From positions 3,672 through 67,671 of the IMG/VR virus record IMGVR_UViG_3300036770_004511: DNA of 64,000 nucleotides. One strand, written 5' to 3'. The position numbers and the translations under genes are program-made. Position 1 is the stretch's first letter. Each line of letters starts with the position of its first letter. The notes under the pieces are model-generated. The model was not told where the DNA came from. It saw only the letters and a program-made list of their open reading frames with translations, and did not search any database. Of the stretch, positions 1-64,000 are shown piece by piece. This DNA is from a virus.

Positions 1-208
1 CGTAGCTGTAGCCAATACCAGCATAGTTTTTACGGTATGGTGTGCCACCTTCTTTGTGTACTCCACCGTAGGTGTTGTAACTAGTACGTTTGCAGAGCTG
101 TCCACGGAATTGACCGTAATGTGCTTCCCAATCGTAGTTGCTTTCATCTTTTCCGACGATTACTTCAGTTACAATAAAGTTTTCATCTAAAAACGCATAG
201 TGTGCCAT
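1..208 (-). CDS. Conserved phage protein (MAHYAFLDEN...RKNYAGIGY family), truncated at the window edge
   Basis: Not in the ORF track. Read manually from ATG at 208: MAHYAFLDENFIVTEVIVGKDESNYDWEAHYGQFRGQLCKRTSYNTYGGVHKEGGTPYRKNYAGIGYSY. GAGGAG SD and TATAAATA (241-248) lie upstream. From memory, this family is commonly found next to Gly-rich fibre genes. Confidence 0.85.
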   Translation of the reverse strand, partial: MAHYAFLDENFIVTEVIVGKDESNYDWEAHYGQFRGQLCKRTSYNTYGGVHKEGGTPYRKNYAGIGYSY

Positions 209-248
209 TAAAAAATCTCCTCAAAGTAATATTGATCTTGTATTTATA

Positions 249-851
249 CTACAAGATTAGTTCTGTGAGCTCCATGTTATCACCAATTTTGCCCACAGGA
301 AAAGTGTTGAAACTCAAACTAATTCTTGTAACCGAATCTGCAGCCACGCTTTGAACCATGTGTTCAAGGTGACTGGGAAACATAATTAACTGACCTTCAA
401 CGCTGTCAAACCACCAACTTTCACTGTTAAACATATTCCAGTTGTCGGTTTTAAATTTAATCTGTTGGTATCCTGAACGATAAAAATAAATTTTATCTTG
501 TCCGGGATTAGTCTGTACATAAAACACGCCGCTGACTATGCTGTTTGGGTGTGCGTGTTTGTGATGATACTGCCCGGGTGTAGTAAAATTCCCCCAGCTT
601 TGTGTGATTCTTAGTTTAAGATCTGTACTGGGCTGATAAATTTCTCGAAAATATTCGTTGGCTGATTCTAAGAAAAAAGTTTTTAAATCTTTTAATTTCT
701 TTTTTTCTACTATGTAATTGTCTTCTGTGCTGGTATTACCCATATTGGATCTTTGCGGTTGACTGGTAATAAAATCTAATTCGGCTTTGGTAATTTTTCG
801 ATCTAGTGTAAAAAATGCCACCGGCGTAGGAAAAAGTTGATTGATTTGCAT
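249..851 (-). CDS. 2OG-Fe(II) oxygenase family protein (TIGR02466-like)
   Basis: LFPTPV start, SWGN, HxHxHPNSIVSGVFY, G-x-LIMFPSHLEHMV and RISLSFN motifs typical of phage 2OG-Fe(II) oxygenases. Confidence 0.85.
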   Translation of the reverse strand: MQINQLFPTPVAFFTLDRKITKAELDFITSQPQRSNMGNTSTEDNYIVEKKKLKDLKTFFLESANEYFREIYQPSTDLKLRITQSWGNFTTPGQYHHKHAHPNSIVSGVFYVQTNPGQDKIYFYRSGYQQIKFKTDNWNMFNSESWWFDSVEGQLIMFPSHLEHMVQSVAADSVTRISLSFNTFPVGKIGDNMELTELIL

Positions 852-901
852 TTGAGAATTCCAGTAAGTATTACTGTAATTATCGCTTGAATGTTCTTTG
901 T

Positions 902-3900
902 TTAATTAAAAGTAACCGTTCCGGTTCCGGCTGTAACTGTATATGTTCTATAGCCAACTTGACTAGTACTTGTTGTGACATTAGCTGTGATACCTGCTGA
1001 GAATGTGGCTGAATACTGTACAGGAACACGGAGAATTACAATGCCAGAACCACCTGTGCCACCGTTGCCATTACCGGAAGGATTTGATCCGCCACCACCA
1101 CCACCTCCACCGGTGTTTGTGGTTCCACTATCGCCGTTAGTATTGTTATTTTTGGCAGATCCGCCGCCACCTAACCCACCTAACCCGGCAGTTCCGCCAT
1201 TCCAGGATCCACCGCCTCCGCCGCCCGAATAAGTAATATTACTACCACTTATTGAACTATTTGCGCCTATACCCCCGTTGCCCCCAGTAGTGGTTGTGCC
1301 GGTTGTACCTATAGCTCCTGCTCCGCCGCCGCCGCCACTTCCATAATTAGGTCCTCCTGTTGCACTTGCGCCTCCGTTATTTCCCTGACTTGGTGCTGTG
1401 CTTGGTGTGTTTCCTGAACCACCTGCTGCAAGAGTGCTACCAGTTACTCCATCAGTTGTTCCGCCCCCACCAGACCCGCCAGGGCCCCCGGCATTTGCCG
1501 AACCGCTAGTAACTATTCCCCCTCCATACCCTCCGCCGGTAGAAGTAATAGATGAAAATACCGAATCGCTGCCTTTAGTTCCTACACTTGCTGTTCCACC
1601 GGCGCCACCTGCTCCTACAGTTAATGCATAGGAAATTCCTGTAGTAATAGATGTAGCTGTTCCAGTTAAGAATCCACCGCCACCGCCACCGCCACCTCGT
1701 TGGTATCCACCACCGCCTCCACCAGCAACCACCAAATAATCTACTGTAAGTGGTGGACTAGTTGTAAAAGAAATCAACCCTGTGCCTGCGTTGAATCTTG
1801 TGTATTTCTCTGCTGCGTTTATAGCAACAGTTTCTGCGGCGAGCCCGGTTCCTACGTTAATATAATAATTGTTTGAGTAGCGCAGAACGACTACTCCCGA
1901 CCCCCCCGACCCTCCTGCATGAGTCCCCGGATAAGTCTCAGCTGTGCCACCGCCCCCACCCCCTCCGGTGTTTGTACCGCCAGTACCGCCTGCTCTGGAT
2001 CCTGCTCCGCTACCAGCAGTTCCGGGACTGCCTGTGTTAAAACTATTGCCGCCGCCGGTGCCTACATTGTTATAGCCGGCGGCGCCACCACCACCACCTA
2101 GTCCACCATTTCCAGATTTTGCCGAGGTATAATGACCAGCACCACCGCCACCGCCTGCAAATGTCAGTGTTGTGCCTGTAATTGTGGTATTTGCCCCAGG
2201 CCCACCGTGCGGAAACGCTCCAGATGGATAACTAGAACTATCAGCACTTATACCCACACCACCGGCTCCACCGCCACCACCTCCATCTACTTTTAGGCCG
2301 CCGACATGATAACCAGAACCACCAGCATAGCCCTGAACAGGCGTAGTAGCAGGTGTATTACCGGCTCCCCCGGGTCCAGCTCCAGTTGTTCCATTATTAC
2401 CATTGCCGCCGCCTCCTGAACCACCTGATCCGCCTGCTGGATTACCCGGAGCATAAATTGCACCACCACCACCTCCAGCTGATGTAATCACATTAAAAGT
2501 GCTGTCACCGCCTTTTGTTCCCGCAGCAGCTACCACACCAGCGCCTCCGGCTCCTACAGTAACAGTGTAGGTTGTATTAAGTTGTATATTTCCTAATGTA
2601 CTATTTCTAAATCCGCCACCGCCGCCGCCACCGCCGCCGTGTGTGGCTCCACCACCTCCACCCCCGGCTACTACAAGATATTCAACAGAGATTGGTGGAG
2701 CTGAAGTAAACTTAACAGTCCCTGCTCCGGCAGTAAACTCAGTTATTCGAGTATTACCGGAAATAACCGAATTAGCAGTTAATCCTGCAGATACAACAGG
2801 GTAAAAATTAAGATTAGTCCTTACTATAACAATGCCGGATCCCCCGGCACCACCAGTAAAAGAATTAATTCCACCGCCCCCTCCGCCCCCTCCGGTGTTA
2901 GTTCCACCGGCACCACCAGTGGCCCCAGGGTTTCTAGCTGACCCACCGCCTACACCGGGTGCAGAAGTATTGAATCCGCCACCACCTCCACCGATTCCCC
3001 CAGCGCCGGCTTGTTTACTATTATGAGTAGCTCCTCCACCTCCACCTGCATAGTAAAAACCATCAAAGGCTAATCTCCCAGGGCCACCTGCACCGGCAAC
3101 CGAAGTGTTTGTTGCCGGTGATTCCCCTACACCGGCGGCTCCACCGCCGCCGGCACTGGGATGATCTGCAGCATTAACAAATCCAACTGACCCTCCAGCA
3201 TATCCTTGCCCGGCTGTGCCTGCGGCGCTGCCACCCGATGACCCTGAGTAAATCCATGTTGCTCCGCCACCAGACCCGCCGCTGGCAGAGTTCTGCCAGT
3301 TGTACGGCGATGAATAAGCACCAACAAGACCGCCGCCTTTGCCGCCACCCAGACTGGTAATCGACGCAAATGTGCTATTGGACCCGTTAGCCGAAGATCC
3401 AGTCGCGGCGCCAGCTCCTACCGAACACGGATAATCTGCTTCTAAATTTAATGAAAGACTTGATTCAGCAGCCGCGCCGCCACCACTTGTACCAAGACTT
3501 GTCCTAAATCCGCCAGCACCTCCGCCTCCACCTCCCCAGCTTCCCCCACATCCGCCACCAGCAACTACAAGATAGTCTACAGATAGAGTACCACCCCCAG
3601 TGGCGTCACCGGCAGTTTTATTAACCGCCATCCAACGTTGATAAGCAGAATCCCAGTACTCTACATTTAATGTAGAACTATTGTATCGGATTGCTCCCGA
3701 AGGTGGCACGGCCGGGCGTTGTGCTGTGGTGCCCGAGGGTAAGTCAAAGTATCCGGTACTATTGTTAATTTGGTCACTGACAGCAGTCACATTGCCGGCT
3801 GTACTGGCTGCTGATTTTGTCCAGGTACGCCCAGTCCAGATCCAAGTAACACCGGCATTGCTGTAAGTATCGTTGACATTGGGATTCGAGGGAAATGTTA

Positions 3901-3907
3901 ATGGCAT
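902..3907 (-). CDS. Virion fibre/appendage protein: FPSNP N-terminal module, GTTAQRP module and three tandem glycine-rich domains
   Basis: 1001 aa; MPLTFPSNP...WIWTGRTW; YFDLPSGTTAQRP; three units starting V(D/E)YLVVAGGG and ending GGSG(I/V)V(I/V)xR. Confidence 0.8.
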   Translation of the reverse strand: MPLTFPSNPNVNDTYSNAGVTWIWTGRTWTKSAASTAGNVTAVSDQINNSTGYFDLPSGTTAQRPAVPPSGAIRYNSSTLNVEYWDSAYQRWMAVNKTAGDATGGGTLSVDYLVVAGGGCGGSWGGGGGGAGGFRTSLGTSGGGAAAESSLSLNLEADYPCSVGAGAATGSSANGSNSTFASITSLGGGKGGGLVGAYSSPYNWQNSASGGSGGGATWIYSGSSGGSAAGTAGQGYAGGSVGFVNAADHPSAGGGGAAGVGESPATNTSVAGAGGPGRLAFDGFYYAGGGGGATHNSKQAGAGGIGGGGGGFNTSAPGVGGGSARNPGATGGAGGTNTGGGGGGGGINSFTGGAGGSGIVIVRTNLNFYPVVSAGLTANSVISGNTRITEFTAGAGTVKFTSAPPISVEYLVVAGGGGGGATHGGGGGGGGGFRNSTLGNIQLNTTYTVTVGAGGAGVVAAAGTKGGDSTFNVITSAGGGGGAIYAPGNPAGGSGGSGGGGNGNNGTTGAGPGGAGNTPATTPVQGYAGGSGYHVGGLKVDGGGGGGAGGVGISADSSSYPSGAFPHGGPGANTTITGTTLTFAGGGGGAGHYTSAKSGNGGLGGGGGAAGYNNVGTGGGNSFNTGSPGTAGSGAGSRAGGTGGTNTGGGGGGGTAETYPGTHAGGSGGSGVVVLRYSNNYYINVGTGLAAETVAINAAEKYTRFNAGTGLISFTTSPPLTVDYLVVAGGGGGGYQRGGGGGGGGFLTGTATSITTGISYALTVGAGGAGGTASVGTKGSDSVFSSITSTGGGYGGGIVTSGSANAGGPGGSGGGGTTDGVTGSTLAAGGSGNTPSTAPSQGNNGGASATGGPNYGSGGGGGAGAIGTTGTTTTGGNGGIGANSSISGSNITYSGGGGGGSWNGGTAGLGGLGGGGSAKNNNTNGDSGTTNTGGGGGGGGSNPSGNGNGGTGGSGIVILRVPVQYSATFSAGITANVTTSTSQVGYRTYTVTAGTGTVTFN

Positions 3908-3908
3908 A

Positions 3909-4481
3909 CTACAAACTCGCTATTCTAAATAGCCATATATCTACTGTACGACCTTTCCAGGTACCTAATGTTAGATCGGTGGTAGGTGACATAGTCCACC
4001 CAGGATTTCCCGAAGGGGCACCCGCATGACCTGCTGTTCTTGTGCCAGTTTGTGTCCAACCTTGTAATCTATATGTTGATGAGACACTGTCTACCCGATA
4101 GATAAGGTGAAAATCTTCGGTATGATTGTCCTCGGACCCCATTCTAGCTGTCACACCCACTGCGTTAGTAGTTCCATCTTTTGTCACAGCATATTGTGTC
4201 CAAATATCTCCACCACTGGCCTGTCGATAACTCATATGCAAGGCATAAATTCCTGTTAAAGCGTGAGTCCATGTTCCGCCCGAAGTATTTGTAGTCACTG
4301 AGATATTTTTAAGTGTACCAAATACCCTGTAGATAGGCATCGTGACACCATCAGTGGCTGTACTAGAAACAGTAATTTGGAAGGCATCATCAAATAATGT
4401 ACCAAAATTGGCATAGGCACTACCGTTTAATATGCTATTATCAGGTAGAGTTATCTGTGATCCGCTTATACTAATTGGCAT
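3909..4481 (-). CDS. Small beta-rich fibre-tip-like protein (possibly C1q/TNF-like)
   Basis: 190 aa; beta-strand pattern GTWTHALTGIYALHMSY; tightly coupled to its neighbours. Confidence 0.55.
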   Translation of the reverse strand: MPISISGSQITLPDNSILNGSAYANFGTLFDDAFQITVSSTATDGVTMPIYRVFGTLKNISVTTNTSGGTWTHALTGIYALHMSYRQASGGDIWTQYAVTKDGTTNAVGVTARMGSEDNHTEDFHLIYRVDSVSSTYRLQGWTQTGTRTAGHAGAPSGNPGWTMSPTTDLTLGTWKGRTVDIWLFRIASL

Positions 4482-4483
4482 AA

Positions 4484-4786
4484 TTATTCAGGTTTTGGGT
4501 ATCGGGCTTTGACTGCTAGACAATCTTGTATATACTTATCAATTTGAGCTTGCTCGCCTTTGACCACTGCATCTAAGTAATCTGTGATAGGTGGATATTC
4601 TCGTGCCCTGAGACGTTGATATTCTGTGGCTGCGATTTCGGCCTTGATCGTTTTAATGACTGCTACGACTTCGTCTTGAGTGGGTTGTGTTTGATTTTGA
4701 TCGTGCCAGATTAAACCTTCATAACTGTCCCCCGTCAGTGACCATTCTGCCCCGGGGCGCAATCTCAAAAGTGCTCGATCGATCAT
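4484..4786 (-). CDS. Tail-fibre assembly chaperone-like protein (XkdW/YorD-like)
   Basis: ALxxLRPGAEW...YQRLRAREYPPITDYLDA...VKARYPKP; paralog of 5313-5627. Confidence 0.65.
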   Translation of the reverse strand: MIDRALLRLRPGAEWSLTGDSYEGLIWHDQNQTQPTQDEVVAVIKTIKAEIAATEYQRLRAREYPPITDYLDAVVKGEQAQIDKYIQDCLAVKARYPKPE

Positions 4787-5310
4787 TATGCTATCTCCAT
4801 TACTACAATTGTTGATGATCCTCTATAACCATCACTATTACTGGCAGTGTTATCATTTTCTGTACGATTTACATAAACCGTAGATGAAGTTTGAGGGCCT
4901 ACATAAATTTGATAGGTCAATTGACTAAGAGTGTAGGGTTGATCTAAAAAAGTAAATGGATCGTTGCCAGTTACTGAAACATGTTGATCGTAGTGCCTGC
5001 CTATTACACCAGTCAAACTACCGCTGGGAGTACCACCGCCAATATCTACACCATTTCTTTTTAATTTCATATAAAATTGTGTTATTGTACTAGTGCCCGA
5101 TCCATTTACATAACCGAAAACTAAAAACTTACTTTCTAAAAATCTCGGGCTTATGTCAACAGATAATCCAGGCACAGCAGCGCCTCCACTGTTTATTTGA
5201 ACAGTTGTAGTAAATGGCGTAGTCAAAGTGGCTGATTTCACCTGTAATACAGCATCGTATTTAATGCCTGCTGTGTTTTGCCATATATCAAATTTTGCAT
5301 AACTGGGCAT
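4786..5310 (-). CDS. Fibre-tip beta-sandwich protein
   Basis: VLQVKSA...SVDISPRFLESK...FLDQP...TYQIY...STIVVMEIA; paralog of 5624-6175. Confidence 0.65.
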   Translation of the reverse strand: MPSYAKFDIWQNTAGIKYDAVLQVKSATLTTPFTTTVQINSGGAAVPGLSVDISPRFLESKFLVFGYVNGSGTSTITQFYMKLKRNGVDIGGGTPSGSLTGVIGRHYDQHVSVTGNDPFTFLDQPYTLSQLTYQIYVGPQTSSTVYVNRTENDNTASNSDGYRGSSTIVVMEIA

Positions 5311-5312
5311 AA

Positions 5313-5627
5313 TTATCCTCTAGGGTATTGGAGTTTTACCTGAGCACAGGCGGCAATATAGGCAGTCATTGGTTCGGTGTTTCCTTGTGTTTGCCAATAA
5401 ATAGCATCGGCTAGGTCTTCCAGTGGTGGATATGCTTGAGCTCTTTGACGTTGATATAATCGTGAATCATAATCGGCCTGTAGCCTGGCAATTTCTGTTT
5501 GTAGTTGTTCTAATGTCGGTTCAACTTCGGGCTTATTTTTTAACCAAACTATTGACTGATAGTCTTCGTTTTCTAATATAAATTCAGATTCAGGATATAG
5601 GCTTAATAAAGCATTAGTAACGTTCAT
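5313..5627 (-). CDS. Tail-fibre assembly chaperone-like protein (XkdW/YorD-like)
   Basis: ALLSLYP...YQRQRAQAYPPLEDLADA...VKLQYP; ATGA overlap with the upstream gene. Confidence 0.65.
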   Translation of the reverse strand: MNVTNALLSLYPESEFILENEDYQSIVWLKNKPEVEPTLEQLQTEIARLQADYDSRLYQRQRAQAYPPLEDLADAIYWQTQGNTEPMTAYIAACAQVKLQYPRG

Positions 5628-6175
5628 TGTGCTATCTCCTTGGCAATAATTACTATATCGTGATCAAACCCCCAAATAGCACTGTCCCCTGCAGTATTAC
5701 CAAAATACAACACCCCTGTGCCACCAGTTTCTCTCATAGCTTCAAATCCGTATTCGCAGGCGTTTGTTGTGCCTGGAGTATCAAGAGCTATGAAGTTTAC
5801 CCACATGGGATCGTTTACATCGTACCCGGGGGGTCTTATTGTAATTCCTGCAAATACTTGTCTACTGCCATTTGCTACACCTGCAGTGAGAAATGAATAT
5901 GTCTTAGTTCCTGCTACACTCCTAAAAGCTCGAAAACTGTAAATAGTATTAGAAGCATAACTAGCTCCGGGATTAACAGGTATGTAATATTGTAGACTTA
6001 TCAAACTATTAGCAAATCTTGGTGTAATAGATACCCGGTAATTTATGCTGGGCTCTGCAAAACTTGTAGAATTTAGTGTTGTTCTAGTCACACTGCTAAC
6101 ATAGGCAGTTTGAACAACTGTACTAACTAATTGTCCTGAAGTCAATTCCCATCGATTGAATTTCGCTGTACTCAT
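5624..6175 (-). CDS. Fibre-tip beta-sandwich protein
   Basis: MSTAKFNRW...VVQT...VSITPRFANSLI...LDTPGTT...IIAKEIAQ; paralog of 4786-5310. Confidence 0.65.
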   Translation of the reverse strand: MSTAKFNRWELTSGQLVSTVVQTAYVSSVTRTTLNSTSFAEPSINYRVSITPRFANSLISLQYYIPVNPGASYASNTIYSFRAFRSVAGTKTYSFLTAGVANGSRQVFAGITIRPPGYDVNDPMWVNFIALDTPGTTNACEYGFEAMRETGGTGVLYFGNTAGDSAIWGFDHDIVIIAKEIAQ

Positions 6176-6634
6176 TTATACTATCGTCCAAGTTGATCCA
6201 TCTGGAACCGTAACTACTACATTATTAGCAACAGTGACCGGTCCCGGTGTTTGAGCGTTAAACCCTGCAGGCACTGTAAAATCTGATGTAATAATATTTC
6301 TAGCAATATAGAAAGGAATATTACTACTTATAGTTCCTCTTGTGTATATGTTAGTGTTAATTTGTGTGAAATCAGGAGTACCGCCCCCACCACCCAAGGT
6401 AATCCAAGAGTTGCCCACATAACCATTTAAATCCCCGTATTCGCTGTCAATCCACAATGCACCGGTGGTAGGGCTAGAAGGTGCAGCATTACTTACAGTC
6501 ACTGACGCTCCGCCACCACCAGAACTGACCCCGGCACCGGCCTTGGACCAAAGGTTGCCCAACCAAGTCCAGGTTGTACCATTGTAGACATAGGTTTGAT
6601 TTAAGGTGGGATTTGAGGGAAATTGGATTGGCAT
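6176..6634 (-). CDS. Short fibre adaptor: FPSNP module, APxSP-GxLW module and C-terminal NAxTPGPVTV...WTIV domain
   Basis: 152 aa; all three motifs visible in the translation. Confidence 0.7.
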   Translation of the reverse strand: MPIQFPSNPTLNQTYVYNGTTWTWLGNLWSKAGAGVSSGGGGASVTVSNAAPSSPTTGALWIDSEYGDLNGYVGNSWITLGGGGGTPDFTQINTNIYTRGTISSNIPFYIARNIITSDFTVPAGFNAQTPGPVTVANNVVVTVPDGSTWTIV

Positions 6635-6643
6635 ATCTAATAT

Positions 6644-8782
6644 TTAATTAAATGTTATAGTTCCTGTTCCGGCTGTGACTGTATAAATTTTAAATCCTGC
6701 CACTGCGGTGCTGACAGTACTGGTTATTCCTGCCGAGAATGTAGCTGAGTTTGTACTGGGAATCTTAAGGATAGCTACCCCAGAACCTCCATTGGCTCCA
6801 CGAGCATTACCGGTCAAACTTCCGCCACTTTCTAAGTTACTACCACCTCCACCACCACCTCCGGTGTTAGCTGTTCCAGCTACAGCATCAATCGCCGGAC
6901 TGTAAGCAGCACTAGCTCCGCCACCTCCTGCGCCACCAGACTGACTGCCAGTACCACCTCCACCTCCGCCCCCACCGTATCGTGTGGCTGTGCCTGTTAT
7001 TGATGATTCCTTACCTATACCGCCAGTGGCACCGTAAGAAGAAGAACTGCCATTTCCGCCCACACCTCCGCCACCTCCGCCACCTGATCCATATCCTCCG
7101 CCACCTCCGCCCGCATAACCTTGTCCTGTTACGCCTGGGCCACCTGTTTGTCCTGGCTTAGAGTGTCCGCCCCCGGACCCTCCTGACGGTCCTGTGACAT
7201 TTCCTTGTCCTCGGCTACATCCACCGCCGCCGCCATAACACCTGTAGGTATTGGTATTATCAAATAAGAAGCTATCTGTTCCATTGCCACCAAAATCACC
7301 AGTGGATGTACTACCGACTCCGCCGCTGCCTATAGTAACTGTGTAAGCTGTTCCTAAACTCACCGGACGACTGCCGGTTAAAACACCACCGGCTCCGCCA
7401 CCGCCCCCATAATACCCGCTGCCGCCACCGCCACCGCCGGCCACTAACAACCATTCAACAGTTACTACAGTTCCGCTGATGAACACAACATTGCCAGCAC
7501 CGGCGGTAAAGGTTGTGAGATTAAACAATCCTGTAGTCTGTGTTGATGCTGTTAATCCGCTATCAATTACTAATCCGTATCCATTGGGATATTTTAATAT
7601 AACAAAACCTGAGCCACCTGAACCAGCCGTTTGATCGGTGCCACTCCAGCCGCCACCTCCGCCACCACCTCCAGTATTTGACGCAGCTGGGCTAGCCGCA
7701 GAAGTGTGACTACCATTGGTTCCCCCGCCTATGCCACCTATGCCTGTAAAACCAGGGTTGCCGTGCGGAGAGTTCATTTGACAACCACCTCCGCCGCCAC
7801 TGTGATAGTACTTGGCATTATATAATTGCCCTATTGTACTTTCACCGAAACCGTTTTCTATGCCTGCACCACCTACTGCGGTGCCCGGACTTGCTGCCCC
7901 CGGAGCTGTGGCTCCTCCGCCACCAGCACCTGCCACAGCACCAGATACGGCACCACCTGAATATCCCTGTGGCGACGAACCAGCTCCACCAGGTTTATTG
8001 TAACCTCCACCGCCGCCGGATCCACCAAGCACCGGTGACGAACTTTCCCATCCTGCGCCGCCGGATCCACCAAGAGCCACTAAACCAAATACGCTACTAT
8101 TGCCCCCACTTGTACCTAAAGATCCCCTATTTACAGCGGCTGCTCCACCACTGCCAACACTGACAGAGTATGTGGTGTTTGTCGTAGCTGTATAACCTAC
8201 GTTGCTGAAAAGATAGCCGCCGCCACCTCCGCCTCCGCCGAGTACGCCTCCGCCGCCCCCACCGGCTACTATTAAATATTGTACATTAAGTTGTCCTAAG
8301 CTGACAATAGGTGGTTGTGCGGCCGAGCGTTCCACTGTGACCCAGACATTGGCTGCTGTTTCCCAATACTCAATTCTGCCTATTGTAGTGTTAAAACGCA
8401 TATAACCATTGGCCGCTGTCGCAGGTCTTTGTGCTGTAGTGCCTGTTGGCAGGGCAAAATATCCTGAACTGTTGGCGGCCATATCATAACCACCACCACT
8501 TACCCCGGCGCCGGTAGCTCCTGTGGCACCGGCTGCGCCTGCTGGCCCTGATCCGGTTATTGCTGCCCAACTACCAGCAAAATATACACCCACATCACCA
8601 GTCTCGTCGCTCAACCATAGGGCACCTTCCGTAGGGCTCACAGGTGCTGTGCTACTGACTGTAATACTAGCACCACCCCCGGCACCGCCTTTGGTCCATA
8701 TATTACCGTTGTAGGTCCAGGTTATACCATTAAAAGTATAAGTATCGTTGGCTGCTGGATTACTGGGGAATGAGATTGGCAT
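6644..8782 (-). CDS. Fibre/appendage protein with FPSNP, APxSP-GxLW and GTTAQRP modules and two glycine-rich domains
   Basis: 712 aa; VQYLIVAGGG and VEWLLVAGGG domain starts; C-terminus similar to that of 902-3907. Confidence 0.8.
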   Translation of the reverse strand: MPISFPSNPAANDTYTFNGITWTYNGNIWTKGGAGGGASITVSSTAPVSPTEGALWLSDETGDVGVYFAGSWAAITGSGPAGAAGATGATGAGVSGGGYDMAANSSGYFALPTGTTAQRPATAANGYMRFNTTIGRIEYWETAANVWVTVERSAAQPPIVSLGQLNVQYLIVAGGGGGGVLGGGGGGGGYLFSNVGYTATTNTTYSVSVGSGGAAAVNRGSLGTSGGNSSVFGLVALGGSGGAGWESSSPVLGGSGGGGGYNKPGGAGSSPQGYSGGAVSGAVAGAGGGGATAPGAASPGTAVGGAGIENGFGESTIGQLYNAKYYHSGGGGGCQMNSPHGNPGFTGIGGIGGGTNGSHTSAASPAASNTGGGGGGGGWSGTDQTAGSGGSGFVILKYPNGYGLVIDSGLTASTQTTGLFNLTTFTAGAGNVVFISGTVVTVEWLLVAGGGGGGSGYYGGGGGAGGVLTGSRPVSLGTAYTVTIGSGGVGSTSTGDFGGNGTDSFLFDNTNTYRCYGGGGGCSRGQGNVTGPSGGSGGGHSKPGQTGGPGVTGQGYAGGGGGGYGSGGGGGGGVGGNGSSSSYGATGGIGKESSITGTATRYGGGGGGGGTGSQSGGAGGGGASAAYSPAIDAVAGTANTGGGGGGGSNLESGGSLTGNARGANGGSGVAILKIPSTNSATFSAGITSTVSTAVAGFKIYTVTAGTGTITFN

Positions 8783-8789
8783 ACTCTAT

Positions 8790-10373
8790 TTAATACCTTA
8801 ATTCTATGTAACCGTCACTACCATTTCCGCCACCGCGGTGTCCATTTTGACAACTATGCCCGCCACCACCCCCGTTACCATTGCCGGTTGCGTGGTTTCC
8901 TGGATTAAAGTTTGAGACGCCGGTTCCGCCTGCACCATAGGTACTACCACCACCGTTTTGTCCACCCCCACCACTACCGTCGCCGGTCGCAGCGTTGCCT
9001 GCACTACCTGCCGTAGAGCCACTGTTTGTCCCCGCGTTGACAAGAAAAGAACCGCCTGCACCAGCAACTGTGTTAACTTTTCCACTGCCACCACCATAAC
9101 CGATATTTGTAAATCCAGTGGTATTCTCCCCTGCGACACCATTACTACCACAACTAGTGGCTCCTAATCCTTTAGCCCCAACTACTAATGTATACTGTGT
9201 ACCTGCGGTAACTGGTACATCTAAGGCATTGGCATAGCCTCCTCCTCCGCCACCAGCTGCCCATTGTCCGTTTCCAGAGTTACCACCACCACCTGCTCCT
9301 ATTAAGATGAGTCTGCTCAGTTTGCTAAGTGTATCCGGAGCAGTCCAGAAATATGTTCCCGCTGTGCTAAACGTTTCAATTATTGGTGCCCTAACAGTAA
9401 TAGAAAATTGCCTCGCATTCGTATTAATCCCATCGGTTACTGACACAGTAAAGGTATATGTAGTGTCAGCAACTACATTGTTAGGCGTTCCTGTTAGTGC
9501 TCCTGTACTGGTATTGAAACTCATATTAGGAGGCAAACTGCCAGTGGTGATCGAGTAGGTTAACGGTTGCCCGTCAGCATCAGTGGCCGCTGCTGACAAT
9601 AAAGTATAATTTGTTCTATTGCTGTCGTAAATTGACCCCAATGATCCTGCTGCTGTTGTAAATGTAGGAGATCCACCACAATCAACAACATCTTGAAGTG
9701 TAACAGTCATTCCTGCCGGGCTAACTACTTGTACATCCAGTGGCTCTTCGGCTACTGTAAAAGCTCTAGGTGTAGTTGCTGTAATATTATTAAGATTATT
9801 AATAGTAACTGTACCTGCTGTCACCGCATTACCAGAATTTGTAATGAATCTAACACTAGTACCTGCTACAAATCCGCTACCAACAATAGTGAACACTGTT
9901 TCTGCATTGCCATTGAACGTTGTTGGGCTAACTGAAGTAATACCTAAACCACTCAATTGTACCCAATCATTACCATAGAACTCGAGAGCATTAGCTGTTG
10001 TATTATACCTTGCCATTCCTGTGTGCGGACTCGCAGGACGCTGTGCTGTTGTGCCTGAAGGTAAATCAAAATAGCCTGTGCTTGTACTAGCGATATCGTA
10101 AACAGCGGCTACACCACCTCCGCCACTGGATCCACCACCTCCCGATATACCAGCCCAACCACCGTTAAAATATACAGCCACATCGCCGGTATTTTCATCT
10201 AACCATAGACTACCTTCTGTGGTTGACGCAGGTTTGGTTTCGCTGACAGTTATAGTGGCGCCGCCGGCACCTGCGCCGCTCTTTGTCCAACCGTTACCAT
10301 TGAAGGTCCAGGTCGTACCACTGTAGATATAAGTTTGGTTCAAGGTAGGATTACTAGGAAAACTTAAGGGCAT
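8790..10373 (-). CDS. Fibre/appendage protein with IPT/TIG-like and Ig-like (He_PIG-like) domains and one glycine-rich domain
   Basis: ITSVSP..FTIVGSGF (IPT-like); ATDADGQPLTYSITTGSLPPNMSFNTSTGALTGTP (Ig-like); Gly-rich C-terminus. Confidence 0.75.
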   Translation of the reverse strand: MPLSFPSNPTLNQTYIYSGTTWTFNGNGWTKSGAGAGGATITVSETKPASTTEGSLWLDENTGDVAVYFNGGWAGISGGGGSSGGGGVAAVYDIASTSTGYFDLPSGTTAQRPASPHTGMARYNTTANALEFYGNDWVQLSGLGITSVSPTTFNGNAETVFTIVGSGFVAGTSVRFITNSGNAVTAGTVTINNLNNITATTPRAFTVAEEPLDVQVVSPAGMTVTLQDVVDCGGSPTFTTAAGSLGSIYDSNRTNYTLLSAAATDADGQPLTYSITTGSLPPNMSFNTSTGALTGTPNNVVADTTYTFTVSVTDGINTNARQFSITVRAPIIETFSTAGTYFWTAPDTLSKLSRLILIGAGGGGNSGNGQWAAGGGGGGYANALDVPVTAGTQYTLVVGAKGLGATSCGSNGVAGENTTGFTNIGYGGGSGKVNTVAGAGGSFLVNAGTNSGSTAGSAGNAATGDGSGGGGQNGGGSTYGAGGTGVSNFNPGNHATGNGNGGGGGHSCQNGHRGGGNGSDGYIELRY

Positions 10374-10374
10374 T

Positions 10375-11877
10375 TTAGGTCAATACCACTCTGATAACTA
10401 CAATTCCACTACCACCACTGCCGCCATTATTATTTGTATTAAAATGAGTACCACCTCCTCCTCCACTGCCGGTGTTGGCACCTGCTGCTCCGCCCACTGT
10501 ACTAGTCTGACCGCTTTGCCCGGCATAGGCCGGGTTCAATGCACTACCACCGGCTGCGCCGCCACTAGGACCGGCTCCACCTCCCCCTCCACCAATTCCA
10601 CCGGCTCCACCGTTTCCACTGTAACCTCCACTGCCGCCGCCGCCGGCCCAATAATAGTTAGTACCTAAAATATCATTGGCGGTGCCGGGACCGCCGTTAC
10701 CAGGAGCAGTTGAACCGGCTCCAGCCGATCCGCCGCCACCACCCGAATACCATTCGCCATTACTAGGGCCGCCAGCATAACCTTGTCCTGCTGTTCCCAA
10801 GGCATAATTATTATTTCTTCCTGAACTTCCACCGCCGCTGCCGCCTACTCCTGCAGCTATAGCTGACTGATTATCACTGCGATGTCCACTTGCGCCGCCA
10901 CCGCCACCAATGGCGGTTAGGGTATGAAATACACTATTGCCGCCATTGGATCCACGCGATCCGCCGGCACCCACTGGTGCCCCTGAACCGCCGGCACCCA
11001 CTGTCACTGTATAGGTACCCGCCGGCACCAACAAACTATTTTCTGCAAGATACCCGCCGGCACCGCCTCCGCCGCCCATATCATTTCCGCCACCAGCGCC
11101 ACCGGCTACAACCATACATCTGACAGTAATATTTGCATTAGTTATAAAAGTACCTGACGTAGTAAAAGAATGAACTCTTACATTACCAGTCTGGGTAATT
11201 GTCCCCCCAATTGGTGCGTCAGAAATCGTAATAGGAACAGTATTTGTTAATCTACCATAGACATCACTTATTTGTAAACTGCCATTAGTACCAGAAGCTA
11301 AATCACTAACCGTAGTCGGCACTGTTACAGTTATAGAACTAGTGCTAGTAAATGTAACATTAGCAGGTATCACTGATCCACTAAATACGAATCTTACAAC
11401 ACCAGGCCCTAATAAAAAATTAGCACCACTTATAGTAATTGAGTTAGTGATACCTTTCCAAATATATCCGCTTACTCCAATGATATAAGGATCACCACGG
11501 CTATTACTGGTTTTTAAATTTCCTGCGCTATCATAAGTACCGTCTAATGTAAAAGTTTCGTTCACACCGATTGGTACTCTGGTAGCTGTCCTCTGTGTTC
11601 CGTTATTATCTAACTTTAAATTAACGGTAGCAGTCGCCGTGTCTTTGTTAAAAATAGTTAAACTACGTACTACTCTCCTATAACCCGACGCCGGAGCTGC
11701 AACTAAAGTAACATCTGTGGTTCCGTTTAAAACTCCATCCGTAGATCCTTCTGTAAATACTGTGCTATTGCTGTCTGCGTAGGCAACAGTGAATTCAGGA
11801 TTAGTGGTGGTTACCGCCGTCGTAAGGTTAGCTTTAAGCGTTTTAGTAGTTGAATCTAATACAAAAATCTGCGGCAT
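10375..11877 (-). CDS. Fibre protein with N-terminal VLDxTTKTL adaptor domain, IPT-like domain and glycine-rich domain
   Basis: N-terminal ~115 aa are clearly homologous to 11881-12210; C-terminal MVVAGG...GGSGIVVIR domain. Confidence 0.75.
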   Translation of the reverse strand: MPQIFVLDSTTKTLKANLTTAVTTTNPEFTVAYADSNSTVFTEGSTDGVLNGTTDVTLVAAPASGYRRVVRSLTIFNKDTATATVNLKLDNNGTQRTATRVPIGVNETFTLDGTYDSAGNLKTSNSRGDPYIIGVSGYIWKGITNSITISGANFLLGPGVVRFVFSGSVIPANVTFTSTSSITVTVPTTVSDLASGTNGSLQISDVYGRLTNTVPITISDAPIGGTITQTGNVRVHSFTTSGTFITNANITVRCMVVAGGAGGGNDMGGGGGAGGYLAENSLLVPAGTYTVTVGAGGSGAPVGAGGSRGSNGGNSVFHTLTAIGGGGGASGHRSDNQSAIAAGVGGSGGGSSGRNNNYALGTAGQGYAGGPSNGEWYSGGGGGSAGAGSTAPGNGGPGTANDILGTNYYWAGGGGSGGYSGNGGAGGIGGGGGGAGPSGGAAGGSALNPAYAGQSGQTSTVGGAAGANTGSGGGGGTHFNTNNNGGSGGSGIVVIRVVLT

Positions 11878-11880
11878 TGA

Positions 11881-12210
11881 TTAATCCCCGTACCAGGTTT
11901 CACCTGATTGTAGTGTAACCTTAGCTATTTGTCTTTGTGTTCCGTTGCTATTATATTTAAGATTAAATGTAACGGCTGCTGTATCACCGTTATATACTGT
12001 AATATATTTAACTATTCTTCTTGTACTAGCTGCTGGTGCTGCAACAATAGTTACATCTGTTGTACCGTTAACAGCGCCTTCTGAGCTGCCTTCTACAACC
12101 GTGTTTGCACTAGTGTCAGCATAACAAGCAGTGAATTCTGGGTTGCTGGTAGCCACTGCCGCAGTTAAATTGACTATCAATGTTTTAGTAGTTGTATCCA
12201 GTACGTACAT
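11881..12210 (-). CDS. Small adaptor-like beta protein (109 aa, start corrected to MYVLDTTTK)
   Basis: ATG at 12210 follows the upstream TAA after a 2-nt spacer. The longer track ORF overlaps 12213-12542 and its extra N-terminus is not homologous to the paralog. Confidence 0.75.
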   Translation of the reverse strand: MYVLDTTTKTLIVNLTAAVATSNPEFTACYADTSANTVVEGSSEGAVNGTTDVTIVAAPAASTRRIVKYITVYNGDTAAVTFNLKYNSNGTQRQIAKVTLQSGETWYGD

Positions 12211-12212
12211 AA

Positions 12213-12542
12213 TTAACCTGTAAACCAAACATAAGCATTTGTCACTGATTGCCCAGGAGCTCCGTTGGATCCTGCAGGCCCGGTAGCGCCTGTAGCACCA
12301 TCCTGTCCCGAACCACCACCTCCACCGCCGGACAATATCCAACCCCCGGCAGCGTAAACATATAGATCACCAGATTCACTATTCAACCAAAGTTTACCTT
12401 CTGTGGGATAGTCCGGTACAGTGGCACTTACACTTGTACCTGTAACAAGTTGACGCCAGCGACTACCTATCCAAATCCAGGTTTTTCCACCTGCGGTGAA
12501 AATTTGGTTTACAGTGGGGTTACTAGGGAACTCTATAGCCAT
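12213..12542 (-). CDS. Short fibre adaptor: FPSNP module, APxSP-GxLW module, mini collagen and aromatic C-terminal tail (NAYVWFTG)
   Basis: 109 aa; motifs visible in the translation. Confidence 0.7.
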   Translation of the reverse strand: MAIEFPSNPTVNQIFTAGGKTWIWIGSRWRQLVTGTSVSATVPDYPTEGKLWLNSESGDLYVYAAGGWILSGGGGGGSGQDGATGATGPAGSNGAPGQSVTNAYVWFTG

Positions 12543-12550
12543 AATAATAT

Positions 12551-14278
12551 TTAACCTAACGAGATGTTTCCTGTTCCAGCTGTAAATTTATAGATATAAT
12601 AACCAGGTCTTGCACTTGAGTCTAAAGTATAACTTAATCCCACGTTAATATTACTCAATTGGTTGGTTAGTGCGAGAATTACTACCCCGGATCCACCACT
12701 GCCGCCTTGAGCGACGGTACCGTACGGACCACCAGGTCCGCCGTGTCCTCCGCCACCTCCTCCGGTATTAGCAGTGCCTGATCCCGACGACGTTCCATTA
12801 CATCCACTGCCACCGGCACCGCCACCACCGGTGCCACCGGCCTGCGGCACGCCTTCTGCGCCACCGCCGCCCCCACCACCGTAGTAAACATTAGAACCAG
12901 TGATATTAAATTGTCTACCTACACCAGCAACACCTGCTGTTGCAGTACAACCGCTAGTGCCGCCAGGTCCTGGGGCGTTTCCGCCGACCCCGCCTGCACC
13001 GCCCCCACCGCCGCCTGAGCCTGCACCATACATACCCGAGTTACCGGCACCACCAGATGAACCATATCCTGTAAACGGAGATTGATTAGTCTGTGTAGGC
13101 GATGTATAAGCAGCGGTTGCGCCAGTGCTTCCGCCCGAACAACCGCCGTTGCTATCGTGTCTACCTCCGCCATAGGCATAGTAAGTATTGCCATTGGTTG
13201 TAATGGTAGAGTCGGATCCCGAGCTTCCGTTATCCTGAGGTTGCCCGGCTGCGCCACCTGCACCAACTGTTATTGAAGCCTGCCCAATAATAGTTAATGA
13301 ACTAGTGTAAATTATACCACCGGCTCCACCACCGCCACCGGCTCCACCATAATAAGATCCTTTGCCAGCTCCACCGCCGCCTACAAGTAAGGCCTCTGCA
13401 GTTGCCGTCGGCAACGGAGTTGGTGTTGGAGTTGGCGTTGGTACAGGTGTTGGAGTGGGCGTTGGTACAGGTGTTGGAGTGGGTGTCGGAGTGGGTGTCG
13501 GAGTTGGCGTTGGTACAGGTGTTGGAGTGGGTGTCGGAGTGGCTGAATTTAAGTCGACCGTTTTCCATTCACCGAGATAATAAACTTCAAATTTTCCTAT
13601 GGTACTGTTTATTCTCATTGCACCAGCTGGTGGAGAGACCGGTCTTTGAGCCGTAGTTCCAATTGGGATATCAAAATATCCAGTGCTGGTAGAAGAAACA
13701 TCATAAACTTGTGTAGAACTGCTACTACCGCCTCCGCCTGCCCCGCCAATTTCAGCCCAGGCATTACCAAAATATATACTCAGGTCACCAGAATCTTCAT
13801 CTAACCATAAACTTCCTGACTTTGGTGACGCAGGTGCAGAGTTACTAACAGTGACAGTAGCGCCACCACCAACTGTTAGAACATTACCTTCTGAATCCGT
13901 AGTAATTAAACTGCCTGTGCCCGCAGTTAGAACAATAGTATTACCACCGGAAGTCAAACGCAAACTGTCTGATATAATAGGAACAGTCAGTGAGTTCGCA
14001 CTGTTTATAAAGCTAACTCCATTGGCTGTACTTTTTACTTCTGTACCACCTAGATCTATAGTGTTACCTGACAGATAAAGATCACGCCAACGTTTGGCAC
14101 TGTGCCCTAGATCGAAAACTTCGTTATGGCTGGGTATTACATGACTACCAATGGCTTCCATGTTGATCATGGCAGTTGATGCATCAACTTGCCAACGAGA
14201 CCCAGTCCATTTATAGGTAGTATTACCTATAGTAACTGTGTCATTGACTTGCGGGTTAGATGGAAAATTTATTGGCAT
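12551..14278 (-). CDS. Fibre/appendage protein with Pro-Thr linker and glycine-rich domain
   Basis: FPSNP; [23 protein letters not shown]; GTTAQRP; (PT)n; LLVGGGG...GGSGVVIL. Confidence 0.8.
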
Positions 14279-14286
14279 AATTATAC

Positions 14287-14595
14287 TTAACTATCTACTT
14301 TATGTGACCACCAAGTGTCAACAAAATCACTTAATTCATCGTCAGTTAATGGTTGGCTATCTGCGCCAACTTGTTGTTCGGTGATGCTTTCATCGTGTTG
14401 TATTCTTATTAATCTATCCAATAGATCTCGCTTTGATAATTCTATAAGTGTATCTGGCACATAGTAATTTCTATTAGATTCTATAACTGCCACGTAAGTC
14501 TGGCCGTCCCAAAAATATCCGCCATCAATGATCCAATCGGGATGATCTACACCACGTTTGGTCATATGTAATCTGTATTCAAAAACTTGTTTCAT
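14287..14595 (-). CDS. Hypothetical protein (102 aa, start corrected to [10 protein letters not shown])
   Basis: ATGA overlap with the stop of 14592-16463; [10 protein letters not shown] motif. Confidence 0.65.
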
Positions 14596-16463
14596 TTTAC
14601 GAAAATATATCCCAAGCCCGGATACCTGGCATCGGTACTCCATCTATGACCACCGGCATTGACGTTCCTTACCCCGGAAGCTAAATTTGTGTAATTATTC
14701 GTATAAGTCCCCATTCCTACAGCAGCATCATTACTACTACAATCACCTTCATTATTCATAGTTATACCCCATCTCATAGAGCAGTTTGTAACATTAGTTA
14801 CATTGAATCCTGTAGTATTACAATTAGGTTGATTGTCAAAATTACTGGATGCCTGCCCAGTTCCGGTTTGAAACCAAGTCATAAATTGTGCCCTACTGTT
14901 TTGGCTAGACGACTGCGTTCCTGTAAAAAAAGATTTGGCAGTGTTTCCAGTTTTAGCTTCTAATAGGGCGTTTGATACAGTTCCGAGCGCTAGTCTAAAA
15001 CCAGTAGTTAATGTAAATTCATAATACAATCTATTTACACTGTGGTTTCCGTCATCGGCTAATAACGTACAACCTGTTTCATTTACTGGAATAGTAGTTG
15101 TCCAATTAGCTCCGCCGTACATGAAAGAATCAGTTTGTGTAGCAGAAATTTTAGCTACCAACATATACCCGCCGTTTGTCATATCACAATAGACTTGAAC
15201 AGGCCCAGAACTTGATTGAATCCAATAGATGCCATCGCCTTTACTAGCACCGGCAGCAATTATAGCTGCTGCTGAACTTGCAGGATTCGTAGCTGAGGAT
15301 CCCAAACTTGATGATATTGCTGCCCATAAACTATTTGCGTAGCCTTCTATCTGTCCTGTAGTTGAGTTATATCTTATCCAACCATTTATAGGTGATGCTG
15401 GGCGTTGGGCAGTAGTTCCGCTAGGGATAGCAAAATAACCAGTAGAACTAGTAGCTGTATCATATATGGCTGCTGCCGAACCAGGTGCTCCGGCTGGTCC
15501 AGTTGCACCTTGTGCGCCGGTCGCACCTGCTACTCCAGTGGCACCTGTAGCACCAAATCCGGTCGCACCTGTGGCACCAGTGGATCCTAAGCTACTTGAC
15601 ATATCACCACTGGGACTACTTGTTACTAACCCATTGCCGCTAGTACTTATACTAACCGCATTGTTACCAGTTCCGATAGTGATACTACTTACAGCGATAG
15701 ACACCGGCTGACTAGCATTGGCCACACTAGTGAAACTAACACCATTGCCAGTGGTTTTGATAGCAGTACCGCCCAGGTCGATGGTATTGCCCGACAAATA
15801 CAAATCACGCCAACGTAAGCTACTAGATCCTAGATCAAATGCTACATTGGCTGTGGGCAAAATACTTGTAGAAACTGCCTGCAGATTGACAGATGCACCA
15901 CTTATGACAGTATCTATATAAGGCTCAACCCAAAGATAATTGTCCCCGTCGTAGATATAGACAAACTCACGCAGAGTATCACTGTCCATCCAGCGATCGC
16001 CGATACCGGCTGTTGTAGGTGCTGTATTACTAAAAACAAAGTTTCCACTGCCACCGCCACCGCCGGATCCACCTGCAGGTTCTAACCAAAATGCGTTATC
16101 ACCATCATTGACATAAACTAATTCAATTAGGTCTTCGGAGTTTATCCAGCGATCACCAACTACCGGACTAGTTGGTGCGATATTGCTAAATGTTAGCGTA
16201 TACCCTGCACCTCCGCCACCTGACACAGTTACAGTTACATCGTTGCCTGAGGCAATGGCATTAACAGCACTGCCTACAAAATTAATACTACTAACAGCCG
16301 AAGTTATTACATTGCCTTCGTCGCTGACAGTGATATTAGCTAGGCCAACAGCCCCTCCGCCGGCAATTACAATTTGCCAATAGCGGCCATTCCAAGACCA
16401 AGTATACCCATTAAACGTATACGTTTGGTTTAAACTTGGATTTGAGGGGAAATTATAAGCCAT
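14592..16463 (-). CDS. Fibre protein with C-terminal fibrinogen-like (YCDMxxGG) domain
   Basis: FPSNP; two GDRW...DGD...W modules; collagen stub; GTTAQRP; GDGIYWI..VQVYCDMTNGGYMLVAK. Confidence 0.8.
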   Translation of the reverse strand: MAYNFPSNPSLNQTYTFNGYTWSWNGRYWQIVIAGGGAVGLANITVSDEGNVITSAVSSINFVGSAVNAIASGNDVTVTVSGGGGAGYTLTFSNIAPTSPVVGDRWINSEDLIELVYVNDGDNAFWLEPAGGSGGGGGSGNFVFSNTAPTTAGIGDRWMDSDTLREFVYIYDGDNYLWVEPYIDTVISGASVNLQAVSTSILPTANVAFDLGSSSLRWRDLYLSGNTIDLGGTAIKTTGNGVSFTSVANASQPVSIAVSSITIGTGNNAVSISTSGNGLVTSSPSGDMSSSLGSTGATGATGFGATGATGVAGATGAQGATGPAGAPGSAAAIYDTATSSTGYFAIPSGTTAQRPASPINGWIRYNSTTGQIEGYANSLWAAISSSLGSSATNPASSAAAIIAAGASKGDGIYWIQSSSGPVQVYCDMTNGGYMLVAKISATQTDSFMYGGANWTTTIPVNETGCTLLADDGNHSVNRLYYEFTLTTGFRLALGTVSNALLEAKTGNTAKSFFTGTQSSSQNSRAQFMTWFQTGTGQASSNFDNQPNCNTTGFNVTNVTNCSMRWGITMNNEGDCSSNDAAVGMGTYTNNYTNLASGVRNVNAGGHRWSTDARYPGLGYIFVK

Positions 16464-16496
16464 ATTTCTTATTTATTTGTATATTTTAATTCAAAT

Positions 16497-19400
16497 TTAT
16501 AGGTTACCGGTATTTGTTGAGGGCCAACTACGACCGGCTCCCCAAATAATTCTTACGATTCCGGAAGCGCCATTACCGCCGCTATTACCACCTCCACCAC
16601 CACCCCCACCATAATTGCCTCCAGGACCTGCCGCATCACCTGGATGATAACTTATTCCGGCAGTGCCAGCAGCACCTCCACTTCCACCACCGCCACCACC
16701 ACCTGATGCTACGCCTGCTGTGCCATTGGCGCCTTGGCCTAATTCGCCGACTCCGCCACCGCCACCAGAAGTAGGCGTAGAACTACCAGCAGCTCCACCA
16801 GCAGCTCCACCGCCACCACCGCCAGAACCCGCAGTGCCATTGGCCTGATTCAGACCTCCTGCGCCGCCGGTTCCGGTATAACCACCTGCACCACCTGCGC
16901 CACCACTTTGGAAAGTTGCACCACTATGATTATTACCTGGGCCGCCATTGCCGCCGCCATCACCTGTATAAGATCCGCCGCCTCCCCCTGCATTATTGCC
17001 TGCACCACCACCACCGTTTCCACTAACAGTACCTGCACTAACGAAATAACTCTGTCCTCCGTCGGCGGCCGGCCCAGAACCGCCCCGTCCTCGTTGTGCT
17101 CCGCCGGCACCAACAACTATAGTATAACTTTGGCCTGCAACAACCGGAATATTATTCTTCCAGCCTAAACCTCCGCCCCCACCACCTGAACTACCACTGT
17201 ACCCGTTATGTCCTCCCCAACCGCCTGTACCTCCCCCACCGCCCCCGACACAGAGCACGTGAACGCTACTGACTCCTGCAGGAGCTACCCAAGTGTAGGT
17301 CCCTGCTGTTGTATACTCAATTTGACCAGTGGCCGGAGCCGGTGGAATCGGAGTAGGTGTCGGAGTAGGAGTAGGTATTGGAGTTGGGGTTGGAATAGGA
17401 GTAGGAATAGGTGCAGAAGTTGTAACAACAAAATATCCGGCGCTGGTAAATGTATGCAAGGTATTACCATTGTGGGTGCTCACTGAACCACCGGTAGCGA
17501 GCTGTGTAGTTCCCGGATATTTGAAAATTACAACTCCAGCTGCCCCGCCTGCGCCTTGACCTCCGCCTCCATTTCCGTAACTTTGATTGGTATAATTAAA
17601 AATAGACGCTACACCAGTGGGCACAGTTGCGCTACTAGACGAACTACCGGCATAAGTTGCTGAGCCTGTTCCAGTAGCATAATTGGCACCGCCATTGGCA
17701 TTAGGTCCATTTATACCTCCTCCTACACCGCCATTTAATCCACCACCGCCGCCTCCAGCTCCGCCTCCGTCGCCGCCTCCGAAATCAGCTCCGGTACCGC
17801 CGGTCATACTGCCCGAACTTCCGTTTGGCTGATTCCCTCCAGGTAACCCTGCATAGTTGTCGGCGTTACCTTCTCCTCCGCCGCCTCCGCCTCCGCCTCC
17901 GGCGGCAACTGCTAGGTAACTGCCAGAGAAAAATACTCCGGACCATCCGCCGCCTGACCCACCTGCTCCAGAAAAACCGCTGCTGCCTGATCTTCCACTG
18001 GCACCGCCACCATTGGCTCCGCCCGGATTACTGTAATTTTGTGACTCGCCTGAATTTGTTATTCCGCCCCCACCAATGCTGACTGTAACATTAGAACCCG
18101 AAATTAATGTAGCCAATGAATAGGCCGCTCCGGCTCCTCCTCCGGCTGCGCCTCCTCCGCTGCTGTTATCTCTAGCGCCACCAGCACCACCGGCGCCAAC
18201 TGCTAGAATCTCAACATCTAAACTACTAGGAGGAATTGGAGTCGGCGTTGGAATTGGCGTCGGCGTAGGTGTTGGAGTAGGAGTTGGTATTGGAGTCGGC
18301 GTTGGAATAGGTGTAGGTATTGGAACAGGCACCGGCGGTATGGGTGTAGGTGTCGGGGTCGGTGTAGGTATGGGTGTAGGTGTAGGGGTCGGTGTAGGTA
18401 TGGGAGTAGGTGTAGGAATCGGTGTAGGTATGGGAGTAGGTGTAGGAATCGGTGTAGGTATGGGAGTAGGTGTAGGAATCGGTGTAGGAACTTCAGCATA
18501 GCGTATACCATTGGGTTTTACTGCACTCGTACCGTCGGCATTATAAACAAAAAAGTGATATGACCCTATATTTTTAGCAGGACTTGTAAACTGAAATGCA
18601 GTTGGTGTTAGATTTGCACTCACACATTCGATATCATCAACATAGGCTAACAGATTTGGAGCAAATCCTGTACCTTGCACAGTAATAGTCTGTCCTCCAG
18701 CATTACTGGCAAAATTAAATCCACCAGGATAAACAAGATTAGTTATTTTTACTGCTTGCCCAATCGCTTGTCCGCCTACTGTGCTACCAACTGGAAGTTG
18801 AACTGCCGGCCCTGTGCTAGTTATTACAGCACTGCCTAGTATAATGCTGCTTCCACTTAAGTATAAATCGCGCCAGCGTCTTGAGCTAGAACCTAAATCA
18901 TAAGCAACATTTGTGTTAGGAACTAAACTTGCGTTAATTGCAGTATTTGGATTTAAATTGCTAAGATTAGTATTGGCTCCTATTGAAGCAATACCAACTG
19001 CTTTACTGATTATCTCTACCCATTGAGTGCTGTCGCCGTCATTGAGCAGCACAAGTTCTACCATGTTATCCGTGTCAACCCAGCGATCACCGACATTGGC
19101 CCCTACGGGTACAGTATTACCAAAGAATACTTGTCCAGGACCAGTGGCTCCTGTAGCTCCAGTGGCACCACCAGGACTGCCAGGGAAACCTGTAGCCCCT
19201 TGCGGTCCTGTTGCTCCACTGGTTGTACTGGCACTTTGAACAATTATTTCACTATCTACTGTAGGAGCAGTGTTAAACAGTATCCACTGACTGTTAGCAG
19301 TAAAATTAATATTAGGTGTTTGATAAATTCCATCAACAAAAGCAATAAGTTGATTGGTATTCGCTATGTTACTCTGCAGATCAAAGTCTGTTTGTGTGCC

Positions 19401-19973
19401 AGTACCAGTAAATGTTCTAGTAAACGCACTTACCGCACCAGCAACGGTTACATTACCAGCTGGACCTTGTGGGCCAGTGGCACCAGTTGAACCTATGTCA
19501 CCAGCTGCCCCAGGGAGACCAGCTGTTCCAGTAGCTCCTGTAGCACCTGTGGCTCCTGCTCCAGTGGCACCAGTTGCACCCACATCCCCTGGTGTACCAG
19601 GATTTCCTGGAGTTCCTGCTACTCCTGTAGCACCTGTGGTACCTGCGCCGGTGGCACCAGTGGCTCCAATTGGTCCTTCGGGCCCTGTGGAGCCTATTGG
19701 GCCTGCGGGCCCTGTAGATCCTTGTACGCCTGTGGCACCTGGAGGTCCTGCAATGCCAGTGCTACCAATTGGACCTTGAGGGCCGGTAGCACCTGTGCTA
19801 CCAATTGGACCAGTGGCACCTCCGGGACTGCCAGGAATACCCGTAGCACCTGTGCTACCAGTAGCTCCTTGGAACAGAATAGGTGCCCAACGTTCCCCAT
19901 CCCAGCGCCAACTATTTGTGTTGTAGCTGTAGGTTTGACCTAAAACTGGATTTGAGGGAAATAATAAAGGCAT
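16497..19973 (-). CDS. Large fibre protein: FPSNP, collagen-like segment, IPT-like domain, Pro-Thr linkers, two glycine-rich domains
   Basis: 1158 aa; Gly-X-Y runs; long (PT/PI)n tracts; ILAVGAGG and VLCVGGGG domain starts. Confidence 0.8.
18331..18490. repeat. 30-bp tandem repeat encoding the Pro-Thr/Ile linker
   Basis: ggtgtaggtatgggagtaggtgtaggaatc occurs three times exactly (18391-18480), with degenerate copies before it. Confidence 0.9.
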
Positions 19974-19996
19974 TTTAACCGTAATTAACCAAGTAT

Positions 19997-21658
19997 TTAC
20001 CCGTATCTGCGTATCTTGTTTCTAGGCCAAGTACGTCCATTTGCAGGTCTCACTTTAAAATTCTTTTTAGGAAAAACATTTCCATTGACTGGTCTTTCGT
20101 TTTTATAAACTGCATACTTGTTAGGTCCTCCGTAGAGTAAATTATACGAAAGATAATTACTAGCACCGTAGGCAGTACTGAATGCTCCATCGTCTAATAT
20201 ACCCGAATTAGCGTAGGTAGTGATGTAGGTCAAAGCCTGTGCTGAGGTTAGATTAGGATAAGTTTCTAAAGCACAAGCAATTAATCCGCAGACCTGTGGC
20301 GAAGCCATACTGGTTCCACCTTTAATTGATTTGTAAAAACCAGAGTTTCTACTGTCTGCAACACCTGCAACTTGATCGGCACTAGTAACACCACTGCCAG
20401 CAGCAAAAATATCTGTTCTTGGACCAGCATTGCTATAGTCAGCCTTGCGTTCTGCTATAGTACTGTCAATTGCACTTACATGAATGACCCCGGTAGCAGC
20501 ACCAGGACTAGGACCACGCATGTAATAATAGTTAGAACCTAACTTTAAATAGTTGTTGTAATCAACGCCGCCTTCTCTATCATTGTACATGAAATAGTTT
20601 CCGGCGGCACCAACTAGTATAATTCCATCATTGATACAATCTGCCATGTCTGCGTCAAGACTTCCATCCCTTACATAAAAGACCATTGTGGTTCCTGAGT
20701 CAGGACTAGCTACTAAATCAAAGTTTATCCTGTCTGTAACAGTCCAACCACCGCCGGGTTTGGTATAGACTACACCCTGGTAACCGATTTCTGTGATATT
20801 TTGTAATACAAGACTACTACTAAATCCAAAACTCATATTACAAATCGTAGGATTTTTACGGCCTGTAGCTGGATTAATAGGTTTATTAGCGTGCCAGACT
20901 CTTATGTAATTGAATAAGTCGTAGGTGTAATTGGCATAACCCGAAGAATTAGCTGTACCACCAGCATAAGGACTAATATTATAGATATTAGCATCTCTTG
21001 CCCATCCACAAGTACTGCCGCAGGCGATACCAGCCACGTGATTTCCGTGACCGTTATTGGCTTCTTGTCCTGAGATAAAGTCGTAGACATAGGTTCCTGC
21101 TGCTGTTCCTCTGACCTGTGTATTGTACTGAAACCAATTAAACTGATTTAATCTAGTTGGACCTGTGCCATCTTGCTTAGTACTCCATTCCGGATGTCCT
21201 GGTACACAATGACCGTCTACAATAACTACATCCACATTCTTACCTGTGTTAGTTAAATTGATAGTTCCCGATACTACAGCAGTCCCATCGCTACCCCAGG
21301 TACTACGTTTAACCCCTTCGTAGCCTCTGAGAAGTCCCCAATTTACGTAGGATCCATTGGCAGTACCACCTTTGGCAAAAACGCTGCCTGTCTGATAACC
21401 TTCCATGGGCTGTATTGTGTGTCCTAGATCACGATAGTGTCTGTGAATAGTTTCTACACGTGGATCTTGAGCGAGTTGAGTTACTTCTTCGTCGGTTAAA
21501 TAATAATGTGTACCGCGACTCATTGGTCTACGATAAGCACATTCTACTGTACGATCTGGGACACTGTCTGACCCAAATCTACTTTCCATTTCATCATAGA
21601 ATCGGTCTAGGTCTTCGCCCTGTCTCAATACTACTATATACTCGCGTTCTTCGCTCAT
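19997..21658 (-). CDS. Subtilisin-like (S8) serine protease with N-terminal propeptide-like region
   Basis: Catalytic motifs in order: VDVVIVDG (Asp), HGNHVAGIA (His), AAGN (oxyanion Asn), [11 protein letters not shown] (Ser); EYIVVL at the N-terminus. Confidence 0.9.
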
Positions 21659-21659
21659 A

Positions 21660-22478
21660 TTAATCCTCTGTCTTTAATAGAGTAAGAGTTACAGTAATTG
21701 CAGCACTACCGCCGCTTAAATTTGTAACTGCCACTGGAATTGTAGTTGTAACTGGATTTTCATCATTGAAACCTAATACAGCCGGAGCCAGAACTATAGT
21801 CTGAGGTGAAGCATTTGTAATAACTTCGGTAACAACACCGGTATCAGGTGTAGGATCTGTGCCTTGTGCGCGACTGCTATCAGCTGTTCTTGCTGCTGCA
21901 CTGGTATACAACCTGATCCAGGCTGCATGAGTGCTGGTAATTTTATAAAGATTATAGCCTTTAAATCCAGCAATATCAATGTTGGCTGTTGTATTATTTG
22001 CTATGCCGCTAGTTGTAGCATTTGTAGTGCTTCTAGTCCATATAGTGCCCGGTGTGCCTGGTGCACCTGCTGAACCAGTGGCTCCCGGACTGCCTGGATC
22101 GCCGGTAGGGCCTGCTGCACCCATTGGTTGAACCCAGTAGTCTGTGGTTCCGTCATTGTAATAAACAAAAATTTCACCACTGTCACTGTTGAACCAAAAG
22201 CTACCCACGCTAGGACTAACAGGGCTAGTGTTACTGATAGTTACAGATGTGCTGCTTCCGTTACCGCCGGTTCCCGGTGATCCCGGAGGTCCAGCTGGTC
22301 CGGTAGCACCAGTTGCTCCTATTCCTCCTGGTGATCCAGGAGCTCCACCAGTGATATTCCCTACCACTGTGGTCAGTGCTGAATATACTATGTTACTACT
22401 AAGCAAATTTTCAGTGGTTAAAATCTGCACATTACTGGCAGAATCTAATCCTTTAGGGTTAAACTTTTTTATAGCCAT
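21660..22478 (-). CDS. Short collagen-containing virion protein with APxSP-type module and C-terminal beta domain
   Basis: ISNTSPVSPSVGSFWFNSDSGEIFVYYNDG; Gly-X-Y stubs; AAWIRLY...RTADSSR...DP domain. Confidence 0.7.
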   Translation of the reverse strand: MAIKKFNPKGLDSASNVQILTTENLLSSNIVYSALTTVVGNITGGAPGSPGGIGATGATGPAGPPGSPGTGGNGSSTSVTISNTSPVSPSVGSFWFNSDSGEIFVYYNDGTTDYWVQPMGAAGPTGDPGSPGATGSAGAPGTPGTIWTRSTTNATTSGIANNTTANIDIAGFKGYNLYKITSTHAAWIRLYTSAAARTADSSRAQGTDPTPDTGVVTEVITNASPQTIVLAPAVLGFNDENPVTTTIPVAVTNLSGGSAAITVTLTLLKTED

Positions 22479-22479
22479 T

Positions 22480-25400
22480 TTACACCTTCACATAAGTTTT
22501 CTGTAACTTTACTACATTCCCGCTGCCTGCACCTGTGCCTAATAATCTGACTTGACCGCTTGATATATCTGTTGAAAAGGTCATTAATGCTGCTGCTCCT
22601 GTGTACACTGTGGCATAAGTAACCAATTGGGCCGTGGTTCCGTTGTGCACTATCATGGCTTCAGTGGCTTGATACTCTGTAGAATTGCTGATACTGATCA
22701 CATATTTGGCGGTTCTAATATTAGTTGTTCCAAATTGATCCAAAGCAATTGCTGAAGTATTTACTTGAATACCTGTAGGATCTGCCGTAATAGGATCAGT
22801 GCCTAATTGATTACTAAAACCTTGTACTACAATATCTGCGTTAGCATCAGGAACACCCGCAAAACTTAGTAGATTATCAGCAATAGTAAAATCTATGTCA
22901 GGTATTTGATAAACACTGTCAACAAAAACCACAACACTCCTACTAGAAACCAAACTAGTAGATAAAGAATAATTACTAGCTACACCGTTTCCAGTGAATC
23001 GATCCACAAAACCTGTGGTTAATATAACATTCCCAATGTTACCGGCAGTAGCAGTCACAGTAATTGTTACATTTGAACCTGATGTAGTGGCTTCTACCGC
23101 CGAACCAACAAAATTCAAACTGCTTATACTGCCAGCTACCAATGTTCCTTCATCGTAAACAGTAATATTAGCTGAAGTTCCAGCCGGCCCCGGTGCTCCG
23201 GTAGCGCCAGTGGATCCTATACCGGTGGCTCCTGTGGCACCTTCTGTACCAGGAGTACCCGGTGTCCCGGCTGAGCCTGATGATCCTGTGGCTCCGACAG
23301 GGCCAGTAGCCCCTGTACTGCCTTGTGGCCCTGCTATACCTGTGGCTCCTCCTGGTGTTCCTGGTGCTCCAGTGGCGCCTTGTGGGCCTGTAGCACCATA
23401 GGTATTGGTACTGCTTTGTACAATAATTTCGCTGTTTGTAACAGGAGCACTAGTAAATATAATCCACGAACTGTTGCTGGTAAAATTTGTACCAGGAATT
23501 TGATATATTCCATCAACAAAAGCAATTAGCTGATTAGTATTAGCTACATTAGCAGCAAGATCAAAAGCTACTTCTGCGCCTGTGCCAACAAATGTTCTTG
23601 TAAATGACTCAACTGGGCTGGCATTGTTTACTCCCGGAGTTCCTGGGGGGCCAATCGGGCCTGTACTACCAGTAGCTCCTGCTACACCAGGCGTGCCAAC
23701 TGAACCTGTTGCCCCAGTACTTCCTACTGTGCCCGGAGAACCCGGAGAACCCGGAGAACCTGTTACGCCTGTGGCACCTGTGGCGCCCGGGCCGCCTGCA
23801 GTTCCTGGAGTGCCTGGGGTTCCCGCTGCACCACTTGCTCCCACTGGACCAGTGGCACCAGTAGCTCCTGCTGTACCAGCTGAGCCAGGGTTGCCAGGGT
23901 TGCCGGCAGGACCCGTTGCACCGGTAGCCCCATTTAATCCAGCTCCACCAATAAATGGTGTTCCGTTACTGTAAAAATATTGACTAGCATATACTGCTAC
24001 ATTAGCTAAAAAGTTATTAGCTCTGATATTACCTTCGGTGTCTATGCCTCCGGCTACAATAAAATCGTTAGCAGTAAACAATGTACTACTGCCACCAACT
24101 TCAATCCAACCATTGGCCAGGTACACAGCTAGTTTACCATTGTCACTGTCTAGCCATAAGTCCCCTTCTTGTGGGTTCAACGGTGCTGTCGCGCTGACTG
24201 CTACCTGTGCTCCTCCAGTAGCATTACCACCACTGGCAGCAATTAGCGTACCACTATGTTGTACTGTGATTTCACTGTTGGCAACAGGAGGATTATAAAA
24301 ACTTATATAAGTGCTGTTGGCACTAAAATTCACACCTGGTATTTGATAGATACCGTCAATGTGAATTAGTAAGCTATTTTGACCAGCTATGTTTCCCGAA
24401 AGGACATAGTTTACATTGGTTCCATCAGCAGTAATATTCTGGCTAAACGGCCAGTACCAGCGACTTTCAAGATCAATAACCGGTGTAGTATTTTGTATTA
24501 TAATTTCTGCATTAGCAGCCGGAGCACCAACAAATGTAACATAGTCAGCGTTAGCTGTAAAATTAATACCAGGAAGTTGATATATACCATCAACATGCAC
24601 CACCAAACTATTACCACTGAAAGTGTTACTAGTCAGTGGATAATTAGTCTGTGCCCCAGTCCCTATACTTTGTTGAGTAAATGGTTGGAATCTTGCATCG
24701 TAAAAACTGCCCGGGTCACCTTTTATACCAGTAGCGCCTGTGGCACCTGCGCCTGTGGCTCCTGTTGCACCTATAGGACCATTGGCTCCGTCAGGACCGG
24801 CCGGTCCTTGTATACCAGTGGCACCTGTTGCACCACCGGGATCTCCTGGGCTGCCCGTAGGTCCTTGTATACCAGTGGCACCTGTTGCACCACCTGGGTC
24901 TCCTGTGTCACCTTTTTCACCTGCTATACCAGTGGCGCCGCGTGGACCAGTAGCGCCCGTTGATCCTGGGCCCCCGGGACCTCCTGCAGGACCTGTGGCT
25001 CCTGTGGCACCGCCGGGACTACCCGGACTTCCTGGATCCCCCGGTGTACCCGAAGGACCTGTGGCTCCTGTGGCGCCCGATCCTCCTGGACTTCCTGGAC
25101 TTCCTGGTTCACCAGGTATACCTGCTGGGCCTGTTGCTCCGCCAGGGTCTCCTGGAACACCAGCTGGGCCAGAAGCTCCTGTAGCTCCAGTGGCGCCTCC
25201 GGGATCTCCTTGATCCCCTTTAGGTCCAGTTGCGCCTGTGGATCCATCTATACCATCAGTGCCGTCGGCACCACTTGGGCCTGTTGCGCCTGTTGCACCT
25301 GTGGCTCCCAAATCACCTGGTGTACCAACTTCGCCCGGTTCACCCGGAGCACCGTCTGGTCCTGTTGCGCCTGTTGCACCGCCCGGATCGCCAGGTTCTC

Positions 25401-28400
25401 CTGCCACACCAGTTGCGCCTGTTGCACCACCGGGATCGCCGGTATCGCCTTTTGGTCCGGTAGCACCGGTAGCTCCACTCGCACCAATACCAGTTGCACC
25501 TTGGCTACCAGTAGCTCCCGGAGGTCCTTGGATACCAGTTGCACCCCCAGGTCCTGTTGCGCCTGTGGATCCAATCTCTCCATCGATACCAGTGGCACCG
25601 CGTGGTCCCGTGGCACCAGTAACACCTGTTGCGCCAATACCTGTTGCGCCTGTAGCACCATATGGTCCAGTGGCTCCGGTGCTGCCTGTTTGTCCTGTGT
25701 CGCCCTTGGCACCAGTTAAACCAATTGAGCCAGTAGCACCTGTGGATCCAATATTGCCTGTGATACCAGTAGCGCCTGTGGCACCAGGAAATCCTATATT
25801 TCCTTGAGCACCCGGAACTGCTGTACTAATATCTAACCAGAATGAATCAAATTGATTATTGACCCAAACATACAGTATATCATTGTCTGAGTTATACCAT
25901 AATGAACCAGTGACTGGGTTGATTGGGGCTGTAGAACTAACTGTAATTTCTGTAGGTCCAGTAGCACCTTGTATACCAGTCGCGCCTGTGGCACCAACGC
26001 CTGTAGCTCCTGTTGCACCTGTATCACCCTGCGGCCCAGTTGCACCTTGCGCTCCAGTGGCTCCTGTTGCACCCGACGGATCACCCGGGTCACCTTTAGC
26101 ACCAGTAGCTCCAGTTGCTCCAGAATCGCCCGGAGTTCCTGCCGTGCCCGGGTCTCCTGGAGTGCCACCAGGACCGGTAGCGCCAGTTGCGCCACCACCG
26201 CCAATGAAGGGCACACCATTGGCATACAAGAACGTTCCTGCCCTAACACTAGTGAATACAGCGTTCTCTACTGTACTAAATGTTATGCTTTGATATGGTA
26301 CTGCGTTAGCGTTACTGGTTATAACAATGTTATTTCCAGAGCGTATAGTAACATGGTCTAGCCCAACTGCTACTAACTGTTCACTGTTTTCTACTTCCCA
26401 GTATTTGAAAGTAGAATTCATAGCAACTAAAACATTACCGTTGCCTCTATCTCGTACTTCAAATCCCGATTCTTCATCAAATAACAAACTAGAAACTGTA
26501 GATACTGTAACATTAGGTTGTAAATTACCTATGTGCAGTGTACCAACAGTAAGAAATGTTGGTCCTGTGGCACCTGTAGCGCCACCAGGGTCACCCTGTG
26601 GTCCTGTGGCTCCTGTACTACCTGTAAATCCTGATGCACCAGTTGCACCATCTGGGCCTGCTGGACCAATTGGGCCTACTGGCCCTGTGCTACCAGTAGC
26701 ACCATTTACACCAGGAGTGCCCGGTAATCCGCTTGCGCCTGTGGCACCATCATTGCCCTGCGAACCAGGTGCGCCAGCTGGGCCCGTTGCACCCGTGGCA
26801 CCATTGACTCCGGGTGTACCTGGAATACCCGATGCACCTGTGGCACCTAATAGTCCTTCCCCTGGCGGTCCAGCAATACCTGTGGCGCCAGTGGCACCCA
26901 TTCCAGCATATTCACCAGGTAGACCTTGTGGACCAGTGGCTCCTGTGTTACCTGTGTCACCCGGTGGCCCTTGTATACCAGTTGCACCAGTGGCTCCATC
27001 TACACCGTCGGTGCCTGGCAGCCCTGATGCTCCAGTGGCCCCTGTACTACCTAAATTACCAATTGGACCTTGTATACCAGTTGCACCTGTGGCTCCAGTG
27101 ATACCCGGTGTACCTGGTAGTCCAGTAGCACCTTGATCTCCATCTACACCGCTAGGACCAACCGGCCCGGGTAGTCCTGTAGCACCTGTAGCACCATCTG
27201 CACCATTGCGTCCTGGTAATCCCGATGCTCCAGTAGCCCCTGTGCTACCTAAATCTCCAATTGGCCCTTGTATACCAGTAGCACCACTAGCACCTGTTAC
27301 ACCCGGTGTACCCGGTAAACCAGTGGCTCCTTGTTCTCCATCTTCGCCTCGTGGACCGACTGGTCCCGGTAATCCTGTAGCACCGGTGGCACCTTGGCCT
27401 GCGAACTCTCCTGGTAAACCTTGTGGACCAGTTGCTCCTGTGTCACCTTTATCCCCCGGAGGGCCGGCTATACCAGTAGCACCTGTAGCACCGTTTACCC
27501 CTGGAGTACCCGGTAATCCGCTTGCTCCTTGATCTCCAGTCTCGCCACGTGGTCCCACTGGCCCTTGTATACCAGTTGCGCCTGTAGCGCCATCAATACC
27601 AGGTAATCCTTGTAGACCAGACGCTCCTTGCTCGCCGGTATCACCTTTTGGTCCCACTGGGCCCGAAATACCTGTGGCTCCTGTAGCTCCTGCTGTGCCC
27701 GGGGCACCAGGAATACCACTAGCGCCTGTATCCCCTGTTTCACCTTGTGGGCCCACTGGCCCTTGTATACCAGTGGCACCGGTCGCTCCATCAATACCTG
27801 CTATGCCCTGTAGACCACTAGCGCCAGTGGCACCTTGTTCGCCTGCTGGGCCCACTGGCCCAGCTAATCCAGTTGCACCTGTAGATCCTACGGTACCAGC
27901 TGTACCCGGTAATCCTGTAGCTCCTTGTTCGCCAGTTTCACCACGTGGACCCACTGGACCTTGTATACCAGTCGCGCCTGTTGATCCATCAATCCCCGGC
28001 AATCCAGTTAAACCGGTGGCCCCTTGTTCGCCTGTTTCTCCGCGCGGCCCTACTGGTCCTTGTATACCAGTAGCGCCAGTTGATCCATCTAATCCTGCTG
28101 TGCCTTGAAAACCAGTGGCACCTTGTTCCCCTGTATCACCTTTGGCTCCCACAGGTCCTTGTATACCAGTTGCACCTGTACTACCTGTTATTCCTGGAGT
28201 TCCTGCTAACCCAGTAGCTCCTTGTTCCCCATCTATACCACGTGGTCCCACTGGCCCTTGTATACCAGTTGCGCCAGTAGCTCCGTCCAATCCTGCTGTG
28301 CCTTGTAGCCCGGTGGCACCCTGTTCTCCGGTATCACCTTTTGGACCTACTGGGCCCGAGATACCAGTGGCTCCTGTAGCACCATCTATTCCTGCTGTAC

Positions 28401-29826
28401 CTTGTAACCCACTTGCGCCTGTAGCACCCACCGAGCCTGCAGGGCCCACGGGCCCAGGTAAACCACTTGCACCAGTGGCGCCATCTATACCTGCTGTACC
28501 TGCAGGACCAGTTGCTCCAGTAGAACCCTGTATACCAGAGGGACCAATCGGTCCTGCTATACCTGTGGCACCTACTGTGCCCGGTGTTCCTGGAATTCCA
28601 AATCCGGTCGCACCTTGTTCTCCAGTGTCTCCTTTTGGTCCTACTGGGCCTGGCAGTCCGGTGGCACCAGTGGCTCCTACAGGACCTGTAGCCCCGGGTT
28701 CTCCTATACCAGTAGCACCTTGTTGCCCGGGTAGTCCAGGCGCACCTGCTATACCAGTGGCACCAGTTGAACCCAAATCTCCGGATGGCCCAGGAGTTCC
28801 TGCTATACCTGGTAATCCAGTGGCACCAACAGGACCAGCTATACCTTGAACACCAGCTGGACCGGTAGCACCTTGCGTTCCTGCAGGACCAACAGGACCA
28901 GCTACACCTGTAGCACCTGTAGCGCCTGTAATGCCCGGAACACCTTGACTACCGGTTGCTCCAACAGGGCCTGCAGGACCAGCCGGCCCAAGAGCACCGG
29001 TAGCTCCAATTGATCCTGTGGCTCCAATTACACCCTGCGGGCCTTGAGTGCCTGCGGTTCCTGGCGCACCAGTGGCCCCAGTTAATCCTGGTGCTCCAGT
29101 GGCACCTACACCGGTAAATGCCGCGCCGTTAGCATAAAATATACTGTCTGCGTAGATACTGCCGCCAGCATAGATATTTCCACCTACACCTAATCCGCCG
29201 TCGACAACTAATGCCCCAGTAGTAGGGCTAGTACTTACTGTGATATTACTTAGATATAAACTACCAGCTGATACTGCCGCAGCAGTGCCGGTCACTTGTC
29301 CACTGTCAACCGTGGCATTGGTTAAAAATATCAGTTCACCGGTGCTGTTATCCCAACCAATGAATGCACCCCGATCTGCACCATCCCTATAATAGTGCAT
29401 GAGCAGACCAAGATCTTGTCCATCATCGACAACAAGATCGGCTCCGCCCGGGCCTGTATGAATTTCAAATACACTAGTAGTTACTGTTTCATTACTGGTA
29501 TTAACAGTGGTGGTATTGCCTAAAACCACTAAATTACCGGTTACTACAACATCAACAGCAGCTAGATTGTTTAATGTACCAACCTGTGTGATTTGAGGCT
29601 GGCTTGGTGTCATTATGGTACCATAAATGGTACTTGAGGCTATATTTCCTGCATGTAAATTGCCTGTGATGCCTACGCCACCTTGAACACGCAATGTACC
29701 TGTATCTACATTGATACTGGCAATATTACCTGTTAAGGTTAGTGGAGTGCCTAGTACAGTGTGAGTAAGGTTACTGGTGCTGTCAAAATTACTCAGTACA
29801 ACCGGCTGTCGCAGGTACCTAATCAT
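22480..29826 (-). CDS. Giant collagen-like fibre/stalk protein (2448 aa)
   Basis: Very long Gly-X-Y regions; TGALVVDGGLGVGG beta repeats; four D(G/S)(I/V)YQxP domains; two APxxP-GxLW modules; C-terminal RTAKYVI...EYQATE domain. Confidence 0.85.
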   Translation of the reverse strand: MIRYLRQPVVLSNFDSTSNLTHTVLGTPLTLTGNIASINVDTGTLRVQGGVGITGNLHAGNIASSTIYGTIMTPSQPQITQVGTLNNLAAVDVVVTGNLVVLGNTTTVNTSNETVTTSVFEIHTGPGGADLVVDDGQDLGLLMHYYRDGADRGAFIGWDNSTGELIFLTNATVDSGQVTGTAAAVSAGSLYLSNITVSTSPTTGALVVDGGLGVGGNIYAGGSIYADSIFYANGAAFTGVGATGAPGLTGATGAPGTAGTQGPQGVIGATGSIGATGALGPAGPAGPVGATGSQGVPGITGATGATGVAGPVGPAGTQGATGPAGVQGIAGPVGATGLPGIAGTPGPSGDLGSTGATGIAGAPGLPGQQGATGIGEPGATGPVGATGATGLPGPVGPKGDTGEQGATGFGIPGTPGTVGATGIAGPIGPSGIQGSTGATGPAGTAGIDGATGASGLPGPVGPAGSVGATGASGLQGTAGIDGATGATGISGPVGPKGDTGEQGATGLQGTAGLDGATGATGIQGPVGPRGIDGEQGATGLAGTPGITGSTGATGIQGPVGAKGDTGEQGATGFQGTAGLDGSTGATGIQGPVGPRGETGEQGATGLTGLPGIDGSTGATGIQGPVGPRGETGEQGATGLPGTAGTVGSTGATGLAGPVGPAGEQGATGASGLQGIAGIDGATGATGIQGPVGPQGETGDTGASGIPGAPGTAGATGATGISGPVGPKGDTGEQGASGLQGLPGIDGATGATGIQGPVGPRGETGDQGASGLPGTPGVNGATGATGIAGPPGDKGDTGATGPQGLPGEFAGQGATGATGLPGPVGPRGEDGEQGATGLPGTPGVTGASGATGIQGPIGDLGSTGATGASGLPGRNGADGATGATGLPGPVGPSGVDGDQGATGLPGTPGITGATGATGIQGPIGNLGSTGATGASGLPGTDGVDGATGATGIQGPPGDTGNTGATGPQGLPGEYAGMGATGATGIAGPPGEGLLGATGASGIPGTPGVNGATGATGPAGAPGSQGNDGATGASGLPGTPGVNGATGSTGPVGPIGPAGPDGATGASGFTGSTGATGPQGDPGGATGATGPTFLTVGTLHIGNLQPNVTVSTVSSLLFDEESGFEVRDRGNGNVLVAMNSTFKYWEVENSEQLVAVGLDHVTIRSGNNIVITSNANAVPYQSITFSTVENAVFTSVRAGTFLYANGVPFIGGGGATGATGPGGTPGDPGTAGTPGDSGATGATGAKGDPGDPSGATGATGAQGATGPQGDTGATGATGVGATGATGIQGATGPTEITVSSTAPINPVTGSLWYNSDNDILYVWVNNQFDSFWLDISTAVPGAQGNIGFPGATGATGITGNIGSTGATGSIGLTGAKGDTGQTGSTGATGPYGATGATGIGATGVTGATGPRGATGIDGEIGSTGATGPGGATGIQGPPGATGSQGATGIGASGATGATGPKGDTGDPGGATGATGVAGEPGDPGGATGATGPDGAPGEPGEVGTPGDLGATGATGATGPSGADGTDGIDGSTGATGPKGDQGDPGGATGATGASGPAGVPGDPGGATGPAGIPGEPGSPGSPGGSGATGATGPSGTPGDPGSPGSPGGATGATGPAGGPGGPGSTGATGPRGATGIAGEKGDTGDPGGATGATGIQGPTGSPGDPGGATGATGIQGPAGPDGANGPIGATGATGAGATGATGIKGDPGSFYDARFQPFTQQSIGTGAQTNYPLTSNTFSGNSLVVHVDGIYQLPGINFTANADYVTFVGAPAANAEIIIQNTTPVIDLESRWYWPFSQNITADGTNVNYVLSGNIAGQNSLLIHIDGIYQIPGVNFSANSTYISFYNPPVANSEITVQHSGTLIAASGGNATGGAQVAVSATAPLNPQEGDLWLDSDNGKLAVYLANGWIEVGGSSTLFTANDFIVAGGIDTEGNIRANNFLANVAVYASQYFYSNGTPFIGGAGLNGATGATGPAGNPGNPGSAGTAGATGATGPVGASGAAGTPGTPGTAGGPGATGATGVTGSPGSPGSPGTVGSTGATGSVGTPGVAGATGSTGPIGPPGTPGVNNASPVESFTRTFVGTGAEVAFDLAANVANTNQLIAFVDGIYQIPGTNFTSNSSWIIFTSAPVTNSEIIVQSSTNTYGATGPQGATGAPGTPGGATGIAGPQGSTGATGPVGATGSSGSAGTPGTPGTEGATGATGIGSTGATGAPGPAGTSANITVYDEGTLVAGSISSLNFVGSAVEATTSGSNVTITVTATAGNIGNVILTTGFVDRFTGNGVASNYSLSTSLVSSRSVVVFVDSVYQIPDIDFTIADNLLSFAGVPDANADIVVQGFSNQLGTDPITADPTGIQVNTSAIALDQFGTTNIRTAKYVISISNSTEYQATEAMIVHNGTTAQLVTYATVYTGAAALMTFSTDISSGQVRLLGTGAGSGNVVKLQKTYVKV
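26900..28580. repeat. 99-bp (33-aa, 11-triplet) super-repeat within the collagen region, about 16-17 degenerate units
   Basis: Unit G(A/S)TGATGIQGPVGPRGETGEQGATGLxGxxGxD; tgtataccagt-type motif recurs at ~99-bp spacing (e.g. ~27962, 28061, 28160, 28259). Confidence 0.85.
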
Positions 29827-29831
29827 TGCGG

Positions 29832-30188
29832 TTAGCTCATTACCTCATAGGATATTAAAAACTGTAATAGTCCATTTTGGCTAGCCGAAATACGTATACT
29901 ATCCCCTTCTTCTATGTAGATACCAGTGTCTTTACCAACTATAACCACCGGGGAGCCTAAGCTGACTGGTACATCTACTGCTAGTTTGAAACTTACACTG
30001 TTTCTGTATAAATCCACAGTGCAAGTAGTTGGAGCACCGCCTACATTAGTGACAAATAAACTGTTGACTCTCAGCACTTGATTACTGTTCAAGCCATTGC
30101 TTATAGCCGGCAGCATGGTGGTAGTAACCCACTCTGCGTGGGTTTTTCCAATAATAGTTGTGCTACTGATTAGATTAGGTGCAGCCAT
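29832..30188 (-). CDS. Small conserved virion adaptor-like beta protein (MAAPNL family)
   Basis: MAAPNLISSTTIIGKT...RVNSLFVTNV...IYIEEGDSIR...ISYEVMS. Confidence 0.7.
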   Translation of the reverse strand: MAAPNLISSTTIIGKTHAEWVTTTMLPAISNGLNSNQVLRVNSLFVTNVGGAPTTCTVDLYRNSVSFKLAVDVPVSLGSPVVIVGKDTGIYIEEGDSIRISASQNGLLQFLISYEVMS

Positions 30189-30253
30189 GTTTTATCCAAT
30201 TATTACCAATAATGTATTTAGCGACACCCTATTCCAGTGAGAGTTGGGCATTT

Positions 30254-32806
30254 TTAAGCCAAACTCAAGGTAATTGCACACCAGCCTTCAGTGTAAGTTG
30301 TGGAGGTTATACCATTTGCAGTAGATCCAGGGAAATTAGTTTTGAATCCAGTACTGGTTATTCTAATATTAGCTGTTTGCCCGGCTGTGATCAGACCGGC
30401 ATGTACTGCTGCACGTCTAAGATCACTATCCGAAGTATATCCATATGTGTTATTGCCCCATACTTGAGCACCATTAACGGTGCCGGTTATTTGTGCTACG
30501 TTTCCTGAAATATTTTTAGCTCCGACTAATCCGACACCATCAAAGCTAGGAGGACAAACAAAAGTTCCATCGCCCTGTATACCATAAACCGGGGGAGGAG
30601 TAGGAACCGTGGTTGGGGTGGGAATAGGCAATGGAATCACACCACCTTTCCATAAATTAATATTATCTAGATAAAAGTTAGCACCAATCAATTGCCCGCC
30701 GCTGGCATCATAGCTACCAGCTATGAACACAAATCTATAACTACCTGCGTCACTGGATCCAATGGTATATTCCAAGGTTTGCCATCCTGTGTACAGCCCA
30801 AATTCATTTAATAATAGCACAGATTTACCGGTAGAGGGATTAATCAAATAAGCAAATACGTCATATTCATCATTGAACATTTCTGCACGCCAATTCATAA
30901 CAATCTTATCACCTGCTGCCACAATAAGATTTTGGTTACTAACAATATAAGGACCGCGTACTATGCCATAGGGTTGATTTACACTGCCTTCTTGGCGTAA
31001 TTTTAATACACGATTACCCAAAAATCCAGGAACGAAGCCACCGTCGGCTGCCCAAGAATATTGATAAGTTCCTGTTACTGCATCACCAAATGGGGCGGGA
31101 CTGTTTCCATGTACTGCTTTGGGATTATTAGGAGTTGGGAATCCGAATATGCTACTGGCCCCATTGGTACGTACACCTTCAAGATATATAGTCCAGCCTG
31201 GGTAAGTCACTGTGGTGCCGCTAGTGACCACCGGAGAATCAATTTCAAAGTCGCCATTGAAGAAGTAATCAATAGCGTCGGGCGGAATTGGCACCGGTAC
31301 AGGTATAGGAATAGGTGTGGGTATCGGTAGCGGAGTCAATGTATCAACAATTTCTACATTGGCTTCTAATGGACCATTTAGTAACTTTAATGTAAAAAAT
31401 TCTCTGCGCGACGACTCATTGACTCCGTCTATGCGCGGCGTGAATTCTACATTAGCGAAACCGTTGATCATTTGAAAGGTCCCACTGAGTATATTGGCTG
31501 GCTGCACAAAGTCTGAATCATCTACGCCTGGCGTTTTTATTATAATATAATCCCAGCTGGATCCATTGGGAATTCGGGGTTCGGTGGCACTGTCGTGTTG
31601 TAGAGTAAAACGTACACTATCGCCTTCAGCCACCCTGCCAGTATTGGCATAAAGTCTTAATGTAACATATACAATATCAATGCTGACTTGCACACTAGGA
31701 AATTCCTGTAACCTGACTGTAAAAGTTTCATCACGATCAGTGTCTATCATGATCTGCAACGGCAAGTCAGCATCGCAACGATTAGCGTCTGTGGTTACTG
31801 TATTCAGCTGCGGTAAAAAGATCCCTGTTAATAAATTATAATTAATTTCACTGGTAACAGTGGTACTCACTGTGGCATTGAAATCGCGACTATTGATTTT
31901 GTCTCCTACTATTTCAAAAAACACTTCACTATTAACTGGCACGCTGGTTGTATGCAAACTCACAGTAACATTGCCACCAACATACACCCGACTTTTATTA
32001 GAGGTCAAGCTATAGGTAATAGGTGGAGCATTACCATATACATCTACTGTGATAACTTTGGGTTCACCAATTTGCCCGGTTTGAGTAATTAGTGTATAGG
32101 TAAATGCGTCTGTGCCTTGAAACATTCTATAAGGCACATACAGTATACCTTGGCGGTCTTGGGTTAAACGTGCGTAACCCCACAGTGGCTGAGTTAGTAC
32201 TACCGGTTCTACTCGCTGTGCTTCTAATGCTCTACGACGTAATCGTTTGTTCCATTCCCCAGTGCCACTGATGCTGGCAGTGTCAGGGCTACCTCCAGCA
32301 AACCGTCCAGGATTATGAGGCAGTTCAACCCAGTCATAACTTTTATAATTATCAAACCTGAATACGGCTCCTCGCTTGGCTGGGTCACTGGTGCGTTCTG
32401 GTAATGGATCATATACAGTATCATAAATCACAGTTAGAGGAGCAATAATATCTCTATTAAATTCTATTACGCCGCCTGTCTTGGCCCAATTAGTTCCATC
32501 ACCAGTTCTATCACGGAGAAATCTAAATTCGGTCCAAGGTAGTCCAGGCCATGTTCTACTATTAAACCCGCCGTAGTTTATTATACGATATCCGCGATAG
32601 GGCCTAAATTCTTTTTCGTAAATTTCTAAAAAATGTATTGTTCGTATATCAAAATTAACAGGAATTTGATTACGATACGCACCCACAATGCGTCGTACAA
32701 TAGCACCACGTTGGGTATCTTCTAATGTGGTGATACGATTAGGCATAAAATGATAAATGTCCCTGGTTACAGGCACTATCACTCTATTGTTCTGTATCAA
32801 CAGCAC
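30254..32806 (-). CDS. Multidomain virion protein: Ig-like, Calx-beta-like, jelly-roll/CBM-like and C-terminal LCCL-like domains
   Basis: GTG start with GGAGGA SD inside the upstream gene; LYVP...GTDAFTYTL; VAEGDSVRF; FFNGDFE...FYLDNI; VWG...YTSDSDLRRAAVHAG...GSTANGITS. Confidence 0.75.
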   Translation of the reverse strand: MLLIQNNRVIVPVTRDIYHFMPNRITTLEDTQRGAIVRRIVGAYRNQIPVNFDIRTIHFLEIYEKEFRPYRGYRIINYGGFNSRTWPGLPWTEFRFLRDRTGDGTNWAKTGGVIEFNRDIIAPLTVIYDTVYDPLPERTSDPAKRGAVFRFDNYKSYDWVELPHNPGRFAGGSPDTASISGTGEWNKRLRRRALEAQRVEPVVLTQPLWGYARLTQDRQGILYVPYRMFQGTDAFTYTLITQTGQIGEPKVITVDVYGNAPPITYSLTSNKSRVYVGGNVTVSLHTTSVPVNSEVFFEIVGDKINSRDFNATVSTTVTSEINYNLLTGIFLPQLNTVTTDANRCDADLPLQIMIDTDRDETFTVRLQEFPSVQVSIDIVYVTLRLYANTGRVAEGDSVRFTLQHDSATEPRIPNGSSWDYIIIKTPGVDDSDFVQPANILSGTFQMINGFANVEFTPRIDGVNESSRREFFTLKLLNGPLEANVEIVDTLTPLPIPTPIPIPVPVPIPPDAIDYFFNGDFEIDSPVVTSGTTVTYPGWTIYLEGVRTNGASSIFGFPTPNNPKAVHGNSPAPFGDAVTGTYQYSWAADGGFVPGFLGNRVLKLRQEGSVNQPYGIVRGPYIVSNQNLIVAAGDKIVMNWRAEMFNDEYDVFAYLINPSTGKSVLLLNEFGLYTGWQTLEYTIGSSDAGSYRFVFIAGSYDASGGQLIGANFYLDNINLWKGGVIPLPIPTPTTVPTPPPVYGIQGDGTFVCPPSFDGVGLVGAKNISGNVAQITGTVNGAQVWGNNTYGYTSDSDLRRAAVHAGLITAGQTANIRITSTGFKTNFPGSTANGITSTTYTEGWCAITLSLA

Positions 32807-32807
32807 A

Positions 32808-35800
32808 TTATCCTCCTCTAATCAACCAGCCCACTGGCCACTTCATTCTTCGAGCGATTACATACTTATCAGGTCCCGAATTATGGTAGACTAAGTTTGT
32901 GGGCTGACCAGTGCTGGTTATAAATCCACTGGGATGGTTGTAGAAAGTACGCCGATAACCTGGGTCAGCAGGAATAACTTCATGATATGATTTTTCTGTG
33001 CCGCGACCACGTTCAAAGAAATCTGGCAAGGTCACTGCTACATTAGGAGCCAATGGCCCATAGTAATACATCTTGGGTCGGCTTGGTACTGCAAAAATGT
33101 GTGTATTAAAGAATATGCGCGAGTTATAGTAGTTAGTACCTGGTATCTGGTAAGCCATTGCACTAACATAATTACCAGCCTGTGCCACTGCTGATTGAAA
33201 CTCACGGAATCCACCGCGACTGGCCCTATAGGTTTGATCAAATAGAATGAACTGTGGTTCGCTACCAGTTTCAGCTACAGCAGTAACGGTCACTGCTAGA
33301 CGTTCTTCTGTACCAGGATATAAACTGGTAAAGTATGGATATCCTACATTAATCTCTATGTTGCCTGTGCGATTTAATACAATAGTTTCAACAATAGCTG
33401 CTGTGTTTGCTGCATGATAAGTAGGATGTTGAACAAATACAGGACAATCACCATCAGGTGTTCCAAAGCTAGCAAAGTCTACTTTTCTTACTATAAACCC
33501 ATTGGGCACATCTAAGTAAAGTCGATTATTCAAACTGGCTTGACCGCATACCACAGTGTTAGCAATGTGCCCATCCCAATCTTTCTTAGCAATAAATTCT
33601 AAGATACGTGTTTCACGCACACCATAATATTCGCTGTCATCTAGTACAAACAAAGGCTCTTGATCTAGTTCTGGGTCATTACGCCCGATTATAGAGTCTG
33701 GGCTATAGTTTATTGCTGGTAAACTAAACCTTATGTTAAAATCAAGATAACTACGTAGTGCTGTTAATTTGAAATCAGGATACCTTACTTGATACAGTAA
33801 AGGATCTAATCCAAATTCCATTATGTTATCTTGTACAAGATCTGGACCTAATATCAATTCTGGACTACCTGACTTGTCTACAAACAACGGTTCCAGTGTT
33901 CCTTCTGGTCCTCGGTCAGTTCTAATAATTTCCGGAACAAGCACCCCATCTATACCACCAGGCAATCCAGTGAATATCCACTGTTGCTCGAAACCAGACA
34001 CTTGTGTAAACTGCGTGATCTCTGCGTTCATACCAAATCCTGGTATTGCACTCATTGATGTTATTTGTGCTGTGCTTTCGAAGCCCGGGATCAACGAAGG
34101 TCTATATATTTCTGCATCGGCTTCAAGACCTGGAACTGTACCAGGTAGGTACTTGTCAAAATTACTTTGAAGTGTTATACTATCAATAAGTTCAATCTTT
34201 TCCCATGGGTTACGCCAATAAAAATCCTGCATGCCAGCATAGGCGAAATCAAAACTCAATCTGATATTTTCTGATATGGGATCAAAATCATATTGACTTT
34301 GCATGGGTATGCCTGAGGCCACTGGTGCAAACTCAAAACCAATGTCAAATTCTATCCCTGGGTCCCATGGCGCCAATTCCATAATAGGATCTACTAGAGT
34401 TTGATGCACACTGGTATATTCAGCTTCAGTATTAACATAGATCAAGTTTTCTAATCCACCTGTATTGCCCACAATAGGTATTTCTAGACTAGGCATAAGA
34501 TTAGCTAAGAATACGTTGCTGACTATCAAGAATCCATTGGCTGTTTGTTCTAAATTACCTAGATAATTGTTACTAACGATCTCAGTATAGCTAATAACGT
34601 TACCGTTATAATCTAATAAAAATTCTTGTGCAGCTACGGTAAGATTTGGGGTATAACTATCGTAAAATAAATTTTGAATCGGCTCACGATCTGACGTAGT
34701 GCCTGTATTAAACAAAGTCATAGGCAATTCAGCTGCACCATTGGATTGGGTGTAGAATATGTTAGCCATGAACTGCTGACGAAATTGTCCTCCGTCCATC
34801 CCAAATGTAGCAGAGTACCCTACTGCGCCATTGTAGGTTATTAGCTCACCGAAATTGGTCTGTGACCAATTTCCTTGGGTCCCGGTTACAAATAACGTCT
34901 CAGGATCAAAAACATCAGACTCAGCATCGGTTAACACTGGAGTAGTCGATATCAAAGTACGTGCATTAGGTTCAAGATAATTCTGTGTGCCTGATTGCAC
35001 GACATCAAAATCATCATTGTCGTGAGTATTATACGATCCAGAATAGGTTGTGGTATTTTTACTAAATCTAATAAAAATGTCACCTGCTAATTTAGCATAC
35101 TCATTGGTAATAGCCTGCAGCTTAGGAGCCGGAGACTGTCCAGTAACCGGAGCAGTATAGGTTAAAGTAGGCCCGGCCAGACCATTGCTTATATTATCTA
35201 TTTCAAAATACGTAGGAGGTTGGAACCCTTCGGTCGGAGCTGTATAACGTATCTCTGTGGCACTAAAAGTTTTATTACTCACTGCACCGGCCTCAAAATA
35301 CGTAGCAGGTTGATATCCTTGTGTTGGAGCAGAATAACTAACTTGAGTAGGACCACGAGACTGTCCGCTTACTGTACCAGTTTCAAAGTAATTCGGCGGC
35401 TGAAACTTTTGTGACGGGGCTGAAAATTCCATCTGTGTGGGTACATGAGATTGTCCACTGACTACCCCGGTTTCAAAGTAATTTGGTGGTTGGAATTTCT
35501 GCGACGGTGCTGCAAATTCCATCTGTGTAGGCACATGAGATTGACTGCTTACTGTACCAGTTTCAAAATAAGCAGGTGGATAAAACTTTTCGCTGGGCGC
35601 ATCGAAGTACAGCATGGTAGGTATAACTGACTGCTCAGGGCTGGTTACTGCTCCGTTAAACTGTGTTACTTGTTCAACAAACTCAGCAGTTTTAACATTG
35701 CCTAAGAACTGTGTGCCTTGACCTATAAATCCCTGTTCGGGTGCACCTACTTTAACTATGTTACCTTTTTTATATTCGGCTATTGGTGCTGCTATTTCGG

Positions 35801-38800
35801 CGCGAACTGGCCCAGCTTCAAATTGTCTTGATACTTCAAATTCTACAAGGTCGTCTCTGTTATAATAACGTTTTTCTAGCGTAAATGTAGTCTCAGATCT
35901 TGATTCAATAAATCCAGGCTCAATGCTGCTGGTAGGTACAATTTGTTGTTCTAGTCTTTCTAGATCCACAACGTCTAGTTCATAGTTATTGTCGCCACCA
36001 GTAAGTATACCTTGATTGCTAACGATTTGATTATTGATCTGCCAAGTAGCAATAGGTAAGCGTATGTTACTACCATCCACGTCTGACTGCAATTGATATA
36101 CAGTAACAGCAGATTCATAATAGTTGCCCACATACCATTGTAATTCCACATTACTACCAGTGGTAACATTGGTAACGTACTCACCATAGCTACGACCATT
36201 TACGTTGAAATTAACTCCAGGATTATCAACTACTAATCGTCCCCCAGCGACCGGTCCTGCGGTTAATGTAGCGTTGCCTGTAAAATAAGCTGGTTCGCCA
36301 TCGTAGTGTAGTTCAGTTTCAAGATATCCTGCTTTTCTAGGCACATAGGTAAGATATCTTGTATAAGGATTTTCTAATGTAGCATAGCTAACATTAGCAA
36401 ACCAAGGACCCGGAGGTGCAGTTCGAAATATCATACGATAAGTCTTGGGGCCTGTAATTACTATTTCTCTACGATCAAACAGTCTCAAACTAGTTATAAC
36501 GTTTTCTACTGTTACAACATCTCCAATGATAAAATCAACAAAAGTTCCTTTTGTTAATGATATTGTATTCCCAGACCGGGTTCTAGTAAAACTTACAATC
36601 AACCCAGTATCGTCAAAACTAGCTGTATAATAATAAGGAATGTAGTATGTACCACTAGCGTCAATGGTAACGTTAGCTGTGTACACAGTATCTTGTGGCA
36701 GGTTTTCATATAAAATATCAACTATCACATAGTTTATTCGCTGCGACTCGGGCACAGCAGGTAAAGCAAATTGATAATCGCCTAGGCTAAGAATAGGTGC
36801 AATAGAGCGTTGTGATCTACTAAATGGTACAGTAACCGACACAAAACTAGTAGGTGTAATTAGTGCAGCGTTACCGGTTATGTTTCCTACAAAACCGGAA
36901 TACGGAGCTCCGTTTACTGTAAGATATCCATAATTTAATCCTAGTACCACATTTGATTGAGTAGGAATAGTTTGATCTATACTAAACTCGTATCTAGCTT
37001 CGGTACTAGTCAAAGCAGGAACCATTACAACATCAGGATGTCTTGGCAAATATCCTAAGCTGCGTTCGTGAAAACATCCTGCACCCATATAGATCCAGTC
37101 ACCGCCTACTCCATAGCTACCAAACAAATAACTCATACCGGCAGTGGCAACTACGTTAGCTGATATAGTGTTATTGCCTACCGCTACACCAACAGGTTTA
37201 GTACTGGTATAATCTAGTGTATCATAGAATAATTCGATGTATTGAAATCCACGACCGCTGTAGAATCCTGCTTCATAGGTCATAGCAGGATGTAGTTGAT
37301 ATTTTTTGAAAAGTATGGGTGTATTTTCAGTCAGGCTAACTGCATTACTAATTCCAAAAAAGTTGCCTTCAAATACACTAGATGCTATCACTGTGGCAGT
37401 CAATGGTCTGTCAAGATATACACGTTGGCGTATAGCATACAGATATGTCCCAAACATAAGATTAGCTGCATCTGACGAAAATTCTACTTCAGTGCGAACC
37501 GCAGTGTAAGTGGTACCTGATGCAATAGTAGGAGATCCGGTCATTGACAATATTAGGGTATATTCGGTAACTGACGAGGTACTAGAACTTGCAGCAATTA
37601 CACTATTGCCTTCATCGATTATATTAAATTGAACTGTGGTACTGGTAGTATGGATATCACTGATATTACCAAAAGTAACCGACACTGTTTCTGTGCCTTC
37701 TACCACTGCATCTGCATTAGGACGCAGTATCAATGATGCTGCATTACTATTGACTATCACAGTGCCCGACATAGCAGGACTGGTTAGGAAATCATCTGAT
37801 GTAGCACCAGCTATACTATACTCTAACTCATACCCGTTGGCAATGTTAGTTGTGGTAACTGAAATAGTAACTGTATTAGCCGTAAGATTATTACCTTCAG
37901 TGGCTACACTTCTATCCACTGAAGCTGTTATTGTTTTAACAATAACCTGTTTACCGATCAATCTAGCATCAGCAGGTAGTCCGGTCCCGGTTAGTCTTTG
38001 ACCTGAATATAATTTGTCGTAGTCGTTGACCGACACTAAAGTTTGTTTGCTTGCGCTATAGTGTTTAATCACTGTAACAGTTTCAGTGAATCTATTGACA
38101 CTGACTATGTCTGATCGCAATACAGCGTAGCCCGGAGACATAACACCACCATTTTGCCATAAAGAATGAGAACCGATTTGAAAAGTAGAATCAATTGTGG
38201 GGTCAATATGTAGATCAACAACTAGTATATTGCCTAAGGTAGCCAGCGTCCTATAGTCGTAATTAGAACCAAGGAATTCATTAAGTTCTTCAGAACTGAT
38301 TCTACCTTGAAATATGCCTCCTATGTGTACATTTGCATATTTTTTAATTAGGTATCTGCCTATTCCAAACCAACTTGAGTACCATGCCATGGTTACTAAA
38401 CTATTGGTGCCAGGTTCTAATGTGCGAATAACAGGAGTTTGATAATATGCATCTCTATATGTCACAGTGGTAGTGTTAGTAATTCCTGTACCACTGACAT
38501 AGTCGCCGACATTGGCTTTTGACAAATCAGCTACAGGTATTTCATTGTGGCTCACTGTATTGGTCCAGACTGGCAAAGTATTACCAAAAGGATACGAGTC
38601 CATACTAGTACCTACCCAACGCACACGCAGCCCATCAAATTGCTTGAAATTTTGATATTGATAATATACACCAGGTTGTTCGCCGCTGGTTAGTGCGCCT
38701 GGTATTATATTAGTAGGATTACGATTATCGATGGGTAATCCTTGATATAAATTACCATGTATAGCATATACCGCAGGGAACGCAAAGGCAGCTAAATTAG

Positions 38801-40601
38801 CAGCAGGATCTGTTGAAATATTACTGTCAAATGTTATATATCCATTAGTACTAACATTAACATTAGCCATCACATAATCCCAAAGTCGGAAATTAAATCC
38901 CAAGGGAATATCTGTGGTCATACCATTAACATGTGTACCTGTGGGTACTGTGTTTGTAAATGTAGTTGCACCAGATATTCTCAGGTCAGCAATGTTCCCG
39001 CTTTTATAATGGTCGGTGAGTTGGGCACTAGACACCGACCTTACTTCAAAATCAAAAGCATTTTCACCTAGCACAAACACAGTTTTAGCCCGGCCTTGTG
39101 CAGAGCTACGATAGCTTACACTAACGTAATCACCTACACTAACAGGTTCATTTTCTATGCCATTGGTATATACAGTGGTATTATTAGGCGCCTTAGGCAT
39201 GATATTTTGATCACCTAACATTTTAACTTCAACAGGATTAGATCCAATATGACTAACTGGTCCTAGTTTACTATCCATAGTAAACGGAATAACTTTTTCA
39301 ATTCCAGTTAAATTTAATACAGTATAATTTTTTAAGTAGTGGCTGGCTAATATACTAGTTCCTACTACACTAACAATGGTTACCTTGTCTGCGAAACGAT
39401 GAATGCCGTAGGTATCGTCGCCCTTGTATTCTAATACGTCAATGGTATCGTGTCCGGTTACCCATAAACGATTTTCAAAATTCCTACAGTAAGCCGGTAC
39501 AAATCCAGGTGTAGGCCAGACTGTATATGATCCGGTGGAATCAGTAAAAATCAATAAACGTTGAGCATTTGATTCTGGTACTGCCACCCTATCATTATCG
39601 ATTTTAGCAGGTGTACCCAATGCTGTTGATGTGTACAATACTGTTTTTGTAGCACTATTAACAAAAATCGCTTTTTGTGATTTAGTGGTAACCACTGCAC
39701 CATTTTGCCAACATGTTAATGTAACAATTTCTTCTCCGGGCACTGCAATTTGATTTTGTAGTTGAAAATTGCGATTTAACACATACACAGCGCCGGCACC
39801 AGCTAACCAAATTTGGTTGCTGGTTACATCCAATGCTGTGACGATTGGGAATAAACTATTAAGGAATTTTTTTCTAGCCAAGTCCAGAAAAGAACCACCC
39901 ACTGGTAAGTCTTGTTGAAATGGCAAATCGTCTAAGCTAAAAAATGGCAATGCCTTGGGCTTGAACTCATCGCTGGCATAATATCTACGGTCGAAACGTA
40001 TCCTATAGACTTTGAAATCACTGCCTAGTACTATAAGATCATGTGTGTAAGTACCCACTTGCTGATCGCTGATCGATTTGCGATATTCAATTGGGCTAGC
40101 AGGTAACTCTACTCTACTGATACATATCTGTTCTACACTATAAAAACTTACACTATAAGTAAGTGGATCTAGTACTACATGTAGTTCTTCAACATCAATT
40201 AAACCGTGGCCAAATCCTACTAGCCTTTGAGTATTACGTAGTGCGTTGGTACTAAATGTAATTTCTTGAGTAAAATTAATGTAGTTGTACCACTTGCGTT
40301 TAACATCGGCTTCTTTGAGTACCGGTGAATAATTATTTTGATTAACTACAGCAAAATATTGTTCTATACCATCGATATAGTAAGAATGGAATCTATGAGC
40401 TAGGTACCCTGCAGGCGTAGTTAATCTTACCTGCAAAGTATCGCCGGTCTTAACTAGCACCGGCTGACTAGTTACTTGTAGACCGTTGCGATATAAAGTC
40501 AGTAAAGGATCAACTACTACTAATTTGTGATTATAAGTAGCTCGATATTCAGTACTAACATTAGTATTGGGAACGCATGAACTCAGACTCGAAAACATCA
40601 T
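32808..40601 (-). CDS. Giant virion structural protein (2597 aa) with Calx-beta-like domain, 30-aa repeats and SUEL-lectin-like domain
   Basis: Continuous ORF; IPLGFNF...VSTNGYITF motif; DAVVEGTETV; repeats at ~35190-35610; FASFGTPDGDC motif. Confidence 0.75.
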   Translation of the reverse strand: MMFSSLSSCVPNTNVSTEYRATYNHKLVVVDPLLTLYRNGLQVTSQPVLVKTGDTLQVRLTTPAGYLAHRFHSYYIDGIEQYFAVVNQNNYSPVLKEADVKRKWYNYINFTQEITFSTNALRNTQRLVGFGHGLIDVEELHVVLDPLTYSVSFYSVEQICISRVELPASPIEYRKSISDQQVGTYTHDLIVLGSDFKVYRIRFDRRYYASDEFKPKALPFFSLDDLPFQQDLPVGGSFLDLARKKFLNSLFPIVTALDVTSNQIWLAGAGAVYVLNRNFQLQNQIAVPGEEIVTLTCWQNGAVVTTKSQKAIFVNSATKTVLYTSTALGTPAKIDNDRVAVPESNAQRLLIFTDSTGSYTVWPTPGFVPAYCRNFENRLWVTGHDTIDVLEYKGDDTYGIHRFADKVTIVSVVGTSILASHYLKNYTVLNLTGIEKVIPFTMDSKLGPVSHIGSNPVEVKMLGDQNIMPKAPNNTTVYTNGIENEPVSVGDYVSVSYRSSAQGRAKTVFVLGENAFDFEVRSVSSAQLTDHYKSGNIADLRISGATTFTNTVPTGTHVNGMTTDIPLGFNFRLWDYVMANVNVSTNGYITFDSNISTDPAANLAAFAFPAVYAIHGNLYQGLPIDNRNPTNIIPGALTSGEQPGVYYQYQNFKQFDGLRVRWVGTSMDSYPFGNTLPVWTNTVSHNEIPVADLSKANVGDYVSGTGITNTTTVTYRDAYYQTPVIRTLEPGTNSLVTMAWYSSWFGIGRYLIKKYANVHIGGIFQGRISSEELNEFLGSNYDYRTLATLGNILVVDLHIDPTIDSTFQIGSHSLWQNGGVMSPGYAVLRSDIVSVNRFTETVTVIKHYSASKQTLVSVNDYDKLYSGQRLTGTGLPADARLIGKQVIVKTITASVDRSVATEGNNLTANTVTISVTTTNIANGYELEYSIAGATSDDFLTSPAMSGTVIVNSNAASLILRPNADAVVEGTETVSVTFGNISDIHTTSTTVQFNIIDEGNSVIAASSSTSSVTEYTLILSMTGSPTIASGTTYTAVRTEVEFSSDAANLMFGTYLYAIRQRVYLDRPLTATVIASSVFEGNFFGISNAVSLTENTPILFKKYQLHPAMTYEAGFYSGRGFQYIELFYDTLDYTSTKPVGVAVGNNTISANVVATAGMSYLFGSYGVGGDWIYMGAGCFHERSLGYLPRHPDVVMVPALTSTEARYEFSIDQTIPTQSNVVLGLNYGYLTVNGAPYSGFVGNITGNAALITPTSFVSVTVPFSRSQRSIAPILSLGDYQFALPAVPESQRINYVIVDILYENLPQDTVYTANVTIDASGTYYIPYYYTASFDDTGLIVSFTRTRSGNTISLTKGTFVDFIIGDVVTVENVITSLRLFDRREIVITGPKTYRMIFRTAPPGPWFANVSYATLENPYTRYLTYVPRKAGYLETELHYDGEPAYFTGNATLTAGPVAGGRLVVDNPGVNFNVNGRSYGEYVTNVTTGSNVELQWYVGNYYESAVTVYQLQSDVDGSNIRLPIATWQINNQIVSNQGILTGGDNNYELDVVDLERLEQQIVPTSSIEPGFIESRSETTFTLEKRYYNRDDLVEFEVSRQFEAGPVRAEIAAPIAEYKKGNIVKVGAPEQGFIGQGTQFLGNVKTAEFVEQVTQFNGAVTSPEQSVIPTMLYFDAPSEKFYPPAYFETGTVSSQSHVPTQMEFAAPSQKFQPPNYFETGVVSGQSHVPTQMEFSAPSQKFQPPNYFETGTVSGQSRGPTQVSYSAPTQGYQPATYFEAGAVSNKTFSATEIRYTAPTEGFQPPTYFEIDNISNGLAGPTLTYTAPVTGQSPAPKLQAITNEYAKLAGDIFIRFSKNTTTYSGSYNTHDNDDFDVVQSGTQNYLEPNARTLISTTPVLTDAESDVFDPETLFVTGTQGNWSQTNFGELITYNGAVGYSATFGMDGGQFRQQFMANIFYTQSNGAAELPMTLFNTGTTSDREPIQNLFYDSYTPNLTVAAQEFLLDYNGNVISYTEIVSNNYLGNLEQTANGFLIVSNVFLANLMPSLEIPIVGNTGGLENLIYVNTEAEYTSVHQTLVDPIMELAPWDPGIEFDIGFEFAPVASGIPMQSQYDFDPISENIRLSFDFAYAGMQDFYWRNPWEKIELIDSITLQSNFDKYLPGTVPGLEADAEIYRPSLIPGFESTAQITSMSAIPGFGMNAEITQFTQVSGFEQQWIFTGLPGGIDGVLVPEIIRTDRGPEGTLEPLFVDKSGSPELILGPDLVQDNIMEFGLDPLLYQVRYPDFKLTALRSYLDFNIRFSLPAINYSPDSIIGRNDPELDQEPLFVLDDSEYYGVRETRILEFIAKKDWDGHIANTVVCGQASLNNRLYLDVPNGFIVRKVDFASFGTPDGDCPVFVQHPTYHAANTAAIVETIVLNRTGNIEINVGYPYFTSLYPGTEERLAVTVTAVAETGSEPQFILFDQTYRASRGGFREFQSAVAQAGNYVSAMAYQIPGTNYYNSRIFFNTHIFAVPSRPKMYYYGPLAPNVAVTLPDFFERGRGTEKSYHEVIPADPGYRRTFYNHPSGFITSTGQPTNLVYHNSGPDKYVIARRMKWPVGWLIRGG
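35190..35610. repeat. 90-bp (30-aa) degenerate tandem repeat, about 5 units
   Basis: APSQKFQPPNYFETGxVSGQSHVPTQMEF-type units; tcaaa(g/a)ta core recurs at 90-bp spacing. Confidence 0.85.
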
Positions 40602-40642
40602 GCGCCCCCATGTTTATAACCCTGTGCAATGCTCACTCTCCA

Positions 40643-42934
40643 TTAAGGCGTTGGAGTTGGGGTTGGTGTCGGTACTGGGGTCGGAGGTGTCGGTATAGGT
40701 GGTGTCACGCTGGTGTCGGCGACATTAACCGACGCTGCTGTAGCTACCACTGTTCCTACCTGTGAATCAGTTCTAATTTGTAGTATTAGAGTTTGTGTGC
40801 CTTCTGTTTCGCTGTCAATGTACGGCTGTAGTGCAATATAAGCAAATCCACTAGCATAACTACCTTGCACTGACACGTTTCCAAGATTTACATTTTCATT
40901 AAAGTCTCTGGCATTGGTTGTTCCAATGTTGTTCCAATACAAGGTTGTACCAACCGGAACATAGGTAGTCTTTAATGTGTAAACAATCAATCCACCTTCA
41001 TTAACTGATGCAGGCGGAGCAGGATCAAATATATATGTTGGTGTTAGGCTAGAATCAATTACGTTAACTGTAGCGGCAGTGGCTACAGATGGTCCGGCTA
41101 CGGTCTTTGCTAGATTAACTATCAAAGTTTCTAGCGTTTCCGTAGTCGAATCTAGTCTAGGTGTAATTTGTAGAGTAGCATTACCATTGTTGTCTAATAT
41201 CACCACACCGTTGTTAACACCACCTACTAGGTCAACAGCAGTTGTAGTCCCGGTATTGGTCCAGTAAACCGGTGTTCCACCAGGTACACTGACTGTGGTA
41301 ATGGTGTATCCCACTGTGTTACCTTCGTGTACCATTGGTACATTTGGTGTGATGGTATAGCTAGGCGTGAAGCTGAGATCAGTTACTGTAACTGCTGAAC
41401 TGGTAGCCACTACCGGAACAGCAACACCAGGTCTACGACGCAATTCTAATTGAATTGTTTCGGTACCAGTTTCTGTAGTTATATCATTTGCCAGCGTTCT
41501 AACAATACTAGCAGTATTACTAAACACTCTAATATATCCAGAGTTGCGATTATCTGTAAAATCTGCCGCAGTTGTTGTACCCACGTTGGTCCAGTAAATA
41601 CCTGCACCATTGGCTACATTGGTTGTAGTAATATCGAAAGATACAGCATTACCTTCTGTTACCACACTGGTATTAGCGGTTACTGTTACACTATCTTGAA
41701 TTTGTACGTGACTATCTTCGGTCGCTTCGTCGGCTGCTGTGAGCACCATAATACGCATACCTGTACCATACTGTCTTGTAGCATATGCTGCTGTGTAGGT
41801 ACGAGGAGTGGATTCGCCGTATACTTTTACATCAATTACACTACCACCGCCCACAACTTCTGCGCCTACTGTTCCAACCATGTCAAGCTCGTCGCTGTAT
41901 CTAAAACGTGGGGTACTTAGGTTGTTAATAAAACTAACCACATATTCACCACTTTCTGTGATACTATTTTGTGGGAATGGGTTTAACACAGCAGGACTGT
42001 CTGTGGTATTAACCGCTGCATATTTTTTACGACTTGGACTAACCACATCCAATTCACGCACAATAAATTTGAAAAAGTTTTTGGGATTAGTAGTTCCGCC
42101 CACGCAAAAAACCGGACAACGACTACGCTCTAATTCAGGATCGTTATCTCCACGCAACGGACCACCACCACGTACATGACCTGTTAGGCGATCAACTGCA
42201 CGTTGTACCACAAACCAACGAAATGGGCTTTTACCATAACCTTCATCACTTTCAACTCTCTGTGCTTCGGTGGCCGCTACTGTACCTGAGGTTTCCCAAT
42301 TAGTTTGAGGAATTTCTTCTTGGCTGTCCTCCCAAACTCCTAAATATATACCACGGTTACTCATGCTTAACATGTAACTCATTGGATATGCACGATTAGC
42401 AGATTCTTCTTTGTTGTTTACTGCTCGATCAATCCAGTTTAATTTACTGTTACGCTTGTCAGGACTACCAAATTGGCTAGTTGTGTCAGTTGAGTTCTCT
42501 TTCCATTTAGCCCACAGCTCACTAAGATTTCCCGGTGGTTCAATTTGTGCCACAAACTTTGCAGCGTCATCTGTGGCTGTATCAGACGGTTTTTCACGTC
42601 TGTCGTTTAGAAAAGCAATCGTGCCTGAATCTGGCAATTGTAGACTGGTTCCTAGATGCACAGCCAATCTATCTTCATCAATCAAATTAAAACACACACG
42701 CCATGCACTGGTGATATTACTGTTACTGACTTGGTACTCGGCCAATGGATCAATGTCTGATGTACCTTCGTAAATAAACTTTCCACTAGTTGATGAAGTC
42801 GTAGGAGCAGTGGAAGTTTTTAATTTGAAATACTGTTTACCGTTAGGATGTACTTTGGTTAATTCGCCATGCAGATCCGTTAATAATTCTGCAATTTTAA
42901 GAAATCCTAATTTAGTTACTGATACAACAGCCAT
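40643..42934 (-). CDS. Virion structural protein (paralog of 42946-45174) with three C-terminal Calx-beta-like repeats and Pro-Thr tail
   Basis: Shared YP..Y..S..RG..G.WE, QRxVDRLTG, RCPVFC, KFIVRE and NLxTPRFRYSxELDMVG motifs; three V.EG..V.(F/Y)TITT..V..G...YWxNxGTT units. Confidence 0.75.
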   Translation of the reverse strand: MAVVSVTKLGFLKIAELLTDLHGELTKVHPNGKQYFKLKTSTAPTTSSTSGKFIYEGTSDIDPLAEYQVSNSNITSAWRVCFNLIDEDRLAVHLGTSLQLPDSGTIAFLNDRREKPSDTATDDAAKFVAQIEPPGNLSELWAKWKENSTDTTSQFGSPDKRNSKLNWIDRAVNNKEESANRAYPMSYMLSMSNRGIYLGVWEDSQEEIPQTNWETSGTVAATEAQRVESDEGYGKSPFRWFVVQRAVDRLTGHVRGGGPLRGDNDPELERSRCPVFCVGGTTNPKNFFKFIVRELDVVSPSRKKYAAVNTTDSPAVLNPFPQNSITESGEYVVSFINNLSTPRFRYSDELDMVGTVGAEVVGGGSVIDVKVYGESTPRTYTAAYATRQYGTGMRIMVLTAADEATEDSHVQIQDSVTVTANTSVVTEGNAVSFDITTTNVANGAGIYWTNVGTTTAADFTDNRNSGYIRVFSNTASIVRTLANDITTETGTETIQLELRRRPGVAVPVVATSSAVTVTDLSFTPSYTITPNVPMVHEGNTVGYTITTVSVPGGTPVYWTNTGTTTAVDLVGGVNNGVVILDNNGNATLQITPRLDSTTETLETLIVNLAKTVAGPSVATAATVNVIDSSLTPTYIFDPAPPASVNEGGLIVYTLKTTYVPVGTTLYWNNIGTTNARDFNENVNLGNVSVQGSYASGFAYIALQPYIDSETEGTQTLILQIRTDSQVGTVVATAASVNVADTSVTPPIPTPPTPVPTPTPTPTP

Positions 42935-42945
42935 TTATCTATCCT

Positions 42946-45174
42946 TTATTGTATTGGTAAATCGGGTTTGTCTGGAATATCTTTTAGTATCGCTATTCTC
43001 AGTCCGGTATTGTAAGAGTTATTAGCCGGCATGGCTCTATATGTACGCGGTCCCGATTCTGCATATGCTGCCAGTGCAATATCGTTTGTAGCCATACACA
43101 CATCTGCAGAGGTTTGACCTACCATATCTAATTCACTGGAATATCTAAACCTTGGCGTAGTCAAATTGTGCAAGAAACTAATTAAGAATTTACTATCCTC
43201 AGTCAACGCAATTTGTTTAGTACTATTAATTATAGCAAAACTATCTTGGCTGTGTGCGTCTGCAGGGGTGCGATATGGGGTAGATTGATCTTTGATCTTC
43301 CAGTCACTGACTGTGCCACCAGTAGTATCAAGGGTATAGCTGCGTGTGTCCTTGTCACCTTGTGTTGGGTGCGGGGCGTCGCTTTCGCGAACAATAAATT
43401 TCCAATACCTGTGGCCTACACTATTAATGCAAAAAACTGGACATCTACCGGTGGTAATCACTTTACCTGTTAAACGATCAACCGGGCGTTGTATTAATAC
43501 CCAATTGAAAAATACATCACTGTCTGACTTGGTCTTTTGCATCACACTCCAGTTACTTTCCCAAATTCCAAAGAAAAGTCCTCTGTCAGTAATACTCATT
43601 GTGTAGTTAATAGGATATGTTTCTGGATCCCCTTTGCCAGCGCTGGCTCCTACACGTATTTTTCTGTTAATAAATCCTTGATCTGGTTTGGTTGTATCTG
43701 GTTTAACATTTGGACTCGCGCCACCGGTTGGGGCATTACCGACTAAACCAGCTAAATCAGTTACAGTAGTTCCAGTTTCGTTCCAAATCTTACTAACTGT
43801 ACCATTATCCTTTAATTGCAAATCAGTAGCAGCATAAACTGTAGCAGTTTGAGTATCTAATACATCAAACTGTATTCTCCATGGCTGAATGTCTTCGAAT
43901 ACAAAATGTAATTGCTCGCCATCGGCAATGCTCTGATTAGAAGTCAGTGTAACTTTTGCCCAGCTGGTATTAGCACTAATAACATCTTTCACATACACAG
44001 TCCCATTAACTGTACCAACTGTTAGCGCACTGGTTACACGATGACCTGGCCATACTACTCGCTCAAAATTATTTGTGCTAGTTAAATTATTAACGGTTAA
44101 TATGTTACCGGAACTCATACTGGCTACTACATTACCATAAACACCAGCTGGATCACTAAGAGGATCAATTGCTCCGGTGGTTTCTAGTACAACTTTATAT
44201 GTATCGGGCACTGTTAAATTATTGTTAACAACTGTGGCACCTGCTCCACGCAATAACACTGTTTCGCCTGCTGCTATGTTAGCAGATTGGTTTAACTTAA
44301 AGTACCAGGCCTTACGTAAATTCTCATATCCAGAAGTGACCACTCCACCAATTTGACCGGAGATGGTAGCATTAATCGGAATATCAAAAGCTATTTTACT
44401 AACAATCCTGGTGCCTGGAGGAATGTCAGTTCCTAATAGGGCAGACGCTGGATCTGCAAAAATCTCCATACCTTCGTAACGAACTGTACTACTATTTGTA
44501 GACTCGTCTTGCCATGACCAAATTGCGTTAGCAGCAGTAGGCCAAGTAGTTCCAGAATTGCCACCTTCGCCACCTGTTCCCCACTCAGTAACCCAGTCAG
44601 AATAAAACGAAGGCGTAGACATTGGAGGATGAGTTGCTTTAACATATCTCGGACGTCCTGAAGTAACAGGAGTAATACCTGAACTGTTATTAATCTGCAT
44701 CCTATTGACAAATTGTGCTTTGCTAAAAAGAAGGTCCGCTGTATATGGATCAGCTGCGCTGGAGTATACCAAGGGCCTTGGCTGTACTGTGTCAACTGTA
44801 ATGTATTTGGTACCCGACGGTACAGTCCAATCTCGCAGTGTACCATCTACTGGATCAACCTGCGTAACTGTGATAGCATATGGTTGTGCTACACTGGCGT
44901 TTGGCTCAAATGCCACTAGCTTATCACCAATGGAGTAGCCTTTTCCTCTGTTGTTTAGATCGTATAAACGCTCAGCTACAGGCCATCCACTGAATGCTGT
45001 ATTTTTAGTGGTACTTTCAACAAACACCACGTTGACTACAGAAAATGCCCCGGTGCTTAACATGTCATTTACCATACTGTAAATAACTTGCCCAACTGTG
45101 ACAAATCCTGTCTTTTCAACAGAATAGAACTTTCTGTTAAGTTTTACATTTTCGTAGACTGTACGAACGGCCAT
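42946..45174 (-). CDS. Virion structural protein (paralog of 40643-42934) with large internal insertions
   Basis: Same conserved blocks as 40643-42934; AAGGA SD and TAAATA upstream. Confidence 0.75.
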   Translation of the reverse strand: MAVRTVYENVKLNRKFYSVEKTGFVTVGQVIYSMVNDMLSTGAFSVVNVVFVESTTKNTAFSGWPVAERLYDLNNRGKGYSIGDKLVAFEPNASVAQPYAITVTQVDPVDGTLRDWTVPSGTKYITVDTVQPRPLVYSSAADPYTADLLFSKAQFVNRMQINNSSGITPVTSGRPRYVKATHPPMSTPSFYSDWVTEWGTGGEGGNSGTTWPTAANAIWSWQDESTNSSTVRYEGMEIFADPASALLGTDIPPGTRIVSKIAFDIPINATISGQIGGVVTSGYENLRKAWYFKLNQSANIAAGETVLLRGAGATVVNNNLTVPDTYKVVLETTGAIDPLSDPAGVYGNVVASMSSGNILTVNNLTSTNNFERVVWPGHRVTSALTVGTVNGTVYVKDVISANTSWAKVTLTSNQSIADGEQLHFVFEDIQPWRIQFDVLDTQTATVYAATDLQLKDNGTVSKIWNETGTTVTDLAGLVGNAPTGGASPNVKPDTTKPDQGFINRKIRVGASAGKGDPETYPINYTMSITDRGLFFGIWESNWSVMQKTKSDSDVFFNWVLIQRPVDRLTGKVITTGRCPVFCINSVGHRYWKFIVRESDAPHPTQGDKDTRSYTLDTTGGTVSDWKIKDQSTPYRTPADAHSQDSFAIINSTKQIALTEDSKFLISFLHNLTTPRFRYSSELDMVGQTSADVCMATNDIALAAYAESGPRTYRAMPANNSYNTGLRIAILKDIPDKPDLPIQ

Positions 45175-45250
45175 TATAAAATCCTTTAATTCTAAGAACT
45201 TATTTTATTTATGAAAAAATACCACACTGTAGTCCCATGTTATATTTACC

Positions 45251-45874
45251 TTAGCTGAGTATTGACGTATAGTAGTAAAATTGTAGTACAACTGGAGACC
45301 CAGCTCCCACTGAACTTACACTAGTAATTGTTGCATACACATTAGACTGAGGGGGTTCTTCCATGTTAGCAAATATGCTGTAATTTCTACTTTGGTAGCT
45401 ACTGCCATCATTCAAAGTCACAGTTCCATCGTCGGTTAAATGGCCACTGGCGCTAATAAAAGTATACGGATTAGGTTCAGTTTTGGCCGGACTACCAAAA
45501 ACTTCAACTTTGATTCCTGGGCGATTGACAGTAACGTTATATACAATCGAACTTAGTCCTGTGTTTAGAATTACGTTAGCATTTCCGTACCCAGGCAAAC
45601 TAGGTATAGTCACTGTATATCTTTGTCTTGTAATACTGGCATTAATCGGGGCAGGACCCCAAAATGTTTTTAAGCTACCCGATCCCTCTGCATACAGAAT
45701 AGATCTTCCAGTGGGTGCCACATTAGGTAAGGTATACAGTGGCTTATCACTGCCCACTGTAATAGATCTGTTGGTTACATCAAAATACAGTAAATTACCG
45801 TCGATGCGTAGGTCTACCCCTTGGCGTTCCAAGTTGGGCAACAGCATTGGACCTGATACGCGACCTATAGCCAT
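45251..45874 (-). CDS. Virion protein with MAIGRVSGP N-terminal module
   Basis: MAIGRVSGPMLLPNLERQGVDL...LLYFDV; C-terminal NPYTF...HLTDDG domain; AAGGA SD. Confidence 0.65.
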   Translation of the reverse strand: MAIGRVSGPMLLPNLERQGVDLRIDGNLLYFDVTNRSITVGSDKPLYTLPNVAPTGRSILYAEGSGSLKTFWGPAPINASITRQRYTVTIPSLPGYGNANVILNTGLSSIVYNVTVNRPGIKVEVFGSPAKTEPNPYTFISASGHLTDDGTVTLNDGSSYQSRNYSIFANMEEPPQSNVYATITSVSSVGAGSPVVLQFYYYTSILS

Positions 45875-45883
45875 GTTGTTTCC

Positions 45884-47071
45884 TTATGAAAGAACAACGT
45901 TCTTAATTAGTTTGATATTATCCAAGTATAATTGAGTTCCTACTGCCCCACCACCGGATCTATCAGTACTACCTGAAACTACTACTAATCTATATTCCCC
46001 AGCTTCAGAGGGTGTAAATGTACGTGATAATTTAGTCCACGGTTTCGATGCACCAAATTCGTGTAGCAATAATAAAGTATTGCAGGTTTTTCCAACCAAG
46101 TACATAACCACATCGTAATTTTCAGTAACATAAAAGGCTAATGGTTTGTTCTCAACCTTCCAATAAAGTTCCAGCGTGTCGCCACTGGCAATATTAACAA
46201 AATTATCACTAACTAGATAAGGTCCACGAGATACACCCGAAGCCTGGGTAATTGTACCCACGCTAAACAATAACAAACCACGTGTGCCTGTATCCCCAGG
46301 CGCAGCTTCTGTGACCACAGATCCATTGAATGCCACAGTGGCTAGCACAGAATCATCAAAAGAATAATTTGATAAATTAGTACTAACAGTGGGACATCCA
46401 GCAATATTTCGAGCACCATTGATTCTAGTATTTTCGAGATATATTTTCCATCCCGGGATAGAAATCTCAGTACCATACTGTGAAGCAGATGTAGTGGATT
46501 CAAATGTTCCGTTAACAAAATTATTCAATGTAGCGCCAATTGGCGGCGTGGGCGCCGGCACTGGTGTTGGTCCAGATGGTACCGGAAGAAGAACAGGAAC
46601 AGGAACTGGGACCGGGGGAGGTGGTGGTGTTGGCGGCGGTGGTGGTAACGCAGTAAATGCGTCACCGTTGGTTAGCCCGTGTAGTATAATAATAGGATGA
46701 TTCAACGGTGGTGGACTAGTAAATGATATATCATATCCGCTTACTGTATACGCACTATTAGGATTTTGAAAAACATTGTGTATGAATACCAATATAAACA
46801 ATTCATTACCATTGGGGTATGGATACTTCATAGGTCCGAATGAGACATCAGTGCCGTTACCATAAAATGTGTCTTTGGCGGGTACGTAGATTTCATTCCC
46901 CAACATACTACGCCATTTATTTTCAAAATATACCTCAGGTCTTTTTCGAGAAGTATTGTAGCGCATGAGTCCATCAACAGGTGATTCCGGACCAATGGCC
47001 ACAGACCCAACAGGCATTCTTATTGAATAGCTTCCAGATTTTAATTCACGATTTTTGGCATACCGCCCCAT
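45884..47071 (-). CDS. Virion protein: N-terminal fibre-type modules, Pro-rich linker, jelly-roll/CBM-like domain
   Basis: MPVG...GLMRYN; FYGNG...VFIHNVFQNP..AYT domain; C-terminal domain homologous to that in 30254-32806. Confidence 0.7.
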   Translation of the reverse strand: MGRYAKNRELKSGSYSIRMPVGSVAIGPESPVDGLMRYNTSRKRPEVYFENKWRSMLGNEIYVPAKDTFYGNGTDVSFGPMKYPYPNGNELFILVFIHNVFQNPNSAYTVSGYDISFTSPPPLNHPIIILHGLTNGDAFTALPPPPPTPPPPPVPVPVPVLLPVPSGPTPVPAPTPPIGATLNNFVNGTFESTTSASQYGTEISIPGWKIYLENTRINGARNIAGCPTVSTNLSNYSFDDSVLATVAFNGSVVTEAAPGDTGTRGLLLFSVGTITQASGVSRGPYLVSDNFVNIASGDTLELYWKVENKPLAFYVTENYDVVMYLVGKTCNTLLLLHEFGASKPWTKLSRTFTPSEAGEYRLVVVSGSTDRSGGGAVGTQLYLDNIKLIKNVVLS

Positions 47072-47073
47072 AG

Positions 47074-47400
47074 TTAAACCTCTATAGAGCTCACGGTAAC
47101 TACCACATTAACAGCAGGATTAGCCGATGGCAAAATTAAATTTGCAAACAATGCATCGCCAGGAGATAGCATGAGTTTTTCTGTGTCCATTACATAGGTA
47201 TCATTAGCAGTCAAACTAACATTATAATAGATAGCCCGACTCATTGAAACAGTTTGTCCATTAGGCACTGCAAACACACAAAAATTAGTAGGCTGGGAGC
47301 CAATGTTACACAAATACACACAAGTTATTACACTACTGCCAGTAATGCTGGTAAAAATTGGTGATGGTACGTTAGTTAATAAGGTGCTAGTAAATGCCAT
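47074..47400 (-). CDS. Small adaptor-like beta protein
   Basis: ITCVYLCN...DTYVMDTEKLMLSPGDAL; same size and pattern as 29832-30188. Confidence 0.7.
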   Translation of the reverse strand: MAFTSTLLTNVPSPIFTSITGSSVITCVYLCNIGSQPTNFCVFAVPNGQTVSMSRAIYYNVSLTANDTYVMDTEKLMLSPGDALFANLILPSANPAVNVVVTVSSIEV

Positions 47401-47404
47401 ATAA

Positions 47405-48070
47405 TTACATCAATAATGAAAATATCAATGCCTTGCGTTTGGTAATAAATTCTTCCTGCCTACCTGTAGGCAGCGTTGTGAAAATTCCAGTCTCGCCTGG
47501 GCCCGGCGCTTGAGCATACATCAGGCTACTCTGGGGCACAAAGGGTACAACAAACCCCGGAGGTGTATGTTTGACTTGTAGCGCACCTTGAGTACTGGTT
47601 TCCGACCAGCCTGGTACTAAAATAATATTGCAGGGAAATGGACTGCGTATTTCATAACAGTCGGTATACAAATGATTGCCCAGTCTGGGTAATAGATCAT
47701 CTTGTATTTTTCTTAATACAGGATCAACAGCTATATTACTATAATTAGTTCCATCATTGGTTAATTGCCAAGCATTGCTAGACTCATTCCACTTTATTGT
47801 AACATCTGGTTCTAGACCACGTTCTACCCGTATCCCAGCATCTAGTACCGGTGTGCCAGTTACATTACCACTGACTGTAATAAATTGATTGTCTATTATA
47901 CTGTTAACACTTTGTACTGTAATAGTTTGTCCGCTAACGTACAAATTTCCATTTACATGGACACCGCCTTGTCCGTTGTTTGGTGTAAAGAAAATATCTC
48001 CAGTACCACAAATTGTGTTACCAACGGTTTCAATAGTGTAACTGCCGGTGATTCTGTCATAGGAGCTCAT
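47405..48070 (-). CDS. Virion fibre-base protein with hydrophobic C-terminal tail
   Basis: VNGNLYVSG...DAGIRVERG...WNES; ends FITKRKALIFSLLM. Confidence 0.7.
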   Translation of the reverse strand: MSSYDRITGSYTIETVGNTICGTGDIFFTPNNGQGGVHVNGNLYVSGQTITVQSVNSIIDNQFITVSGNVTGTPVLDAGIRVERGLEPDVTIKWNESSNAWQLTNDGTNYSNIAVDPVLRKIQDDLLPRLGNHLYTDCYEIRSPFPCNIILVPGWSETSTQGALQVKHTPPGFVVPFVPQSSLMYAQAPGPGETGIFTTLPTGRQEEFITKRKALIFSLLM

Positions 48071-48098
48071 ATTCGATATTTATCTAAACATATAATCA

Positions 48099-48128
48099 AA
48101 AAAATAGCACCCGAAGGTGCTATTTTTT
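48099..48128 (-). terminator. Rho-independent terminator (C-UUCG-G loop on the minus strand; could act on both strands)
   Basis: AAAAAATAGCACC-CGAA-GGTGCTATTTTTT directly after 48143-48562. Confidence 0.9.
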
Positions 48129-48142
48129 ATTCACTGCTGTGA

Positions 48143-48562
48143 TTATAGATCAACAGCATTAGTGCCAGCATCATCATCGCCAGCTTCTTCGATCTGTGCT
48201 GTACTGTCTGTAGTACTAGAACTAAAGTTCCATGGTCCTACAAAAATTACTGCGCCACTGGCGTCAACCACAGTTATTTTACGAGCTGTGATTTTACTAA
48301 CATACCCAACTGCGCCTCCTGTAGCACCATCGTCACCTTGTGCCTTGATGCTCATTTCACCTGCTGCTAAACTACCGTCAGCTTTGTTGACTAATGTGCA
48401 AATAGCAGTGGTACTGGCACCAACTTCTTGACATTTGAATTTTTTACTACCTAGTTGCTTAACAATATATCCATTTACACTAGATGTACCGTTGTGAAAA
48501 CGCACACGAATATTATTGTTGGTATCGGCAGAAAAATATCTTTTATTAATTGGACGTCCCAT
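48143..48562 (-). CDS. Conserved virion protein (MGRPINKRYF family; possible head decoration protein)
   Basis: AAGGAG SD, own TAAATA promoter and terminator; GYIVKQLGSKKF motif. Confidence 0.7.
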   Translation of the reverse strand: MGRPINKRYFSADTNNNIRVRFHNGTSSVNGYIVKQLGSKKFKCQEVGASTTAICTLVNKADGSLAAGEMSIKAQGDDGATGGAVGYVSKITARKITVVDASGAVIFVGPWNFSSSTTDSTAQIEEAGDDDAGTNAVDL

Positions 48563-48582
48563 TTGTTTCTCCTTGGTAATGG

Positions 48583-48635
48583 CGTTCTAGGCCTACGGGG
48601 TGGGTTCCCCATAAACTCTCTGTTAAGAGCGAACA
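48583..48635 (-). promoter_or_regulatory. Structured 5' leader (three-way junction) of 48143-48562
   Basis: Minus strand: UGUUC/GAACG closes GCUCU-loop-AGAGU and UUAUGGGG-loop-CCCCGUAG; lies between TAAATA (48639-48644) and the SD. Confidence 0.6.
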
Positions 48636-48681
48636 TAGTATTTACCTATCATAAATAATAAACAACCCACGAGGTGACCAT

Positions 48682-49590
48682 ATGCGTTCGATTATTGCTA
48701 TATCTATCGCTACCCTGTTTATAGCAGGTTGCGCTACAAACACAGATTATAAAATGTATGCTGAAACTCAGCAAAAAATTGCACAAGCTAATGCTGTGGC
48801 TCAAACAGCCAGGTATAATGCCCTAGCAGAAATTGCCAAATCTGGCGATAGTGCTGCCAAAGTTGCCGCTGTACTAAGTATTCAAATGGGCAATATGAAC
48901 GGTAGTGGTCAACCTCCTCAACAAAATATCGCAGCGCCAGAAGATCTTAATCAGAAAATGCTGCGTTGGGCAGGTGTGTTATTACCAACTGTAACACAAG
49001 GTTTGGGAATCGCGGCACAAATTCATGCTGCCAATGTACAAAAACAAGTAGCAGTTACACAAAGTAATAATGCTGCTGCTACTGCTCAAAACACTAATAA
49101 CACATTTGCTGCAATGAGCACAAGCATGGCTACTAGTAACACTAACATTGCCAAAGCTGGTTTTGATGCTATTGGTGCTGCCGGCACTGCACTGACAAAT
49201 GTAGCCACAGCTGGGCTAACTGCTACACAAAACACAGCCACAGCTGGTTTAACTACGGCAAGTACATTAGGTACTGCTGGTATTACACAAGTCGGAAGCA
49301 CAGCTCTTGCTGGATTTAATAATTCTACTATTTTAGGCACAGCTGGCATTAATGGTGTTAATGCTGCTACCACAACTGGTGTAACTGGCATCAATACTGC
49401 CATTGCAAGTGGAAATACTTTGACTAATAATGTAGCTACTGGGTACACCACTGCTTTACAATCGGCCATTGCTAAGTTAACTGGTACAACTACTACAACT
49501 ACAACTACAACAACCAATACTACAACTACAAGCACTAATAATAATGTTTGCCCAGCAGGACAAATATTAACTGGTGGTACATGCCAGTAA
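48682..49590 (+). CDS. Lipoprotein, Ala/Thr/Gly-rich, with 11-residue repeats
   Basis: Signal peptide with lipobox FIAG-C (MRSIIAISIATLFIAGC); GAGGTG SD; TAAATA at 48652-48657. Confidence 0.8.
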   Translation: MRSIIAISIATLFIAGCATNTDYKMYAETQQKIAQANAVAQTARYNALAEIAKSGDSAAKVAAVLSIQMGNMNGSGQPPQQNIAAPEDLNQKMLRWAGVLLPTVTQGLGIAAQIHAANVQKQVAVTQSNNAAATAQNTNNTFAAMSTSMATSNTNIAKAGFDAIGAAGTALTNVATAGLTATQNTATAGLTTASTLGTAGITQVGSTALAGFNNSTILGTAGINGVNAATTTGVTGINTAIASGNTLTNNVATGYTTALQSAIAKLTGTTTTTTTTTTNTTTTSTNNNVCPAGQILTGGTCQ

Positions 49591-49610
49591 CAATATAACT
49601 GTTAGCCAAC

Positions 49611-49636
49611 AAAAAACCGCCTTTCGGCGGTTTTTT
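49611..49636. terminator. Bidirectional rho-independent terminator between the lipoprotein and major capsid genes
   Basis: AAAAAA-CCGCC-TTTC-GGCGG-TTTTTT between convergent genes. Confidence 0.9.
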
Positions 49637-49667
49637 GTCCTTCCCATCCCTTGAGAAGAATTCCAGT

Positions 49668-50843
49668 TTACTGGAATGATAGGTTTTGCATAGCGATCTC
49701 AGAAACGTAGTCGCCTGCGTTACCAAGAGAGCTTGCTGTATTTGTTAGCTCTACGTAGCCGTAGCGTGTCATAAAGCCAACTACTGGTTCAAATGTAGCT
49801 GGATCAAGTACAACACCACTGCTCATTAGAGGAACATATGGGCAATAGAAAGCGGCTGCATCAGCTTCGCTGGTACCTTTGTAACCAACTAGAACTGGTG
49901 TAGTATCGCTAGCATAGCTGTCAACATAAACCTTCATTGCGCCATTTAGTGTACCAACAAACTTGGTGTTAGTTGGAGCTTCGAATGTGCCTTCTGTTGT
50001 ACGAGCAAATGCTGAAGTTGTTGCGCTTTGTAGCACTGTTAATGCAGCAGGACTCACAACTGCCCAGTTTGCAGCACCACGACGTGTGCGTTGAGCGATA
50101 CGATTCGCTGCACGATTGATTAGAACTGCTAGAGCAGCATGTTCATCACCAACGAATGTAGCTGTACCACTTACTGCGGCTTGGTTGTAGGTTTCTTCTG
50201 TTGCTGCTAGACTACGCAAGCTGGCTAGGATTTCTTGGTCGATTTCAACTGTGATTTCCTGTGCTAGAGCTGCCATGATTTCGGCCTCAACATCTAGACC
50301 ATGCATAGCTTGTGCGTCTTGTGCTGCTTCGAATGTCCAACGAGCACTTAACTTACGTGTTTTAGCTTCAACTGTTTGCTTTAAGATCTGCACGTTGATC
50401 TTACGACCTGCAACACCTTCAAAAGCAGCAGTTGAATCAGCACGACTGGTACTTAGGTTACCAGAATATGCTGTAGCAATACGGAATGGGCTTAGTGCCT
50501 CATCACCGGCTGTTGCACCGTCTGCAGATGTAGTAGCAGTCGCAGTGTCAGCATAACGTACACGTAGTGTATGGATTTGTGCAACTGGACCAGTCATTGG
50601 CTGAACACCAACGATTTCGTTAGCAATAACGGTTGGCATTACACGACGGATCACTGGTAGAATCACACGGTTTAATGTAGCGATCTGACCAGCACTGGTT
50701 GTGCCAGCTGTTGCTGTTTCCATCAAGTTTTTACGAGTATTCTCGAGAATCACGCTCATGCTTGTGCGGCGCGAGCCTTGTAAGCCTTCTAGCAGGGCAT
50801 CTTTAGTTTCGCCCCAACGGCTTTCTAATAGTTCTTGTGTCAT
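49668..50843 (-). CDS. gp23: Major capsid protein, T4 gp23-like
   Basis: LPVIRRVMP..IANEIVGVQPMTGPV, TVEAKTRKLSARWTFEAAQD, EITVEIDQE, GYKG..E.DA..FYCPYVPL, FMTRYG. Confidence 0.97.
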   Translation of the reverse strand: MTQELLESRWGETKDALLEGLQGSRRTSMSVILENTRKNLMETATAGTTSAGQIATLNRVILPVIRRVMPTVIANEIVGVQPMTGPVAQIHTLRVRYADTATATTSADGATAGDEALSPFRIATAYSGNLSTSRADSTAAFEGVAGRKINVQILKQTVEAKTRKLSARWTFEAAQDAQAMHGLDVEAEIMAALAQEITVEIDQEILASLRSLAATEETYNQAAVSGTATFVGDEHAALAVLINRAANRIAQRTRRGAANWAVVSPAALTVLQSATTSAFARTTEGTFEAPTNTKFVGTLNGAMKVYVDSYASDTTPVLVGYKGTSEADAAAFYCPYVPLMSSGVVLDPATFEPVVGFMTRYGYVELTNTASSLGNAGDYVSEIAMQNLSFQ

Positions 50844-50867
50844 TTATATTCCCTTTAGGTTAAACTA

Positions 50868-51968
50868 TTATTTCAACCCTGCCAAACGCTTGAGTTCAAC
50901 AACGTTGTTCTCTGTAGCAGTTTCTTGGGCTGCTGCTGGTTTAGCAGTTTTATCCCCTGTGACTTCTGTACGGCTTTCAGTTAGAGCATGACGCTCTTCT
51001 TTCTTGCCAGTATTCAGAACAGCAGGAAGATACTTTTCAAATGCAGTCTTCAATTTTGGAGTCTGCACACCTTCTAGAAGTTCACGCATTACCGCTTGCT
51101 TCTCTTTTATTAGAGTTCCAAGTAGCTCGTCCATTACTGCACGGCGATCTTGAGTCTCTTTGATCACGCGGATCTCGCGTTCTTTTGATTCAACAATACG
51201 CTCAGCTTGTGATTTGGCTGTGGCCATCTCAGCAAGTTGTGTTGTTTGTTGTTCGATAACTTTCCTTAGCTTTTGTAGCTCTTTGCTTTCATTGAGATGT
51301 GTCAATGAAAACTCACTGGCAAATGCTTCGAAAATACGACGCCCAAACATGTTCTCGCGAGCAAGTTGGATGTCTTCTTTGAGTTGATTTAATTCTGCAC
51401 CCAGCTTCTGGCTTACTGATTCTTTGACTAGGCGTGCGCTTTGCTCAATAAAACGCTTTTGGATTGATTCTAGTTTGTTTTTGGCTTCCGCTACTAAACG
51501 AACTTTGGTCTCAACCACAGCTTTCTTATCTTGAGAGAATTCACGAATTTCTTCAGCCAACGCACGAACAATAAATTTTTCGAGACGTTGATAATTCTCT
51601 TTTTGCATTTTACGGTCTTTGTGTAGTTCTTTAACTTCTTCGGCTAGTTTTGTAACCATGAAGTCATTGAAACGACCTGCGCTTTCGACCATGTGATTTT
51701 TTAACTTCACACGATCTTCTACCATAGCCTGTTTCTCGCCTACAAATTCTTCAATTTCTTTAGCGAGACTATCAGTAACCATCTTGTCTAGTGCTTCAAC
51801 CATTACTTGCTTGTCATGCTCATAGCGTGTGGCCATTTCCTCGCGGAGTTCGGCACGAATCTGGTCACGAGCTTCTACTAATTTAGCTTCCCAAGCTTCG
51901 TTGATGGCTGACTTAGTATCTTCGTTAATTAGACCGCTATCCAGCAATGGTTTCAAAGCGTCAAACAT
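50868..51968 (-). CDS. gp22: Prohead core scaffolding protein, T4 gp22-like
   Basis: Coiled-coil, E/K-rich; lies between protease and capsid genes; ends LKRLAGLK. Confidence 0.85.
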   Translation of the reverse strand: MFDALKPLLDSGLINEDTKSAINEAWEAKLVEARDQIRAELREEMATRYEHDKQVMVEALDKMVTDSLAKEIEEFVGEKQAMVEDRVKLKNHMVESAGRFNDFMVTKLAEEVKELHKDRKMQKENYQRLEKFIVRALAEEIREFSQDKKAVVETKVRLVAEAKNKLESIQKRFIEQSARLVKESVSQKLGAELNQLKEDIQLARENMFGRRIFEAFASEFSLTHLNESKELQKLRKVIEQQTTQLAEMATAKSQAERIVESKEREIRVIKETQDRRAVMDELLGTLIKEKQAVMRELLEGVQTPKLKTAFEKYLPAVLNTGKKEERHALTESRTEVTGDKTAKPAAAQETATENNVVELKRLAGLK

Positions 51969-51979
51969 TGCGGTTTCTC

Positions 51980-52618
51980 CTATAGTTTTAAGTCTCTAAT
52001 TAGACGAACAACTTCGTCCTTAAGAAACTTTTGCACTTTTTGATTTTCCCTAACGTCATCTGCCATTTCTAATACACGATGTCCATGACGCATGTTCATT
52101 AGACCTTCGTAAATGGCTTTTGGATACGCATGCGGAGCACTTGGCTGCGCTACTATATCTACTGTGACGATTTCAAATTCACTGACGTGCCCAGTGGATT
52201 CGCTGACATTGCCGCTACCGCGGCTTGAAACACCCAACTTAACACCACTTTCTAACATGGTCTTAACGAGTTGCCCCATGGGTGTTGGCAGAATCTTCAG
52301 TTTGCCGTGGCCGGCTGGACCATCCATCCACATTTGTTCAATCATGTGGCTGACACGATCTAGGTTGATTTTAAGATCATCGGGATGATCTACTTCACCT
52401 AATACTGAATATCCGCTCTTGATCTGTTCATTGATTGTAGTAACTGCTTTAGCAATTTCGTTAACAGGGTAAACACGCTGGTTAGCATTCTTTACCCCGC
52501 CCTCAATGAATATACCTTTCATGTACAGGTTTTTACCGGAGCCGTCACTGTTATCCTCATGCAAGACTTGCATCTTGGCATGATCAAATGTGAGCTGTTC
52601 TCTTAGGTAATGTGCCAT
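51980..52618 (-). CDS. gp21: Prohead protease, T4 gp21-like
   Basis: GIF....KNANQRVYP, LGEVDHP, RVSHMI, TPMG, LGVSSRGSG, DIVAQPSAP. Confidence 0.95.
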   Translation of the reverse strand: MAHYLREQLTFDHAKMQVLHEDNSDGSGKNLYMKGIFIEGGVKNANQRVYPVNEIAKAVTTINEQIKSGYSVLGEVDHPDDLKINLDRVSHMIEQMWMDGPAGHGKLKILPTPMGQLVKTMLESGVKLGVSSRGSGNVSESTGHVSEFEIVTVDIVAQPSAPHAYPKAIYEGLMNMRHGHRVLEMADDVRENQKVQKFLKDEVVRLIRDLKL

Positions 52619-52625
52619 GGATTAA

Positions 52626-53507
52626 TTAGCCCTTGCTACCTACTAGGCTCTTCTTGTCTACACCCATGCTACCACTGGTTGTTTGACCTTCTTTGCCTTT
52701 GGCTTTTTCATAGCTGGTATTTTTCTTGTTGTACCAATCTTGTGCACCTTTGTTACCGCCCGGAACGTTTACGTTACGCTTGGCTAACTCATGCTCGGTT
52801 TGACCCTTGCTGTATGCATTGTTTGGTTTTGGTGTTGGCTTGCCATCAGCGGCTTGCTCTGTTCCACCTTTGACAATGTTAGCATTGCTGCCACCCATGT
52901 CATTTTTCATGTTATCTGTGATGCTCTTGGCATTGATTGGCTGGCTTCCGCCTGCACCAACTTCATGTCCTTCGCTGTCAACTGGTGGACGCTGTACTTT
53001 GTCTACATATTCACGTACCATGGCTTCTTTAGGTTCGCCCATGTCGTCGCCCATGTCATTACCTGGCATTTCCATGTCAGCATGCTCTGGCTCGTCCATT
53101 TCGTCACTCATTAGTGCATCAAATTCAGCTTTGAGCTCATCTAGTGCAGCTTCGAGATCCATTACGCGATCTTCGATGTTATCCTCGCCACCCATTTCAT
53201 CGCCCATTTCGCCGCCCATGTCGTCTCCGCCCATGTCGTCTGCAGGCATTTCCATGTCAGCATCCATCTCGCCGCCCATGTCATCCATTTCGTCATCGGC
53301 TTCAGCCATACCCATTTCGTCTTCGGCTTCTACTTCGTCGACTAGGTTGCCTACTGGATCTACAATACTTTCTTCAACGTCTTCTTCGTCAATGAGATTC
53401 TCATAAATCTCACGGCTCTTCTCTACTACGATTTGATGAAAGAGTTCGCGAGCCTTAGCATCTTGCTCATTGATAATGTATTCAATCAACTGCTCATACT
53501 TGTTCAT
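52626..53507 (-). CDS. Highly acidic prohead core-like protein
   Basis: ARELFHQIVVEKSREIYE; D/E/M/G-rich middle; IEDRVMDLEAALDELKAEFD; occupies the gp67/gp68 position. Confidence 0.7.
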   Translation of the reverse strand: MNKYEQLIEYIINEQDAKARELFHQIVVEKSREIYENLIDEEDVEESIVDPVGNLVDEVEAEDEMGMAEADDEMDDMGGEMDADMEMPADDMGGDDMGGEMGDEMGGEDNIEDRVMDLEAALDELKAEFDALMSDEMDEPEHADMEMPGNDMGDDMGEPKEAMVREYVDKVQRPPVDSEGHEVGAGGSQPINAKSITDNMKNDMGGSNANIVKGGTEQAADGKPTPKPNNAYSKGQTEHELAKRNVNVPGGNKGAQDWYNKKNTSYEKAKGKEGQTTSGSMGVDKKSLVGSKG

Positions 53508-53602
53508 TAGGGACTCCTATTAAAATTAAGTATTACTATATTAGATATTTACATAGAATTGTAATATCTGGTGTCAAATGGTGGTATTTTGAGCTATTTT
53601 GA

Positions 53603-53833
53603 CTACAGAGTCGGCGCAGCACCAGCTTCTACCGCTGGTTTATACTGCTTGCTAAGGCTCTCGACCTTCTTTTGCTCTTCGTATTTTTTGAGGTCGTTCA
53701 TCATACGCAGGCGTTTAATTTGTGCCAGTGTAAGTCGACTCTTACGCAACTCGCCCATCTTTTTAGCACTGTTATCCTGCTTTTCGTCCCGGTATGGTTC
53801 GGGAATATCTTCAAAAATATCTGCAATAAACAT
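53603..53833 (-). CDS. Small head-module protein (76 aa, start corrected to MFIADIF)
   Basis: ATG at 53833, 4 nt after TATAAATA (53838-53845); RKSRLTLAQIKRLR motif; the longer start would overlap the portal gene. Confidence 0.75.
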   Translation of the reverse strand: MFIADIFEDIPEPYRDEKQDNSAKKMGELRKSRLTLAQIKRLRMMNDLKKYEEQKKVESLSKQYKPAVEAGAAPTL

Positions 53834-53846
53834 ATGGTATTTATAT

Positions 53847-55574
53847 CTATTGCGCCGCTGCGGCCGGTGCTGGTGCTGCCGCCCCTGCTGGCGATCCACC
53901 TATGCCAGGAGCAGCACCAGGTTGTGGGAGTCCACCCTCGGCTCCTGCCTCTGGCCCACCCACTGCCGGCATGCTATCTAGTGCCTCGATATCAGAACTA
54001 ATGCCCCCCGGAGTAATTCCTACACTACGTAAACCAACCTCGGCTCCCGAATCCTCTGCGGTTTCGCCCTGTTCCTGCAGCCACATTTCTTGGTTTTCTG
54101 TCATTTCTTCTTCAGTTAGGCCTAGATAACGCTTCATTAAAAAACGTTTACTGAAGTAAGGTATTTGTTCTAATTGTCCAAAAACACCTATTCTAGCTGC
54201 ATCAATTTCAACCTGACGATGCTGTGCAAAGTTTTGCGGTTCATTTAATCGTAGTTCGAACAGTTGATTTTCAATGTTTATGCCACGCCAACGCATAAAC
54301 ATCTTAAATTCTTTATCCAACGTACCGCAAATCATGTTTTGCAGACGCATACAATACCTATTAAAACGCCATTCCTGAATCAGTGCAGTACCCACACGCC
54401 CATCGTTATAGGTTTGAGTTCCATCTTCACTGCCTGTTGGCAAATAACTACTAGGAATACGTAGACCACGGAATAATTTATTAGTAAAAAATCTTAAGTC
54501 AGTGATCTCGCCCAGATTTTGTCCGCCTGCTAGTGTTTCTACGCTACTTCCACGGCCTTCTGCTGTTTGCGGGAAAAAGTAATCTTCGTTAGTACTCAAT
54601 GGATTATAGGTAGCATCCATCATATTAGCACTACCACCTGTTTGAGTAGGTATTCTACGTTGATGAATTTCGTTTTTAATCTTTTCCACAAAGGCCATGG
54701 CCATGTGTGTAGGCATGTTACCTACGTCAATCTTAAAGATCCTACGTTCCGGTGCTCTTTGCACACGATAGATAATAATAGCATCCTCTAGTAGTTCCTT
54801 TTGTTTGAATACTTTGAAGATGTTTTCTAATACGCTGTTACCAAAAGGCCAAAATATATCTAAACCTTCTGTTAAACTGAGATGTACTACATGTTCTGCG
54901 TTAATACCTACTTCGTTTTGTGCATGACTAAACCTGCTGCCGCCGGTAAAAGGTGCACTAGGTTGTATATAAGCACCATTGGGCCCACCAACCTGTGGAT
55001 GATTAATGTAGGTATCTGACGTACTAACCACTGTTACAGTTAAATTTTGTAAATTAGGCTGTATTTCTTTAACCACATACTGCTCAGGTTCTTTGCCTTC
55101 TGCTTCATTTACAATAACTTTAGTAACTTTACTCATTTCAACCCAGTAAAGTTTGAAAGTTTCCGGATCTCTAATGAATATCTGATCTCCATACTTGATA
55201 GTATTACGTACTATCTTAAAGATACGCTTATTAAATTCATTAAGAGTTACCCATTGCTGCAACTGTTCTTTAATAATATCCACTTCTGTATCAGTGGGCT
55301 TATCATTGAAATGTATACTAAAAGGTAGTTGAGTGGTATCGTCTAACTGGCTGCTGAACTCTGCTAGAATATCTAAAGCCGCATTGATTTCTGAATCCAT
55401 GTCCATCTGTTCGTACTGATTATAGCGTTCAACACGATTAGGATGCCCTGTATAGACTTCAGGTAAATTGCTTTGATAATTACGATACGTAGGAGTTCCG
55501 GATCCCGAAGTACCAGTGCCTGCAGGATTAGTTAGTGCCGAATTAGGCGCCTTAAAATATTTTTTCCAACTCAT
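53847..55574 (-). CDS. gp20: Portal protein, T4 gp20-like
   Basis: LEDAIIIYRVQRAPERRIFKIDVGNMP, EDYFFP...GRGSSVETL.GG.NLGEI.D..FF..KL.RGL.IP. Confidence 0.96.
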   Translation of the reverse strand: MSWKKYFKAPNSALTNPAGTGTSGSGTPTYRNYQSNLPEVYTGHPNRVERYNQYEQMDMDSEINAALDILAEFSSQLDDTTQLPFSIHFNDKPTDTEVDIIKEQLQQWVTLNEFNKRIFKIVRNTIKYGDQIFIRDPETFKLYWVEMSKVTKVIVNEAEGKEPEQYVVKEIQPNLQNLTVTVVSTSDTYINHPQVGGPNGAYIQPSAPFTGGSRFSHAQNEVGINAEHVVHLSLTEGLDIFWPFGNSVLENIFKVFKQKELLEDAIIIYRVQRAPERRIFKIDVGNMPTHMAMAFVEKIKNEIHQRRIPTQTGGSANMMDATYNPLSTNEDYFFPQTAEGRGSSVETLAGGQNLGEITDLRFFTNKLFRGLRIPSSYLPTGSEDGTQTYNDGRVGTALIQEWRFNRYCMRLQNMICGTLDKEFKMFMRWRGINIENQLFELRLNEPQNFAQHRQVEIDAARIGVFGQLEQIPYFSKRFLMKRYLGLTEEEMTENQEMWLQEQGETAEDSGAEVGLRSVGITPGGISSDIEALDSMPAVGGPEAGAEGGLPQPGAAPGIGGSPAGAAAPAPAAAAQ

Positions 55575-55598
55575 AATATTTGTATTTATGGGTACCTA

Positions 55599-58484
55599 TT
55601 AAACTGTGTTATTAAGTATCTGCTGCTGGATACTACGTAAATCTTGCATAATACTGTTCATCTGTTCCTGTTGTTGTACCATTAAACTATTAATACTCAA
55701 TTGATCTTTAAGCACCTTGGTCATTTCTGTGGTTTGAGTTGCTGTGATTTGAGTGTTAGGAGTATCTGTAGGAGCAGAATTATTTTGCAATATCTGGGAA
55801 ATCTGAGAAACAAGAGTTTCGGCACCGACAAAACTATTCTGACCAACTGCTTCTACTGCTTCTCGTGCCATCAAAGAATTCGATCTCATCTGCTGCTGCA
55901 CAGGCCCAACTATACCATTTAAGGCAGATACCAGCATAGCAGCGTCTGGGCTGCTACCAGAATTAAGTAATTTTAATAAATCATTGGGCACAATAGAACC
56001 AGACAAGCCCGGTACAAATAATTCTGGTCCTTCTTCACCTACAATATACGGCTGGCTCCCACGCACTGATCCCCCACGGGCACGACCTTCTACGCCCTCA
56101 GAATCCATAAACTTCATCACAGTGTCGTATAAAAACTCACCCAGTGCCTCACCGGCAAGGCTACCAAGATAACCTCCCACTGCGGCTCCTACTGGCCCAC
56201 CAAGTAAACCGGCTATGCCTCCTACAAACTTACCAGCCAGACCACCAAATGCTTTGCCCTTAGGTACAGCTTTGGCACCGCCAGGCTTAGGTTGTTTATT
56301 GGCATCCCCAGGGGGAGGTGTTTTACCAGGGCCACCAGTGACCACATCTGCTACAGGGTTAGACCCCATGACAATAACATAGTATGGATTTTGTGCCGAA
56401 CCATTGGGAGCACCGAGATCTGGTTTACCACCAGTGCCTAGTACTGCTCCTAGTGCGCCTTTGAGCCCGTCTTTCTGAAATCCTTTGAGCATGTCAGGAA
56501 TTTTTTCACCAGCCGCTTTACCTACTTTGTATCCTGCTATACCACCTACACCCATCCCGGCATACTTTCCGCCGGTCCCTGCAACTTCTTTACCGTCAAC
56601 ACCACCTAACATATTTTTAATTTTTTCAACTATGCTGCCGGTGCCAGTGATTAAATTATTAAACTGTGATAAGATACCACGTATAGCAGCACCTATGCCT
56701 TCTATGTCTAGTGCTCCTGCTAACTTTTTAAGTCCGTCAGCAATGGTATTGACATTATCCGACAGGGCGTTGCCAAATTCCTGCATTAGTTTAGATATAG
56801 TGCTTTCTACTAATACTCTTAGTTCTTGGGCTCGCTGCTGAATTGTTGTAATAACATTAGTTAACGGATCTTTTTTGTCGGCTTCGGCGCCTTCTTTAAT
56901 TTGCTTTAATTGAGAATCGATGGCTTCTTTAGTGGCTTTGCTAGCGTAACTCATTGTATCTAGCATTAATTTACTGACTTCCCCTGCTAGACTGTCGGGT
57001 TTCGCAAAGGCTGCTAGGGCCATTGCTTCTTGGCTTTGCATACTTTGACGTATGGTTTCGCCATTGGCTTTCATGTACTCTGCCACTTGGCCAACACTGG
57101 CGTTACCTGTCTTAGCACCGTCGGCTAGCATTTCAGCCAGACGTTTCATTTCAGGACTGCTGTTGGCCAACACTGCTAACGCAGGAGTTATAATTGTGCC
57201 AGTATTAGCAATTTCAATGGCCATCTTACGTGCAGCCGCCGGTGCTGCTGCCATGGCTTGTTCGACTTGAGTTCTTTGTTCGCCTGTTAATTTGTTTAGC
57301 TGTTGCTGGAAACGCAGATTCATCATGTCTTGACGAGCCTGCTCCATTTTCTTTTTGGCATCTTCACCGGTTATGGATGCAATTAAACGCAGGTTTTGGG
57401 CATATTTTTCAGTTTGGATAGCAACTTCTCTGTCGCTGGCCTTAAGAGGACCAGCCATGCCAGCCATGCTACGCATGGTCTCGGCTACTAGACCAGCTTG
57501 TTCTTCAACGCTGTAGCCTAAATTCAACAACCTGCGCTGCATTTCCGCGCCACCTTGTGCTAGAGCTTTGCTTAATCTCCGAGACCCTTCAGTCACACCT
57601 AGGCCTGCTGCTGCAATATTATTTGCATTTTCGCTAACTACTCGACTAAATTGTTCTAAGGTTAATCCGCCTTGATGTGCTGTTTTTAGCATGTCGCCTA
57701 AGCCACCAGCAAAGGCAGCACCTGCACGGTTTAACCCTTGGAATGACTTTACATAACTATCAATTTGGGCAGTGAGCATTTCAAATGCACCAACTGCTAC
57801 GCCGCCTACTACACCAACTACTGCACCAAAGGCTTTGCCTAAGCCACCCAGTAAAGAACTGATTACTTTACCTAAACCAGGAAATACAATACCTACTAGA
57901 TTACCAACTACACCACCTAAACTACCAAAAACTCCACCTGCAGCCTGTGCTGCACTGGTTAAAATCTTAATCCCTGACGAAAATAAACCTGTGAATAACC
58001 GAGTATCACTGCCACTTTGTGTGAGATTAGTAACAATATCTTTGGTTACGCCAGCTAGATCCTTGGCAAACGTATATCCTGTGGTAACCAAACTACTGGC
58101 AAAATTTACTGTGGCACGTTTGGTGTTTTCCCAACCTGCTTGAATCTCAACTTCTCGTTTTTTGGCTTTGAGTAATCTACGTTCTTCATCGTCAGTAGAA
58201 TCGTTAATAGCTTGTTGCAGTCCATCTAAGTTAGCAGTAACATCTTTGTACTGCATAGAGCCAGTTCGGAAAAACTCAGACCACTTAGCAGCAGACTCGG
58301 TGCTGGTTTTTAGACTTCCTTTGAATCGATCTAGATCTTTTACCAGTGCACGAAGACGTTCTCGCTCGGCCTTTTGTTCAGGTGTTTCCTGTGCGGCAGC
58401 CCCAGCACCGGGTCGCCCAGCCAAACCATCGGCTACACCTTGAGCAATGCTTTGTTGTAGACGATCGTAATCAAAATCTGCCAT
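55599..58484 (-). CDS. Tape measure protein
   Basis: 961 aa, helical and A/G/L-rich with hydrophobic Gly-rich stretches; RARGG.V...PYIVGEEGPELFVP...G.IVPN motif. Confidence 0.75.
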   Translation of the reverse strand: MADFDYDRLQQSIAQGVADGLAGRPGAGAAAQETPEQKAERERLRALVKDLDRFKGSLKTSTESAAKWSEFFRTGSMQYKDVTANLDGLQQAINDSTDDEERRLLKAKKREVEIQAGWENTKRATVNFASSLVTTGYTFAKDLAGVTKDIVTNLTQSGSDTRLFTGLFSSGIKILTSAAQAAGGVFGSLGGVVGNLVGIVFPGLGKVISSLLGGLGKAFGAVVGVVGGVAVGAFEMLTAQIDSYVKSFQGLNRAGAAFAGGLGDMLKTAHQGGLTLEQFSRVVSENANNIAAAGLGVTEGSRRLSKALAQGGAEMQRRLLNLGYSVEEQAGLVAETMRSMAGMAGPLKASDREVAIQTEKYAQNLRLIASITGEDAKKKMEQARQDMMNLRFQQQLNKLTGEQRTQVEQAMAAAPAAARKMAIEIANTGTIITPALAVLANSSPEMKRLAEMLADGAKTGNASVGQVAEYMKANGETIRQSMQSQEAMALAAFAKPDSLAGEVSKLMLDTMSYASKATKEAIDSQLKQIKEGAEADKKDPLTNVITTIQQRAQELRVLVESTISKLMQEFGNALSDNVNTIADGLKKLAGALDIEGIGAAIRGILSQFNNLITGTGSIVEKIKNMLGGVDGKEVAGTGGKYAGMGVGGIAGYKVGKAAGEKIPDMLKGFQKDGLKGALGAVLGTGGKPDLGAPNGSAQNPYYVIVMGSNPVADVVTGGPGKTPPPGDANKQPKPGGAKAVPKGKAFGGLAGKFVGGIAGLLGGPVGAAVGGYLGSLAGEALGEFLYDTVMKFMDSEGVEGRARGGSVRGSQPYIVGEEGPELFVPGLSGSIVPNDLLKLLNSGSSPDAAMLVSALNGIVGPVQQQMRSNSLMAREAVEAVGQNSFVGAETLVSQISQILQNNSAPTDTPNTQITATQTTEMTKVLKDQLSINSLMVQQQEQMNSIMQDLRSIQQQILNNTV

Positions 58485-58495
58485 GTTTTTGGTAA

Positions 58496-58521
58496 TAAAT
58501 ATCTATATATCAACTTATTTA
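58496..58521. promoter_or_regulatory. Face-to-face pair of T4-like late promoter elements
   Basis: TAAATA on + at 58496-58501 and on - at 58516-58521 within a 50-bp divergent intergenic region. Confidence 0.6.
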
Positions 58522-58534
58522 TGGAAATCAAACT

Positions 58535-59380
58535 ATGGAAAACCAGCAGCCTAATCCGCTAAGTCGCTATTTTCGACAACCTGCTATATATCTTAAACTG
58601 CCCAGTGAAGGACAATGGTGGCAACCGGGCTCGTTAGATCTCCCAGATAATAAAGAGTTACCCATTTATCCCATGACTGCCAGGGACGAAATCATATTAA
58701 AAACACCTGACGCATTAATGAATGGGCAGGGCATGGTAGATGTTATACAAAGTTGTGTACCAAACATTAAAAACGCTTGGGCTTGCCCCAGTGTTGACCT
58801 AGACGCTATATTAATTGCTATACGCTTGGCTACCTATGGCAATAGCATGGATTTTGAAAGCACCTGCACTCAATGTAACAGCAAAAATCTGCATGGTATA
58901 AACCTAACAGAGCCCTTAAGTGCTATACAGTGCCCAGATTTTGGCAAGTACGTGCGCTACAAAGATCTTAACATACGCTTGAAGCCACAAAATTACAAAC
59001 AAATCAGTGAAGCAGGACAGATTACCTACGAAGAACAACGTATTAATAGTGCACTGATAGATCAAGAAATGCCAGAAGCAGAAAAAAATCGCATGCTGAC
59101 AGAAAGTATTAAACGATTAATAGATCTAGGTATACAGGCTTGCAGCAATAGCACAGAATATATCGAAACCAATGGTCAACATGTAACCGAACGTGAATTC
59201 ATTGACCAATTCTATAGCAATGCCGAAGCTGAAGTTATTAAGTTGCTACAAACTAGAAACGCAGAGATCACACAAGACAGTCGTATCCCGCCATTTAATC
59301 TACAGTGTGAAAGTTGTAATCAAACTTATCAAGCGGAACTAACATTTGATTATTCAAATTTTTTCGCGCAAGGCTTTTAA
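58535..59380 (+). CDS. T4 gp26-like baseplate hub / tail assembly chaperone
   Basis: Y.KLPS.G, YPMTARDE, DLDAILIAIRLATYG, two CxxC pairs (CTQC, CESC), ends ...NFF. Confidence 0.75.
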   Translation: MENQQPNPLSRYFRQPAIYLKLPSEGQWWQPGSLDLPDNKELPIYPMTARDEIILKTPDALMNGQGMVDVIQSCVPNIKNAWACPSVDLDAILIAIRLATYGNSMDFESTCTQCNSKNLHGINLTEPLSAIQCPDFGKYVRYKDLNIRLKPQNYKQISEAGQITYEEQRINSALIDQEMPEAEKNRMLTESIKRLIDLGIQACSNSTEYIETNGQHVTEREFIDQFYSNAEAEVIKLLQTRNAEITQDSRIPPFNLQCESCNQTYQAELTFDYSNFFAQGF

Positions 59381-59598
59381 CCTTTAAGACCGAAGCAGAG
59401 ATTATAGCTTTCTTAGATGGCTATGATCGTGAGGTAAAAGCCTTCAAAGAAGAATTACTGCGTATGTGTTGGTTTATGAGGGGTGGTGTCACCTACAGCG
59501 AAATTATGCAGATGAGTCAGCCAGAAAGAGAGATTATTGCTAACATTATCAAAAGCAATTTGGAAATTACTAAAGAATCTAAAGTTGCATTCTTTTAA
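59356..59598 (+). CDS. -1 frame extension of the gp26-like gene (gp51/'T'-like chaperone domain), likely made by programmed frameshifting
   Basis: Open -1 frame from the slippery site A AAT TTT: FRARLLTFKTEAEIIAFLDGYDREVKAFKEELLRMCWFMRGGVTYSEIMQMSQPEREIIANIIKSNLEITKESKVAFF*; not in the ORF track. Confidence 0.75.
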   Translation, partial: KFFRARLLTFKTEAEIIAFLDGYDREVKAFKEELLRMCWFMRGGVTYSEIMQMSQPEREIIANIIKSNLEITKESKVAFF

Positions 59599-59995
59599 GA
59601 TTTGCTTTCGCAAATCTATTTCTTTCGCTCTCGCTCAGAAATCTTTTTTTTTACTTTTGAAAGAAGGCATTCATCCAGATAATTCAGTCATAATTCGCCC
59701 GTTGCCGGGCGAAAAATAGAGATGCCTTCATCCGAGTGCATCAGCCACTGATTTTGGGAGAGTTGTTTTACAACAGGAGGCGGTTGACCTGTACCCCCAC
59801 TCTTGCCTTCGCGAATGTCAACGGAACCCTGGTCGCACCTATCAGCAGCACGATTTGGGCCTACGGTTGTTTCTTTTTCACAGAGCCGTAACCATTTGAG
59901 ACCTAAAGTTAGTTCTATCCTCGCAATGCCCAAGATCTGACGGTAAATGAATACAGCCTCAATGGGAGTCGAGCAGCCCCGACCAAACACTATTG
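59598..59995 (-). ncRNA. Candidate large structured non-coding RNA
   Basis: About 400 nt without a credible ORF; many helices with G-U pairs on the minus strand, a pseudoknot and a twice-repeated GGAUGAA (details in findings). Confidence 0.6.
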
Positions 59996-59999
59996 CATG

Positions 60000-60506
60000 T
60001 TAACGGCACAAGGCCGCGATGTTTTCTTTGTTTTTGTTAAGGAATTGTTCTAGATCGAATATTTGCCAGACTTGGTGTCTTGATCTGTAGGTAAATGAGC
60101 TAAGGGTTTGGTCCCAGTTTTGATTGTATGGTACTACTACGAATGTGCCTTTGCGTGTGAACTTCATGAACAGAATGTTAAAATCACCCTTGTCAGCTAC
60201 CTCTAACATCTGTTCAATCCATCCGTCTAATTGCTTACATGAGCCTGTGAATAATTGATGAAATGGAAAATCTGCGTAATTTTTTGCTTCAGCGTTCATA
60301 CGACCAAAACTGGGTCCTGGTACTATGTCGCCTTTGCTGTGCCTAATTTGAGCTTCTGATAAATTGTCTTTTCTTGCTGTGTTTTTACCACCAATGTAAG
60401 CACCAGAGTTAGTAACACGAATGAAACTTTCGCCAAACAAGTCTGTTAACCTCTTGGCTATGTCACGTTCGAAACTACTTCCTTTGTTCTTACTTTTTGA
60501 TGGCAT
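60000..60506 (-). CDS. Holliday junction resolvase-like PD-(D/E)XK nuclease
   Basis: SKNKGSSFERDIA, SGA..G, GDI, EAKNY motifs; TATAAGTA upstream (60516-60523). Confidence 0.75.
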   Translation of the reverse strand: MPSKSKNKGSSFERDIAKRLTDLFGESFIRVTNSGAYIGGKNTARKDNLSEAQIRHSKGDIVPGPSFGRMNAEAKNYADFPFHQLFTGSCKQLDGWIEQMLEVADKGDFNILFMKFTRKGTFVVVPYNQNWDQTLSSFTYRSRHQVWQIFDLEQFLNKNKENIAALCR

Positions 60507-60600
60507 TGATTATTTTACTTATACTCGAGTCGAGGTTTTTGTGGGTGGCTTACTGTAGCTTATTATCTTTTTCATTGTGTAATATTGTTTGTTCGTCCCA

Positions 60601-61341
60601 CTAAACCTCTACTTTGATCCTACTCTTACATTTATCACCATGATACATGGTGTAATGATTTTTTGCGACCTTTTTCTCACAATGCTCACAAATCCTTTGA
60701 TTTTCTGGTTTACACATAGGATTATTTGAGCCTGAATTTTTTAGTTTACTCATTGCTTTGTTATACTCAGTTGCCGGCTTACCAAACATCCCATTCTTTT
60801 CGCCCTTGCAACCAACATTGGGGTTTCCTTTGAGGGCAGCAGAAATATTTTTGTTATGAGATTCTGGTCTAGCTTTTGCGTATTCTAAAACTCCTAAACT
60901 TTGATTTTTTCTTCTTTCCTCTGTATATTGTTTCCCGTAGTGCGGGCAAAGCTCTCCTCGTTTACCAAACATAGGATTTTTCTCTCCTTGCCTTGCAATA
61001 CTCTTTTTTTGTCTTGTTTCTGATGACTCTTTCCTGCCTAATCTATTTCCTGGATCCCAATATCCATTGCTTTCATTATAGCTCATGTGGTTAGATTTTG
61101 CGTTTAGAATAGTCAGATAAATTCTTTCTAATTCTCGTATTTCTAAAGGATCTCCGATATCCCAAATTTCATAAACCCAATCATTTCTATTTTCTGTTAT
61201 CAATGTTTTAACTAACAATTTAGAACATTTGTATTTTTCATGATTATTTGGGTGACATCCTTTAGATGATTTTGACCCTATATACCATTTTCCTGTAGAT
61301 ATTTGTGTCCATTTGTAAACATAAGCAAAGGTTGTAGACAT
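60601..61341 (-). mobile_element. Free-standing Seg-like GIY-YIG homing endonuclease with NUMOD3 repeats
   Basis: AYVYKW..STGKWYIGS; E.E..YN; RKESSETRQKKS, NPMFGK, HYGK, NGMFGK; C-terminal CEHC...HGDKC. Confidence 0.85.
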
Positions 61342-61347
61342 ATGATA

Positions 61348-61411
61348 CTCCGATTAGTAATTTGAGGGCTATCCTTGAATCGGCAAGGAAGGAGGATCAG
61401 TCCGTTCGCCC
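61348..61411 (-). promoter_or_regulatory. Structured leader able to occlude the endonuclease RBS
   Basis: GGGC/GCCC closes the hairpin UCCUUG-CCGAUU-CAAGGA; its loop is complementary to AAUCGG, which overlaps the GGAG SD; TAAATA at 61417-61422. Confidence 0.6.
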
Positions 61412-61422
61412 GTAAGTATTTA

Positions 61423-63186
61423 TTACTGAATCGCTGCTTCATACTGCGTAAAACCATTTTGCTTGACAACTTTTAATACATTACTGACACGACTCACTAA
61501 GTCATCTCTGTGACTAACTAACCAAACGCTTTTACTTCTATCTCTGGTTAAAGTTTTAAGTGCAGCAAGAGCATTTTCTACGCCCGAGGAATCGAGGCCG
61601 CTATCAATAAGCTCATCGATAAACAATAAGTTAACTTTATGGTAAAGGCTTTCATACACATCTCGGAAAGCCCAAGACAATGCAAGTATTACTCGGTTTG
61701 ATTCTCCGCGAGATAAATTATAGAAATCTAAATCTCTACCTAACTCAGTTATTTCCACGCTTAGATCATTTTTGAACGCTACTTGATGTGGTAGGCCAAT
61801 TTTTTCTAAGTAATAACTGAGTCTTGTATTTAAGTAATTTAAGTTCTGATCAATGATTTTCTTACGAATAAAACTGTCTTTGTTAGTTAACAATTTTAAC
61901 AGAAACTCTTCGTGTTCGCGAACCTGTACTAGCTCGTTTATGCGATCGTAACTGATTTCTACTAAGGCAGTGGTACGCATCTCGGCAATTTGTTCTGCAT
62001 AGGGATCTAATTCTCCTGCCTTAGCAGTTATTTGTTGCTGCAATCCAGCTAGTGTAGCACGATGCTCGATAGCGTCACTTTCACGATCATAAAATACCGC
62101 AGGCCGGGTTCCGAGCTCACCTAATTCTGCAAGCTGAGCTTGTAACTTGGTGTACTCTGCTTCAGCTGCACTTATTAAGCGTACACTTTCTATACGGTCT
62201 TGTCTGCGTTCCAGCAGTGCTTGGGCTTGTTTAACATCGTGAAAGTCCTGTCCACAGGAATGACACTTATGATTTTCTAAGGCTAGAATTTCTCGATTAA
62301 GTCTAGCTAGTGTTTTATGCTCACGAGAGATTTCGGTTTCGGTTCTGCGAATATCTGTTGTGATTTGTGTAATTTGTTGTTGTCGTTGGCTGTACTCAGA
62401 TAAGGATCTGTGTGCTGCTATTTCTGCATCAATGTCGATTTGGTTGAGTTGATCATAGGCCAACTGCAATTCTTCAACATCTGTTGCATGTTTTTGTAGC
62501 CATAAGGTTTGTCTACGCTCTAGGGCAGCAATTTGTTCTTCGATTCTCTTATTAGCGTCAACTTGGGCACGAATATCTGCTTCGGCTTGGGTAATAGATT
62601 CTTTGCTAGATTTAATACGTTCTTTTAATGTGTCTGCTTTTTCGCTTAGTAGAGTAATGCCTAATAACTGCTCAATGATTTCACGCTGCTCATTGGCACG
62701 CAAACTAAGGAAGGGCAAGGTATATGTGTTAAGAGCCACTATGTGTTGAAACATAGTATGGCTCATACTTAACAATTTTTCAATAGCAGCCTGTGTTTCT
62801 CTACTGTCGCCCTGACTTTCATCAGTGGCTTGCTGTTCTTGTCCACCTACATAGAATTTAAGTATATTAGGCCGTCGTCCGCGCTCAATACGATAATCAA
62901 CACCGTCTTTTTCAAATTCCACAGTGACCAACATGTTTTTGTCGTTGGTTCTGTTGATTAGGTTGTCTTTTTTGATATTAGTTAATGCTGAACCATATAG
63001 GGCATAGCTAACAATGTTTAATAAGGCTGACTTGCCGGTACCATTACGAGCACCAGCATCATCGCCGCCTAGGTCTAGATTTTCGCCCAAGATTAGGGTA
63101 AGATCGTTTCTGTTGAGATTAACACTCTGTGTAACATTGCCTACACTGAGAAAATTACGTGCTGTGACTGATTTTACTGTGATCAT
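61423..63186 (-). CDS. gp46: Recombination endonuclease ATPase subunit (SbcC/Rad50-like), T4 gp46-like
   Basis: RNFLSVGN, Walker A NGTGKS, zinc hook CHSC, signature LSRGE, Walker B LLFIDE, H-loop LVSH. Confidence 0.95.
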   Translation of the reverse strand: MITVKSVTARNFLSVGNVTQSVNLNRNDLTLILGENLDLGGDDAGARNGTGKSALLNIVSYALYGSALTNIKKDNLINRTNDKNMLVTVEFEKDGVDYRIERGRRPNILKFYVGGQEQQATDESQGDSRETQAAIEKLLSMSHTMFQHIVALNTYTLPFLSLRANEQREIIEQLLGITLLSEKADTLKERIKSSKESITQAEADIRAQVDANKRIEEQIAALERRQTLWLQKHATDVEELQLAYDQLNQIDIDAEIAAHRSLSEYSQRQQQITQITTDIRRTETEISREHKTLARLNREILALENHKCHSCGQDFHDVKQAQALLERRQDRIESVRLISAAEAEYTKLQAQLAELGELGTRPAVFYDRESDAIEHRATLAGLQQQITAKAGELDPYAEQIAEMRTTALVEISYDRINELVQVREHEEFLLKLLTNKDSFIRKKIIDQNLNYLNTRLSYYLEKIGLPHQVAFKNDLSVEITELGRDLDFYNLSRGESNRVILALSWAFRDVYESLYHKVNLLFIDELIDSGLDSSGVENALAALKTLTRDRSKSVWLVSHRDDLVSRVSNVLKVVKQNGFTQYEAAIQ

Positions 63187-64000
63187 TAAAGAGTTCTGTA
63201 GATTTCTAGTAATAAGTTGTTATTATACTGATTGCTTTCTATAGCAGTCAATGAGTTGTTTACAATCTGATCTACACTTTGGAATGTGATATTACCCAAT
63301 ATGACCTGTGCTTCTAGATCAGCCTGTGTGTTTGGAATTAGTTTAATTTCCCTACAACCATACTCAGTCATAAAAGTATCACGCAAAAAACCAGCTTCTT
63401 CATAGGTAATATCAATGTTCAAGTTAATCCTAGCATGAGTATTAGGTTTTAATAAAGCAGCAGGATCATCTAGCACAGTGCTGAGATCAAATACACGGTA
63501 TACAGGTTGATCGGGCCAAGCATGATACTCTGGCTCCTTTCCCCATTCTAGGATCATTAAGCCACGTTCGTCGTCTCCGGCATCTGCATAGTTATGTGGG
63601 AAACAGTTACCAATATAGGTAATGTTGCGCTGGGTTTGGCGCTTATGGAAATGTCCAGTAAACACATGCTCAAAGCCACCGAAATGCTCTCTACGTACTT
63701 CCCCGTGGTCTGGCATGGGAACTAGGCTGTTCATATAATAACCGGGCAATTCAAAGTGACCAAAGCAGTACTTGGCTTCTAGTCGAGGAATACGTTTGTG
63801 ATCATCGCCTACTAACCAAGGAGCAACAACAACATCATCCTGTTCAAACCAGTCGTTGACTATTCTGACATTTGGAAGATGTCGCGCCCACTCCACGGAT
63901 TGGATATCTCTACGATCGCGATAATAAAGATCATGATTTCCAGGAATAAAATACACTTGATCAAAATTGGCATTCAGGTGTTCCAGTGCTCGCAAGCTAT
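63186..64000 (-). CDS. gp47: Recombination endonuclease nuclease subunit (SbcD/Mre11-like), T4 gp47-like, 5' truncated
   Basis: GNHD, FGHFE, FTGHFH, YIG metallophosphoesterase motifs; TAATG overlap with gp46. Confidence 0.92.
   Translation of the reverse strand, partial: SLRALEHLNANFDQVYFIPGNHDLYYRDRRDIQSVEWARHLPNVRIVNDWFEQDDVVVAPWLVGDDHKRIPRLEAKYCFGHFELPGYYMNSLVPMPDHGEVRREHFGGFEHVFTGHFHKRQTQRNITYIGNCFPHNYADAGDDERGLMILEWGKEPEYHAWPDQPVYRVFDLSTVLDDPAALLKPNTHARINLNIDITYEEAGFLRDTFMTEYGCREIKLIPNTQADLEAQVILGNITFQSVDQIVNNSLTAIESNQYNNNLLLEIYRTL

What the first reader, a model, noticed from the sequence alone, without database searches (positions are those of the whole stretch)
59598..59995. ~400-nt pseudoknotted RNA candidate between the resolvase and tail chaperone genes
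Seen on the minus strand, 5' to 3': hairpin GGUCG/CGACU; long helix CCAUUGAGGCU/GGUCUCAAAUGG; UACGG/CCGUA around an A-rich loop; GGCCC..UCGUGCU/GGUGCGA..GGGUU. Then GUUGAC (59817-59822) can pair with GUCAAC (59783-59788), which lies in the loop of GGGGU/GCCUC, giving a pseudoknot. GAGUG/CACUC closes a multiloop containing GUUGU/ACAAC and UCAG/CUGA. GAAGGCAU/AUGCCUUC encloses UUCGCCC/GGGCGAA. GGAUGAA occurs twice (59727-59733, 59670-59676), and a terminal AGAUUUGC-GAAA-GCAAAUCU hairpin ends it. Most wobble pairs work on the minus strand. This is the largest non-coding gap in an otherwise densely packed window. I do not recognise it as tmRNA, RNase P or a group I/II intron. Inference: an uncharacterised large phage ncRNA or ribozyme, or a structured replication or packaging element.
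Basis: partly seen in the sequence, partly recalled or inferred. Interest (0 to 1): 0.8.

Follow-up and report, generated by a model that had tools for sequence, protein, structure and literature searches.

The report
New large pseudoknotted jumbo-phage RNA
The 400-base gap encodes no protein but an intricately folded RNA that sits at the same spot in more than a hundred uncultivated giant phages and matches no catalogued RNA family, so what it does is an open and testable question.

Summary
The finding is real. Window 59598-59996 (minus strand) belongs to a large family of structured RNAs that I could not find described anywhere. I collected 112 distinct full-length copies (67 clusters at 90% identity) from IMG/VR viral contigs. 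They fall into two architectural types (A, as in the window; B). All lie between a resolvase-like PDDEXK gene and a convergent baseplate-hub operon.

Base-pair counts beat both controls. A-type: 79.0% of cells paired against 70.3% shuffled. B-type: 90.3% against 78.3%. In both, 0 of 500 shuffles reached the observed value. B-type has four pseudoknots.

The 100-aa ORF is open only in the window (1 of 12). G.U pairs outnumber A.C pairs 226 to 88, which places the RNA on the minus strand. Rfam 15 gives no match. There is also no match in 50,697 deposited phage genomes, and none beyond chance in 185,579 prokaryote genomes.

Corrections:
- One claimed closing helix is wrong.
- Part of the "long helix" is really a pseudoknot.
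- The last two hairpins look like terminators of the opposing operon.
- The neighbour is a baseplate hub gene, not a tail chaperone gene.

Function is unknown. My best guess is a trans-acting RNP scaffold or ribozyme.

The parts
59598..59996 (-). Whole conserved non-coding element: A-type member of the RNA family plus its 3' hairpin module
   Evidence: blastn and nhmmer matches cover query positions 1-416 in 11 close relatives. Alignments A1 and A3. Present once in the 67,671-bp record.
59663..59984 (-). Folded core of the RNA, from the first hairpin to the end of the second GGAUGA domain
   Evidence: Structure counts. GC is 0.50-0.515 here against 0.32-0.40 in the flanks.
59967..59984 (-). 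Hairpin 1 (GGUCGGG / CUCGACU)
   Evidence: helix 1. The segment folds better than shuffles in 66 of 66 distinct versions.
59929..59966 (-). Pseudoknot 1: CCCA (59966-59963) pairs with UGGG (59932-59929). It crosses the UUGAGGCU helix.
   Evidence: helix 2: 100% paired, 3 of 4 pairs compensatory. Anchor test: 99 of 100 copies fully paired, in 7 different complementary combinations.
59895..59962 (-). Long-range helix UUGAGGCU (59962-59955) with GGUCUC-AA (59903-59895), enclosing a variable hairpin (59954-59943) and the conserved GAUCU
   Evidence: helices 3-5. The variable hairpin folds better than shuffles in 55 of 60 distinct versions.
59862..59890 (-). Hairpin UACGG...CCGUA with the conserved A-rich loop
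   Evidence: helices 6 and 7: 92% and 100% paired, with compensatory changes.
59825..59861 (-). Variable hairpin GGCCC..UCGUGCU / GGUGCGA..GGGUU
   Evidence: columns 156/174 are CG:6 UA:6 among close relatives. Only 54-70% paired by column in the wider set.
59783..59822 (-).
   Evidence: helix 10: 100% paired, 2 pairs compensatory. Across both types the fifth pair is A-U, C-G or U-A in 110 of 112 copies.
59759..59803 (-). Closing helix AGAG (59803-59800) / CUCU (59762-59759) around the pseudoknotted hairpin and a variable hairpin.
   Evidence: Read by eye from A3: also UGGG/CCCA, GGAG/CUCC, GAAG/CUUC, UGAG/CUCA, GAGU/ACUC. The B-type equivalent is 98.1% paired with 4 of 4 pairs compensatory (helix 14).
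59663..59733 (-). 3' domain: two GGAUGA motifs (59733-59728, 59676-59671), hairpin UUCGCCC/GGGCGAA (59713-59694), and helix GAAGGCAU/AUGCCUUC
   Evidence: GGAUGA is nearly invariant. The hairpin is 85% paired with CG:7/UA:7. The outer helix is only 50.3% paired by column.
59643..59662 (-). A-rich spacer, variable in length (a T run on the plus strand)
   Evidence: Alignments A1, A3 and A4.
59598..59642 (.). Two tandem hairpins: 59642-59618, whose loop carries the conserved GAGCG..AGCGAA motif, and 59617-59598. They probably act as intrinsic terminators of the plus-strand hub operon and mark the 3' limit of the RNA.
   Evidence: Terminator scan, plus strand, 59598-59617. T9 follows the second hairpin on the plus strand. 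Paired 95.8% and 100%, with 6 of 6 and 6 of 8 pairs compensatory.
60000..60506 (-). Upstream gene on the same strand: resolvase-like PDDEXK endonuclease
   Evidence: Pfam PDDEXK_15, 1.1e-25. phrog_244. Directly upstream in 88 of 93 copies that have enough flank.
58535..59598 (+). Convergent operon: baseplate-hub homologue (58535-59380) and a conserved small ORF (59377-59598)
   Evidence: Pfam T4_baseplate, 1.6e-13. phrog_150. Hub present in 97 of 97 copies and small ORF in 109 of 110 copies that have enough flank.
59688..59990 (-). Chance 100-aa ORF inside the RNA; not a gene
   Evidence: Open in 1 of 12 close homologues. The other 11 carry 4-7 stops. Variable columns by codon position are 33/26/28. 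No Pfam family.

Best explanation
Window 59598-59996 (minus strand) encodes an A-type member of a structured RNA family of about 380-420 nt with several pseudoknots. I found no description of this family. It belongs to one lineage of uncultivated phages. These are probably jumbo phages: the window's record is rated 19% complete at 68 kb, and related contigs reach 364 kb.

Shown:
- It is not translated.
- Its helices, including long-range pseudoknots, are kept by compensatory changes.
- The pairing works only on the minus strand.
- It always lies directly after the sbcD-sbcC-resolvase gene string and faces the end of a baseplate-hub operon.

Inferred:
- It is made by read-through of the resolvase transcript.
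- The two tandem hairpins, which also terminate the opposing operon, bound it at the 3' end.
- It then acts as a folded RNA.

My odds for how it acts:
- About 0.45 that it acts in trans as a stable RNA-protein or RNA-only particle.
- About 0.2 that it is catalytic.
- About 0.2 that it acts only in cis. That case is listed as a rival.

The confidence given is for 'a real, new, functional structured RNA that acts as RNA'.
For: Homologues:
- 33 syntenic loci, then 63 and at least 120 motif hits in IMG/VR.
- 189 loci match one of two nhmmer profiles at 100 bits or more. These give 166 full-length copies, 112 distinct sequences and 67 clusters at 90% identity.

Structure:
- A3, 20 sequences: 79.0% of cells paired against 70.3% shuffled. 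Covariation score 0.295 against 0.143 (0 of 500 shuffles reach it). Slid controls are 0.110 or less.
- A4, 42 sequences: 90.3% against 78.3%. Covariation score 0.368 against 0.158 (0 of 500). Slid controls are 0.079 or less. 63 of 97 pairs show compensatory changes.
- B-type pseudoknots: CUCC/GGAG is 100% paired. UACCG/CGGUA is 97.6% paired (UA:21 CG:12 UG:4 other:5). The hairpin-loop helix UUGUCU/AGACAA is 100% paired with 5 of 6 pairs compensatory.
- GUUGC/GCAAC is invariant within B-type but covaries between the two types.
- Variable hairpins fold better than shuffles: mean z -3.0, -2.1 and -1.5.

Strand: 226 G.U cells against 88 A.C cells overall, and 132 against 19 in the well-supported helices.

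Non-coding.

Context: PDDEXK upstream in 88 of 93 copies, small ORF in 109 of 110, hub in 97 of 97, sbcC in 63 of 63.

Expression (weak): contigs from 4 of 4 metatranscriptome runs laid, from 4 studies, bridge the resolvase stop codon into the 5' part of the RNA.

Not a known family:
- Rfam gave 0 hits at gathering score in the window.
- The hits at E up to 10 were all far below gathering score.
- Rfam gave 0 hits at E up to 0.1 in 15 loci.
- The same tool scored a true RNase P at 318 bits.
Against: - The window sequence alone is not unusually stable (z -1.28; 10 of 100 shuffles fold as well).
- The shuffle control ignores relatedness, and A4's structure was drawn from one of its own rows, which favours it over the slid versions.
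- Several 3'-domain helices are poorly supported by column.
- Transcription rests on contigs only. These show no strand, ends or abundance, and RNA libraries can carry DNA.
- No tool result bears on trans action, protein partners or catalysis.
- The fixed position at a convergent junction would also suit a purely cis-acting element.
- The two 3' hairpins are explained well enough as terminators.
- Pieces of this RNA may already be listed among the 10,006 candidates of PMC10690425.
Confidence: 0.62

Rival explanations
1. A purely cis-acting 3' untranslated element. A large folded block at the end of the sbcDC-resolvase transcript would stabilise that mRNA, or insulate the two converging transcription units from each other, and would have no role away from its own transcript.
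For: It always sits at a convergent junction directly after the resolvase stop codon. Metatranscriptome contigs run from the gene into it. No sigma-70-like promoter was found on the minus strand. The adjoining hairpins are terminator-like.
Against: Simple hairpins are enough for 3' protection or termination. This element instead keeps about 320 nt with up to four pseudoknots and long invariant unpaired stretches across copies whose helices have diverged freely. Relatives with the same gene order manage with an unrelated gap or with small ORFs.
Confidence: 0.2
2. An RNA partner (guide or scaffold) of the adjacent PDDEXK nuclease, by analogy with nuclease genes that carry their structured RNA next to them.
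For: It lies on the same strand immediately downstream of a small nuclease gene in 88 of 93 copies. Its size and pseudoknotted build resemble such scaffold RNAs (that comparison is recalled, not tested).
Against: The same nuclease family occurs without this RNA in PA5oct, SCTP-2, Phosso, Campylobacter phages and the group C relatives. Five of 93 copies lack a detectable PDDEXK gene upstream. No hypervariable guide-like segment is seen; the only variable stretch is an A-rich spacer. The gene order as a whole is conserved, so adjacency may be no more than synteny.
Confidence: 0.05
3. A remnant or ORF-less form of a self-splicing intron (group I or II) or other mobile ribozyme.
For: Its size and pseudoknotted core fit. 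Homing endonuclease genes are common in this region: a GIY-YIG gene lies at 60601-61341.
Against: No Rfam intron model matches, even at E up to 10. The element does not interrupt a gene: the resolvase ORF ends with its own stop, and the next gene is on the other strand. It is present once per genome at one fixed site, with no sign of mobility.
Confidence: 0.04
4. A DNA-level element, such as a replication origin or a packaging site, whose hairpins form in DNA.
For: It is the largest gene-free stretch, with raised GC, and it lies at the junction of two gene modules.
Against: The helices rely on G.U pairs on the minus strand, which are A.C mismatches on the plus strand: 226 against 88 cells, and 132 against 19 in the best helices. 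Long-range pseudoknots are kept by compensatory change. There are no iterons or direct repeats, and there is only one copy.
Confidence: 0.03
5. A protein-coding gene: the 100-aa ORF at 59688-59990.
For: The frame is open in the window.
Against: It is open in only 1 of 12 close homologues; the others have 4-7 stops. The length differs by a non-multiple of three in 7 of 11. Variable columns by codon position are 33/26/28, so there is no third-position excess. It has no Pfam family.
Confidence: 0.01

Closest known systems
ROOL and GOLLD: large ornate RNAs of phages and prophages. Listing and abstract of PMC12286853 seen; that Rfam holds models of them is recalled.
   Same: They are phage-borne, several hundred nucleotides long, elaborately folded, and discovered by comparative genomics. 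They have no known function and are non-coding.
   Different: No match to any Rfam model. This RNA is smaller, about 400 nt. It sits at one fixed position after a resolvase gene rather than near tRNA genes (that detail is recalled). Oligomerisation is untested.
Bacterial RNase P RNA
   Same: Similar size and a pseudoknotted core. In B-type copies, a 5-bp long-range helix (UACCG/CGGUA) is preceded by GGAA on one strand and ACAG(A/G)G on the other. This recalls GGAAAGTCCGAG and ACAGAACTCGGCTTA of the true RNase P in L221.
   Different: No covariance-model match, whereas the control scored 318 bits. Only three hairpins lie between the two strands. No helices equivalent to P1-P3 or a specificity domain are evident to me (that architecture is recalled, not tested). 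A-type copies, including the window, lack the 5' strand altogether. I read the resemblance as chance.
Structured RNAs encoded beside small nucleases (the omega-RNA type; recalled)
   Same: A structured, pseudoknotted RNA lies directly beside a small nuclease gene on the same strand.
   Different: The nuclease family occurs widely without the RNA. There is no guide-like variable end. There is no transposon context.
Intrinsic terminators
   Same: The two 3' hairpins, with T runs on the plus strand, fit the pattern.
   Different: They account for only 59598-59642. Their loop motif (GAGCG..AGCGAA) is conserved far beyond what termination needs. The 320-nt core has nothing to do with termination.

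Membership tests
Any Rfam 15 family (4227 models) | Score at or above the family's gathering threshold | tested here: not met
   0 matches in the 64-kb window. 5 and 2 sub-threshold matches at E up to 10, the best 18.4 bits against a gathering score of 228.9. 0 matches at E up to 0.1 in 15 loci totalling 48,220 bases.
Bacterial RNase P RNA | Covariance-model match | tested here: not met
   No hit. The same tool scored a real RNase P at 318 bits.
Bacterial RNase P RNA | P4-type pseudoknot set within the canonical order of helices and domains | tested here: not met
   A superficially similar 5-bp helix exists in B-type (helix 7; compare). Only three hairpins separate its strands, and A-type lacks it. 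The canonical order is recalled.
Group I intron | Covariance-model match | tested here: not met
Group I intron | Interrupts a gene whose exons join into an intact product | tested here: not met
   The resolvase ORF ends at its own stop codon (60000-60002), and the next gene is on the other strand.
Group I intron | Crossing P3/P7 pseudoknot with a guanosine-binding site | tested here: inconclusive
   The two central long-range helices of B-type are nested within each other, not crossing. The intron topology itself is recalled, not tested.
Group II intron | Domain V/VI model match, and usually an intron-encoded protein | tested here: not met
   No model match. No conserved ORF inside the element.
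tmRNA / tRNA | tRNA-like domain found by ARAGORN or a covariance model | tested here: not met
   0 genes in the window. No Rfam match.
GOLLD, ROOL, OLE, raiA, HEARO (large bacterial and phage ncRNAs) | Covariance-model match. That these are in Rfam is recalled. | tested here: not met
Intrinsic terminator (for 59598-59642 only) | G+C-containing hairpin followed by a T run | tested here: met
   Plus strand, 59598-59617 followed by ATTTCTTTCG. The second hairpin is followed by T9 on the plus strand (read). On the minus strand no U run follows.
Protein-coding gene (ORF 59688-59990) | The frame is kept open in relatives, and changes concentrate at third codon positions | tested here: not met
   Open in 1 of 12. 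Variable columns by codon position are 33/26/28.
Candidate structured RNAs of Fremin et al. 2023 (PMC10690425) | Listed in that paper's supplementary tables | not testable with these tools
   I saw the outline and passages. The supplements are closed. The main text names no motif downstream of a resolvase gene or near a baseplate gene.

The most novel reading that the evidence does not exclude
This is a new class of large catalytic or particle-forming RNA specific to a lineage of jumbo phages. It would be a ribozyme or RNA-based machine with its own fold of up to four pseudoknots, unrelated to RNase P, introns or the known ornate RNAs, and made during infection alongside the recombination and repair genes.
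Probability: 0.2. Interest if true: 0.92.

Novelty: categorically new. Interest (0 to 1): 0.72.

Why it matters
Large RNAs with intricate, conserved tertiary architecture are rare. Those whose functions are known are mostly ribozymes or cores of RNA-protein machines. This family has at least 112 distinct members and a fold supported by many compensatory changes. It matched nothing in Rfam 15, in 50,697 deposited phage genomes, or (beyond chance) in 185,579 prokaryote genomes.

It gives a defined object for structure work and biochemistry: self-cleavage assays, cryo-EM and partner pull-downs. It also points to an unexplored RNA layer in jumbo-phage biology. The two architectural types, A and B, share a core but swap peripheral elements. 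That offers a natural experiment on which parts are essential.

One caveat: the general category of large phage RNAs of unknown function already exists. Fragments of this RNA may also sit unnamed in a published catalogue whose tables I could not open.

Tried and rejected
- **Single-sequence folding.** It is uninformative (z -1.28 and -1.00).
- **blastn against deposited phages.** No match with an A-type query or a B-type query.
- **nhmmer on three cultured jumbo phages** (SCTP-2, PA5oct, Phosso). Nothing was found at their resolvase loci.
- **Covariance model R1 of the B-type core**.
  - It found no credible match in those three whole genomes. The best hit, 23.7 bits in PA5oct, lies inside a ribonucleotide reductase gene.
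  - It did not detect A-type copies or group C loci either. The types are therefore too far apart for that partial model, and absences at this distance mean little.
- **PA5oct's four published ncRNAs.** They lie at other coordinates (passages of PMC7318152).
- **Motif scans of 185,579 prokaryote genomes.** They gave 10 and 1 hits. My arithmetic for uniform base composition expects about 9 and 0.3 by chance. None extends beyond the motif, and one lies inside a 23S rRNA gene.
- **Free search for the A-type closing helix.** It does not discriminate from shuffles, so that helix rests on my reading of fixed positions in A3 and on the B-type counterpart.
- **RNase P resemblance.** Considered and rejected.
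- **Metatranscriptome cover.** No laid contig covered 59400-59770. This is no evidence of absence.
- **Group C relatives** (same gene order, unrelated 510-nt gap). Only two sequence variants exist, so covariation could not be tested. More distant relatives carry small ORFs there instead.
- **Literature.** Four full-text searches found no description. The Minerva preprint concerns other RNAs (passages).
- **Alignment caveat.** MAFFT column counts understate the variable hairpins. No structure-aware alignment of the full length was possible, because of the model size limit.
Full report
**What is at the locus.** The stretch 59599-59999 is a convergent gap. On the plus strand, a baseplate-hub homologue (58535-59380; Pfam T4_baseplate 1.6e-13, phrog_150) and a small ORF end at 59598. 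On the minus strand, a resolvase-like PDDEXK endonuclease (60000-60506; PDDEXK_15 1.1e-25, phrog_244) ends at 60000. Further upstream on the minus strand lie a GIY-YIG/NUMOD3 homing endonuclease, sbcC and sbcD.

GC rises to 0.50-0.515 inside the gap, against 0.32-0.40 beside it. The window lies in a 67,671-bp viral record rated 19% complete, and the element occurs once in it.

**Known families.**
- Rfam 15 gave no match at gathering score in the whole window.
- At E up to 10 around the gap it gave only five matches far below threshold.
- It gave nothing at E up to 0.1 in 15 related loci, and two far-sub-threshold matches on a B-type copy.
- The same tool scored a true RNase P RNA at 318 bits, and rRNAs, in unrelated loci. 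So the negatives are meaningful for described families.
- ARAGORN found no tRNA or tmRNA.
- The single sequence is not unusually stable (z -1.28 minus strand, -1.00 plus strand). Any case has to rest on relatives.

**Relatives.**
- Searching IMG/VR with the resolvase protein gave 33 syntenic loci. Eleven carry a full-length copy of the gap at 84-93% identity, and one carries a copy at 67%.
- More distant loci keep the gene order and a 400-1100-nt gap. An alignment showed that these gaps share ordered sequence blocks with the window.
- Of the 217 loci then held, 189 matched one of two nhmmer profiles at 100 bits or more. Of these, 166 were full length. They comprise 112 distinct sequences (36 A-type like the window, 76 B-type) in 67 clusters at 90% identity.
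- Host contigs reach 364 kb.

**Not coding.** The 100-aa ORF (59688-59990) is open in 1 of 12 close homologues. The other 11 have 4-7 stops, and 7 of those 11 differ in length by a non-multiple of three. Variable columns are spread 33/26/28 over the three codon positions. It has no Pfam family.

**Structure, A-type.**
- 79.0% of cells pair, against 70.3% in shuffles.
- 52 pairs show compensatory changes, against 33.3 in shuffles.
- The covariation score is 0.295, against 0.143 in shuffles (0 of 500 reach it).
- Sliding the partners by 1-3 columns gives at most 0.110.
- Over all 112 copies, the fifth pair of this pseudoknot is A-U, C-G or U-A in 110.
- A second pseudoknot, CCCA/UGGG, is 100% paired. 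Over the family, 99 of 100 scorable copies are fully complementary, in seven different combinations.
Reading fixed positions in A3, the closure is AGAG/CUCU. Variants are UGGG/CCCA, GGAG/CUCC, GAAG/CUUC, UGAG/CUCA and GAGU/ACUC.
- A free computational search for this helix did not beat shuffles. It therefore rests on that reading and on its B-type counterpart.

**Structure, B-type.** On 42 sequences (A4), 19 helices drawn from one member gave these counts.
- 90.3% of cells pair, against 78.3% in shuffles.
- The covariation score is 0.368, against 0.158 in shuffles (0 of 500 reach it). Slid versions give 0.079 or less.
- 63 of 97 pairs show compensatory changes.
- There are four pseudoknots:
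  - CUCC/GGAG: 100% paired.
  - UACCG/CGGUA, across about 130 nt: 97.6% paired, with the variable pair UA:21 CG:12 UG:4 other:5.
  - The loop of a hairpin with a strand about 120 nt downstream: 100% paired, 5 of 6 pairs compensatory.
  - GUUGC/GCAAC: invariant within B-type, but covarying between the two types.
- Hairpins whose sequence varies too much to align still fold better than shuffles. This holds in 66 of 66, 78 of 85 and 55 of 60 distinct versions (mean z -3.0, -2.1 and -1.5).

Two caveats apply. The shuffle control ignores relatedness. The A4 structure came from one of its own rows.

**Strand.** In the tested helices, G.U cells outnumber A.C cells 226 to 88. In the well-supported helices the ratio is 132 to 19. 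The structure therefore exists on the window's minus strand as RNA, not as a symmetric DNA element.

**Context.**
- The resolvase-like gene lies directly upstream on the same strand in 88 of 93 copies with enough flank.
- sbcC lies upstream in 63 of 63.
- The small ORF lies downstream on the other strand in 109 of 110, and the hub gene in 97 of 97.
- The last hairpin (59598-59617) fits an intrinsic terminator for the plus strand. The one before it is followed by T9 on that strand. On the minus strand no U run follows.
- I therefore read 59598-59642 as the terminators of the hub operon, which also bound the RNA. Their loop motif is nevertheless conserved far more than termination requires. It recurs in phage Phosso in an unannotated 1-kb gap.

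**Expression.** Contigs from 4 of 4 metatranscriptome runs laid (four studies; aquatic, freshwater or riverine by their labels) bridge the resolvase stop codon into the 5' part of the RNA at 85-99% likeness. This suggests read-through transcription. Contigs show neither strand nor ends, and such libraries can hold DNA.

**Distribution.**
- No deposited phage genome matches by blastn.
- The nearest cultured relatives by the resolvase protein are jumbo phages: SCTP-2 49%, PA5oct 54% over 73% of the query, and Phosso 41%. None shows the RNA by nhmmer or by a partial covariance model.
- Motif hits in 185,579 prokaryote genomes are at chance level and do not extend beyond the motif.
- Relatives with the same gene order carry an unrelated hairpin-rich gap. 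More distant relatives carry small ORFs there.

**What it is like.** The closest known things are the large ornate phage RNAs ROOL and GOLLD, in kind but not in sequence. A B-type resemblance to the P4 strands of RNase P does not survive the model search or the comparison of architecture.

Four literature searches found no description. The IMG/VR catalogue of 10,006 candidates (PMC10690425; outline and passages read) may contain fragments of it in tables I could not open.

**Verdict.** This is a real structured RNA family with several pseudoknots, carried by jumbo phages, and I could find no description of it. Its function is unknown. I put about 0.45 on a trans-acting particle, 0.2 on catalysis, and 0.2 on a purely cis role.

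Noticed in passing
window 59377-59598 (+): The small ORF after the hub gene is homologous over about 73 codons to ORFs in other loci. In the window, however, the first ATG/GTG/TTG is at 59464 (44 aa). The conserved first 29 codons have no canonical start and lie in the -1 frame across the hub stop codon. This could be a non-canonical start, translational coupling or a frameshift.
   Followed up: partly
window 60601-61341 (-): A GIY-YIG/NUMOD3 homing endonuclease sits between sbcC and the resolvase-like gene. It is there in the window and in L019, L146 and L118, but not in most relatives, so it is a presence/absence polymorphism.
   Followed up: partly
L021-L029 and L237-L244, about 510 nt after the resolvase gene: These relatives have the same gene order but carry an unrelated, hairpin-rich non-coding gap instead of this RNA. 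Only two sequence variants are available, so covariation could not be tested. L247 has a weak A-type match (E 3.6e-6).
   Followed up: partly
A4 columns 1-16, e.g. L012:4573-4590: A subset of B-type copies has a conserved leader, ACACAGAACCCU, directly after the resolvase stop codon. It repeats the 3' strand of a downstream hairpin but does not covary with that hairpin's 5' strand.
   Followed up: partly
L220 (Sinorhizobium phage Phosso), about 2750-2830: The same two-hairpin module, with the loop motif GAGCGAAUAGCGAAG, lies in a 1-kb unannotated, GC-rich gap upstream of that phage's resolvase gene. The RNA core has no detectable match there.
   Followed up: no
window 22480-29826 (-), 902-3907 (-), 30254-32806 (-): A 2448-aa protein carries collagen triple-helix repeats (Pfam 6.7e-173). 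A 1001-aa protein has a Gly_rich_2 domain, and an 850-aa protein has an LCCL domain. The 2597-aa and 1158-aa neighbours have no Pfam family.
   Followed up: no
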